Assembly: GCF_038025025.1 (NCBI RefSeq)
Contig: NW_027117348.1
Span: forward strand, 1,178,001 to 1,242,000
DNA: 64,000 bases
Direction: 5' to 3'
Source: Phyllosticta citribraziliensis
Lineage: Eukaryota
Shown piece after piece: positions 1-64,000 of this stretch. Both the position numbers and the translations under genes were made by a program. Under the pieces are notes generated by a model. It did no database searches. It was given only the letters and a program-made list of their open reading frames with translations, and was not told where the DNA came from. The stretch's first letter is position 1; every line of letters starts with the position of its first letter.

Positions 1-48
1 TTTCACCATATTCCAAACTTTCCAACCCACAGACTTGCTGCATGGTCC

Positions 49-1692
49 TCACGCGGCGCCAGCATTGTTCTTCTTCTCTTGCCGCCAACCACCGAGACGG
101 CCAATTGCCTCCTTTGCCAATTCGTCGTCTCCCAGCTCTTGCGTCAGATGAGCCTCCAGGTCAGCCCAAAAAGCGTCACTGCCTAGCTTCTCTTGGCCGG
201 AGAGACGCGGTTGTTTTGCGCTTGGAGCAACATCTTCAGAATCGCTCGACTCCCTCTTAATTCCGCCGGAGAAGGACAGGTTGGAAGCCTGTTGGTCACT
301 CGACCTCGTGTTGTCGTCTTGGGCTTTGAGCTTGCCCTTGCCTTTGTTACCGACTTGCTCATTTTCAGGCCCGTTGTCTCTATTCCCGCCAGTTGAGATG
401 CCGGCACTGGCGTTGTTTTGATAGTTTTCGGTTCCGTTTTCGACCCCCTTTGCGGCATCGTCACGAGCTCGCCGTAGGTGCTTTTCAACTTCCTCTTTTC
501 CGTTGTATTCGTCGTCCTCGGTGAACAGCCCTGGGTATAGCGCGCGCAATTTTTCCAGGCGTCGAGCTTTGCCCGTTCCCGTCTCCTGGCCTCCGCGCTC
601 TCGCTTATTTCCTCCTTGGTTGGAGTGGGGCCGATCGCTTTGCTGGGGCGCAAATTCACTGTCGTCGGAGTCTCCGTAGACGCCCTCGGAGTCATCCCCA
701 GAAAATTCGGGGGTATTTGGGAAGAGTTCTTCGCCATCCTCAGGGGTATTAAGGGAGAAATCTTCTCCTTCATCAGGGGAACTGGGGGGAAAGCCTTTTC
801 CATCATTCCCGGTCTCGTAATCTCTCTCTTCCTCTGCCAAAATCTCCGGTAGCTCATCCCATGGCACATCCCTTTCGAAAACCACGATCGGATCTTCGCG
901 CTTGCGCAAGTCTTCCCTGAATGGAGACCAGAGAACCCGATGCCCTTTATCCTCCAGCAATTCTTGAGTCTCATGATTGACCAAACGCTCGCGTGCGCGG
1001 ACCTCTGCTTTTTCCCACAATTTCCGAGCTGCTCGATAGTGTACGGTTCTGATCTTGTGGAGTCGAATCCAGTAAATGAGGTTCAACTCATCATCCTTGA
1101 TCAAATGCTTGTATGCCAAGAGTGAACGCTGTACTGACCACGGCACTGCGCGCATCTGTCTCCCCCAGGCTCGAAGAAAGAAACCTCTGGCGAGCACTAT
1201 GTTGTCTCGTGACTCGACACATTCGATCCATCCGGCTTCTCGGATCGCCGATGGTTCGCATCCAGCCCAGAGACTTTTGCACTTCTGTCGCGTTTGCATC
1301 CAGATTGGACTAAGTGCTTCGTCGATGGCATCCTGGATCTTTTGCCGAAAGTAACGGGGAACATTCCAGAACTTCAACTCGTTGGGAAATCCTGAGGGTA
1401 GTTGCGACCACGCCTCTATCTCCTGGCGGAGCTGCAATCGTCTATGAATAAGGTGTGAAAAGCCATCAGAATCATCTTCGAAGACTTGTTGAGGAGGCGT
1501 GTCAGATGCTGCAACAAGTTCGCGAAAGAAACGCCGCGTACTCCAATTCCTAACCTCCTTCAATTCGAGCAGTAAGTCTCGTAGTCGTTCTTTGAGAATT
1601 TCTCCGGAGTCCCCGTAGTTGTCCACTTGGCTAAACGGAGGACGGTCTAATACCCGCGACTCAGAAGCCCGTCGTTTGCTGCGCAGAGGCAT
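49..1692 (-). CDS. Hypothetical protein (547 aa) with acidic low-complexity C-terminal half
   Basis: Long single ORF with ATG start. No family motif recognised. Confidence 0.55.
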   Translation of the reverse strand: MPLRSKRRASESRVLDRPPFSQVDNYGDSGEILKERLRDLLLELKEVRNWSTRRFFRELVAASDTPPQQVFEDDSDGFSHLIHRRLQLRQEIEAWSQLPSGFPNELKFWNVPRYFRQKIQDAIDEALSPIWMQTRQKCKSLWAGCEPSAIREAGWIECVESRDNIVLARGFFLRAWGRQMRAVPWSVQRSLLAYKHLIKDDELNLIYWIRLHKIRTVHYRAARKLWEKAEVRARERLVNHETQELLEDKGHRVLWSPFREDLRKREDPIVVFERDVPWDELPEILAEEERDYETGNDGKGFPPSSPDEGEDFSLNTPEDGEELFPNTPEFSGDDSEGVYGDSDDSEFAPQQSDRPHSNQGGNKRERGGQETGTGKARRLEKLRALYPGLFTEDDEYNGKEEVEKHLRRARDDAAKGVENGTENYQNNASAGISTGGNRDNGPENEQVGNKGKGKLKAQDDNTRSSDQQASNLSFSGGIKRESSDSEDVAPSAKQPRLSGQEKLGSDAFWADLEAHLTQELGDDELAKEAIGRLGGWRQEKKNNAGAA

Positions 1693-2222
1693 CGAAAGAG
1701 GACGAACGATTTAGCGCAAGGTAGATAAGGATGCGATGCGCCTCTGAAGGAAAATTGGTGATTTGTAAGATCTGGCAACAAATCTAGACAAATCAAGGAG
1801 CACAGTAGCCACAAAATTGAATGACCATTAAGGACTTGAGAGTGACGCTCGATCTCGCGCTGTTATGGAGGTGAAGTAAGAGTTGATTTTTGAAGGTCGC
1901 AGGCTTCGCAAAGCAATGGTCTTGTTACGTGGGGTTTTCGAAAGGGCGACGGGTTTGACGATAGGAGTGAAGGTTTGCGAGCGAGCGAGGTGGGTGGGAG
2001 ACGGGTTGACTATGACAGCTCGTCGTTGTGCTCCGTAGATGAGCGCTTAAGGGCGTATAGCTGCGCCTATCCGTGGCGGTGAAGCTGATTAATCAGTCAT
2101 CATCAGTTGTTAGTCGTCAAAACCGTAACACGCGGGGTAGAAGAAAAAGTGGAACTTTTGTATACCCGCGACTCAAAAACCTGTCGTTTGCTGCGCAAAG
2201 GCATCGAAAGGGGACGAATGAT
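1650..2222 (+). repeat. Imperfect 61-bp direct repeat (1650-1710 and 2162-2222) covering the start of the 547-aa ORF
   Basis: atacccgcgactcagaagcccgtcgtttgctgcgcagaggcatcgaaagaggacgaacgat vs atacccgcgactcaaaaacctgtcgtttgctgcgcaaaggcatcgaaaggggacgaatgat; 6 differences, all transitions. Confidence 0.85.
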
Positions 2223-3992
2223 CCAGGGGCGGCCAGGCGTGGAAATCGGCAGGTGCTCGATTGGTTGAATTGCGAGTTGTCGATTACATGGCCCCCGGCG
2301 AAGTAAGCAACTATCCCTGAAGAAACTATTCGAAGCTCCTCCGAGCGCTGCCCACACACAGCTGCTCCTCCCGATAAGCCCCCTAAGATCTGAGAGTAGC
2401 AGCCGCCTCCGACAGCCAGACCGGGCGAAGCTGCAATGGCCTGAGTATGTAGTAGTTGATTGAGTCCGACCTGTTTTTGAGACGCGATAAGCCTGCCACT
2501 AGACGCGTCAAGACGGCCGCCGACGGCGAGCTGATTCCTGTTGTTGTGCCAAGACTGATATGTCTAAGGAGATGTCAGCAAACTCACTACCACACCCCAC
2601 CCCCAATAGCAGCCAGTCCTCACCCACATCAACCCAACATCTCTTTCGATCCAAAACCGCTCCGCATACTGCTCAGCCATAGTAAGCACCCTCATCCTCA
2701 TGCTCACCGTTCTCGTCCATCATAATCATCTCATCATCGCCGTTTGGACCGCACGAAACTGCTTCCACACTGCCTGTATCCAGCATCAGCCATAGCACGC
2801 AGACAGACCGAAAGAGTTCCACATACCACACCACGCACAGTGCCGCAGAGGGCGAGCGAGCTGCAAGTGCGAAAGGCGAACCACTGCCTCTGTGCGTTGA
2901 TGCGGCGCCATTCTACAAAGTAGAAAGCTCCAGCAGTGTTTGTGGTGCACCCTTTCCACGCGCGAAGGTTGTAGAAAACGACCAACAGGCCAACGACGAA
3001 GTTGCACAGACAACAAACACAGCCCAGCCTGCAGAAAAAGGAGCATCCAGCATATGTCAATCAATCAATCAATTACCTATCACTCATTCTTTTTTACCCA
3101 ACTCCAATCCAGCACCACTACCACCGCTCCACTCTTCGCATCACCAAACGAGACGAAGACGACGACGGCGACGATGGCAACGCCAACGCGCAGCTCGACT
3201 ACTCCAACGCTCCGCCCCGCTCCAAGCCATCTGTCGTCCGCCCATCGCATAAATGCCCGGACGCGCACGCAAAAAGGCAAAGAACCAAAGCCAGATGAGA
3301 CGAAACCAATGACTAAACGAGATGAAAGACAAATCGATTGATTGAAGGGAAAAAGGAGTCCATGAATTCATCAAGACGAGCAGTCAAACGGAAGAGGAAA
3401 AAAGAGCAGAAAAAGCAGATCAGCCCATCCCGCGCACGTGCGCCGCTTGCCTCCACGTGCATTACCTTGACCGTAAAAAGGCTCTTGCAATGCAAGGCCA
3501 GTGACAACAGAAGCAGAGGGCGGTGTATTATTAAGGTGTATGCGAATAGTCGTGTACGAGAAAAGGGCCCAGTCGAAGCCGCCGAATCTGCAGCGGCCAA
3601 ACGGGAAAAGCGCCGTGAGACGCCATGGGGCAGGAAAAAGAGCAGACCGAAACTCCCTTGAGCAAAAGAGGGGCACCGCCTCAGACCCAGGGAAAAACGC
3701 TGATGCCGATGATGCTGGAACCGGGAAAATGTGGTATACTGATGCCAGAAGACACGCAAGACTCCGTTTTCCGTCCAGAAGCAAAGGGGAAAGAAGAGTC
3801 GTGGTACTCGTGAATGCCGTGCCGTTGCCGTATGCAAGGTGTAGAATATGTGTGGTGGAAAGGTAAAGTCTATGTTGTGGCCCGCACCCCGTGTTAGACG
3901 TAGACCCCAATGCTATGCAGGTGCGCCAAGAGTAAAGTAATCGTAGAGCGCAGCGGGATGTCCAGTCGCTGCAGGTGGGAGAATAAGGAGCC

Positions 3993-6900
3993 CTAACCGC
4001 CGTACGGACGGTACATGCTGTGATGCGGATGGTAGCCGTGTGGCGGCAAGATTGCCTGAGAGTACCAGTGAAGAGAGGATCCTGGGGCGATTGGGTGGAT
4101 TGCAGGGTGGAGCTGGGATGAACTGGGTTGCATGGGTTGCAGAGAGGGAGGCGGAGGGCGCGGTCGATGCGGAGCTGACGCCATTGGGGGCAGTCCACCT
4201 CCAACCTGTGGTAGATGGTGTTGGGCGCGCTCCATTGCGTTGACGGCTCTCGAATCCAGGTGCGACGAGGGAAACATGTCAGACATTAGCTGAGGCGGCA
4301 AAGTCGTGGGTCTCGACTGGTTGTTATTCATGTAGTTTGCCGGTGGGTTTTGCTGGCGGTATTGGGTAATGGTCTGCTTTGCGGGACGGGTGTTGAGCTT
4401 GTGCTGATGGGCGACGCTGGCGAGCGTCTGGAGAGGAACCATTTCCGTCTTGAACGGCTCCTCCAATTCTGGAAAGAGCTTGTTGAAGGCGTCCATGGCC
4501 TTTTGGCCGCTCTTTTGCAGTGCCAGCGTGACCTCGTCATCGCTCGGGAGGGCAAACATGTCCTTGGGCCACCTGCAAGAATCCGACTGGTGGTGGAGCA
4601 CAAAGTGTCGGATCATTTCGGCGCGAGAGCTGGGCATTTTGGCATAGTTTTTGCCGCCACGAGTCTTGCCATCGGTAGACTTGCGACAGACGCCGCAGCA
4701 CATTTTGTCAAAAATGTCGTGGTTGTTGCTGCTCATGAGCCAGGCGTCGACGTCGAATCGGAGAATGGGGAAATCAGGGACAGCCGACTCGCCATTGGCC
4801 TTTTTGACCAGGCGATCTCCGTACTCGACGATAAGTCTGCTTTTGACAGGCGCACTCAATCCCGTATCCTCAAGTACCGTCAGAGCATCCTTGACGTTGC
4901 CCAGAAAGTCGCTTGGACCGCTCGACACTCCGTTCTCAATCGAATCATGGGAGCAAACGCCCCTCCTCACAAACACCGACTGAACCTTGCCAAAGTTTTG
5001 CGGCGTGGGAAGACTTTCCGAGCCGTACTCGGGCTCTCCGTCCGCATCCCATCCGCCTGTAGACTTTTGGTTGTCCGTGAGGGCTGGAAGATTGCGTGGC
5101 CAGGGGACGCCGTTCAGAAAGGGTTCCGGCTTTGATCCTGCCAGACGAAATATTTGAAAGTCGCCAATCGTCACTGCATGGTCCTCGCGAATGTGGTTCA
5201 TGAGCTGTCGAAAAGTCCGTTGCTTGCTGACGTCATTTCGCTTGCAGCCAGGACACTTGAACTTTTGGACGTTGCGGGTCGGCGGACGGAATTCGGAATA
5301 AATGTCCGACAGGAGAGGGCCGATGCGCTGCTCGTAGACCTTGCAGGCATGCTCGACGGTGAGGACGTACTTGCCGTTGCGCGGATACACTTCTGCAAAG
5401 GGCGAATCAAGCGGCATTTGGGACTGCAAATTGTTCAGAGTCTCGCCGGCAATGGCTCGCACCTTGTTGAGGATGCGGAGCGCAAACTCTTGGTGGCCCA
5501 TTTCCTTCTTGTGAGCCTCGTCGATGACGGCCTTGGAGCAGTCGTCCGTGAATGAATTGATCATGCGGAGGGCATCCATCGAGTTCAACGCCTGGATGTG
5601 TGGCACTCTGTTTTCCCAGTACCCCATTTGCGCCGCACGCCTCTCCATGGCCACCACCTTTTCAGCCTCGGGACGGGCCTCCTCGAGCTTCGTCTTCAAG
5701 ACCTTCCAGAATTTTTCCGTCTTGAATTCCTTGTTGATCTTGATGTTATCTTGATACGCAGGAATGAGATTCAAGACATCCTCGGTCATGGGCGGATCCA
5801 GCTGGGCAGCCTTGCGGATAATGTACTCTTTGCGCAGGGTTTTGAGGTCGGAGCTCTTTGCGGCGCGCACGGCAATCCACTTCTTCTCAAACTTGTCAAT
5901 CTCGTACCGCTCGTCCATCAGAGCCTCCAGCTTTGCCTTGCGCTCTTTTATGTACGCCGTCTGCTCCTCGACCACTTGCTCGGAGGTGAGGTTCCGTTGT
6001 CCGAGAGCAATGACGAAATCGGCATAGGCCTTGGAGGTGGTGCTCAGGTCTTCCTTGAGGTAGACGGGCTGGTTGCCCGACGTGCGCGAGCGGCCATCGT
6101 CGTCGCCCCATCCGGCATACGAGTAGTGATTCCACGAGTCGACGGTGGCGCACGGAATGGTTTCCAGCATGCCGGGAAACTTTTGGTTGTAGGCAAAGCA
6201 ATCGTCTTGCTGCTGGGTGTTAGCTTGGACGACGGCATAAAAGTGAGACGCACCTTGATTATTTTTTCACCAAAGCACTTTGTGCACCAGCGGCGCAAAA
6301 AGGCCCAGTACGTCTTGCGGGCCTTGGGCTCGCGGCAGGACATGCAGCCCTGTCCAGAGAGCAAGTCGGTGTATTGGCGGTCGGTGATGCCAGAGGGCGT
6401 GGGCGGAAGGTTGGGCCCAAAATGGTGACGCATGGCGTGCCTCCAAATATGGCTGTAGCCAAGCGCCTGGCGGAACTCGGACGAGACCTTTTCGTAGGTG
6501 AAGAGCATGGCCGGATCGCTGAGCTCAAAGATGCGCTTCCACACGTCTTGGTAGACGGGCGTGTGGACGCGGCGGTCCTTGCGTATCCTCGTGGGGCCAT
6601 TGGCCTTGGACGACTTGTGCTTCTTGGCAGGCGGCGGAGTGGGCGCTTCCCTCGTGATGGCTCGCTTGCCGAGGACGGAGGGCTCGGGTGGGTGGTTAGG
6701 AGGACGGGCGACCTGGGGCTCGACCTTGAAGGCCAGGACTCCGTGATCGTCGCGCATGGTGTAGAGGTAGTGGTTTCCTTGGACCTGGGAGAGCCAGACG
6801 CCGGAGCGTTCGTCGTGGTAGGTGGAGGGGTTGAAGAAGTAGTTTGGTCGGAGGGTGTGGGTTGGGATTTCAAGCCAGGCGCCTGCCGAGTCGTTGACGA

Positions 6901-7069
6901 AGAGGCGGCCGTTGTGCCATTGGGATTGCCAGTTGGCGACGACGGGTGCGGCAGGAGAGAGGGCGGACGGTGGGCGCTGGGGGGCAATGGTGCGCAGGGA
7001 GGGAGGTTCGGCGGCTTCGCAATAGGGTTGCGGATGCGCACTGGCATCGGCGGAGCGATACAACTGCAT
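3993..7069 (-). CDS. F-box-like protein with Cys/His zinc-binding motifs, ~1010 aa; exons 7069-6254 and 6209-3993
   Basis: F-box-like segment VYQDVWKRIFELSDPAMLFTYEKVSSEF, followed by IW...CMSC...W.FLRRWCTKC. A GT...GCTAAC...CAG intron (6253-6210) joins the 341-aa and 725-aa ORFs in frame. C2H2-like CPGC...HIREDH lies downstream. Confidence 0.75.
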
Positions 7070-7841
7070 GTTGGACGACGCCCTACGGCCACGGAGCAGC
7101 GCTTCTCATGAGCGGGGGTTGAGATCAAGGGCGGGCGACTCGCGGCGGACGGGGGCAGCGAGCGGGCCCCGTCGTCGGCGAGAGACGAGCGTGAGTGGCG
7201 AGAGGCGGCGGAGACGGGGATGGGACGAGGGCGAGGGCGAGCAGCAGCCGTGGGCGGAGGACATGCGGACTGGGCGCTGCCGTGGTGGTGTGGTGTTGTG
7301 TCGAGAGTGAGGTGTGGGAGACGGACGAAGCCAACCCAAGGAAGGGCACCTCAGCGGCTGCGGCCCAGGATCGGCAGATGCGGGCTTGTAACCGCAGGAC
7401 CGGGCGCGAACAAAATAATAACCCAAAACTCGAGTCGCAAAAATTGCAGCCGACAAATTTTTGGAGCGGAGCATTACACAGGCCGTTGCGACCTGATTCG
7501 GCGCTGCTCGGTGTTTGCGCATCGCCTCTCAGGTCAGGTCCAGGTCCATCGTCATGTCCGTCACGCCTTGTCGTCGGGTCATGGGCCAGTCGCTCACCTC
7601 AACCGACCCGACCTCGACCCGACCCCGGATCCCTGTGCGTGTGGGGATGCGCCGTCTCGCTCGGTCATGACTGGACGCGGAGACCAAAAGCACAACCAAC
7701 TTCACCTCGGACACCGCTCTCCCCAGCGCTAACCACTCGCCGTGCTGCGACCTCGGGCAATAAATCCATCATGACTGCGCGCCTCTGTCCCACCGTCTCT
7801 CCTCCTCGCCCTCGTCCTCGTCCCTCCATCCTCCGCCCACC

Positions 7842-9744
7842 ATGACCCTGACCATGACCCATCCTGGCGCCCCAGAGAGTGCGTTATGTTATGCTGCTCT
7901 ACCACGCCTGCATCCGCCAGCTGACCGCTTTGCAGAGTTCAGTCATGGCTCTCCACCGTCGCCCGCCGTCGAGTACGACGAGGACCTCCGAGTCTGCTGT
8001 CCGCCGCACACCACCGAGCGCAAGCTCGTCGCCCGCATAGACCTGCGCGTCATTCCCTTGCTGTGTCTCATGTACCTGTTGGCCTTTTTGGACCGGTGCG
8101 CCTCTTGTCCTCCTCCTTCCGCCCCCGCTAAGCCCTGCCAGCGTCAACATTGCCAATGCCAACAGCTTCGGCCTTTCCGAGGAGCTTGGCCTCGCCAGCA
8201 AGAACAGCATCAAGTACAACACTGCGCTCGTCATCTTCTTCGTCCCCTACATTCTCTTTGAGATTCCCAGCAACATCTTGATGAAGAAGCTCAAGCCCAA
8301 CGTCTGGCGTACGTACCGTCTATTTTTTGATATTTTGCCCGCCAAACACGCCCTCTAGGCGCGGGTCCACCACGGTACACTAGCCGTCCAGACGCGATCC
8401 TCTTGGAAGCTCGAGCTCCACCCACTAATTCGCACGCAGTCTCTGGCTGCATGTTCCTCTTTGGCCTAGTCACCGTCTGCCAAGGTTTGGTCCAAAACTA
8501 TGCCGGTCTGCTCGCTACTCGTGAGATGTCCACCACATGGCTTTTGGTCGATATTAACTTTGCGCAGGCTTCTTCCTCGGCTTATGCGAGACGGGCATGT
8601 TTCCTGGGTGCTTCTACCTCATAGGAATGTGGTACCGCCGCCACGAAGCCCAGCGCCGCTACAGCTTCTTCTTTAGCAGCACCACCCTGGCCGGAGCGTT
8701 CGGTGGCTTGCTCGCCTCGGCAATTGGCAAGATGGACGGCATGCGAGGCTATCGCGGTTGGCGGTGGTATGTTTGCCCTCTCTCCACCAAGCGTCTGCTC
8801 ACACTGCTCAGGATATTCATCCTCGAAGGAACACTGACCTGCGTCATCTCCCTATTTCTCTTCATGCTGCCGAATTTCCCAGAAGAGGCCAAGTGGCTCG
8901 GCGACGACGAGAGGGAGTACGTCAAGGCGCGCCTAGAAGTGGACCAGGGCCGCTCCGCCGTTGAGCGCCGCATCACGCTGCGCGACGTTGGCAACGTCTT
9001 CAAAGACCCCAAAGTGCTTGTCGGGGGTTTCATGTATTTTGGCCTCATTGTTCCTGCGTACGGGTACGTAACGAATACGAATGGTCCAGACGCGCCACCG
9101 GCTGCTGACCACGAGGCTAACACGGACGCGCCGCGTGCAGATATGCCTACTTTTCGCCGGCCATCCTCAAGACGTACGGCTACTCACCCATCCAGACGCA
9201 GCTACACTCGGTGCCGCCGTGGGCCGCCGCTTTTGTCTTTGCCATGCTCGTCGCGTGGTGCTCGGACAAGCTCAGACATCGCTTTGCCTTTGCCGTCTTG
9301 CCCATCTTGGTCGCCATTGCCGGCTTTGCCATGCTGCTCTCGGAGCCTCCTAGCGCGACGAACAACAAGACGCAGTACGCGGCGCTCTTCCTGGTCGCCA
9401 TGGGCTGCTACTCGGCCATGCCCATCATCGTCTGCTGGTTCGTCATGAACCTCGGCGGCCACCACCGGCGTGCCGTCGGCAGCGCGTGGCAGGTCGGCTT
9501 TGGCAATACCGGCGGCATCATCGCCGTGTTTTCGTTTCTGACCAAGGACGCCCCGCGCTACGTCCCCGGTTACAGCATATGCATCGCCTTTTGCTGTCTC
9601 AGCTTGCTGAGCATTGCCGTCTACGGCGCCATGGTTGCCCTGGAGAATCGCAGGAGAGAAAAGGCGACGCCGGATCTGGGGCTCACGGAGCACGAGAAGA
9701 CGGAGCTGGGAGACTTGTCTCCGGATTACCGCTACCTCATCTAA
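7842..9744 (+). CDS. MFS transporter, allantoate/nicotinate permease (ACS) type; exons 7842-8095, 8142-8308, 8440-8520, 8568-8766, 8812-9063, 9141-9744
   Basis: Motifs RKLVARIDLRVIPLL...LAFLDR-VNIANA, FEIPSN, RFFLGLCETGMFPG, GWRWIFILEG and VGFGN. Five canonical GT-AG introns keep the frame. Start codon uncertain. Confidence 0.9.
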
Positions 9745-9844
9745 CCAAAAGCACGTCAGAGCGTTTTCCTGACAGACCAATTTGTATACTGTTTAAGTAT
9801 GTATATTCACACAGTATCTGGTTGTGAACCATGCCTGCTATCCT

Positions 9845-10611
9845 TTAACTGACAATGTCCCGCCACCCCTCGCCCTCCTTCTCCTGAATCACCCCCTCCG
9901 CCACCATCTTCCTGATGCTCTCGATGCTCTTCTCCACCGCCATCTTGGCCATGGCGTCGTGCTTGGCCTGCAGCTTTGCTATCTCGTCGCTTGCGTCGGC
10001 CGACAGCTCGGGGTGCCGCCATTCGAAGATGTAGGTGAGGTACCTGTGTGGTGCGTTAGTTGGGATGGCGATGGAAAGAGAGTGTTGGGAGGACGGGAGG
10101 GAGACGTACAAATCATCCTGCCCTCCGGCGCCGGTGCTGATCAGATTCGTAATCGTGCTGCCGTCGGGCTGCTGGAAGTCGACCTGCGCGCGCGCGTCAG
10201 TCACGGCCTCATCGTCTCATCATCATCACCCCTCCTCTCCTCCTCCCTCTCCCCACCAACCTCTCCAACCCACCCAAAGAGAAAGAAACTAACCTTCCAC
10301 CCCCCCACCGCGACGCACCTCTCCCGCACCTCCCTGCCCTCTTTAAATCTAACCCACCTCTCCACCACCCTACCCCCCTGCTCTTCTCTCTCCACCTCGC
10401 ACGCGACGATCGCCGGCACGAAGTCCTGCGCCCGCCGCACCTTGCGCTGCAGCCCGGCCCACAGGTGCGCGTGGCTGAGGCGCGGGAAGGATGGCGAGGG
10501 CGGCGAGGAGGACATCGGGGTGCCGTTGCTGGAGGGCGTGGAGGAGGGGTTGTTGTTGTTGGTGGAGGCGTTGACGGGCGCCGTGTACGCTGTGTGGATT
10601 GTGATGGCCAT
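9845..10611 (-). CDS. DUF1857 / AtaL-like (SRPBCC-fold) protein; exons 10611-10294, 10183-10110, 10043-9845
   Basis: Family-typical LWAGLQRKVRRAQDFVPAIVACEV, N-terminal AYTAPVN and C-terminal LYLTYIFEW. Two GT-AG introns with branch sites. Confidence 0.8.
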
Positions 10612-12228
10612 GGTGGTGGTGTGGTGCGTTTGTTGGTTGAGTTGCGCGGTGCGGTAGACGAAGCGTTGATTGATCAATCCGAAGAAACGGTGGCAGGGCG
10701 GTTTATGGCGTCGTTGCTGTCGTCGTTGTCGTCTCAGCTCAATTCAGAGGGTCTGTCTGTCTGTCTGTCTGTCTGTCAAGCAAGGCACCGGCGCGAAATC
10801 TGGAAGCAAGGGGCGCAAGTACGGTAAAGCAGTCGACGCAGGCAGTGCAGGACCTCGCCCGTATTTGTAGACAGACATGGCTGGCTGGCTGGCCCCCAAG
10901 CCGATATATGTGGGGAAGCCCTATGTCGCGCTGACCCGATACACCATCATAGGCGGGAACAATCGTCGCCGTCGCCGGGAACTGCCCGCTACCCGCCTAG
11001 ACGATGGTGTGGAGCTGGGGGTTGGCTTGGGTGTGTTTGGATGGGGCTGCCTGACGCCGCAACGCAAGCCACACGGTGGCGGTGGTGCCTGAGCTGATTC
11101 GGGCGAAAGAAGACAATGGAAAAGAGAGAAGAGCGCGATGACGATGCTGGGAGCATGCGCGCGTGGTGGTGGGGCACCGACGCAACCAACGGCCGTGGCG
11201 GTCAATTGATTGATTGATTGGGCGCAAGCAAGCAAGCAAGTCGGCAGCCAGCCAGGTCGGGCGTCAAGGACCACCTCGATACATGTATGTACCTTCAGCC
11301 AGTCTCATTCGCTTTCCAGCCGAAGACCGAATCCGAGATGTGAGGCCTGGGTGGCGCGCAGTGCGGTGCGATTCAGCAGGTTGTAGGCCACAAGGTGACG
11401 AGGGAAACGGACAGTGACTTGCGTCATGGTGTTTTGGCCCTTTCCTGTGTGACCAGGGCTGCCGATTGCTTGTACTTTTGCGCCTGTCGTGCCTCCGTCG
11501 TGCGGTGCTGTCAACCACCATCCATGCCAGCCGCGCCGGGCGGGGCTGACATCCATGCGTGGGCAAGGAACCAGGGCGGACGCGCCCGCCGCGGACCTGT
11601 GTCCGATTTGCGTTGGGCCGGAGCGCTGCTAGGATGCTGGGTGGTTTGCTGGCTCTTGACGTGGAAAGGCTGTGAGAAGTGTATCGAGGAGGACTTGGTG
11701 AGTGAGCTGTGAGCGGCATCAACTCTTGATTCCTGATGCCTGAGACAAGACATTGCCATCTGCAGCTCATCAGTCTACTCCAAAAGACACCCAACCCAAA
11801 CCATCATCAGAACATTAAATCCGTCTTGGTATCAAATTCTAAGCAAATCTTGGTCTTTTGCGACCCAACAGATACATTATCATTCATAACCATTTACGCC
11901 TGGGCGGCCAGCCATCCGTAGATTCGACCATTCATTCATCCGCGCCCGAGAGCCCAATCCAAACCATCAAGCAAGCAAGCAAGCAAGCAAGCAAAGAGAG
12001 AGTTTGAACGCCGCCCTAGTGCCAGGGAGAATGCAAAGCAAAGGAGAGGAGAATGTGTGCAGAGCCATGCAAAAGAGACGCCGTCGTGGACCGTTGGCCT
12101 TGTATGAACGCTAGTGTACTTGATTCGAAGCCGTGCTGGCTGGTATCTCGCTCGAGTGTCGGAGAGCCTGACGAACCAGGACGGCCAAGTGGAAAAGTCG
12201 ACTGTGGTTGACCAGAAACGGTCCCGGC

Positions 12229-13804
12229 TTAGAAAAACATGTCCTCGGCCCTCCTCCTGGCAGCGCCGCGCCCTTTGATCTTGTCCCCAAAGAGTTCCTT
12301 GCCCGCGTTGCTCCCGCTTTTGATTGGGAAGAGCTCCTTGACATTGACCGGCTCGCTTGCTGCTCCTCTAATGTGGAAGCCCGGAGCCTGCTCGCCTGCG
12401 CCCTTGACCGAAAAGCCTTCTGCCTGGCCATTGTGGCGACCTCGACCATTGACGTTGCTACCAGAGAGAGGGTTGTTGATGCGATCTTCCAGGCTGCGAG
12501 GATTGTTGGCGTTGATGCGTTCTTCGAGCGAGCGTGGCATGTTGCCAATGAATCCTTCGGTTCCGTCCGCAGCGTCAAAAGCATCTTGCCGCCGGTGGTT
12601 AGAGTGAGCAGTCTTGTTTGGGAAGAGCTCGCGCGAGCGCTTGCCGGGGGTGTGCTTGTGAGGAAACAATTCCCTGGGGCTTGTTGGGCTGGCCGTTGAC
12701 AGTACCGAAGTAGGCTTCTGGACCGGGAAGAGCTCCTTTTGAGAATTGGTGACACCTGGGTCGCGGCGTGTTGCGGTAGATGGCGGGGTGTAGCTGCGTC
12801 TGCGGACCTTGCGGGCCATGGAGTTCTGGTCTTCTGCAAATCCGTACCGACCGTCTCCGTCTCGCAACGGCGATGCGCTCCGGTCACGAAGTCGGCCGTC
12901 GTCTTTTTTGCTGCCAAAGAGGTCGCCCTGGCTTCGTCTCCTACCTCTACCGCGCCTGTCGTCTCGTCTGCTGTCCAGGGAGTCTGACCTGCGCCGAGTC
13001 CTCCGCCTGCTTCGAGCCCGTGAGTCCGATCCACCGTCTTCATCATACATGTCCACGTCAAAAGTTTCGGCCTGCTTCCTGCGTCTTTGTTCGTTGTCAT
13101 CGTAACGCCTCTTTTTGAAATCCCCATTTCCACGGCTGCTCCGGCCCCGTCGTCGCTGCTCCCGAGGATCCTTGTCCGGGTTCATGAGGTAGAAGCGGCT
13201 GGCTTCGTGCGCGCGAGCTCTCTTGACATCGGTGACGACGGCCTGTCTCACTGCAAGATCGACATCTGGCTTGTCGTAAAACGGCCGTGCCTTGCGCAGC
13301 TCAAAGGCCGATAGCGACGCGACATCCGCAAAGGACGGGTCGGACAGAGCGCCCAAAGCAGCAAAAGCCGTCTCCGCATCTTCGTAGACAATGTTTGCCG
13401 ACGTGTCGTCGATCCATTCAATCCTGACGTATCGGTCGGTGGGAAAGTGTTCGAGAGCGAATGCCTTGATTTCGCCCGTAGTTAGGTTGTCCAAGCCCCT
13501 AATGTGAACCTTGTCGGGTTGAGCTTCCGCTGCGGGAGCTTGGTTGGTAAAGGCTGCGCCGGCATTGATTCCAAAGTCGCCCTGTTCGTGCAGTGTCAGC
13601 CGGGCGGCGCTGACCGTGGCGGGCAAGAAAGCGCACCGTTCTCATCGCTTCGGGCTCGAGCTGGGCCTCAGCCTCGGCGGGGATGGACAAGTCTATGTCC
13701 ATATCAATGTCCATGTCGATGTCGTTGTAGTTGTTTTGAGGAGGCGCGTTGCCGGCGCCCGCAAAGTCGAGGCTCATGGTGGGCTGGACGTTGGACGTCT
13801 CCAT
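12229..13804 (-). CDS. Nuclear cap-binding protein subunit 3-like (NCBP3/DUF2414); exons 13804-13637 and 13581-12229
   Basis: KVHIRGLDNLTT...RIEWIDDTSANIVY RRM-like motif, ASRFYLMNP, and an RS-rich tail with repeated KELFP. 55-nt intron in frame. Confidence 0.85.
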
Positions 13805-14281
13805 GCCATGAGTGAATGAGGTAACGGGGGAGGAGGGGAGGATTGGTTGGGTCAAAGGTGTTGGCGATGCTGAGCCATGCCGCGGTCCCTCAGCCCCAAA
13901 GAAGCGGGAGAGTCAGCGATGATCCGTGCGCGGACGCGGCGGCGGAACAACCGAACTCCGCCTTGAGACTTCATTCAAGACGTCGAAGACTTTCAAATGC
14001 CAACAGAGAATCTGTTCCTGGTCAAGACTCGAATGATTCGATTCCAACGCAGCATCAGCCTGTCTATACTCGTCTCAACAAGTCGGCTTCCAACGTCCAG
14101 CACCTTGATGCTAGTACCCTCGACATGCATTTCAATATGGTTGTCACTTTTATCATTCAACGAGTCCCAAAATCATTTCATTTAACGTCGCTGGTATCGC
14201 TTCTGCATGAGAAATAGCAGGTAAAGCCGGGCAACGTCGAAGAGTAAAAACTAAACCCAACCCTCCACCCGCGGCCGCCCA

Positions 14282-15286
14282 CTAACCCACCAGCCCTGCC
14301 TTTCCCTGTCCCCTCTCATCCTCATCATCATCCCGCTTCTTCCTCCTCCCCCCGAACCCCGGCTTCTGCGAGCAGGTCACTTTGTTTGCTTTGGCAACCT
14401 TGCGCTCGTCGAAGCCCGTCTCCGCCCTCAGCTTGCGGCAGTACCACAAGCGACAAGCCGAGCCCGTCTTCTGCACGTCGTGGACCGTGCGAACCCTCCG
14501 CCCAATGACCTCCCACATCTCCAAGACCGGGTGGTCGTGTCCGCCGTTCTCGACGACGTACCGCACGCTCTCGGCCAGCGCTGCCTCCTCTCCGGCCGTC
14601 CAGGCGCGGGATGGGGACCTGGTGTTGCTTGGACTGGGTGTGGCGAGAGTGGAGGCGGTGGATGGAGTGGCGGGAGGCGTTGGCGCGAGAGCGAATGGGT
14701 TGGCGGCCGTGGTGAGAGGTGGACGCCCGCTCGCCGATGCGTTGACGGGTGTGCTGGGCGCTTCGGTGCTGCTGGTTCGCGCGTGTTGTCTGGTCTGGGC
14801 TCGGGTTGCGCGCGGGGTGGTAGCCGCGGTGACGATGGTGGCCTCCGGACGAGGTGTCGGGCTGGCTTGGGTACTCGGCCCAGCGATGGGGTTCGGAGGA
14901 GGCGCCTGCACACAATTAGCACTCGAAAAGTCACTTGGAAGAGTGTCGCTTACCATCTGGCGGCTGGGCACAGGAGTTTGGGGAGACCGCTCGGGTCGAG
15001 ACGGTCCAGGCGAGGGCGTCGACGCAGTCTCCTGCTGGTCTTCCATCTCCGAGTCGAACATGCCGGGGAAAGTCGAGTTGGAGTCTCTCCGGGCGGCGCT
15101 GGGACTCCTCAAGTTGTACACCGGACGCTCCAAAGGCCGTCCACGCAGCACGAACTCGGTCGGAGCCTCAGTGTTGACGGCTGAGGTGCTGATGACGCGA
15201 GGGTGGGCCTCCAGCTCCAGATCACCACGACCGCGCTTGGGAGTGGTGTCTTTGCGGTCGTTTCCCTTTCCACCGTTGTTCGACAT
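14282..15286 (-). CDS. Ser/Thr/Pro-rich protein with C-terminal Myb/SANT-like domain
   Basis: ATG at 15286 (MSNNGG). WTAGEEAAL...MWEVIGRRV...KTGSACRLWY has Myb-like Trp spacing. TATA-like TATATAAA lies upstream on the minus strand (~15451-15458). Confidence 0.6.
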   Translation of the reverse strand: MSNNGGKGNDRKDTTPKRGRGDLELEAHPRVISTSAVNTEAPTEFVLRGRPLERPVYNLRSPSAARRDSNSTFPGMFDSEMEDQQETASTPSPGPSRPERSPQTPVPSRQMVSDTLPSDFSSANCVQAPPPNPIAGPSTQASPTPRPEATIVTAATTPRATRAQTRQHARTSSTEAPSTPVNASASGRPPLTTAANPFALAPTPPATPSTASTLATPSPSNTRSPSRAWTAGEEAALAESVRYVVENGGHDHPVLEMWEVIGRRVRTVHDVQKTGSACRLWYCRKLRAETGFDERKVAKANKVTCSQKPGFGGRRKKRDDDEDERGQGKAGLVG

Positions 15287-18283
15287 GGTGAAGGAGGGGT
15301 GAAAAGCGAGTAGGTGAGTGGAAGGCTGGGTAGGTGTCGGCGTCGGTGTCGGTAACGGCGCAGGATGCTTGGAGGAGGCTGGCTGGAGACGTAGGCGGAT
15401 GGAAGAGAGGAAGATGTTGCAGCGCACACCGTCCGCCGCCAAGAAAGAGATTTATATAGGGTGCGCCGTGAAGCTGGGTGCGCCTGCACTGTCCCCAAAT
15501 AGGACAAATCGCAGCGCCTGCTGAGCGCCCGCTGTCTACACAGCGTGAATATTCTCCTAAACACAGCGTTAAGCGAAAGGCACTAGGAAGCATCTGGAAG
15601 CGGGCGCTGAAAAAGCTGTGCGAGCCACTTTCAAAGCAAAACCAAACGTAAACCCCTCCTCTTCACTTGACAAAAGGTCTCTATTGACGTGCGAAGAAAG
15701 GAGTTCTGCGGTCGGGGAGGTATACATTGAGGCAGGAATTTGCGAGGCAGTTGACTGCTTTCCCCCTTCTTTCGCTGCGGCTTTGTAGCTCTTATAGCGA
15801 CGTCCTCTCTGAGTCTGATGCTGATGCTTGCTAAAGACCTGCAAAACCGGCGTAACTGGCAAGCCATCGGACCACAACTGCAGAAGCGCTTTGTTTGGAC
15901 AACTACGGATGGCCGCTATCACTTGCTGTAGACTCAGGGCGCTACCCATCACACGAGCCCAAGCCACCGCGATACCAACCCAGGCCACCCAATAACTTCA
16001 AGCTCGCTCCACGCAGCAAGCAGTTTCCAGCTCATTCACCACAGCGACCTACCCTGCCAACTCCACTTTGCAAACTGGTTGCGGGCGCGAGGTGAAAGTG
16101 GAATCATGGCTCCCTGCGTGTCTCAGTGACCCACCCACCGCTCACTTCGCTCCAGAACTCCTCTCCTCTCTGCTCTGCACGCGTTGTCTCGATGCTTGCA
16201 CTCTACCACCATTTCTCAGCTTGCGCATGGTTGGCTCGGGCTTCCTATCTCTGCAATGCGGAATGAGTTTGGTGAAGCGAGGTAAAGCGGCGACACTGGA
16301 TTGCAAGACGACGATGCGGATGATGTGAAGGTGAATAGGTGAAGCAATGGCTGTACCGTTAACTAAAGACAAATCAAACCCATGAGTGGAGCTCATCTCT
16401 GGCCTGTTGATCACGCCAATTTGATGCGTAGCGCGGAACCCACCGTTTTCGACAAGAATTTCCCAAGCGTCGATCTCGCCATGTATGTATGTATGTACTG
16501 TACGATCAACTTAAAGGCTCGACACTTGAGCAGACCGTTTTCACGAAGACCGAGCTTAACTATTTCGTGGAAAATACGGCACTGTCTCATCCACGGCCCC
16601 TCAAAAGCAAATGCTGTCGCTGCTTCTCATGTCAATCAACGCTGTTCTGAAGACATGCCATGGATGAGTTGCGCAACAAATTCAAACAAGTCCTCAGCAC
16701 AATTGCAGCCAATTCTCCTGTCCCTCCACTCACAAACAGAGTCTCCGGGGAAATCTATCAAGTGTCATAGCCGTGCGTAGGGGCAAGATTCACGGCACGG
16801 GTTTCTCCACGCCCGCCATCTTCCAACAGTCCCGCCGCGTGCGTAGGCTGCGCGCAACAGCCTGGGAACAAGCGCACGCACCGTCGGCGAGCGCTGGCAA
16901 ACCACTTCGCAGCTTTGCGTTCAACACTGACTGACCGCAAGCAGCAGCCGCTCCAATCACTCTGTCGATCCACAGGTTCACACATTGCACTTCACCGCGT
17001 CGCCAGACACTTTCTCGTCACAGAAACAGTGTTATATGTTGTTTTTCAAAGAAATATGCCATCCATGCACACCATGTTGAAGTACAGATAATATACAGTC
17101 GAATCCAGCGACTCTCGATTTTTGATGTAGCTCGGCTCGACTCGGCGAGCAGCCCAACCCAATCAGAAAAACAAATGCAACACTCCAGTCGAAAGCCACG
17201 ACAAAAAGAGAAATAGAAGGAGGAAAGAGGCAACGCGCTCGCAACATATCGTTAGGGAGGGTGTATCAACGCAACAGCAGCATTCCATTCCGTACCAGTC
17301 GTGTCCTCGTTCGTCGTCGTCGCGCAGCAAAGCAAAGCAAAGCAAAGGAGCAATTTGATATAGTCAGACAACAAGGAAAAGAAAAGCGGCAGAAAAGGAG
17401 AGTGGTATAGTGGAGCCAAACCAGGCAAAGAGATCAACGACTAGATCAACAACACAACGCTCGCTATTTGTCGGGTGTGGAAAACAAGTGGCCGCTCTAC
17501 TATAACAAAAACCAGTCATGTGTAAATCGTGTATCGACGTCAACTCCTCCCACCCAAAAACGTGCAAAGGGGTAGGTAAAAACGATTCTGTACGTGCTCT
17601 TACATGTCATGCCGTGTACTGAAAGAGACAAAGGGAAAACAAATGTTGCGTCACTGACGTATGACGCAGCAGCAGGGCTCAGCAGGCCCGCCTATGACGC
17701 GCCCGTACCGCTGCCGCACGTTCCCCATCCGTAAAGAAACAACACAACGCCAGGGAAATCTTTTTCCAAATGGGTCCCAAAAAGGGGAGAGTAGTAATAC
17801 ATGCCACGGGTGGAGAAGTGTAAAGATAGAAACAGACGTGCAGTCAAAAGGGGGGACTACGTTGCGTTCTCCCCATATGCATGACGAAATCCATAACCCG
17901 ACTGGGCGTGAGGATTGACGTAGGGCGAGCGACAGGACAACCGACTCTTGATGCCCGTTGTCCGACGTCTGGCTGCAGTGTCGTCACAGGCGAAGAGCGA
18001 AAGCAAGCAAGATGCTCGCATCACCTCGTCATGACAAGATACGGCGGGGCACAGCGGCCTCCAAGTACGTCAAGGGCTTGCAAGTCGGGTAATGGTCGTG
18101 TCTCAGGGTTTGCGACCTTGGGAGCGCGTGGGTTGACGTCGGCGGCCGGCGATCATGACGTAGACCTGCGCGGCTGATTGGCCCGGCTAGCGCAACAACA
18201 GAGACTAGTGTGACGGTCGGACGACGCGGGACCGCGCGCCGTCGGCTTGGGGACGGGCAGACACTCTGACCAGACACCAGGCT

Positions 18284-20419
18284 TTATTCGTACGAGCCTC
18301 CACCGCCGCGGCGCCGGTGCTTGCCGGGAAAGTCGACGTCTGGGTGCACGACGCGCATGTGTCGGGTGAGGGCGTCGTTGCGGCTAAACGTCTTTTCCTC
18401 GACGCAGAGAGCGCAGCGCACCTTTGTCTTGCGAATGTTGTGGATGGTGTCCTCGTGGCGGGTCAGGTCGTAGGGTCGCGAAAAGACCGTGTTGCAGGGT
18501 TTGCCCGTGGTGGGGTTGGTGCGCTCGCACTTGTGAGGCCCTGCCTGAGAGTTGCGCGCCAGCAGCGCCGCCGACGTCATCCCAGAGCCAACGCCAGGCG
18601 TCGTGCTTTGCGCCGGCCGGTGTCCTTCCCGCTTGTGCTTTTGCAGCTTCTGCGGCGTCTCGAAACGAAGCGAACACCCGTGATACGTGCAGGTGTAGGT
18701 CCCAGTGTCGGCATGCGTGCTGCCCGGCTTCTGCGTCGGCGTCGTCGACGTGTCATCGTTGCTGTTCTGACTGGACTCGGGCATCTCACTCGCCGATGAC
18801 TCCATCGACGTCAGCTGCGGGTGGAATTCTGGCGTCTGCTCCGTAATGTTTGGCATAGCCCGGTACTGCTGGTTGAAACCAAGACCTTGCATAACATTCG
18901 GAACCGAGGCAGCCTGGAAACTGAATGCGCTTTGAGGTGGCGACGGACCCGAAACCGACGGGAAACTTGCGTTCGGGACTGCCGACCAGTTGCCGCCTTG
19001 ACTTGTGGCGGTGCTGCCGTACGACACATCCGAGGCATTGTCCAGCTGCTGGCCATAGTCGTTTGCGCTGGCATCTGGAAACAGCGGCATCTTGGAATCC
19101 TCTTCCGTCTCGTGGTAATCAAGTAGCGCATCCTTGGGTGAGATGGTCTTGGGCTCGGCCAGATCCGGTTGGCGCTGACTTCGCTGGAGAGCATACGCGT
19201 CCGCCTCGGCCTTTTGCTGCTCCCGCATTTGCTGAGCGGTGCCTAGGCGCACCTGAGGCGAAGGAAAGGTGTGGCTCGTTGGCGCCAGTGGCGAACCTTG
19301 CCTGAATGGTGACGCGCCTCGGGACATGGAGCTTGCCGGTGACTGCGAGCGCGCATTGTGTGCTGCCTGGAGACGATCGCTCATGATGGAGCGAAATGGA
19401 GAGAGCAGTGCCGCATTGGACTTGGCCTGGGCCGTTGACTGCGCTTGAGGGATGGTGGCGTTGGGGTTGTAGAGCTCGTCGGCGTAAATGTCCGTCATTG
19501 TTCGGTCCAGCTTGGGAACAGTTTGCCTCATGAGGTCTGAATCGTCGGGGTATTGTAAGTAATCATCGATCCAGTCATCGACCCGTTTGTGGGAAGTCTC
19601 ACCATTTGAGGGCACCTTGAAGCGGTCGTCGGATTCGTCTTGGCCGTTGTGTGGCGTGGCAGGCGAGTCGGTACCATAGCTGGACACTGACTGCCTTGAC
19701 GAGTGGCCAAAGTCTGGGCATCCCGACTCGTTTGACGGCTGCTGGTCCATCAGGGCCTGCTTGACTGCCAGATGGGCAGCCATGCCATTGTCTGTGCCCA
19801 TGTTCATACTATAGTTGTTGGAGTATGAATTGGCAAAGTTGTCTTGAGTGGGGGTGTGGGACGGAGTAGGTAGGTGATTCGAGAAGGTGCTCGAGTTGGT
19901 ATCCCCGAGGGTATATGAGGATGATGAGTCAACCTTGGGCACTTGCGGCGTCGCCGGAGACTGGTCGGAGCTAGGGTAGTATTGGAACGACTGCGCCGCG
20001 TTGTGTGTGGCGGCGGAGAGGTTTGAGCCGGTTGTTGACGACGACGGCGACCGACGATGCGAGCGCTGGCCGGTGGCAATGGGCGCCTGTAGCCGAGCAG
20101 CGTTGACGGGCACGGATGTGGTGTTGTCGAGCGAGTTCCATGGAAATGGTGCGCCGTTGTTGTCGGACAGCATCATCAGGTCTGCCGTCGAAAAGTTGCC
20201 GGACATGGGCGGTTGGTTGACCCTCGGAGGGTTTGAAAAATCAAAGGTGCTCATGTAGTGGTCGTTGCGAGGTTGTTGTGCTGATTGGAAGTAGTTGCGG
20301 AGTTGTTTATCGTTGCTGAGTTCGGTGGGAGAGGGGGCGGAAGAGGTGTTGTTGAAGAAGTCGAGGTGGGAGGATGCGGAAGGTTGATGTGGTCGTCGTG
20401 CAGGATAGCAAGCCAGCAT
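18284..20419 (-). CDS. RPN4: C2H2 zinc-finger transcription factor, Rpn4 orthologue (proteasome gene regulator)
   Basis: C-terminal fingers YTCTYHGC...HKREGH, HKCERTNPTTGKPCNTVFSRPYDLTRHEDTIH and CALCVEEKTFSRNDALTRHMRVVH match filamentous-fungal Rpn4. Also VPKLDRTMTDIYADELY and TISPKDALLDY. Confidence 0.85.
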   Translation of the reverse strand: MLACYPARRPHQPSASSHLDFFNNTSSAPSPTELSNDKQLRNYFQSAQQPRNDHYMSTFDFSNPPRVNQPPMSGNFSTADLMMLSDNNGAPFPWNSLDNTTSVPVNAARLQAPIATGQRSHRRSPSSSTTGSNLSAATHNAAQSFQYYPSSDQSPATPQVPKVDSSSSYTLGDTNSSTFSNHLPTPSHTPTQDNFANSYSNNYSMNMGTDNGMAAHLAVKQALMDQQPSNESGCPDFGHSSRQSVSSYGTDSPATPHNGQDESDDRFKVPSNGETSHKRVDDWIDDYLQYPDDSDLMRQTVPKLDRTMTDIYADELYNPNATIPQAQSTAQAKSNAALLSPFRSIMSDRLQAAHNARSQSPASSMSRGASPFRQGSPLAPTSHTFPSPQVRLGTAQQMREQQKAEADAYALQRSQRQPDLAEPKTISPKDALLDYHETEEDSKMPLFPDASANDYGQQLDNASDVSYGSTATSQGGNWSAVPNASFPSVSGPSPPQSAFSFQAASVPNVMQGLGFNQQYRAMPNITEQTPEFHPQLTSMESSASEMPESSQNSNDDTSTTPTQKPGSTHADTGTYTCTYHGCSLRFETPQKLQKHKREGHRPAQSTTPGVGSGMTSAALLARNSQAGPHKCERTNPTTGKPCNTVFSRPYDLTRHEDTIHNIRKTKVRCALCVEEKTFSRNDALTRHMRVVHPDVDFPGKHRRRGGGGSYE

Positions 20420-23400
20420 GATGTAGTCGAGACAGATGGTGGGGACTAGCGGGCCGGGTTAGGGTCAGGGACGGTGGCGAATATAAGGAAAGCAGGACGA
20501 CGCACCTGACTCGGCGAGGCCGGAGGGTTGTAATGTAATGGCGGATCAGTAATGCGGAAGGTCGTCGAAGAGGTTGTAAGAGCGTCGAACAAAGGCAGGC
20601 GAAAAGTGGGTGTGCCAAGTGAGGACGACGTGGGCGGGGGGCTTTTAGGGTCGTCGAGCGAGGGCAGTCAAAGTGGAATGTGCAGTTGCGTCATGGCTGC
20701 CAGGTGCCAGGCCCCAAGCATTCTGGAAGGTGAGTGATCTCCAGCGCACGTCCCGCTCAGCCCTGACCCCGACCCCGACCCCGACCCTGCATCTCCGACC
20801 GGCGCGATCGAGGCCTGCTACCTACGGTACCGTACCCTCTCCAAAAATTTCATTCGACCCCAAGAATAGCCCGCCGTCGCATTCTGCACCACCACCTCAC
20901 CACCACTCCAGCTGCGCCCCGAATCCCAACCATACACTCGCTCGCCGGCTCTCGGCATCCCGCCGCGTCGGCTTCCTCCTTCCTCGCGTGATTGCCTGCC
21001 CTGACCCTCGAGAGACCCTGAGTGGGCTCGAGACGGCGACGAGCCTAACGACCGCTCCAGTCTGCTCGCTTTTGCGAATCCGCCCTATCGATCTCCACCC
21101 GCGGAACCTGCTGCGCATATCGAGGCGCCTCTTCCGCCCATCTATGACTCGACGACGCGCCAACGGCCAACGAGAACGCGCTCCTTAGTCAGCTCTGGAC
21201 CTCTACAATTACTCATGCTTGTCAAACTATGATTCCACCACCGAGTCTTCTCCGCCGCGAAACCAGTCACCGCTCGAGAGTTGCCGTGGCTGTCGGCAAT
21301 AGAGCACGACGGCGACGACGACTCCAGGACGCATCTGGCGAGGCGGCCCGTGGATGCCTGTCTGTGCAAGAAGGAGCCGGGAGCGAGAATCCAAGCCAAG
21401 GCGCATGACGAATCGCATTGCTTGCGGCCGTTGAGGTTCAGGCACCAAAACAGAGACGAAAAAAATTGCTGCCAAACATGCCGAGGCCCCTGTCGCCAGC
21501 GCACCGCCAATAGTGGCTGCTCCGTGTGGCTGTGTCGACGCAGGTGCACCGTAGGGCTGCTAGCGTCGGATTAATGCGGAGCGCGGTCTCTCCGCGTGCG
21601 ACGACGCAGAGAAACATCGCGAAGCTACCATTACCAACCGCATTCTCGACGGCCACCGTCGGTCTTGGCCGGCCACGCCGACCACGCTGCGAGCAGGCAA
21701 CGTTATTCTCGCGGAAGCCCTGGATACCGATATCCGCCGTCGACGCGAGCACCGCCCAGTACACGCTAGAATCCATCAACAATGCAGGGTCCGACAGGCA
21801 ACACCCACGAGATGAACATTGAATGCGGAGCTATGCCCGTCTGGGAACCATCTGACCTCTCGACCGGGTGCGCGTTCTTCAGCCGCTCAATGCATTTGGG
21901 ACATTTTGGTCCTCTCCGCAATCTCAGCTGCTGAAACATTACGCGTATCGACCCTGGCTCGGGACATCTCACCGACTCCAAGGCTCGGTGACCAAAGTCG
22001 TGGCACACTGTGGATTTCCGCGAGCTGGGCACGAATGCTCCCTGTTATTCTCCTCGACACCGGCGCTTGGATGCTCCCGAGCAACCTGGCTTATGGAAGC
22101 CTGAACACTCCCTGTCTGATATTGCTCGCGGTCGGACAAAACAATTCTTGCTGGCAAACTTTGCTGCGCTTATTCGAATTCCATTCGTCATGGACAAAGT
22201 CTGCAAGGCGGAGATTGTGTACACAACAGGAAACTTTCCGTTATCCAACGCCAATCACAGCCTCCATCTGGGATCTTGGGTGCTACTGCGGTGGACCCTT
22301 GTGGAATGACGACAGTAAAAGTCAATTACCGCCAGAAAAATTCGTCGCAGAATCCTTGACTAGCTGCCCGATTCAGCCCGTCCAGGACCATCAACGTCAT
22401 GACATGGTTGTGCAAACTCTATTACCTTGGCAAGAGGGTTCACGTTGAACCCCTCCCTTCATCCCACATGGTCCTTGGCATATGTACTGAGCCCAATTTC
22501 GCCTGCGCAGCGTATTTGTTTGCAGCTGTTTGCACCAGGCAAGGATGGCCGGGCATTGCTGCAGCGGGACGGCCCTTGTGCACCGGCCACTTTTTCTGTG
22601 TTGACGGATGGCCTGCAGTGTGAAAGCATCGCGACTCTTTGGCAGGCTCAAACGGCGGCGTCGTACTCGTCAGAACAATCGCAGCAAAGATGTCGAGTAC
22701 AAAGCAGGACGAAAAGGTTTCGGAGGTTGCCCCTCGGACATCCCGACAGCCCAGTGAGTCCACATGGTTCTTTTCGACGTAGCAATTGCCGAAAAGGGTT
22801 GCCTTACCCAACATGTTGGATACCATCGGAATTTCAGCATGTGGATCACAGCTTGCGACATGACTGATGCTGAAATTGACAACTCCAACGCTTCACTCAT
22901 TTCGATCCCGCCTCGGGCGTCTCTGGCGCTGTGTGCGTGGCCAAGTTGTGCAGAACCACAATACGACGCTTCGGACCATGAGGATTATGCAAAATCAGAG
23001 GCAGCTGAATGTTGGTCATGTCATCAACACACGTGAACGGCGAATGTTGATAGCGACGTCCAGAACGGGACACCAAGGCCTTGCAGCAAGGGTCAGATGC
23101 GGAGAAGAAGGCTAGACCTTTCTTGGCAGTTGAGGATTATTCAGGCACAGTCAATTTCACGAAGCAGGTCTCGCTTGGATTTTGAATCGTGCACCGCTCG
23201 TGGCCAGCGATTTCGGCGCAATCAGCCCATTCCGACGCGACTGAGAAGTGAAGCAATCATGACCATCAGGCGCGGAAACGGAATTTACAGCCTTGAAGCT
23301 CAGAGTCATGGGAGCGACTGGCATCAAACTCCATGTTTTTGCAACATGCCCGTGGGGAGGTTTCCTGATCCGTCTCAGGGTCCATTCCAGCTCCGACGAA

Positions 23401-26400
23401 AGATCCGTTCCAAATAAGCTTAGACGTACGAAGCTCGCGCACAGACGAGGCGACAACGATCGCCCTGAACGTGGGGTCGCTGAACGGCTGCTAAACGACA
23501 TTTGGTCGCCTCTAACCAGTGCGGCGGCACATGGCAAGTTTCTTGAGTGTTTGCTCCAATCACTGACGAATACCAACCGCCCGCATACAGCCAACAAGAT
23601 GGGTTCTCCCGCACCGCCTTCTCGCATTCCGTTAGGAACAAGGAACTTCAAGTGAGCTGTCGAGAACTGCACATTTTTGTCGATTCACAAGGATGCGTAC
23701 TTTGCGCCATGAAGCGCGACGCGTTAGAGGAACAAAGTAACATCTTGTTTACAACGCCACGTAATTGAAGACGTGCTCCGCAGTGGACCATGATTTGCGG
23801 AATCGTTGCGGAGAGCGGGCAAGCTTTGAATCTACCTTGACGCCTACAGCTTGGCCGTTTGCGATCATCACGAACAGTCCAGGCAGGGCTCGAACAATCT
23901 TTACCTCGGGCGCCATTCGCGTTTCTTATCAGTCTTATGTCGTGACTGAAAGAGCAAGTAGGCGCCGACGCACAGGGAACGCAACCTGAACAAGGAGCAC
24001 CCAGTAACTTCCGACAATGAGCCTGAAGAACTAGCGAACCGGATCCCAGGCATTCGGAAAAGCCCAGATGATCCAAAACATAACAGACCAACACGTGAAC
24101 TGAACATGGCCCTTTTGCCATTCTGAAACATACACGAGTTGCGACCGACCTCTCGCAAGCGCTGTCGCGAACCAAGTCATTTCCAGCCTCAATCTCCGCA
24201 TAACCATCCCAAGCGCCTCTGAATCAACGTCGAAACTCATTGGCAAGTCGGACAGATACTTACGAAGATGGCTCGTACTCTACCCTACGGCGGACACGCT
24301 CATCTCGGTCGCAGCAGCGCTGTCTCCCAACTCGTCCAACGCCATGTTGACTTACTCGACAACCGATTGGAGCTTCCGTTTGAGAGGTCTCATTCAGGTT
24401 ATTGCCGTTTCAACTGACGCCGTCTCTTGCGCGTCACAACAAATGTCAAACAGCCGCCTCGACATGGAAACGCGGCAAAATGTCGAAAAATAGAACAAAC
24501 AGAACGGCGCCCGCCGCCCGCCCGTCGTTTGGCCTAATCTCCCCCTCCTCTCTGTGCGCGACCATCCCCGTTTCCCCGCCTTGCGGCGAGATGCGATCGC
24601 GCTGGACTTCGAGGTACCCAGCCTAGTTATCAACACGACCAACCAGAGTGTTCGACAGCAACAATGTAAGATATGCGCTTTGCGTTGGGCTTCAGTGCCG
24701 AGAACACTGGTATTGTTGCAACGGCAGTATCAAATCCACTCGACGTCCACCACGGTGCTGCGCTGCGTTGCAATGGTACTCCAACAACTAATGCAGTGTC
24801 AGCCAAACGATGGTGTCCCGTCCTGCCCTACGCAAAGTACCCATGCCGCTGGCGTCGCACAGGAGTAAGCACAGCGAGCGCCGGGCCGTGCATAGGGCGA
24901 GACAAGCGACATCCATGCATGCGCATCTCGCCCTACCGAGTGCGCTCCAGTCTATTGTCTGTCTCAGCTACCATTCAGCTCAGCCCAGCCCAGCCCAGCA
25001 GGGCGAGACAGGTTGTGCGTGCGCACTTACACCCAATGTTTTCCCGACTGTTTCTGTGATACGGACGGAACTAGTGCGCGAATGCAAGACAGCGGCGAAA
25101 CACCTAGTTGGAGATCAGTTGCCAACGGGCTGGCTGAGCCACCGACCGCGTTGACTGACCGCAAAGACCACTGCTCCGTTGCCGACGATATGCGCACAGC
25201 TCGCATCTCAAGCTACTGGATGGTCCATCAATGCAGGTGCCTGGCGAATCGATTCGAGGCGCAACGCTCAATCCAACCCACCATCCGCCGGATGCTGGAC
25301 GGCGCCGTGCCTGGCCGCCCGACTAGCTGTTTCGGGCAGGTCGAGGCACGCGCTCTGCCTCTCCAGCCACGCCGCTATCGGCGCTGACTTGGAAATGGCA
25401 TCTGCCTGTCGGTTGATTTGTCCGAGGTGGATGGAAAGGGGTGATGTGTTGCGTGTTTGTGTTGAGGCTGACGTGCATAGATTTACTGCTGATTGGATCC
25501 ATCATTTGGGCTCTCCATCGATGGGTTAGGGTAGGCAAGGGTGACGACGACGATTGCTCATTGTCTTCGCTCATCTTTTCAATGTTTTCCTTTCACTCCT
25601 TTCAAAGCATTCAGCGTTCACAAAACCACATCCAGGGCTTTGTTTTCATTTTTTCATTTTCAACTTTTTCTCTCCACAATGCAGCCACAAATGCATCCGC
25701 ACCGCTTCTCCACGGCTAGAACACAGCTGGCTGGAACGCCGTGACCTGCAGCAAGCCACGCAAAATTCAAACACCCCCAGCACACCTCCTGATTGGGTCT
25801 GTGTTGGCGAAGAATGTGCTGGCCGGCACTCGCTCCGCAAGCCCGTATGCAGGGACTCAATGGCGTTGCTGCACACACAGACGTATTCGGCAAAGTCGCA
25901 TGCCACAGAATAGAACTGACAGGGGGGCCAGCAGTTGGTTGGATGGCCAAGGCTGTGTGGTCAGCAAAGGACGGACGGCGCCGACATCCGGGGTCAGCGG
26001 AATGGGTCTGGCCTGGGTGTATGACGGGCTGTGGGCTGGGCAGTCTGTCTGGCGTCGTCTTTTCGTGCCCTGCCCTGCCATCAGCAACGCATTAGCTGGA
26101 CTGTGCGACGCATCAACGGCTAATTCGGCAGGGAACGGCGGTGCCTGTGAGATGCTGCCAGTCATTCCTTTTTGTCCGGAACGGCAGGACGGGAGCGACC
26201 CGTCGGCCGGCTGTTCGGATGCTGAAGATGCTGCGAATGTTGGAAATACCGCCGCCCGCCGCGGCCGTAAGCAACGAGTTTGGACGCCGGTTGGTGTTTG
26301 TTGAGGCTGACTTTTTAGCACGGCTAAACGGCCTGCCCCGGACTTACCGGTACGCTACTGTAGACTGACCGGCCGCGGCCGAGTCCGACACGGGAACGGC

Positions 26401-28303
26401 GTATTCGGCTATCTTGTCTCCATTTTTCCATTTCAAAGCCGCCTTTTGGCGCCAAATCCGCATGCGCGGCTGACCGAGATTCCGCATCAGCAAGACGAAT
26501 TTTGCTGCCGTCCGCGGCCTGTCCAGCGTTCTGCACGGCCACCCGGTCTTCACCACGCGCCGCGCGCACGGCATGCCCGTCGTCAGGCACTTGGACCACA
26601 CCACCCCAGGCCACTCGACCAGCAAAGGGGCATTCAAACTGCGAGTCCTTGCTGCCCGGCGAATAAGGCTCCACTTCACGCAGATGGACCCACTTGCCCA
26701 CCCGCTCCGCATCGTCGGTGACGCAATCGCGGACCCTCGATTCCACTCCCATACATCATCGCCCAGCCCACGCTCGCACGCACCGCTCCTCCGCGCCCAG
26801 TCGTCCACGACTTTGGAGACAGCGCTGTCGTGTATCCGTCCGGTCCGCTCTCCGCGTCCGCGCGGGCGTGTGAGATGAGAGATGGCGGCTCCGAGGAAGC
26901 CCCGGCGCTGGCCGACGGACGGACGTAAGGGAGGGAGCCAGGACGGAGACGCCCACTGCGAACGTGCTTACGGACAGATTGACGTCTGCCAATGCTGGAG
27001 CGCCTCAAGCGTGCTTAGCAACGGACGCAAAGGAGAGCAGGAGACGGAGAGAAACCTGCTGTCCATGTGGCTGGCTGGCTGGCTGAACATCAGTCGACGT
27101 GACGTGCGTCCTCGCCCACCTCCTCTGTCGTTCGCACCACACCACTCCACTCCATCACCACATTGCCTGCCCCACACAGCAATCAATCCAACAACCGCGG
27201 TGGAGGCACCCGTCCCGCCGTTCGTCGACCGTCTTTACCCACTAATTAATCCATCCGTCATCCCCCAATCTTCCGTGGGGAGATCGCCGTGGTGCTTGCT
27301 TGCTTGCTCACAGTCCAGTGTCCACCGTCTCAGATGCAAACAAGTGGAGACCGGGAAAAAACAGACTGACCCGCCCGCCGGCTGCCCGTCGTCGACCCAC
27401 TGGCAAAGTGGGGCTACCCACTGCTCCACGCGCTGATGCAGCCAATTGGGACCTGTTGGTGCGGTCCCTGATCGGCGGGCCTGCCTGTCTGTCTGCGTCT
27501 GTCTTGTTGCTTGCTGCTGTTGGGGAAGCTGACGCTGTTGAGCTTCTCGGGGCTCTGAACTCTGAACTCCACTCGCTTGCTCGCCTGCCTGCGTGTCTGT
27601 CTGGAATGGAGCTGGTTCTGTGCGGCGGCTGCGCCGACAATCGTTACGACTGGCTGGCTGGCTGCGCTGCGCTGCTAAACGGGTTTCTAACCGTCCGTTG
27701 TCGACCACGCGCCCGCGGTCGTTGGTGGAGTGAGTGACATGCGAGCGAGCTCGTGCCTGCTTTCTTTCCTCAGCCGAAGTCAGACAGCGACAAGTTTCGT
27801 CAAGAAACAAACGCCCTCACGCAACGTCCCTTCAACTTGTTCTCCACAACCGGTCTATCTGTCGTCAGCCTGGCATCGCGTGAGCGCAGCGCAGCTAGGG
27901 CAGAGCACCGGTGGGGTAAGAACTGGAGAAAGCGTGTGGGGCTCCACACCAACTGCATGTGCCCCGCCAGAGGTGGCCCGGTGGCGAGTTTCATGCCGAC
28001 GCCTACGCCAACTAACCACCCAGCCGCGACAGTGATGTGCGTGTGAGAGTGCACGAGTATGCTGGCGCTTGCAAAGAGAAGGTAGACGAGGAGAAGGATG
28101 TGCAATGGTAAGTTCAATTGATTACACTTCTACCAGTACAGAATTCCGTGTCCTGTATACTCCTGTTCCAATCTCATTTCCCACCCGTGATTCCCCTTTT
28201 CCTGAACCACTGACACCTGTCCAACCGGACAACAACAACGAAATCAAAAATCAAAACAGGTACATGTATGTATGCCAATGGCGAACGACCACTGGAATCT
28301 AGC

Positions 28304-31300
28304 TCAAGCGTGGGCAGCAGGAGTAGTCGACGCGTCGGGGGTGGAAGACGGCGCAGCGACAGGAACCTTATGAATCTACGCCAGCAGTCAGCAACACGGC
28401 GCTTCAGTCAAGTAAAAAGGAAAGGAGACAAAACGTACCGTCGGCCGCTCAACATTGCTCCACGTGAGGGAGTGGCGCACCCAGCGCTTCAGCAACTGGG
28501 CGGGGCCCATCTCCTCAACCTCTGCCTGCTTGCGCATGAAGGGATTGCGGTGGGCTGCCCAGTGACTCTCCGTGCTTTCCTGGGACGGCGAGTGGTCCGA
28601 GTGGTTGTCGTTGGTCAGGCGGTGCTCGACGTCCGGGCGATGGCCCGCGTGGTTGTTGAGCCGCGCGATGGTGTCGCGCTCGCGCTGCTCTTGGGCTTCG
28701 TGCAGCCGATCGTGTTCGCGCATCCAGTCCAAAAACACCTGCAACTTCGGCTTCTTTTTCGCCTTTTTCAACGAGTACTCGAGAAACCATACCTCTGGTT
28801 CGGTGTAGGTGTGGTTGTGGGGTGGAGCCTCCAGGTTCCGCTTCGACAGCTCGATGAACTTGTCCTCGTGCTGGGCCTTGTGGTTGTTGAGCTGCGCCGT
28901 CGCGTTAAACTCGCGCTGCTCTTGGGCTTTGTGCTTGCGACCGTGTTCGCGCAACCAGTCCATAAACACCTGCCACTTCGACTTCTTTGTCGCCTTTTTC
29001 AACGCGTCGTCGAGCTCCTTTAGCTCTTGTTCGGTGAAGTTGAAGGGTCGAGGCTCCAGTTTCCGCCTCTTCGACAGCTTGTTGAACTTGTCCTCGTGCT
29101 GGACCTTGTGGTTGAGGCGGTTGAAGCCGGATGTATAGTTGAATATGGAGGGGTTCCTAAGAAGGGAGTGCGAGCCGGAAGTGTGGTTGAAATGGAAGAG
29201 GTTCCCAAGTACGTGCGAGCCAAGGTGCGGGCCAGGCCCAAGCTGACGCCGCTCGTGGGCAGCAGCCGTCGTCTTGCCCTCGTTCTCGTTCTCATCCTTT
29301 TCGTAATGGAACCTGCGGGCTGCCTTGTCGTTCGGGTGCGCCTTTCGGTACTTTTCCAGCTCCACCTTCATGTCCTTGTCCTTCCCCGACTCCTTGATCG
29401 ACTTGACGATGTTCTCGACCTCCTCTTTGGTGTAGTCGGGAAACCACAGCCTCTTCGACAGCTTGTTCTCCCTCGAGTCCTTCATCAAATCTTTCTTGGA
29501 CACGGTGAGCATCATCTCGGGCGGGCCGATGTGTACGCCATCCTTGCCCTCGCCACGCCGCTCTTGGATCTCCATTGCACCGGTATGTTTCGAGTGCTCC
29601 CCGGACCCACCGACAACTTCTTCATCATCATATATCAAGCCGCACCACCGGCCGAAGGGGCCACAGTCTTTGTTGTCCCGGGTAATCTGCCTCTTCGACA
29701 GCTTGTCCTTCTCCTTGACGTCCCTGAAAAGGATCTTCCCAAAGTCACGAAGCCCGGGCGGGCCGATCCGCCGGTCATTCTTCTTGCCCTCGCGACGCCG
29801 CTCTTGGATCTCCATTGCACCGGTATGTTCCGAGTGCTCCCCAGAACCACCGACAACTTCAACTTCTTTATCATACTGGAGACGCCGCTCTTCGATCTCT
29901 GTTGCACCGGTATGATTCCAGTGCACCCCGAGACCACCGACAATAGCCTCAGGCTCACGCCGCTCTTGGATCTCCATTGCACCAACATGTTCCGAGTGCT
30001 CCCCGGAACCACCGACGACTTCTTCTTTATCATCCTTGAGACGCCGCTCTTGGATCTCCAAATCAGTAGGAGGTTTTAAGTGCTCCCTGGAACCACCGAC
30101 AGTATCATTGAGCCGACGCCGCTCTTCAACCTCAGTTACACCGGTATGATTCGAGTGCGCCCCGGAGCCACCCACAATATTATCGAGCTGACGCCGCTCT
30201 TCGACCTCAGTTGCACCGGTATGATTCGAGTGCGCCCCGGAGCCACCGACAAGATCATTGAGCTGACGCCGCTCTTCGACCTCCGTTGCACCGTTGTGAT
30301 TCGAGTGCGCCCCGGAGCCACCGACAACAACATCTTTGGGGCGACACCACGGTCGAATCCATCTGATGCGACAGACGCGTTGTATTCCCGGAAGACTTCT
30401 TTTGACAGCAAACCCCCGGTGGAGTATGTTGTCGGGGGCGTTTTCACGGAGCTTGCGCTTGCGCTCATGCTCCTGCCTCTGCTGCTCTGCCTCCTGCTTC
30501 TGCTGCTCTGCCTCCTGCTTCTGCTGCTCTGCCTTTTCCTGCGCAGCATTATGCTCGCCGTGCTCACGGAGGAATTCGCTGCATCCCGCTGGCGGAGCCC
30601 GGGAAACGGGCACGACATTCGTACCTAAACATTTTGCCAGTGTCAGCTTGGGCATGTCTTCTCTCTTGCGCAGCTTGGGCAAGATGAGGGGAATCTTGTC
30701 CGCGGCCTGAGTTCCTGACGGCTTCTGCTCGGCGTTGGAGGGGTAGTGGTTGTCGGGGTCGTGTGTGGCGTGGAGCTTCTTGTTGCGCTGAGGCTTCCCC
30801 TTCTCTTGCTGCTCCTGGAGCTTGCGAATCATCTCCTTGCATTCCGGTGATGTGGCACGCGGGTGGTCCAGGCCATCGTTGGGCGCAAGACATTCTTCCA
30901 GCGTCAACTCAGGCATGACTTCTCTTGTCCGCAGCTTGGGCAAGACGAGGGTCTTGTCCGGGGTCTGGGTCTTCGCGGGCTTGTTTTGCTCGAGCTGCTG
31001 CTGCTGCTCCGCCTTCTCCTTCGCCGCATCATGCCCCATGTGCTCGCGAATGAGCTCAGCGCATCCCGCGGGCGGATTATGGCCAGGATGCGGGCCGTCC
31101 CACGGCGCAAGACAAGCCTCGGGTATCAGTCCGCGCTTGCGCAAGCCGTGCTGGTTCACCTCGACCTTAGTACTCGGCCGCTCGCCCGGAGCACCCACAT
31201 GCACGATGGTCCCGTCCCCATGGCCGACTTTCTGACATATGGTTGGTTGGTCCTTCTGCAGGTGGTGGGTGCGCCAGTTGTCGTCGTGGCAGAGATTCCA

Positions 31301-33736
31301 TACTCGCTCCGCTGCCTCGTCTTGGTCTCGCTTCCGCAACAGGGCCTCTTCCGTTCGGCCGACGTCGGAGCTGTCGTTGACGTCGATGGTCTTGGTCGGG
31401 GAGTCCTTTTGCTGCCGCTCCCCAATCTCCTGCATGACGGTGTGGTTGAGGTGGGGGCCGGCTTTCGTGGGTGAGTACTGGAGGTTTGTGCCGGCGGTGG
31501 TGCTGTTGTGCGAAGCTAATTCCGAGCCGCCGTGCCTGATCTTGTGCATCTTCTCCGCCTCCAGGTTCTCCTCTTCGAGATTCTCCTGGCTCTCCTTTTC
31601 GCGGCTGTGGGCTTCGTGGCGGGTTTTCTCCCGCTTCTCCATGAAGTGCTGCTTGTGCTTCTCCGCCACCTCCAGCTTGGCAGTGTGGTTCTTGTGCGGG
31701 CAGTCGATGATCGACGTGTGGTTATTTACGGCACCGGGATGGGGAGTGACGGGGACAGGGGCGGGAGCATCTCTCTTCGGCAGCTTGGGCAAGATGGGGC
31801 CTTTTTCTCCAATCTCGGGTTGAATGGGGGGTTTTTTGTCAGTGTCCTTGCTGCCAAAGGAGTGCTTGCACATCGGTGCAATACTCATGTGGGGCCAACT
31901 ATGATGATGACAGGGTAGCTGCATCCTCCAATCTTGCGCATCTCCTCTCTTCCGCGGCTTGGGCAAGATGACGCCATCGATCTCCATCTTCGGGGGGGCT
32001 TTGTGGTCAGGGTCGGGGTCGTCGCCGGCATGGTACCTCATATTGTGCCTCAGCCGCTCAAGCCTCTCGGTTTCCCGCTCATTCTGCTCTTCCTTCTTCT
32101 TCTTGCATTCCGGTGACAAAACATGCCCGTGCATAGGGCCTCCTCCTCCGCCATTAAGATGGCAGGGTTCTTCTCTCTTTGGCAGCCTGGGCAAGGTGGG
32201 TCTTTCGTCTTCGACCTCACCGTCTCTCTTCTGCAATCCGGGCTCCGACTTGATGGCATTCCCCGTCGTAGTCTCCAGCACGGTGTCGTTCGGCTTGTGG
32301 GGGCTGTCGTACGCGCTTGGGGGGAGCTTGCCCTTGGGCGTGTAAACTTCGTGCCCCGGATCACTCTCCCACGGCTGCGGGTGCGGGTGGAGCTTGTCCT
32401 CGAGCTTGCCATGGCCAACTTCGGGCGCGGAGTCGTCCTCGAGCATCTTATCACTCTCCAACGCCCGCGGCAGCAGCACCGGTGTCTCGGAAACAGCCGT
32501 CAAGAGCGGCGTCGACGACGCACGCGGGTCGTTCCAAGTCGACGACGGGTCCTTCGCGTCGAGCGGCGCATTCGTCTGATTGAGCACCTCGTGGTGGTTG
32601 GTGCGGAGCTCACGGAGAGACACGACCACATCCTCCCACAGCCTTTTGCCCTTGACGTGGTCGGCCTTGGAGCCGTCCTTGCTCTGAAGCTTTATCGACT
32701 TTCTCCTCACGGCCTCGGCTGCCTTCACCTGGTCCTGCGACAGGTGCCCGGCGCCGTTGGTGGCGGGATTTTCGCCCCAGTGGTGCGTGTACCACTGCTC
32801 TTTGGCGTAGGCTTCTGGGTTGGGTGGGGGGTGGTTCTTGGCCGGCGGGCCGTTCGTGTTTTCCTTTTGCTCGGCCGTCATGTCGTCTTTGCCGGGGCCG
32901 TGGTTTTTCCACATCTCCGTAAAGTACTTTTCAGGGTCCGTCAGCTCGTTTTGCTTCACTTCCTCGGCTTTATGGTCGCCGGGCCCCTGCAGTGCTCGAG
33001 CAACTTTGTTGAAGATGCCGAAATGCTTATGTTGCAGGAGTTTGTCATCGTCCGCGGACTGCACTGCCTGTTCCGAGCTCTCATGCTTGTGCATGTTTTC
33101 GGCCAGCTTGTTTGACATGACCTGCCTCTGCTCTTCCGTCAGGGGCGTTGGCTCTACAGGGACAGCCCTCTTCTTGAGGATTTCCAAGGCTGGCAGCATA
33201 TTCTCTTTGGCGAACACAGGGCTCTTGATGAATTTCTCCAGCCTGGGGTCGGGCTTTCCCTGTTTCTTGATCTTCTTCTGCTGAAGCTTGGTGGCAAAGT
33301 CGTACATGAACCTGGTCTGCATCGCCAGATTCTGGCCTCGCTCGCGACTTTCCTTGTCCCAGAACTTTTTCCACGCCACATCGCGCTCCTCCGGCGACAT
33401 CCTTCTCCAATTTTTTTCGTTGATTTCCTTGCGAAAAGCGCGCGCGCGATCTTTGGACTTGCTCTCGGAAGGGGCTTTGAAATTCTTCTCCTTCTCGTAT
33501 TGATCCAGGAAGAAGTGGAAGCCTTTCATGACGTCGATGACAGGGTCCTCCTGTTTTGGGCCCGTTGCCTGTCCATCTTTGCCAGGTGGGGTGGGCTGGG
33601 GGACGGGAGCCCCTTTGTTGGTGGGGGCTGGGGGGAGTGAGAGAGAGGATGGGAGGACGACGGCAGGGGCGGCGGAGACGCTGCCGAGAAGCAAAATGGT
33701 GAGGACGATGGTGAGAAACTGCATATTGAGATGCAT
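28304..33736 (-). CDS. Secreted ~1789-aa Kex2-processed repeat polyprotein (KEP-like); exons 33736-28439 and 28375-28304
   Basis: Signal peptide MQFLTIVLTILLLGSVSA. Many KR/RR sites (LKKR, LPKR, LRKR, LSKR, ERR) separate the modules. Terminal 63-nt GTACGT...GCTGAC...TAG intron. ATATAAA at 33834-33828. Confidence 0.85.
28650..29115 (-). repeat. Tandem duplication of a ~77-aa coding module
   Basis: HKxQHEDKFxxLSKR...LKKAxKKxKxQVFxDWxREHxRxHxAQEQRE...AxLNNH occurs twice. Confidence 0.9.
29555..30325 (-). repeat. Eight coding repeats, core 75 nt / 25 aa (VGGSGxHSxHTGAxExxERR)
   Basis: Units start at 30325, 30250, 30175 and 30100 (exact 75-nt period) and continue with longer spacers to ~29555. 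Confidence 0.95.
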
Positions 33737-35238
33737 CTTGATGGGTTAATGACTCATCAAGAACATGAGATGACGTGGAGTCAAAGTTGATGAAATGGAA
33801 AGGAATCAGAGGGAGGAGAGTTTCTTCTTTATATCCTTCGTGCGCAGAAATCAACCAGGAGACAACCATTGTTGAGCTGTTCCATAAAAGGTCGATGGGC
33901 ACGCGTACCACTGTCTAGGAGTACTCCGAAGACAATCTACCCCATGGGAGCAGAATCATATGTTTGGAACACAACTCGCCCTTGGGAGAGAAGGATTTGG
34001 TTCGCACATGTCAAATCAGAAGTAGACGCGGTCGCATGACTTTTGGACTTTGTGATTCGAGGGATGAAGAGAGTCGAAGATCCATCACTGCCCGTCTTGT
34101 CAGCGTGATTCAAGAAGGGCATATTGAAAGACAACCAAACCGCGAAGCATGGGTGAGGGAGCCGTGGAAGTGCCACGCAGGCTCTCCCAACCGTCCCCAC
34201 CACCGCATCTCAAGCACCTTCGCCATCCTTCCTCTGCGTCCAATCCAACGCTGCAGACACTCACACATGTCTGTCACAGAGCAAACACTGCGCCATGGTC
34301 ACGTTCCCATCTGGAACCAAGTCAACAATCACCAGCGTCTCCCCACAACTTGCCCCACAAAAAATTCTCATCGCTCGTACAAGAAACCCCCCGATGCGCC
34401 AAATCTCGTTTCACGACGCAGCTCAACCGCACGTTTCGACCAATGACGGCCGCAGATTGACTTGATGAATCAAGACCTTGCTCGTGAGTTGCTGGCACCA
34501 GCAGCATTTGGCACCTGCGCTGCGCTGTGCTGCGGCCTGACCCGATCCGCTCCCCACCCGAGCTTGTTTGGTGGAGCAGAGGGCAGGGACATCATCCAAG
34601 GTGATGCTTACCTCGCCATTCTTCGGTACTCGGGGAGCTGTGTTGGGTGGTAGAAGGCTCCCGCTCGCCAAAGGGGCGACAGTGCAAAACCTGTATTCTC
34701 AACCTGCTCGAAACGAACAACGTTTGGGAGCCACAGACAAGGACAGAAAAAGTGTGCCTTGATTGATTGATGATGCCGATAGTTGATGCAGTTATGCTGG
34801 TGCAGAGATGTTCTGCTACATGGGACGAGAGAAACGGTACGATGAGAACATGATTGGATTGCATGCAGATGCTGGAACAGACGACGCGTGGTTTTGCGGG
34901 AGACGTGCCTTGTTGGTGATGGACCTGTATCCCTTGACCTTGGCCTTTGATTTCGCACCTACCTTTGTGCGCTGCGCAAATTTGTCTCCGAACCGCCGTT
35001 TGGGTGCCTTGCTTGTTCCACGCATTGCACTTTCTGGGTCTCAAAAGACGGGCCTGACGTAATCAAGCGCCGGGTTTGCCTTATCGGCGAGTCCTGCCCG
35101 TGCTGCGGTACGGCGTCGCGGCTTGCGCGAAACGCGCTGTGGAATCTCCATCGACCTGCGTGGTCGGCGAAAATTGGTTGAGATGGATGTGAGCAAGAAC
35201 ATCAGGCAGGAAAGGACCGCACGCAGGCCAGCGGCCCA

Positions 35239-36018
35239 TCATTCGACCGTACAGCTAATGGCATGCAGCATTTTCTGCGTCGCGTCCTGCTTGGCCTCGA
35301 GCTCCTCGAGCCGCTGCTTGAGACCAGTGTTTTCTTCCTGGATGTTCTTATTCTGCTCCTCCAGCGCCGTCACCTGCTGGGTCGAGGCGGGCGGCTTCAT
35401 AATCACGGGCGTGACCTTTTTGATATCCAGCCCTTCCAGCTGCTGCCGCAGCGTATTGTTGACCTGCCAAATGTTGTCATTCTCCTTGCGCAGCACGGAA
35501 ATCTGGCGCTCCATGGCGGCGAGGCGCGACGCCAGCTTTCCCAGCGTCGCCGTGTTGATTGTCAGGACCTCGGACGCAGCTGGGTCGTCGCCGGCGCGGC
35601 AGTTGGGCTGACGGACGGCGCATCAGCAGTGTGCTTGCGAGGCTGGGGGCCATCTTACGTTGAGCGTGCAGCTTTCCTGCCAGTCTTGCCGCAGCCGACA
35701 CTCGGCACAGCCAAAGCCCGCGTCGTCGTTGACCGGGTCGTCCGAGTAGGCCCAACACTCGGTGCTGTTCTCGCGACAGCGCTCGCACGGCGCGTCCATC
35801 TGGCGGCCCTGGGCCGTCTCCATGATGCGGCCAATGTGCGACCACTTGACCTGGGTGTCGTGGTCCATGGCGGCAAAGTAGTTTTCCGACACGCTCCACC
35901 ACTCGTTGTTCTTTTGGGGCCGACGGACTGGTCGGTAGGTCATGGCTTCGTCGCCGCTCGAGGGACGTTTTGGGGCGCGTTGCTCGCTTTCATCGGTCGG
36001 CAGCGCGTGCTTGGCCAT
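35239..36018 (-). CDS. Hypothetical protein with degenerate Zn2Cys6-like motif and coiled coil; exons 36018-35659 and 35607-35239
   Basis: C-x2-C-x6-C-x15-C-x2-C-x9-C motif. A GTAAG...GCTGAT...CAG intron joins it in frame to a heptad-rich ORF (MERQISVLRKEND...LKQRLEELEAKQ). Confidence 0.7.
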
Positions 36019-37324
36019 CCGGCACATGGACGTTGGCGGTGGCGAGGGTCGAGGGGGTCGGGAATGGGTTGGCTGGGGTTAGGGGAGGTTTTAGGAGGTG
36101 TGAGGTTGGGGAGATCAGTGAGGAGGTCCACGGAGCAGCCCGTGAGGCCCCGAGGGTGCGGCGAGGTATCGCAACCTCCGCATGAGCGCATCGCGTCTTT
36201 GTAGACAAATCGACCGCTGAATGGCCGATGCAAGGGTTCGGCGCGTCATATGCAGGGTTGCAGGCGGTGAGGGTAGGCGGCCTGTGGCGGATCCATGCCC
36301 TGTTGAGCCTGGCAGAGCTGCTCGGTTGAATCTTGGAGCCACCTTTGAACCCAATCGATGTCCTCATCACCGGCGTCTGTCGCTATCGCCATGACATTTA
36401 CCGAGAGCTGAGCCTATTTGGAGCGCCGCAGCCGAGCTCCGTTTGGTTGTGCCATGTCCAGCTTGAGCCAGCACATCAATCTTCCTCGACGTCCCGCCCA
36501 AGGCGAAAGCGTCGATGAAAAAAGTCAAGAGACGAGGCAATCAAAAATTGCGTCGGTGGAGCTCCCGAAGGAACTTCATACCAGGCGACCGCCGCGATGT
36601 GCAATGCAGGGTCTCCTGACAGCTGAACCGCCTTCTGGAGCGCGGCAAGCCCAACAAGGTCTGCCATGATGTTAGAGAAAGCTCCATTTGGGGGGAGAGG
36701 GAGGGCACAAACAAGTATAGTATTAAAAGAGGAGAAAGAAAAGAAAGGTTTGGATGGGCGGGCGGCGTCAATGTCATTCACGGCCAGGTGGTACGTGCGT
36801 TCTCGTTTACTAGCGCCGCGCTAAGTGTTACTGCCAGGCGGAGGCTTGGGAGGAAGGACGACACCGTCACCCTCCACGCCGACTGGACGGACTTGCCCTC
36901 CACAGGGCCAACTTGCATTCATCCTCCTCCACTGCTGCGCCTAGGGAGCAGTCGCTGAGCAGCAGATCTGCGCCCACGAAGCATCCATCATGCTCCGGCA
37001 GTTGCCTACTTCACCAAAACACACCACCAACGCTGCTCACTTTCCCCCTTCTGCAGCGTCGAATGAAGAGCGGGGAAGGTGAGAGCTGCATGAAAGGTGT
37101 GACATGCGGCGCTGTCTGGCTCCTTGGTCAGAATGCAAGGAATGCCCCATAAGCGCGCGCTTCGGGCAAAGCCAATCATCGGCGTCTGCGGCACCACCTC
37201 GTCAAGAAACGCGAAATGCAAACGCGACACATTCGGTGGCTTTCACCAGCCTCGTTGACCATTCTGCCGACGCCCCTTTGGTTTCCGCTTCCTCGAGGTA
37301 CTGCCAGGCAACTTCCAAACCAAA

Positions 37325-37403
37325 ATGGATTGGGACGACAACGCAGAGACGATCCACACACTCCGCATCATCAAGAGGATTGAGCAGTACAGAGCGCGGG
37401 AGG
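37325..37403 (+). pseudogene. 5' fragment paralogous to the APH-like gene at 39414
   Basis: MDWDDNAETIHTLRIIKRIEQYRARE vs MDFDENTETNHALRTIKWIEQYRARE. Homology stops after ~26 codons. Confidence 0.8.
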
Positions 37404-38589
37404 TAGACCTTCTCCATTGTGCTGGCTGGGACGGTAGGGAGCGCACGCCTGCTTCCTCAGCGCCCCTTCCTGCCCAGGGGGCCACCCAGGTGTGGCCTTT
37501 TCCTCGGCCATTCAAAGCCTTACCGATTACCCCATGGTTCTGTTTGATCTACGACCTCGGTGCTGGAGAATAGTCCAAAAGCAAAGACCAGACAACCATT
37601 TTTGCAGGGGGATCTCACAGGCAGAGAGAGACCGTTTCCACGGGAAAGCAACTCGGACGGGAGGCCCTGTGGTCGTGTCGGAGGCTGTGTTGGTCTCGAC
37701 TGCTCCCTCAAGCGCACCGCTGCATGGTTGTCTCCGGGCTCTTTTCCCTCCGAAGCAGGCACTGCAGTACCGACGAAAATCTCAACCAGCCCGGCACACA
37801 GGGGCAGATGTGCCGCTCCACCTCGGACAGCATTGTGCCAAAGCGTCCCTTGACATGCTTGGTCTTGCTTCGTTCCAAGCGGGAGGGAGAGAGTGGTTAA
37901 ACCATGCATGGGCGTGGCGTGCAATTGTACCGCGCCTCAACGCTGCCCACATCACACCAGAACAGCGAAATTGGTGGACCGAAGTGATGGTATCCAGCCC
38001 AGGCCCACGCGGCATGGCAAATCAGCTGCATGCCTCCCTGCTCGAAGCATATTGGGGGCTGGGCGGTCGTGGTTGGTGAAGGTGGAGCGCTAGCGGTGCA
38101 TTTGCCCTCGTCAGACAATTGCCACCTGCGCCGCACAAGTGCCCCACGTCCTTGAGAAGACTGAGTGATGGCGTGATACCCAATAAGGGGTAGAGCACGT
38201 CAGCGAGGCTGGGTTTGGGCTGGGTGATGTCTGATCACATTCAAATTACAAGATAGAAGTTGATGTGGTTCGATTTCCTCTCCGAGGTCTTTGAGTGCCG
38301 TCCCAAGACGAGAGATTGAATCTCTGAAAGGCCACTGCCCTTATCCGTAGTGTCACATTCTCAAAAAGTGGACCACGACAATAATGCATTCATTGAGTGG
38401 TTTTCAATCCTTCCGATTTGCGCTGATGCTGATGCCTTTCGCCCAAAATGCCTGTCTTTGACGCAGTTGTGCTGTCATCTCCCTCCTCCCATCTTAGCTT
38501 CAGTTCCAGTCTCCCAGGCCCAGTCCCGCTCAGATTACCCAGTCGTCATGGAGTTCTGTTTTTGGAAGGTTCGGAGTCAACAGGAGATG

Positions 38590-38871
38590 CTACTCGCACG
38601 GCGATTCAAACTCACATCCACTGCCGGTGGACTTGCCCCTGTTCTTTTTGGAACTGTTTCCCATTGTCACCATGAGGTTTCTGTTGTCTTCGCTCGCAAG
38701 GTTTCTAGCAAGACCATCTCTGCCCTCCCGCTGATCCGTGGAAAGCAAAGGTCCTCTTGATGCGGAATGAGTCTCGCCTGTGGAACGGCTAGCGCTCGTG
38801 TTGGAATTGTTTTGTTGCGTATTCGATGTATTGGTATTATTGTTGTTGGTGTTACTCGTGTTGCTCGACAT
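38590..38871 (-). CDS. Small Asn/Ser/Thr-rich hypothetical protein (93 aa)
   Basis: ATG in A-rich context, with TATA-like sequence ~100 nt upstream. No recognisable domain. Confidence 0.4.
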   Translation of the reverse strand: MSSNTSNTNNNNTNTSNTQQNNSNTSASRSTGETHSASRGPLLSTDQREGRDGLARNLASEDNRNLMVTMGNSSKKNRGKSTGSGCEFESPCE

Positions 38872-39413
38872 TATTTTCGCTTTTTGTCCGTCCAGTTTCT
38901 TTGGGCTAGGCGGTTGAAGGAGGCGACTTCGAACAGTTGTCTCTCTTCACAACCCGCATCCTCTGTCTACATATATACCCGAGGAGGTTTTTCCAGCATC
39001 AAATCACACTCCTTTCTCCTTTTCCATGGAATCCAACATGGCTGTCATCCTTCGCCATGTTGGTACCCAGTCATTGCTGCGTGATGGTTGTAGGTAAGCG
39101 AGCGCGCATGACTGTGCCACAGCCCTCAGCCTCTGACCAACCATGCTCAGTCTCCGAGACCCACCAACGTGACTGCAAATGTTGACACGCATTTAGCGCG
39201 CGTGTTCACTAAGCGCCCAAATTCTGCCACAAACAACTTTCTCTCACACACTCACACACTCCCCCATTCCCCCCTTCTCGCTCTCTTTCTCTGCGTGGGT
39301 CGGCAACATTCCTTCCCCCCTCACAGATCGGTCATCGCGCGCCCGGCCACGTATTTCTACCGGTCTATAGCCATTGAACCCCTCTTTTTCAGACTAAGTC
39401 TCTGCCCGTTGCC

Positions 39414-41110
39414 ATGGACTTTGACGAAAATACAGAGACGAATCATGCACTCCGCACTATCAAGTGGATCGAGCAGTACAGAGCGCGGGAGGGAGAACTC
39501 CCTGATTGGATGGCTTCCTTCCGCCCGGGTCACTGCTGCTCACGATTAAACAAAATGCCTCTAGCCGGGTCGTTCAACTTTTGCTTCATATTTGAATTTG
39601 ACGACGGCGTTAAATGGTTAGCCAGACTTCCCGTTCCAGGCCGGGCCATGGATCCAGACGGCAAGCTACGGCGCGAGGTCGCCGTGATGAAGCACATCCA
39701 GACCAACACCAGCATTCCGGTGCCCGCGATCCACTTCTGGGGCATGTCAGCCGACAACAGTCTCGGACTGGGCCCGTTTATGATTATGGATTACGTGGAC
39801 GGCCTGAGGCTCGGAGAGTTGTGGAAGGACCCGACGGCATCGCGGCTTTCGCGGCATTTAAAGGACATCAGTGACCGAGACTTGCGAATCGTCCATCGCC
39901 AGATGGCGAGATTCTCGCTCGAGCTGTACAAGCTCAGATTTGACAAGATTGGATCCTTGATCATTGACGATGACGGGCAAGTGAGCGTCCAAGGACCGCC
40001 TCTCACATGGACCATGCAAGAGATTGAAGCGCACTCGGGAATCAAAGCCGGAGGTGAGAAGACATAAGCCCCCAGAAGCGGCAAATGAGGGACTGACTCT
40101 GCATGCAACAAGGCGACCGACTCGAGCCCTTCGATTCGAGTACCGAGTACTTTGACTGGATCACCGACATGGACTGGCAGCATCTTGAGGAGCAATTCAA
40201 CTCTGTCGACGACGCTGCCGACGCGCGTGCCAAGTACGTCTTTCAAAAGCTCTTCCGCAGGACGATTCCGCGTTTCGTCTCGCATGACCACGCGCCCTTT
40301 GGATTGGTGTGCGACGACTTTCGCTACGGCAACATGCTCGTCAACAACGAACAAGATCTGCACATCGTGGCCGTCCTAGACTGGGAGTGGTCGTACACGG
40401 CGCCCCTGCAACTGTGCCACAACCCGCCGCGGGCCCTATGGGGCAAGCTGCCTAATGACCTGAGCGAGCAGCGCGACGAGTTGGCGCGATACAAGGAGTT
40501 CCTCGACACGTTCATGGACGAGCTCCGACGCGAAGAGGAGGCTCAAATGGACGACAGCCATGGCAACAGCAGCAGCAGCAGCGGTGACGCACAACCTAAA
40601 TTGTCCGCCTTGATGCAAAGGTCGTGGGACGACGGCACTTTCTGGTTCAATGAAATCATCCTGTCGTGCTACATGGGCGGCAATGACACGGCATGGAAGC
40701 TGCTCTGCAAACAGTATCCCGAGATTGCCGTGGTCGACGATATTGAAGAAGAAGCGCTGGCTGAATTTGTCGAGAGAAAGGTGCGCTGGCGCGAAGAGTA
40801 TGACGAAATCGAGCGCATCTATGCGGCAGATGCGGCAGCAAGAAAGGAGAAAGAAGCACAGGAGGAACGAGACAAGGCGGGGTCGCAGGGAGGAGACGGT
40901 GCGGGAGGGGAGACGGCGGACGAGGGTGGTGAGAAGGGGGATGTTGGACGAGACGAGGTAGACGACATCCACGAGCAGCGAGTTGAGGAAAAAGAGGAAG
41001 AGAAGTCGATTGAGAAAGAGGATGATCCCGGGAAAGCTGAGGAGGAAAAGGTGTCCGAGAGGGAAGAGACGCAGTTGGTGATTCGAGAAAAACAGGCTGA
41101 GCAGCAGTAA
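39414..41110 (+). CDS. Fungal aminoglycoside-phosphotransferase (APH)-family kinase-like protein; exons 39414-40053 and 40113-41110
   Basis: GSFNFC...FDDGVKWLARLP, EVAVMK...TSIPVP, catalytic-loop-like DDFRYGNMLV and VLDWEWSY. 59-nt intron in frame. Acidic tail. Confidence 0.88.
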
Positions 41111-41956
41111 TCGCACTTTTGTAGACTCACAGCTGCCAAATACCTGCCAGTCGGCGACATCTAAGCAATACTTGAGATGGGCCAGGGCACCAAAAGTGGA
41201 TCTGCACATGCGAGTGCGCGGCGTCTTGGGCTGACTGTCTGGCTGTCTGGCTGCGGCATGCCATCACGGTCATGCTGGACACGATTGACAAACTAGTTGG
41301 TGGGGAAGTCGAGGAGTGGGTAGAGAGGGAGCATTCATGTGCTTCCATTTGGTACATACCCAGATGACAGGCCAAGGAGCATTCGTGCGCTTTAATGGAT
41401 GACTGGGAGGAAGAATTCAAGGAGGCCTACATGTACAAACAGCCCGAACACGGCATGGAAGCTGCTCGGCAAGAGAGGGTGGGTGCTGGCTGGAGCGGCA
41501 GGGAGAGCGCGCCTGCTTCCTCAGCGCGCCTTCCTGCTTAGAGGGCCACTCAGGTGCCGCCTAGTTTTCCATCTTGATTTTGACCTTTCCCTCTCAACTC
41601 CGAATTGCTTGACCACCTCACCTCATTTCCAATCCTTTGCGTCCCAGTTTTTGACATCAGGAATCGCGAACGTGACGACCTTGAAGACCTTGAAGACCGT
41701 GACGACCGTGGCGACCATGAAGACCCCGATGACGGCATTGAGGACGAAGCCGAAGCTTTGGACATTGAGATGGAGCCTATGGAGAATGACCAGGACAGCT
41801 TAGCAGTAAGATTAGGTGTCCTGAGCATTCTCTACCCACGATCATTCTCAATTCGTATGAAAGGTTTCGCTGACATTGGTAGGAACCTGCCGGAAAAATG
41901 ACCAAAATATGGACTTCAGCGAAGCAAGCCATGGTACGATATAGCAACACCACCTG

Positions 41957-42826
41957 CTAGAAGTCTTCCAACCTTTCTCATGAAGTAGACCCTTGTAGTT
42001 CCGCCACCAAGCGAATCCGCTCTTGACTTCCTGGTGCTCCGACATGATCTCTGAAGATGTGCTTTTCCAGTTCTTGTTCATTGCGATATCTCCTGCTGCA
42101 AAGACGGCAGTGCGGCCAGTTGATCCAGGTCTCAAAGTCGATGTGCCTGAGTCCCTGGAGTCTTTCCCTCCACTACTTGTCGTCATTGAAGTAGGATGGC
42201 TGTAGTGGTGCATCCTGCTGCTCGATAAGGCTCGCGTACAAGTCATTGACTTCTTTGTTATTGCTCAGGGCATCTTGCTCCTTTTCTGCCTTGGTATTGG
42301 CGGCGGGTTTCGCTTCTTGCTTTTCTTGCTTCGGCTTTTTCTTCACTGGTTGCTCCTTCTGGCTTAGCTGTTCTACCTCAGCACTGGTGGCGGGTTTCGT
42401 TTCTTGCTTCGATTTCTTCAGCTTTTTCTTCACTGGTTGCTCCAACTCATCCTCTAGGTCCGGGGTGGAACCGCGCCTTATCAAGGCATTTTTCGCCGCC
42501 TCAATGATGATGTCGTCACCAGTGAGTAGCATTTCCTCATATAATAGTTGCCCTGCATCCTTGTAGGTCAATGTTGGAGGTGGATTGGGTAATGCCACCA
42601 GAGGAGGAACCACGAATGTCGAATTCGCGGCAAGATAGTGACGTATGGGATTGTAAATCTCCTCAGGTGTCAGATGAGGGGCTTCACCGCATGCTGTAAA
42701 CAGTTCTGAGATTGTTCCTGACAGCGTGATGCAATTAAGCCTTGTCATTGGTTCCTGTGTCGGGTTCGTGATGCCGCCGGTGCAAATGATCCACCCAAGA
42801 TGGCCATCGCTATGCTTGTATGGCAC
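41957..42826 (-). pseudogene. Stop-interrupted gene with a Lys-rich duplicated segment and a C2H2 zinc finger
   Basis: The 217-aa ORF ends at TAG 42175-42173, but the same frame continues WRERLQ...CRLCSRRYRNEQELEKHIFRDH (C-x2-C-x12-H-x4-H, 42109-42044). Further stops at 41980 (TGA) and 41959 (TAG). Confidence 0.65.
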
Positions 42827-42857
42827 CTCCTGAGCGAGAGCGGGTGGCTTTGACGAT

Positions 42858-43027
42858 AGTGGGTGTCGAAAGAAATTGGACCTCCTGGCGATACAAGTGC
42901 GTCTAGGGAGCGTTCATTCGCTGCTCCGCCTGCGTTTGGGGAGCATTCATACACCTCTTGCGCTTGGGAAGTGGTCGTTCATTGTCGCAGACAGACCGTG
43001 AGAGCCTCATTTCTTTCGACACCCACT
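42858..43027. repeat. Perfect 19-bp inverted repeat with 132-bp spacer
   Basis: agtgggtgtcgaaagaaat (42858-42876) and atttctttcgacacccact (43009-43027). Confidence 0.9.
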
Positions 43028-44937
43028 GTGCCGTATTCTGAAAAACTTCTGCGCCACCGACATCTCGAGCCGAACGACATTTCGCAGACCACAGGCTGCG
43101 GGCATTAGCTCTCTACCCACAAAAAATACATAAACCTTACTTTTCATTATGATTTTCACGTACGACCATAGCAGGTAGAAAACTCGGAACCCCGTCCGCT
43201 CTTCCATAGATAAGCTACCTTGCGGCCGATTAGTAGTTGCGTGGGTGACCAGCAGCGAATCCCGGCTGTTGTACGTTTTGTCCTTATTTCTTTTTTTTCT
43301 TTCTCTTTTGTGGGACGGCGGTGGCGGAGTGGAGGAAGAGGAAAAGTGGAGCAAGAGGCGAAGACCCTGCCAAGGAATCATGGGACGAGGGAAGGGTTAA
43401 GCGAGTGGCGAGCGGGAGTGGGGCGGTTGATCGCGGGTGCGTGGTAGTCGTGTGCGTGCGTAGGATGTTGTTTGGACATGGAACGTTATTGTGATGGAAC
43501 GGATAACTGGAAGTGGTTGATGTCGTGTTTTCTTTTGCGAGTTGAACTTGGCGGAGGGTGTGGTGGGTTTGACGCGCTTTGATTTTGCATGGTGATTGCG
43601 GCATGGTAGTGGTCGTGTGTCGAGATTCTTGATCATGACAAGGCGTAGTCGTCCAACTCAACAGCAAACTTATTATCCAGGGAATTCGAAGTGTGTGAAG
43701 CACTCCGAAAAAAATTGAGCAGGGGAGCCACTGACCTAAGCTGCCTCACCATGACAAACAAGCATCCGAAATCCGGCGACAAGACATCGAGGGCATGCCT
43801 ATAACGTCGCCAATAATCGACGAGGAGCGAGAAGTACTTGGAAGAGACGATTCCAACCGGCAAAGCTCATTGGGCAACGTCCGCGGAAATGGCGAAACCA
43901 TTTCTTCACAGCTGAGACGCCAGGCCCGGAAACGCATCAAAAGCGCCTGGACGAATCAGTAAGCGCGGCGCAGGCAGCAGCTGGGTACTTCAGCACGCGA
44001 TGGAATGCCTGGCAGGACGCGGGGATGCGAGCTTGGCACGTGGGGTCAAGTGGAAAAGAAACCAAGGTCTGATCTGGCTGGCGTGCAGGACGGCGGCGGC
44101 GGAGCCAAAGTTTAGTAGGTGGACACACTGCCGCGTAGAGTAGAGGCAACGGATGCAGCCGGGTTGTGGTGAGGCATGTCGAAGTGATGCGGTCGAGCGG
44201 ACGGGATGGTGGCAGCCGGGGACGGTGGGATGCGGGTGAATGGCTAGGTAAGACGGGAACGGTGCAGGAATGCGAGGCGCGCGTTTGGGAGGGCGTGAGC
44301 TAGTTAGCTCTAGGTACACTGGCTGGCTGGCTGGCTGGCTGGCTCGCTGACTGGGGCGCTACGGGCGTAGGGTCAACGTTGGCTGTCGAGGGAGCGAGAT
44401 GGAGATTCTTCAACGTCTCGTTCTCCGCGCGGAGAACATCGGAGGCGGGCGTTGCAAGTCCGGGGTCGGCGAATGACAGAATCGGAATGGGTCGGGAAGC
44501 GAACCTATCACCGCACGCGGGTTCCTTCCTGTTGCAGTCTAGCGGGGTGGCCAAACCAAAGAATGACGGTCCTCTGGCTCTGGCTGGACCTGGAACCGAA
44601 CGAAGGACAGGAAAACGCCCGGGCCTCTCATTCATGTGCCTCTTTATCTTTCCAACCTAACACCCTCTCCCGCTGCCCGTCGCCATCACCAACCGCTCGA
44701 CCTCCTAATATCGCGCTCCCCTCTCCACTATAGACCATTCGAATAGACGACCGGACGACTTCGCTGTCGCTCCCCCGCAACCCATCTCCGCCGCGCTTCA
44801 CCTCCGCTACCGCATTGCCGACGAGACGCTGACGCCTGCATTTTTCGCCGTCGACGGCCCGCCACTCTTCCCTGTCACCCACAACAACAACCCCACGATC
44901 CCACACTGCTGCCGATTTCTCGCGGCGTCCACCCAAA

Positions 44938-45580
44938 ATGAAAATCTTCTCGACAAGCCACGACTTCAACTACTCGTGGGAAGAGGTCTCGATTGCCAAC
45001 TGGCGCAAATACTCGCCCTGGAACAAGAAGACGCCTCACGTAATCGCCGTCGACACGCTGGAACGCCACGTCGACCCCCACACCGGCATCGTGAGTTCCT
45101 CTCTCCCCTCGTCGGAAGCATCATCACGGACAATGGCTAACACGGCCGCTGCAGCTCCGCACCGAGCGCCTCATCACCTGCCAACAGAGCGCGCCCAAAT
45201 GGCTGTCGTCGTTCCTCGGCGGACAAGAAGTGTCGCACGTGTACGAGACGTCGTACGTCGACGCGCACGGCAAGACCGTCACCATGTGCAGCATGAACAT
45301 GACGTGGTCGGACCTGCTCAGCGTGCGCGAGACGGTCGTGTACAAGCCGTGCGCGGCGGCGCGCGCCAGCAAGACGACGTTCGAGCAGACGGCCCAGATC
45401 GTCGCCATGTGCGGCGGCTGGAACAAGGTCAAGAACAGCATCGAGGCGTTCACCATGGAGCGCTTCAGCCAGAACGCCGCCAAGGGCCGCGAGGGCTTTG
45501 AGATGGTGCTGGAGATGAGCCGCCGCGTGTTTGCCCAGGAGAGGGAGCGCCTCGCGCAGCAGGTCGAGGCCAAGCTGTGA
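44938..45580 (+). CDS. UPS2: PRELI/MSF1-family mitochondrial lipid-transfer protein (Ups2/Ups3-like); exons 44938-45090 and 45155-45580
   Basis: MKIFSTSHDFNYSWEEVSIANWRKY...PHVIAVDTL, LRTERLITC and ERFSQNAAKGREGFE. GTGAGT...GCTAAC...CAG intron. Confidence 0.9.
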
Positions 45581-46897
45581 GCGGAGAGCGAGCGACGAGC
45601 GAGCGAACGAGCGCGCGTGGCTGCAATGCAGCCTGTGTTCTGTTGGTTGAGGCTGAGAGGTGTCACTACGAGCCTCGGTTGGCACCGCGGTGCCGATCAA
45701 CTCCTCTCTCACTCCCTCCCCTCTTCTCCTTTCGCCGCACGCTTGCCTGCTTGCTTGCGCCTCCACCAACAGGCCCAAATCTCCACCTGCGGCTGCCAGC
45801 TCGCTCTCGCAGCAGAGCAGCACCCTCGATTTCTCGGTCCTCCCCTCTCCCACCATACCACTTTTCTTTTCGTTCATCATCAGCAGCAAGGCGTTGGACA
45901 CGGTCGGTCGGTCGGTCGGTCGGTCGGTCGGTGTGCTTTATCCAAAAAGTTTTTTTTTTGCTTTCAAACCTCTCATACCTGTCAAGAGTCCATCAATCTC
46001 CTTGGTCCCCCCTCCAATTTTTGGCGGCATAGACACTTTGCTCGGTGCTTTTTTCTTCCTTCTGGCTTTTCTTTCGTTGTGTTTCGTCCCAACGAGCGAA
46101 GCTAGCTCATGATTTATGCGTAGACGGCGGAATGGCATTGCTTTTTCTCTCTCTCTCTCTCTCTCTCTTTTTGTCTTTTCCCCTTGGTGCTTCAATTTGA
46201 CACGCTCGTGCGCTTTCAGCACTCTGTTTTCGCGGCATTAGATGGGCGCGGATTTAGACGATGGCGATGGTGATGATGGTGCTGCGAAGCATCGCGCCGC
46301 TGTCAGGTGGCAGCTGGCTGGCTCGTCTCGTCTCATCTCTTCTTCTCTCCTGGACAGGCTGGGCAGACTGGTTCTATGTACGTCGGGCAAGATGAGATGG
46401 AAGAGCACTTGGCTGTGGTTGTCGAGGTTGTGCATAGACTTTGTTGTTGTGCCACATAGACAGAAAGACAGACATGCAGACAGACAGACAGACAGCGCTG
46501 TAGACTACCATGGAACAGAGAATTCTTCATCACGTTGTGCGCATTACCGCCGGCCGGCTGACTGGATGGTGCCACCGTGGGAGAAGCTTTGGTGTGTGAT
46601 GCTCCTACCTACGTACCTACTGAGATGTTGGCACCCAATGCATGTACGTACATAGCGTGTGTATTATGTATAAAATTATGTATAAAACTCGCCTAGGTCG
46701 CCTCCAAGGCACCACAGCAGAAGCGACGAAAGGATACATTTACACATCCCCACCTATTAATATTCCATTCCCTAACCAATGACCCACCCACCCACCACCC
46801 ACCCACCACCCACCGCCTCTGCTTCCCTCCCTCTCTCTCTCTCTCTGCTACAACCACCCACCCACAAAAAGATCAAACAAAAAGCGACATTACAACA

Positions 46898-49101
46898 TTA
46901 CAACTCGCCCGCACCGCGCGCTCTGCGCCTCTCCGCCGCCGAAGCGGGAGGAGCGGGGACAAGTGATGGGCCTGGTTTAGAGACGGCGACTCTGGCGCCC
47001 ACACCCACACCAACACCCACATCCGCGCCGCCGTCTTGCTGCCGCCGCGGCGGCCCATGCCCCAGCATCTCGTGGAGCGGCTTGGGCGCAAAGGCGGTTT
47101 CGCTCTCGCTGTGGCTCTCAGGCATCTCGCGACCTTCCTCGCTTCCGCTGTCCTCGACCCAACTGCCATTAACAGCCAGCGCCTCTGATTCAAACAACGG
47201 CACGACCTCGCCGCCCGGCAGCAGCGCAGCGAAAGCGAGGTCCTGCTGCGTGTTGTCGGAGCGGCTCGACGCCGACGCGGGCAGCGCCGTGATGGTCAGA
47301 TCGCCGGTGGCGTTCTGGCGGGTGGACAGGCTCGCGCCGGCGGCATCGGCAGCGACGTCGAAGCCAGCGAGGCCGAGCGGAAAGGCAGACGACCCGGTGA
47401 CGGCGAGGGTTTTGGCGCGGTCGATGGAGCCGCCGAGGTACGTGAGGGCGGCGGTCGAGACGTAGTGGACAAACGTCGTCAGCGGGTAGGCGGCTTGGCG
47501 GGAAAAGGCGGAGACGCCATCTCTGCCCAGCGCGTCGTGAATCGACGTGTTTTGGATCGTCAGCTGGTCGGTGCCAGCCGCCGAGTAGTTGTTGTAGTTG
47601 GAAAAGTGCAGCTCCTGCGTCCAAGTGTGCGGCGCGCCGTTGATCGTGGCCGAGACGGACAGGCTGCGCGACACGTTGACGGCGAATTCGAGCGTGCTGT
47701 TTGTCCCATTGACCGACAGCCCGCCGTAGTCGTACCAGGTGCGGATGCTGGGCGAGGGCGCGGAAACGGTCGGTTGCGTGCCCGTCGTCGCGCCGCTCGA
47801 GTTGGAGTCCGAGTACCAGAGGAACAGCTTTCCCGTGACGACCCAGTTGCTGTTGACCGTCTCGGACAGAATGGCAGTGTTGGGGCCCGTTTCGTTGAGG
47901 CCCGCCACACGAATCTCAAACGTGTGCTCGGCGCCGTCGCTCAAGAGTCCCAACCACGGCGTGACGTCGATTTGGTCCTCTTTGAGATCAAAGGCATCGA
48001 TCCCGACGAGTGGGCGCCAGAAGCTGGCTACGACGCCTCCTGTAAAGACGATGGGAAAAGGCCACGCGACGCCGGCAAGGTTGCCATCGATCAAGAGCTG
48101 CAATTCACGAAAGGGCCAGAATCCATACAGTTCGGTGACGTCTCCAAAAGTGTCGACCAATGAGTTGGGCACGCTCGACATCCAGAATTCTTCCTCGGCC
48201 TGGCCACATGCGGCAATGGAAAAGATGGCGCGCTCGACATTTGCGGGGATGGTCAAAGCACTGGTGGCGACATCAGCCGGCAGAGCAAAGGCAGAGCCAG
48301 AATCAGACGACGACCCAGCAGCAGACACGGGCAGGATTGCGTCAGCAGGCTTGAAGGTCGCGTCGGCATCATTGTAGAACGAGGCAGTCAGAGTGGTGTT
48401 GAAGCTGCCCGTGTAGACGTCGCTCAGCAAGTTTCCGAGATCGAAGATGATTTTTTGCGGCTCTTTGAACAGGGATACGTAGGCCGACACGTCCTTGATG
48501 TAGGTACAGATGATCCCATCCGCAGTGGGCTCGGCCGTCGAGGTCCGGAATATTTCCGTATCATTAAAGTACATGATTGCCAACCGGTCGTACTGCCGTC
48601 CCCGCGACGTGACTGTCAGGTTGAAGACAACCCTGTTAAACTCACATGCCGGCGGAGCGTACTCGCCTGCAAAGCCGTTAGCGAATGGACGGGCACGGGC
48701 TAAACGAGCAGCTGCAGTATCAAACCATGTGGGATGCCACGCGTCGCGAGGTGTACGGCAGGGGGCATTGACTTACCAACATATGGCTTGCCGTAGCTTT
48801 GGCCGAATACATGGACCATGAGGGTGTCTTGGCAATCAGGTGCTTTTGGGGTGAGGACAGGTGGGTCGAGCTCCACGACATGCAATGGGGAGGTTGACGC
48901 ATTCTCCGCACGAATGGCCAACGCCTGCTGGTGCAAACGTCTGTTGGCAGCTGCAGCTGCAGCAGCGGCCGGGAGTGCAGAGAGCAAGGCTGCGAGCAGC
49001 AGCAGAAGCAGCAGATTGGACCGCGGGGCGGTTGCTGCGCGAATGGGCGGGGCGATCCGTGAGCCAACGGCGCCATGCATGATCGTGGAGCTGTACGCCA
49101 T
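46898..49101 (-). CDS. Secreted peptide-N4-(N-acetyl-beta-glucosaminyl)asparagine amidase A (PNGase A family); exons 49101-48777 and 48666-46898
   Basis: HVFGQSYGKPYVG-EYAPP, GRQYDRLA, FRTSTAEP, GQAEEEFW and PFPIVFTGGV...WRPLVGIDAFDL. Hydrophobic N-terminal signal/anchor. Start may be 49080. Confidence 0.9.
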
Positions 49102-49377
49102 GTTGGTGGCCGGCTGATGGGGGTTGATGTACGGATCCGTCTGGAAGCACCCGCAACCGCACACAGTTTTGGCTGTGCAATGGATGGCAGGCAGCAAAAG
49201 GGCGGGTTAGGTTTGGTTTGGACCGGAGTAATCAGGAGAGCTCGTTTGGGTCAATGCTGCAGGTGGCCAGCGCAAGTTGGTGGGGAAAGAGCCACGTCCT
49301 CCAATGCTCTGGGGTTTTGTAAGCAAATGGTGCATCAAGTCGGGTCTTGCATGTGCCAACCTCTTGTGGTGGACAAT

Positions 49378-49665
49378 CTAGGAGGCGTTGTTCAAGCGGT
49401 AGTGGTTCCAGAAGCGCTGAATGGCCTTGCCGGCCAGGTCGTTGTCGGGCCACTGGCTGCGAAAGTAGTTGAAGAGGCCAAACTCGTCGCGCGTAAAGAC
49501 GTAGTCGTCGGGGCGGGCGACCAGGCGAGACCACAGGCTGGCCAACTCGCGCTGGAGGAAGGCGGACACGGCGGGATCAACACCAGACTCGGACTCGCGG
49601 GCGAGGTCGAGAGCCTTTTGAAGGGTGAGGATGTCGTGCCCGTTGACTGTCTCTCCGTTACCCAT
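49378..49665 (-). CDS. Small fungal hypothetical protein (95 aa)
   Basis: Coding-like GC3 bias. LARESE...LWSRL...PDDYVFTRDEFGLFNYFR...AIQRFW looks like a conserved Pezizomycotina small protein. Start uncertain. Confidence 0.7.
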   Translation of the reverse strand: MGNGETVNGHDILTLQKALDLARESESGVDPAVSAFLQRELASLWSRLVARPDDYVFTRDEFGLFNYFRSQWPDNDLAGKAIQRFWNHYRLNNAS

Positions 49666-49849
49666 GGTGGAATAGGGTGGTTTTGTTGTGGGGAGGGCTA
49701 GGACGGGGTGGGAAGGTGCAAAGATGGCGGGGCTGTGAGGCGGAGACGGGAGGTCAAAGTGGCGTGGAGCGAAGAGTAGAGGCATGGTTCTGAGGGGAAG
49801 CAGTAGAGGGCGAGGGGCTTTTAATGGGTGGTGGGTGGGTTGACAGAAT

Positions 49850-50368
49850 GGACAGGACAGGACAGGACAGGACAGGACAGGACAGACAGAATGAGCAGAG
49901 ACCCACGTGGTAAGGCAGGCAGGCAGGCAAGAGTTTCGGCGGCCGACAGTCGAGGTCAATGGAAGCAGACGGGAGGTCAACAGAGACTTGGGGGGAGTGC
50001 AGGGTGCGGTGATGATGCTGATGATGCGTCGAGAGGGACAGAGGAGAGAGCAGCTCGAGAGTCGCGCCGGTACGGGAAGGGAAGGCGAACCAGGGCAGGG
50101 CAGGGCAGGGCAGGGCAGGGCAGGGCAGGGCAGGGCAGGGCAGGGCAGGGACTGGGGCCGGGGCCGGGGGCACACCTACACCTACACTGCTGGACCTCAC
50201 CACCAAGCCCAGGCCCAAGACAGACGGGACTGCCCTGCCATCGCAGACGCGCAACGCTCCATCGACCTGGGCGCCGGGAACTCGCCAGCCCAGCACTTTT
50301 CTCGGACGACGCCCGGCAGCAGAGCACCGCACGCACCGCACGCACCGCACGCACCGCACGCACCGCAC
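49850..50368 (+). repeat. SSR/minisatellite cluster: (GACAG)n ~49850-49885, (CAGGG)12 50091-50150, (GCACCGCAC)~5 ~50323-50368
   Basis: Directly visible tandem arrays. Confidence 0.95.
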
Positions 50369-51216
50369 CAGCGCCGCCACTTGAAGCGGGCGGTCAATGC
50401 AACAACAGTGTAGTAGATACAAACTCTAGCAGGTACTGGCACTGCTGAACCAGATCGTAGAAGGCCTGGTGCGGACAGAACCCCCTTCTCCACCCACCAC
50501 CCCCTGGGCCCGGGGAGCTTCCTCAAAGAGGCAACTGACCCTCCTCCCCATCAATTAAGCTTCATACGCGACAGCTCGCTGACTCGATTGGTTGCGGGCA
50601 CTCACTGTCCGGATGACTTGGTTGCAAGACGTCCCTCGACCTGTTTCGCCATGCGTGCGTGCGTGCTTAGCTTATGCAATGCCTCTCACTTGGGTTCAAG
50701 CGCCAGAGGGGAGCGAAGCCGTTGCAGCCGCTGCACTTGGTTCGTTCGTTGCGCCGACGCGAGACACGAGCCTCCCGCTTCACCTGCGAGCTGCGTGACG
50801 CACGCCCTAAACAACAAAAGTTTAATTGAGGCGCCTGCTGGCAGGCCTGCACGCTGGTGGGTGCTGTGTGTTGGTTGTGCGTGCCATGCTATCGGATGTG
50901 GGAGTCGGCACTTGGCAGCTGCTCTCAATTTCTTTCTTCTTTCTTCTTCTTCTTCTGTCTGTGTCCCTTTGTCCAACCCGACTCTCTGTCGGCACCGCCG
51001 TGACGCTGCAACTGGTCGGCACGGGAGGGCCCAGGGCAGGCTAGGGCTGCCGACTCGGCACCTCTCGGCCCGTCCATCCTTGTCTTCCGTTGGTTCTGCC
51101 TGCGCGTCAGCTCTCCACTCCACGCCGCCCGACCTGCGAGCTTTTTTAGAAGCTAAACCACTGCACTTGCCATGCCCACACACCCTCCGTCTCTCCCACC
51201 GCCATAGCCAACATAC

Positions 51217-52006
51217 ATGGCCATGAACCTGTTTCGCTCCTCGCCCGCCCTGCCCGCCCTGCGACGCCCCTTGGCCACCTCTCCCCCGACGTCAGCCTCC
51301 GCACAGATCCGCTCCCTCTTCTTCAGACCCCGACCATACTCGTCGCCCGCCCGCCCGCTCGCCCGCTCACGCCCGTCTCCTCTGCTCCGCCTGCGCAACT
51401 CTGCTCCCCGTCGCTTCAAGTCCGACAATGCCTCCAACGGCCCCAAACCGAACCCCACCCCCAACCTGGGCAGCCCCGAGGCCTCGCCGTCCTTTTCCCA
51501 GCGCATGCGCAAGCTCTCGCGAGAATACGGATGGGTCGCCCTGGGCGTCTACCTCGGACTGAGCGTCTTGGATTTCCCCTTTTGCTTCCTTGCCGTCAGA
51601 ATGCTGGGCACCGACCGAATAGGCCGCTGGGAGCATGCCGTGGTACAGGCCTTCTGGGACCTGGTGCACGTGGCTTTCCCGGACCTGCACAAGGGTCAGC
51701 CAAAAGCGGAGGAGGTCCTTACGCCGACGGAGCCAGGTCAAGTCAAGGATGGTGCCGTGCACCGGGTCGACGAGGCCAACAAGTCCAATACGGGCGACGA
51801 AGCAAGTACGTACAGTGGCTGCTGCACCTCTGACTCGTCCCACTGACGGAGCCGCAGCAATTTGGACCCAATTGGCCCTCGCCTACGCCATTCACAAGTC
51901 CTTCATCTTCATTCGGGTGCCCTTGACCGCCGCCGTCACCCCAAAGGTCGTCAAGGTGCTGAGGAGGTGGGGCTGGGACATTGGAAAGAAGAAGCCCAAG
52001 GCATAG
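51217..52006 (+). CDS. DUF1279 / FAM210 / Nat2-like mitochondrial protein; exons 51217-51805 and 51858-52006
   Basis: Arg/Ser-rich targeting presequence, LSREYGWVALGVYLGLSVLDFPFCFLAVR and WTQLALAYAIHKSFIFIRVPLTAAVTPKVVK. Confidence 0.9.
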
Positions 52007-55000
52007 CGCGCGCAATTGGATCAGGGTGTAAGATTTGGAAAGTCTTGGTGCTGCTGACGGCATTTGACCGAGTCTCTCCCAGGCCAGCACATCATGTACC
52101 ACTCAACTCGCCAATATACATCAGCTCAACGTGTAAATACCAGACCGTTGATTCGCGGACCCGTCTCCTGCGACAACTTGCGCCTGGGAATCCAGATTAG
52201 GTTGTCCAACACCATGCTCCCCAATCCGCCTACCTGGTTGTGTCGGACGCGTCTTCGATGACCGAGCAGCCACGATTCTTCGTCCGAAGCTTGGTTTGGC
52301 CGTCGTGATTCAAACATACATGTCAAAATTAGGTTATACCAGCATGGCCTGACCTGTCCAAAGAGCCCCAAAGCAGTGTTCGCCAACGTCAACGCGCATG
52401 GCAGCCGACCCACCCATCATCAGATCCAACCTTTCAGCACAAGTGCCCCTGCGACCCCAGCCGAGCCGCACCTGACTGACACCCTCCACAAGACATGTCA
52501 CCCCGGAGCGAAGGCCGGCTCGGAGTGAGCCGAAAAGAACCTTAAATCTTAACTGACGTCAGGGTCAGTTCAGTCTTGCGGCTCTTTTGGCCTGCGTGGG
52601 CCCTCACCGCCAGCCAGAGCGGCCAGCCCGCTGGTCCAGCCCTGCCGCCGCAACAGCTCGAAAAATTTCCCTGCCCCAACTGCGTGCTCCTCCCTACGCG
52701 CCACCACACGTGCGGTGCCCACTGTGGTCCCGCTGCGTCCATGCCGGTTGACGTAACAGCCTTTTTTGTGTCGTACGCCTGTCTACGTACTCTTCAGGCC
52801 CGATACTTTCCGCCCAGCTGGATGCATAATCTGAAATTGCATCCACCTACCTATCATCGCTATACTCTCAGAGATTCGCCAGCCCAAACCCAATAGTGAC
52901 CGGTCTTGGCGGGCAGGGAGGCATGGGGTACAGCCATTACGTATGTACTCTGTCCCCTTGGCCACGACATGCCTGCGCTAGGTACATGTACGTAGCGAGC
53001 ACGAGGTGCCTCGGGACGGGCACACGGCTACCTCGACACTTTGCTCGTGTATAAGCTTTTGACCTCGTCTCTTGTGGGTTTTGGAGTTTGTTAGACGGCG
53101 AGACGGGAAAGCGTCATCTGCATGATTGTTCCTCCGTCTCCGGCCCACGTCGACGCTGACCCACCTTGCCTACCTGCCCATCTAGACAGCCACCATGTAC
53201 TGCTACCATCGACTTGCGCTCTCTACCGTTGCCAGTCCGTCGGATCAACGCCCCTGCGTGGTCGACGGCCGCCTGGGAAGCTCCCTGCTCTCCGTCAGGT
53301 CCAGCAACAAGAGTCTTCACTACACCTCCCTGACACGATAGATCTAGATCGCGCACGGCGGCGGCGCCGGCGCGCGTTGGGACATCGTTTTCCGCCAGCC
53401 CTGCGCATATGCTTTTCCGCCCTCGTCGACCACTCGTCGAGCAATAATCCAGCCAACCAGCGGCGCTGCTGTGCGGACTGGGCTGGCCCGCCACGCGGAA
53501 CACTTCCCCGTCGACCACGCGCGCCGCGAGCCCGCCGTCTCGTCTCGTCTCGTTTCTGCTGTTGTACCGTACCTGCCCGCCGGTCGTCGTCGTCGCCCCA
53601 GTGCCGCGCTGTTGGGACTGCCTGGCCATATACGGTACGGTGCCTGCGGTGGAGATGCAACGGCAGCAGGCGGGCGCGGTGTGCTCGGAAAAGCCGCTGC
53701 TGGCGTTGCGGTGCTTCGGTGCCACATGCACGCCGCGACGGACGGCCGGTGTTCCGTTGGCTCCCCGCGGTTCCTGAGATCTGGAGTGGAAGAGGCGGGA
53801 GAATGGGCTGCAGTTTTCACGGTGGTCTCTGCCGCCCTTGAGGAGTAACTTGATGTCGCCTTCCCAGCCAGACTGTTATATCCAACACATCACTGTATGA
53901 GGCTTGCTCAGAAGAGCAGAATTTGGCGCTGGCCGGCCAAGTGCCTCGACGAACCGTAACATGGTACACGATAGGACGACAGTGCCTCTTCTGGCGCGCC
54001 GTCCTCACACCTACAGTACATACATTCCACCAAACACAATTGAAACCCAATCCAACAATAAACAACAACAGTAAACAACAAGCCTCGCTCGCTCGCATCC
54101 CGCATTCGCACATCCCCCATCAAGCCATCAAGTCAGCCTGCCTCGTCTCGTGCGCCCTCCACCACCACCACCGCCGCAAGCAAGCAAGCATCAGCACAAC
54201 AACCCCTGCCTTCCATAACCTTCCATGCACCATCTGACTGGTGCGCCACCCTCCGCCAAACTCTAAACCACGCGATTTGGACCCTGAGAATGCCATGCCA
54301 TGCAGGCATGCATGCTTTACGCATGGCATGGCGCGGACGCCACGCCGCCGCGCCGCGTGGGGGGGGCGACGACTGCCGCTGCTGAGCGGTTGCGTCAGGT
54401 TTGCGTTATCTGCCTCGCTCTCCTTTTTCTTCTGTGGCTGCTGGTGGTTGCTGCTACTGCGCGCCTTTGGCTCTCGTCCATCATGTCATGTCTGGCTTGG
54501 TCGCGTCGAGCGAACGATCCAACCAGGGATACCGCTACCCCCAGCGTCACTATACGAAAAATGCAAAAGCCGCGCCAAGCCAAACGACGGTGGGCGTCGT
54601 GTATGGAAGCGAGAGGGGCGTTCGTCGACGAGCTTGTTTCGGTTGGATTGGGTTTGGGTGGGCCCCCCCTGGTGTTGGTGCTGCTCCTCGGTGGCGATTA
54701 TCGTCACTCGTCTCTCGTCACCCGTCGTCGAGGTCGGTTCATCTCGGCCGACGCCGACCATCCCTCCGCGCCCCAGCAGACGTGTCGCGTACGACGCCTG
54801 ACTCTGAATGGCGCTGGGTGCGGGCCTGAGTCGAGCAAGCAACGAGCCAGCCAGCCAGCCAGCCAGCCAGCCCACGCAAACTGAAGGATTTTCTCTCTTG
54901 CTGTGCGGCGGCGGCGGCGGCGTCGTCGTCGTTGTCGTCACTTCCGCGGATCTGCTGTTTGGAGGCAGAGGCACGGCTGATGACGAAATGGCCGCTGCGT

Positions 55001-58000
55001 CTGGCGCTGCTCTGCCTGACGTACCGCTCTGTAGCCCTCCCTGCGCCGTGGCGGGCATATGGGCTGGCACTGACTGACACTGACTGACTGACGCCGACGC
55101 CGACACTCCCTGACACACTGACACCGGCACTGGCACTGACACTAGCCGGCACCGGCGGAGGCGGCCGGCCTCCCTCTTGCCCCTGAGTAGCCTCCTCGTT
55201 GTGCTGCGCTGACTAGACGCTGACACACACACACCCTCCCAAGCAGAAAAGCGCCACAGCCATCTGGCTGGTGCACCAACTGACTTCATCTGAGCGGGCG
55301 GACGACAGCGCGCCGGCCCAATCAGCGGCGCGCTGTGCTCGGCGGATGGGCGTCCGGGCGAGATGGGCAAGGAGGTGGGATCGTGCGTGCGTGCTTGATG
55401 CTTCGTCTTGCTCGTTGATCGACTGCTGTCTCCCTGGTGTGTGCTGTTGGCACTGTGCTGCCGCGTTGACGGGCGGTGTGCTGCTCGTGCGTAGCTGCCG
55501 AGGGGCATGAGCAGTGCCACCCAGCACAAGACAGTTCTGCTGCTGCCGTGCGGGTGCGTCAGTGAGTGAGCGAGCGAGCGATTGGGCTCGATGCGCGACG
55601 ATGGTTGTCTGTGCGCGATGCGTTGACTGAGGTGGTCTGCTCATCACTCACTGATTTCCAGCTGGCGCACTCGCCGCGGGTAAACGAGAACGAGAAAAGG
55701 CGTGGAGTCAGGCAAGCAAGCTCGCAGGCAGGCAGGCAGTCTACCGTATCTGTTTATCTGACAACGCGCCAGACGCAGTCCAGGCACCGGCCGGCCGGCA
55801 GGCGTATCCATCTCACCTCGAGAAGAGCAGGACGATGGATGGACGGCGAGACTGCTGGCTGAGTGAGTGAGCGAGCGAGCAAGAGCCGGAGCATTGCCAC
55901 GAAGCCCATCTCCTTTCCTCCATCCCGCGGACCGTCCTGCGATGCCGCGAGAAAGGCGTCAGACTTTTTTGTGCTCTGGCGCCCCCTGGGACGCGTCGCC
56001 GCTCGACACGATGTTGGGCTGCGACAACGACAATGACAGGCACAGCACAACCCAAGGCGCCCATCGTCAAGCAGCGTCTGGCCGTCCATCCCTAACTCAT
56101 CATAGAGTACCGAAGAAGCTGCCGTCGCGCGCTCCCGGCCAAACCCAGCGCCCACCAGCGAAAGGGGGGAGGCAGCGCCTCGAGACGAGACGAGACGAGT
56201 CGAGGGACCGTAGATATGACGACAGGGCGGGCAGCAAAAACAGCTCGAGCACCTCGAGCACAGAACGACGAGTAGCAGCATAGTTGCAGAGGCACGTCGC
56301 AGCGCGTAGGAGCACCGTTACATACAGCGGCAGCCGTCCGTGTTGTTCTCTTGCACGCGGTGCTTGGCGGCGGCCAGGAGAGAGTCAAGTCAAGTCAAGC
56401 CAAGCCGCAGATTATTATTGGCGGCGCCGGCGGCAGTGATGGGGACGCGACGAGACGAGACGAGACGCTGCGCGGTCTGTGGGGTGGGAAGAGCCGCTTT
56501 TAAGCGTCCATTCTTTGCCTGTCGAAGGGAGGGACGAAGGATCGTTATTCCTTTGTGGGAAGGGGGGGCTGCTCGATGCCAAGGGACGACGGCTTTGCAG
56601 GTGTTTTTCTCTTTTCCTCGCTGCGATCAGGGCGTGCGAGGGCTTGTTTGCTGCTGCCGTCGGCGCTGTGGCCAGCACTGTGCTGCTGTTTGCTCACTCT
56701 CCTGTCGTCCAGTTGTGGCGCTGTGGCCGGCTCATCAGGGGCTGCGGATCGCTGCTGCTGCAGCTCGTCTCTTGCGACGCGTCGTCGGTCGGCGGTGTCT
56801 CTGGTCTCCCACTCGTCCGCCTTTCGGGCTCGTTCTTTTGTCTCAGTCGTCGTCGTCCTCCTCCTCTTTGGACCAATTGACTGACTGTTCCTCAGTCGCC
56901 AGCGGTGGCTTGAAGACTTGTCTGTGCCTGGACTTGCTCTTTAGCGTCTTGCGGTCTCTGGGATGCGTCGAATCAGCAGGGCAGCGCGAACTAGGCGTCG
57001 TAATGTTGCTTACATCTTGCTAGTCACTTGCGCTGACGCTTCTGTTCCCTACTCCTCTTGAAGACGCCGAACTCGTCGCCATGTACTCTTCTAGACTGCG
57101 CAACGAGTCTCCTGGACTGCTTTTTGCTTTGGAACGAAGCTCCATGGCTGCCGAACTGCGATACTGAGAAGTGAGCAGAACGGCTGTTATCTTATGTCAG
57201 TCTGGATAGAACAAGGCGAGGACTGCACAATACAGTTTGTGGTCAGCTCAACTGAGAAACAAAGTACGGTGCCACAGTGGCGTCGAGGACTGGCAACTTG
57301 AGCACAAGGAGCTGTTGTCCATCGCCACGCATTGTATGCCTCGTGAGCTGTCGCTCATCACGTGCATCCAGGATCCAGGCACCTGCAGCCGCCGTCCCTT
57401 GTGACTCCAGTCGTCAGCCAAACATCTGCAAAGAAAAAAAGCGCACAAGAGCTGGGGACCATCCAAGGAAACGACAGAGACCAAGGTCATCAAACACAAA
57501 GGAGAGTTGAAGGCTGGTAAGAAAGCCGACTGGCACCACCCGGAAGCGTAGAGTTTGCTCAGGTCGTCGGACCAATCATCATCTACTACCCACTGCCAGA
57601 CATGACAGGCGTGGCTTTTCTGGAAGGCTGGTTAGACCATTTCCTCCTATCCGCCAACAGCACATCCTCGCTGCCTCTGCGGGCGCCTCAAAGCATTGAC
57701 TAACTACTGCCATTTTGCGTGTCGAGGCAGACTTTCCGTTTGTTCTCTCCCCTGGACATTTTACCTCCAAAGCATCTGCATCACCCCCTGTACACGGTCA
57801 CTAATCGCTCCCATGCGCACCCTGCATAGCTCAACTCAAAGCAGCGGCAAGCGCAAAGGCATCCTCAGATGTACCACTCACTCTGTCTGCCCTTTGCAAC
57901 ACCCACAATCATCGAAAACAAGAACAACAACAAAATCACGTCCAAGTCTCCAGCACAACCACACTTCAGGCGCACCAGCTCCGTCACAAAACGCTGCAGC

Positions 58001-58286
58001 CAAACCATTCGCGCCCATCCCTCTTCGTCTCCTCTCTTCGCGCCGTCCCCATCCAGGTACGCAGGCATCCATCCATCCGGCGCCGCGCCGCGCAGCTGCC
58101 GCCGTGCCCAGCCCAGCCCAGCCCATCCTATCCCATCCGCGTAACCCTTCCGCCTACCACACCGCACGCGGACAGACGGCGCACCACTCGCGACGTGACT
58201 ACCTTACAGAGTAAAGGCCCTGAGCATCACTGCTGCCTTGTATCTTGTCGTGTCGTGTCATGTCGTGGCACATTGGTTGCGCCTGT

Positions 58287-58322
58287 ATGTGTGTGTGTGT
58301 GTGTGTGTGTATGTGTGTGTGT
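58287..58322 (+). repeat. (TG)n microsatellite
   Basis: Directly visible. Other SSRs at ~11969 (GCAA)n, ~45901 (CGGT)n and ~46147 (CT)n. Confidence 0.95.
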
Positions 58323-59278
58323 CGTGCAGGGGAGGGCATTGCAGGGCAGGGCAAGCAGGGCGCCCCGTCCCGCCGCGGCTGCCGCCGACCGCTCGGTGCC
58401 TAGGTTCGTAGGTTGCATTTAGAGTTGCGGCCATGTGGGGACCGGTGACGTGCACGCGCTGCGTTTAAGGTTATTTGTGGATCCTCCGCTGTTGGCGGAA
58501 TTAGGTTGATTGTAGGCGAGATGGGGAGATTGGATGGGGGGGGGGGTGGTGGGAATGGGGTTCCGGGGGGTGAGGGGGAGGGAGAGGGAGGGATGGAGGG
58601 AGGGAAAGGGGAATTGAAATGGGAAAGGAAATGGCGAGGTGACGTCGTTGTGATGAGGTGGTGTGCTGGTGGTGGGAGGGCCTGATGGAGGGCGTGGAGT
58701 TTGAAGAAAGGGGTTTGGTTGGCTGTGGTCTTGCTGCATTGGGTTTCTGTTGCCGCTGGATGCGTTTGGATTTGAATGTCAGGTGCTCTGAGCTCTTGTA
58801 CCTGTCTGTCTTTGTCTGGTGCGCTACAAGTTTTCGAACCAAGCTTTTGACGGCGGTGAGGTAGACGACATGATATATTCAGGGGTCAGGTGGATAGATC
58901 AGAACAAGGTCTGTCTGCTATAGACGTTTCGGAAGCTCTTGATCAACAGTCTGCTGTTCTTTGTCGAAGTGTTTTGATGGTCGTGGCGAGAAGCAGAGGT
59001 GTCTCTTTGAGGACTGATGCGCGGAGTAAATAAGAGATAGGAGACAGCACATAGTACAAATGAGTAATTACATGGTGTCCAGTATAACACTACTTGAAAG
59101 CACCTGTTTCGAGACAAAGTACAATAAATCTTCTTTTGCCAACGCCGTGCTTGAATGTCGCTCCTTGTAGGCGGTCGGTAGAAATGCTTGAATGCTTGAA
59201 CGCTCTGCAAGACCTTTCTTTGAATCGGGTTGGAAACGAATAGAGCATCATGATGATTGAGGATTTGGGTCATCTTTG

Positions 59279-59723
59279 TCATTGAACCTCTTCTACATCG
59301 AATACGCTTCGGGTTGACTGCCGACTGTATTGCGTCGAAGGAAACTAAATTTGAATCAGCATGGTTGAAGGCTGAATATGGTGGAAAGAGCCTGTACTTA
59401 CTGAGGTGTGCCATCTTGATGCCGGTACTACCCCGAGCCCAATCACTGTGTCTGTTCTTCTCATGAAGAGTATTCCTTGATGCAGTGGCGGTGGTATGCT
59501 TGGAAACGTTCTTGACGATTGATAATCTTTTCAATGTCAGCAATACGTTCTGGAAAGAGCAGGGAATACAATGCCATGGAGTAGTACCGAATGCAAAAGT
59601 CTGGTCGGCTGAATGGTTTGCGCGGCGCATGCGTTTGGCCATTTGGTAAAGGACTAGAACCGTCGGGGGAGCAGAAACAACCAGAGTCACCAGGGCAATG
59701 ATGGCTTCGGCAGACAAAGACAT
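59279..59723 (-). CDS. Small single-TM protein (~108 aa); proposed exons 59723-59588, 59526-59402, 59344-59279
   Basis: N-terminal hydrophobic helix MSLSAEAIIALVTLVVSAPPTVLVLY followed by basic KRMRR. Two introns with GCTGAC/GCTGAT branch sites give an open spliced frame. Confidence 0.6.
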
Positions 59724-59969
59724 TTTGAAATGATGGAATTCTAAAGTGAGTTGCGAAGTTCGCCGGCGGACGTCTCGGGAAATTTGTATTCAACATGATA
59801 GTCGCGGTCGGATGCAAGCCTGTTTTGCTCTTTTGGTTGCGCAAGATTTTGTCTCTGTCGAATGAAGAGGCTCGCCAAGTGGCATTTTTGGGACACTCCA
59901 CGCCCAGCTAGCTGATGGGCCAAAGTTGAGAGAAGTTGGAAAGCAGAGCGTGTCGACAAGGAGGAGAGC

Positions 59970-60402
59970 GAGGTTTTGGATGCAGCCAATCAGACCGGCG
60001 TCGTATGCGAGAGGAAAATGGAACTGGCCAATCACAGCCTCCGCCCTTTCCGCCCGCCGTACGCCGATCTGGTTCTCGAACTGAGCGTTGACCAGCGCGC
60101 CGCATCATCAGCCTCATTCCTTCATCACCCTGAGGAAGCCCATGCGCCATGCAGGCTGATTCTGGCACCAGCCAATCTTTTCTTCGCAGCGCGCATCATG
60201 GCGTCCGTCTGCCTGCAGCCGTCGTGGCTGTGTTGGCGCGGCTTTCCTCGTCTTGCTGCTGCGCATACCGGGGGGAGCTTTGGCAACGCTGACCTTGGCC
60301 CCCAGATTTGAGGTTTTGGGAGCAGCCAATCAGAGGGTGGAACGGACGCCTTTCGACGTTGTTGCAGTACGACCTCTTCGCAGATTTTGGATTTTGTCCA
60401 AT
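59970..60402 (+). promoter_or_regulatory. Cluster of five CCAAT boxes in a divergent promoter
   Basis: CCAATC at 59986, 60028, 60172, 60326 and 60398. Two lie within a 25-bp repeat gaggttttgg..gcagccaatcaga (59970, 60310). Confidence 0.55.
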
Positions 60403-60535
60403 CAAGACAATCAAAAGTAGCCCTACTATCCGAGCTCGTGGGCTTATTATGGGACCTTCCGCTTCCGCTACAGCTCGTTGACGATGACATGCTCTCCGTT
60501 TTTGCCGTCGACTCCAGTCTTCCCAGCCAAATATC

Positions 60536-64000: not shown

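Follow-up and report, generated by a model that had tools for sequence, protein, structure and literature searches.

A probable Kex2-processed modular polyprotein of the secretory pathway in Phyllosticta citribraziliensis

Within the window, i.e., the whole 64-kb stretch of Phyllosticta citribraziliensis DNA that we analysed, a single open frame runs over positions 28388..33736 of the minus strand (1782 aa before splicing). We resolved it into a gene of two exons (33736-28439 and 28375-28304) with a spliced product of 1789 aa, and the left coordinate of the original prediction (28304) thereby corresponds to the exact end of exon 2. The gene model consists of the following features:

28439..33736, minus strand: exon 1, 1766 codons with the ATG at 33736 (from the open frame, frame arithmetic and translation)
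28376..28438, minus strand: intron of 63 nt, GTACGT...CTGAC...TAG (from the sequence and its exact absence in the X1 and X2 contigs)
28304..28375, minus strand: exon 2, 23 codons plus TGA, which closes the conserved C-terminal tail and is rich in S/T/P/A
33828..33833, minus strand: TATAAA box, lying 92-97 nt before the ATG (read from the sequence, with a putative function)

Spliced contigs were retrieved from two sequencing runs of two different studies, one in X1 (side 255) and one in X2 (side 29), both runs being classed as RNA by guess. Since these contigs lack exactly the intron, the gene is transcribed and spliced, and the absence of a transcript, which the original prediction had named as grounds for its own rejection, is not what we found. 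The X1 contig extends far past the gene and is uninformative on transcript ends or level. The spliced C-terminus is also present in two public protein models, P0002 and P0010.

The only hydrophobic stretch of the protein spans residues 2-32, where alone the 19-residue Kyte-Doolittle mean exceeds 1.6 (next best 0.76), and we regard it as a putative signal peptide, as originally predicted, on the heuristic grounds of hydropathy, a V-S-A cleavage context and its conservation in the relatives P0002 and P0003. The protein is otherwise very hydrophilic (mean hydropathy −1.15), and a charge-hydropathy plot, a coarse criterion, places 17 of its 18 KR-bounded pieces among disordered sequences. N-H-T sequons are over-represented, and searches of Pfam, PDB and the Atlas returned no matches to the 1789-aa protein. 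Self-comparison and Tandem Repeats Finder confirmed that three classes of modules are stacked in this one product, as had been proposed, and they are arranged from the N- to the C-terminus as follows:

33671..33736, minus strand: signal-peptide-like N-terminus, residues 1-22, V-S-A followed by A-P (hydropathy; kept in P0002 and P0003)
32642..33559, minus strand: conserved core without repeats or Cys, residues 60-365 (83% identity to P0002)
30398..32224, minus strand: Cys-pair module region, residues 505-1113, in which KR sites delimit pieces of 17-157 aa, with six Cys pairs and one single Cys
31772..31945, minus strand: module of residues 598-655, KR to KR, with a Cys pair (missing from P0002 in the pairwise alignment)
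30455..31132, minus strand: three tandem ~75-aa Cys modules, residues 869-1094, or 851-1085 by self-comparison and Tandem Repeats Finder (self-BLAST E 1e-11 to 3e-13; alignment A2)
29450..30397, minus strand: His/Gly repeat region, residues 1114-1429 (self-comparison; Tandem Repeats Finder)
29066..29449, minus strand: LWFPDY...KAHP block, residues 1430-1557, with KLSKR at its end (68% identity to P0002)
28604..29065, minus strand: two 77-aa helix-prone modules, residues 1558-1711, or 1532-1711 by self-comparison and Tandem Repeats Finder, with ELSKR between them (self-BLAST E 3e-20 to 4e-20)
28439..28495, minus strand: the last L-x-K-R (QLLKR) and the tail W.R..L.WS.VERPT, running into exon 2 (89% identity to P0002)

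The first ~480 residues are free of repeats and Cys, contain only three KR sites and form the best conserved large part of the protein; the core within them holds one L-x-K-R site, ILKKR followed by AVPVEPTPLTEEQRQ. In the Cys-pair region the modules are joined by the linkers LPRLPKR, LPKPRKR, LPKLPKR, LLRKR, GLRKR, LPKLRTR and LPKLRKR, and each ~75-aa module consists of a Cys loop of 15-16 residues, a charged, helix-prone REH..H stretch and a dibasic linker. The whole protein has eight Cys pairs and one single Cys, with one pair in each Cys-bearing module and no pair spanning a KR site. The His/Gly region is built from two higher-order units, each running from a short Cys loop through VGGSG.HS.H.G..E..ERR units (seven in one, one in the other) and an IGPP tail to KLSKR. 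This gives eight ERR-terminated 25-aa units within residues 1138-1400, which Tandem Repeats Finder detected with a period of 75 nt (3.3 copies, 90% match) and also with a period of 159. The helix propensity of the 77-aa modules was read from a rough Chou-Fasman track.

According to PMC8528282, Kex2 favours Arg at P1, an aliphatic residue such as Leu at P4 and, at P2, Lys or less frequently another residue (Arg, Thr and Pro among them). This optimum, L.KR, occurs 12 times in the protein against a shuffle mean of 0.79 (~15-fold enrichment), a number reached by none of 5000 shuffles (maximum six) nor by any of 3000 in a second shuffle test, although it does not stand for 12 independent events, since the sites of the LPxLxKR linkers, like the four LSKR, count as repeat copies, and on our grouping ~7 independent site types are left. 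Control motifs were at or below chance (RK.L 0, L.RK 1, L.KK 0, L.RR 0), and KR sites as a whole were in mild excess (17 vs. 11.3 expected; 240 of 5000 shuffles reach 17). Together with one L-R-T-R in the linker LPKLRTR, the 12 sites lie at module boundaries, and every lead-in listed in the original prediction was recovered (LPRLPKR, LPKPRKR, LPKLPKR, LPKLRKR, LLRKR, GLRKR, LSKR four times and ERR nine times). The P4 residue of the ERR sites is Glu or Gln, not aliphatic, and just one of the 17 KR sites precedes a Ste13-type X-Ala/X-Pro run. Cut in silico, the protein falls into 18 fragments if only KR is used and into 34 if RR is included, with eight of the 18 KR-bounded pieces exceeding 100 aa (168, 175, 139, 101, 157, 236, 128 and 118). 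For fungal proteins predicted to be Kex2 substrates, roughly two thirds were cut in vitro and one third remained uncut, and the accessibility of the sites affected cutting, according to PMC2515848.

Relatives were found only in Phyllosticta, namely P0002 (P. citrichinensis, 1496 aa), P0010 (P. citribraziliensis, 334 aa) and the P0003 cluster, which comprises proteins of P. paracitricarpa, P. citricarpa and P. citriasiana. A search of residues 1-1200 against 1.84 billion representatives retrieved two proteins at E ≤ 0.001, while three word-indexed searches gave one, two and one matches. The family shares the signal peptide, the core block and a C-terminal tail (LLKR followed by W.R..L.WS.VERPT); its members are all annotated as “hypothetical” and their module sets differ. 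Five of the nine public models examined are N-terminally truncated, among them P0010, which is identical to residues 1456-1789 and has no signal peptide. P0002 is 75% identical over 1368 aligned residues with the module order unchanged, and contains 11 L.KR vs. 0.81 in shuffles. At its alignable L.KR sites the KR is kept in 10 of 10 and the Leu in nine of 10 (three of the four other alignable KR sites are kept and one is lost), while all 12 alignable Cys are identical, making Cys the best conserved residue class. Copy numbers differ between the two proteins, with eight His/Gly units here vs. one in P0002 and two 77-aa units vs. one, and at the missing module the gap in P0002 reaches between two successive LPK..KR linkers. 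In the more distant P0003 (P. paracitricarpa), the core is 25-30% identical, the K-R of ILKKR is invariant in the three-sequence alignment A1, and 15 of 22 tail residues are identical, LLKR included; two L.KR sites are retained. Compared with a close relative, organism B, the indels in exon 1 are in-frame (−3, +12, −3, −3, and a net 72-nt difference that falls in the His/Gly repeat region) whereas those in the intron are +1 and +4, and 20 of the 22 changed codons in a sample are non-synonymous, which points to very fast amino-acid change.

On these sequence features, we consider it reasonably likely (a probability of about 0.6) that the locus encodes a secretory modular polyprotein working like a Kex2-processed repeat protein (KEP), which is probably cut into many peptides by the Golgi protease Kex2. 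The polyprotein would enter the ER, be N-glycosylated at its N-H-T sequons and form one disulfide per module, and a late-Golgi kexin would then cut after accessible L-x-K-R sites, with LRTR and the ERR that ends the His/Gly units as possible further targets. A Kex1-type carboxypeptidase would trim the basic ends, and ~18 (KR only) to 34 (KR plus RR) pieces of 17-236 aa would be exported. The conserved N-terminal core and C-terminal tail would serve as a constant chassis around a fast-changing array of cargo. We can only guess that the pieces act extracellularly, where the fungus meets plant or microbe, and that they may have an effector or antimicrobial role. Candidate metal binders are the H-x-x-H-rich parts of the His/Gly and REH..H type, and the Cys loops, which vary and include an Arg/Trp-rich one, are candidate antimicrobial or recognition loops.

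With known KEPs the polyprotein has in common a predicted signal peptide, the absence of a membrane segment and KR/RR-separated repeats (PMC6339444, PMC7329392), while it differs in its long conserved non-repeat N-terminal part and its conserved tail. By the definition of Le Marquer 2019, a KEP starts with a signal peptide and lacks transmembrane segments, which holds here on the above heuristic, and at least four KR/RR fragments of which at least three are similar, for which eight His/Gly units and three Cys modules were counted. The same definition asks for a motif fill of at least 15%, calculated as the minimal motif size times the number of copies (PMC6339444), and no single class reaches this value (His/Gly 200 of 1789 aa or 11%, Cys ~13%, 77-aa modules 9%), although the summed fill of all classes does (~32%). 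The filter described for Umemura 2020 (PMC7329392) admits no KR-separated sequence above 100 aa, and eight of the 18 pieces exceed it. Hence both published pipelines would drop the polyprotein. The original claim of a giant, multi-class KEP stands as regards a secreted-type precursor in which conserved Kex2-optimal sites delimit the modules, but not as regards the KEP label, which the published filters reject, and a library made up purely of peptides is at odds with the conserved, domain-like first ~480 residues and with the long pieces. According to the surveys, KEP types are mostly genus-specific, and among 1193 KEPs two motif types were seen in 77 and three in two (PMC6339444, PMC7329392); Phyllosticta does not appear in the species table as given for the 2019 survey (PMC6339444).

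The prediction that the precursor is unusually large is supported by comparison with Ece1 and Rep1, which at 1789 aa it far exceeds in size and also in heterogeneity. Candida albicans Ece1, the candidalysin precursor, is likewise secreted and gives non-identical, KR-ended peptides through Kex2 and then Kex1, but it has 271 aa, seven KR sites and eight peptides, and its account in PMC12153327 describes no Cys-pair or His/Gly modules; the search of residues 1-1200 gave only Phyllosticta matches and thus no sequence relation to Ece1. Ustilago maydis Rep1 yields 11 peptides (PMC3133707), but of a single motif class which forms amyloid-like fibrils on aerial hyphae, and we found no homology to it. 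The K2PP effectors such as SnTox3 share the L-x-K-R / L-x-x-R signal, secretion and an origin in a plant-associated ascomycete (PMC8528282), except that in them a cut at a single site removes the one N-terminal pro-piece of a single folded effector, whereas the polyprotein has a dozen sites.

A different explanation is that the protein remains intact, as a disordered, repetitive coat, matrix or shield on the hyphal or spore surface, with only a few of its dibasic sites used, e.g., for removal of a pro-piece. Its model is U. maydis Rsp3 (869 aa by truncation labels), a secreted, disordered and length-polymorphic hyphal-surface effector with a Cys region and several complex repeat types (PMC5923269), to which the high hydrophilicity and charge of our protein, its several repeat types and their variable copy number between species correspond, and the conserved ~480-aa N-terminal part resembles a functional domain more than cargo. 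However, Rsp3 as described in PMC5923269 lacks Kex2 sites and processing between its repeats, whereas here the modules end in L-x-K-R or ERR and the Kex2 optimum is 15-fold enriched and lies at the module boundaries. Moreover, a hydropathy scan revealed no GPI-type hydrophobic C-terminus, and with Ser at 5.1% and Thr at 4.8% the polyprotein is not mucin-like. We thus regard an intact coat as rather unlikely.

A precursor of modified cyclic RiPPs of the ustiloxin/dikaritin type would likewise combine a signal peptide with KR-flanked repeats (PMC7329392), but it is very improbable, because DUF3328 (UstYa) genes, for which the survey gives a mean distance of 3.09 genes to the precursor (PMC7329392), matched none of the 334 stop-to-stop ORFs (≥80-90 aa, a length that shorter exons could escape) across the whole window, in agreement with the original prediction. 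Furthermore, the repeat units measure 25-77 aa and not ~8-14 aa, and Tyr accounts for just 18 of the 1789 residues (1%), with no recurring short Tyr-containing core. That the locus has no working product, its frame being a by-product of repeat composition or the gene decaying, could draw on P0010 covering the last 334 aa only and on the largely non-synonymous changes in organism B, yet it is largely refuted by the 5.3-kb frame that stays open, the 75% identical homologue with its module order unchanged, the in-frame indels in organism B, the conserved Cys and KR sites and the spliced copies in X1 and X2.

Returning to the Kex2-processed polyprotein, the comparison between relatives allows a further, tentative reading, which we hold to be possible but somewhat doubtful. 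In this genus-restricted polyprotein of chassis and cargo, the conserved core and tail would frame an array from which Kex2 could excise disulfide loops, N-glycosylated H-x-x-H His/Gly units and helical REH..H units. Between sister species this array would be rebuilt through whole-module gain, loss and tandem expansion, at roughly neutral-to-positive rates and with cutting sites and Cys held fixed. If true, this would be a fungal counterpart of the multi-peptide prohormones or multi-toxin precursors of animals, and an outlier among KEP-type precursors in size and heterogeneity.

Such a polyprotein is invisible to the usual screens, as it is dropped by both KEP filters, lies far above the size limits for “small secreted” effectors and is represented by several public models without a signal peptide. 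Related species of the citrus black spot group have their own versions of the polyprotein. Should the cutting prove real, a dozen or more different peptides would come from a single transcript of a citrus-associated fungus. The family would then be a source of candidate disulfide-loop and His-rich peptides with possible metal-binding, antimicrobial or plant-directed activity, and a natural system in which to follow how peptide repertoires evolve as modules are shuffled while the protease sites stay fixed.

The original prediction had placed a large gene for a secreted polyprotein between 28304 and 33736, and these coordinates proved correct: the minus-strand frame begins at 33736 and exon 2 ends at 28304, with the following features.

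33736 down to 28388, minus strand: open frame of 1782 aa
28438-28376, minus strand: intron of 63 nt (GTACGT...CTGAC...TAG), textbook fungal type, near the end of the frame
ending at 28304, minus strand: exon 2, 23 codons plus TGA, giving a spliced product of 1789 aa
92-97 nt upstream of the ATG, minus strand: TATAAA box, read from the sequence

Three independent lines confirm the splice. The exon-2 sequence corresponds to the C-terminal end of P0002, a 1496-aa homologue from P. citrichinensis, and P0010, a 334-aa public gene model from P. citribraziliensis, equals residues 1456-1789 of the spliced polyprotein (against the unspliced frame, P0001, it gives 312 of 315 identities, the three mismatches being intron read-through). 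Lastly, 28376-28438 is skipped exactly in one contig from each of two sequencing runs, X1 and X2, which come from two studies, the skipped segment having CT..AC ends on the plus strand. None of the runs that carry the gene is registered as RNA, and the RNA label of X1 and X2 is a guess; we take the contigs as transcripts because of the splice joint itself. Contig depth and ends have no bearing on expression level or transcript boundaries. The polyprotein gene is thus transcribed and spliced. A single X2 contig shows a second GT..AG joint (53 nt, 34088-34140, minus strand), ~250 nt further upstream than the TATA box. The X1 contig continues across this segment unspliced, and the joint may be part of another minus-strand transcript or of a long 5' leader. 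Several plus-strand antisense ORFs of up to 330 aa, all without matches, overlap the gene at 28214-33115. The coding strand is strongly purine-rich (AT skew -0.25 to -0.30), which these ORFs fit, and they look like by-products.

The only hydrophobic stretch of the polyprotein is its N-terminus, where the 19-residue Kyte-Doolittle mean reaches 2.42, compared with 0.76 for the best window elsewhere and -1.15 for the whole chain. This stretch ends in V-S-A followed by A-P, and is kept both in P0002 and in P0003, a distant relative from P. paracitricarpa. Glu makes up 10% of the residues, Lys 9%, Pro 8%, Arg 7% and His 6%, and there are just 17 Cys. The whole polyprotein returned no Pfam family at E <= 1, a PDB sequence search had no match at E <= 1, and the ESM Atlas gave no usable match to the core or to residues 1430-1766. 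The modular layout below was derived from self-comparison, Tandem Repeats Finder and inspection, and the terms helix-prone and disordered reflect rough propensity and charge-hydropathy scripts only.

Residues 23-504: repeat-free and Cys-free part, with KR at 189-190, 364-365 and 503-504
Residues 505-1113: chain of KR-bounded pieces, mostly with exactly one Cys pair each, loops of 13-18 residues
Residues 869-1094: three tandem ~75-aa modules, each a Cys loop, a helix-prone acidic stretch (REH..H) and an LPKLR[KT]R linker
Residues 1114-1429: two higher-order units, both with a short Cys loop of 6 or 8 residues, then His/Gly units (7 in one, 1 in the other), an IGPP tail and KLSKR
Residues 1430-1557: LWFPDY...KAHP block, closing with KLSKR
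Residues 1558-1711: two 77-aa helix-prone units with ELSKR between them
End of the polyprotein: QLLKR, then a 38-aa tail

The cysteines form eight pairs, none of them straddling a KR site, plus a single residue. Cutting in silico at KR yields 18 pieces of 17-236 aa, and cutting at KR and RR yields 34. By a rough test, 17 of the 18 KR-bounded pieces fall on the disordered side of the charge-hydropathy plot. The first three His/Gly units share 90% DNA identity. In the module alignment (A2) the Cys modules and the 77-aa modules are 16-21% identical, which can be read as a suggestion of common origin; a profile of this alignment reached P0003 at a non-significant E of 0.16. In the third Cys module a QQKQEAE run, shorter in P0002, is encoded by a 21-nt tandem repeat at 30470-30534 (3.1 copies, 97% match).

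The proposed proteolytic processing is read from the sequence motifs. Plain KR is mildly raised (17 vs 11.3 expected; 240 of 5000 shuffles reach 17), whereas the Kex2 optimum L-x-K-R occurs 12 times against 0.79 expected, a count reached by none of 5000 shuffles (maximum 6) and, in a repeat run, by none of 3000. Control motifs stayed at background (RK.L 0, L.RK 1, L.KK 0 and L.RR 0, each with ~0.6-1.1 expected), and the enrichment is specific for direction and residue. Some of the sites are repeat copies (LPxLxKR linkers and four LSKR), and grouping these leaves ~7 unrelated site types; one further linker, LPKLRTR, fits the extended L-x-x-R motif. The described Kex2 preference is for Arg at P1, for Lys at P2, where Arg, Thr, Pro and other residues are also accepted, and for an aliphatic P4 such as Leu (PMC8528282). 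The ERR motif is also enriched (9 vs 0.86 expected), and eight of the nine copies end His/Gly units, where cutting is less certain because P4 is Glu or Gln. The signature for Ste13 (X-Ala or X-Pro) follows KR at just one of 17 sites.

On this basis we propose that the polyprotein would enter the ER, where it would be N-glycosylated and acquire one disulfide per module, that a late-Golgi kexin would cut it after accessible L-x-K-R sites, and that a Kex1-type carboxypeptidase would then trim the products, of which at least 18 would be secreted. From the sequence we estimate a probability of about 0.6 that most of the L-x-K-R sites are cut in vivo. One study reports that in vitro cutting succeeded for about two thirds of the predicted fungal substrates of Kex2, with accessibility playing a part (PMC2515848); in the polyprotein the L-x-K-R sites sit in Pro-rich, hydrophilic linkers. 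N-glycosylation sequons are overrepresented (17 vs 7.4 expected, reached by 1 of 3000 shuffles), above all NHT (8 vs 0.23), which is spread across several module classes. H-x-x-H is likewise enriched (18 vs 6.07 expected, reached by none of 3000 shuffles), and the two motifs overlap in the His/Gly units as HSNHT. As to function, we can only guess at candidate roles: metal binding for the His-rich H-x-x-H units, and antimicrobial activity or recognition for the short variable Cys loops, one of which (residues 1122-1131) is Arg/Trp-rich.

In the main rival explanation, the polyprotein would stay intact and serve as a disordered protein of the surface or matrix, like Rsp3 (PMC5923269). The Kex2-site enrichment speaks against an intact product, and we regard this rival as unlikely while still giving it some weight. 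That the polyprotein is a RiPP precursor seems highly improbable. The lack of a DUF3328 gene, already remarked on in the original prediction, held up for the whole window, with no match among 334 stop-to-stop ORFs (124 of at least 80 aa at 20.3-43.1 kb, and 98 plus 112 of at least 90 aa elsewhere), and no tyrosinase or methyltransferase match was found near the gene. Its neighbors (NCBP3, a C2H2 factor, a coiled-coil/Zn-cluster-like gene, APH, PRELI, PNGase A and others) look unrelated to it, and a tblastn search of the window with the polyprotein and P0003 as queries revealed no further copy. The PNGase A family gene (peptide N-glycanase type; PF12222, E 9e-125; 46901-48772, minus strand) lies 13 kb from the sequon-rich polyprotein gene, probably by coincidence. 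Further away, within 8558-10743, a plus-strand MFS transporter gene in two ORF pieces adjoins an AtaL-family gene (PF08982, acetylaranotin-cluster protein L), also in two pieces, on the minus strand (E 3e-20 and 1e-15); this pair may be the remnant or edge of a secondary-metabolite cluster.

A dead gene is just as improbable, given its splicing and the reading frame kept in a close relative (organism B), whose reads in run X3 span the gene at roughly 93-94% DNA identity. The indels listed for exon 1 (-3, +12, -3, -3 and a net 72 nt from a difference in repeat copies) are multiples of three, three adjacent deletions in exon 2 sum to 6, those in the intron are +1 and +4, and the frame is therefore kept. 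Forty of 349 substitutions were examined, 30 of them in exon 1 (28572-29142, residues 1532-1722). In this small sample the 30 are spread evenly over codon positions (10/10/10) and alter 22 codons; the change is non-synonymous in 20 of these and silent in two, one of the latter at the P4 Leu of ELSKR. This points to module sequence under relaxed or diversifying evolution with the frame and at least one site preserved, the sample being no proof of positive selection.

The family appears confined to Phyllosticta among the proteins searched. An exhaustive phmmer search (residues 1-1200 as query, 1.84 billion representatives) gave two proteins at E <= 0.001, namely P0002 (E 0) and P0003 (E 3e-4), and word-indexed searches among proteins of near length (one match in 5387 candidates), longer proteins with the core profile (two in 8000) and shorter proteins (one in 6974) added only P0010. 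All matches are Phyllosticta "hypothetical proteins"; according to PMC9073689, P. citribraziliensis itself is an endophyte with records from Citrus in Brazil. P0002 is 75% identical over 1368 aligned residues, with the same module order. At alignable L-x-K-R sites it keeps KR in 10 of 10 cases and Leu in 9 of 10, compared with one loss among the four other alignable KR sites, and all 12 alignable Cys are identical, making Cys the best conserved residue class. Conservation is highest, among the large parts, in the N-terminal 343 residues (83%) and the C-terminal tail (89%), and lowest in the first 77-aa unit (40%). Whole modules set the two proteins apart: P0002 lacks residues 598-655 (a single KR-to-KR unit, Cys pair included), has one His/Gly unit vs eight and one 77-aa unit vs two, and carries a 71-aa duplication of its own. 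The P0003 cluster comprises seven members from P. paracitricarpa, P. citricarpa and P. citriasiana, whose length differences are gene-model differences. What P0003 has in common with the polyprotein is limited to the signal peptide, the tail (LLKR|W.R..L.WS.VERPT) and the core, which is 25-30% identical and includes the K-R that precedes TPLT.EQRQ; the Cys-pair modules of P0003 are others, bounded by KR.

These features bear on the original classification as a multi-class Kex2-processed repeat protein (KEP). The polyprotein would be KEP-like in its working, as was claimed, and yet it falls outside the published definitions, since no single motif fills 15% of its length (filter described in PMC6339444) and 8 of its 18 separated pieces exceed 100 aa (filter described in PMC7329392). 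Multi-motif KEPs are reported to be rare, with two types in 77 and three in 2 of 1193 (PMC6339444). Ece1 (271 aa, eight different peptides) is closest in logic and Rep1 closest as a repeat precursor, neither with sequence kinship; we do not claim that the polyprotein is the largest of its kind. Our literature search returned nothing on Phyllosticta and Kex2, and the Phyllosticta secretome and repeat-protein literature it covered is silent on this gene. P0010, the only public model matching the P. citribraziliensis gene, starts at the internal Met1456 (28304-29371 of the window), so that residues 1-1455, with the signal peptide, are missing from it, and four of the seven models in the P0003 cluster are also N-terminally truncated. 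This means that secretome, effector and KEP screens run on these truncated models would miss the polyprotein family.
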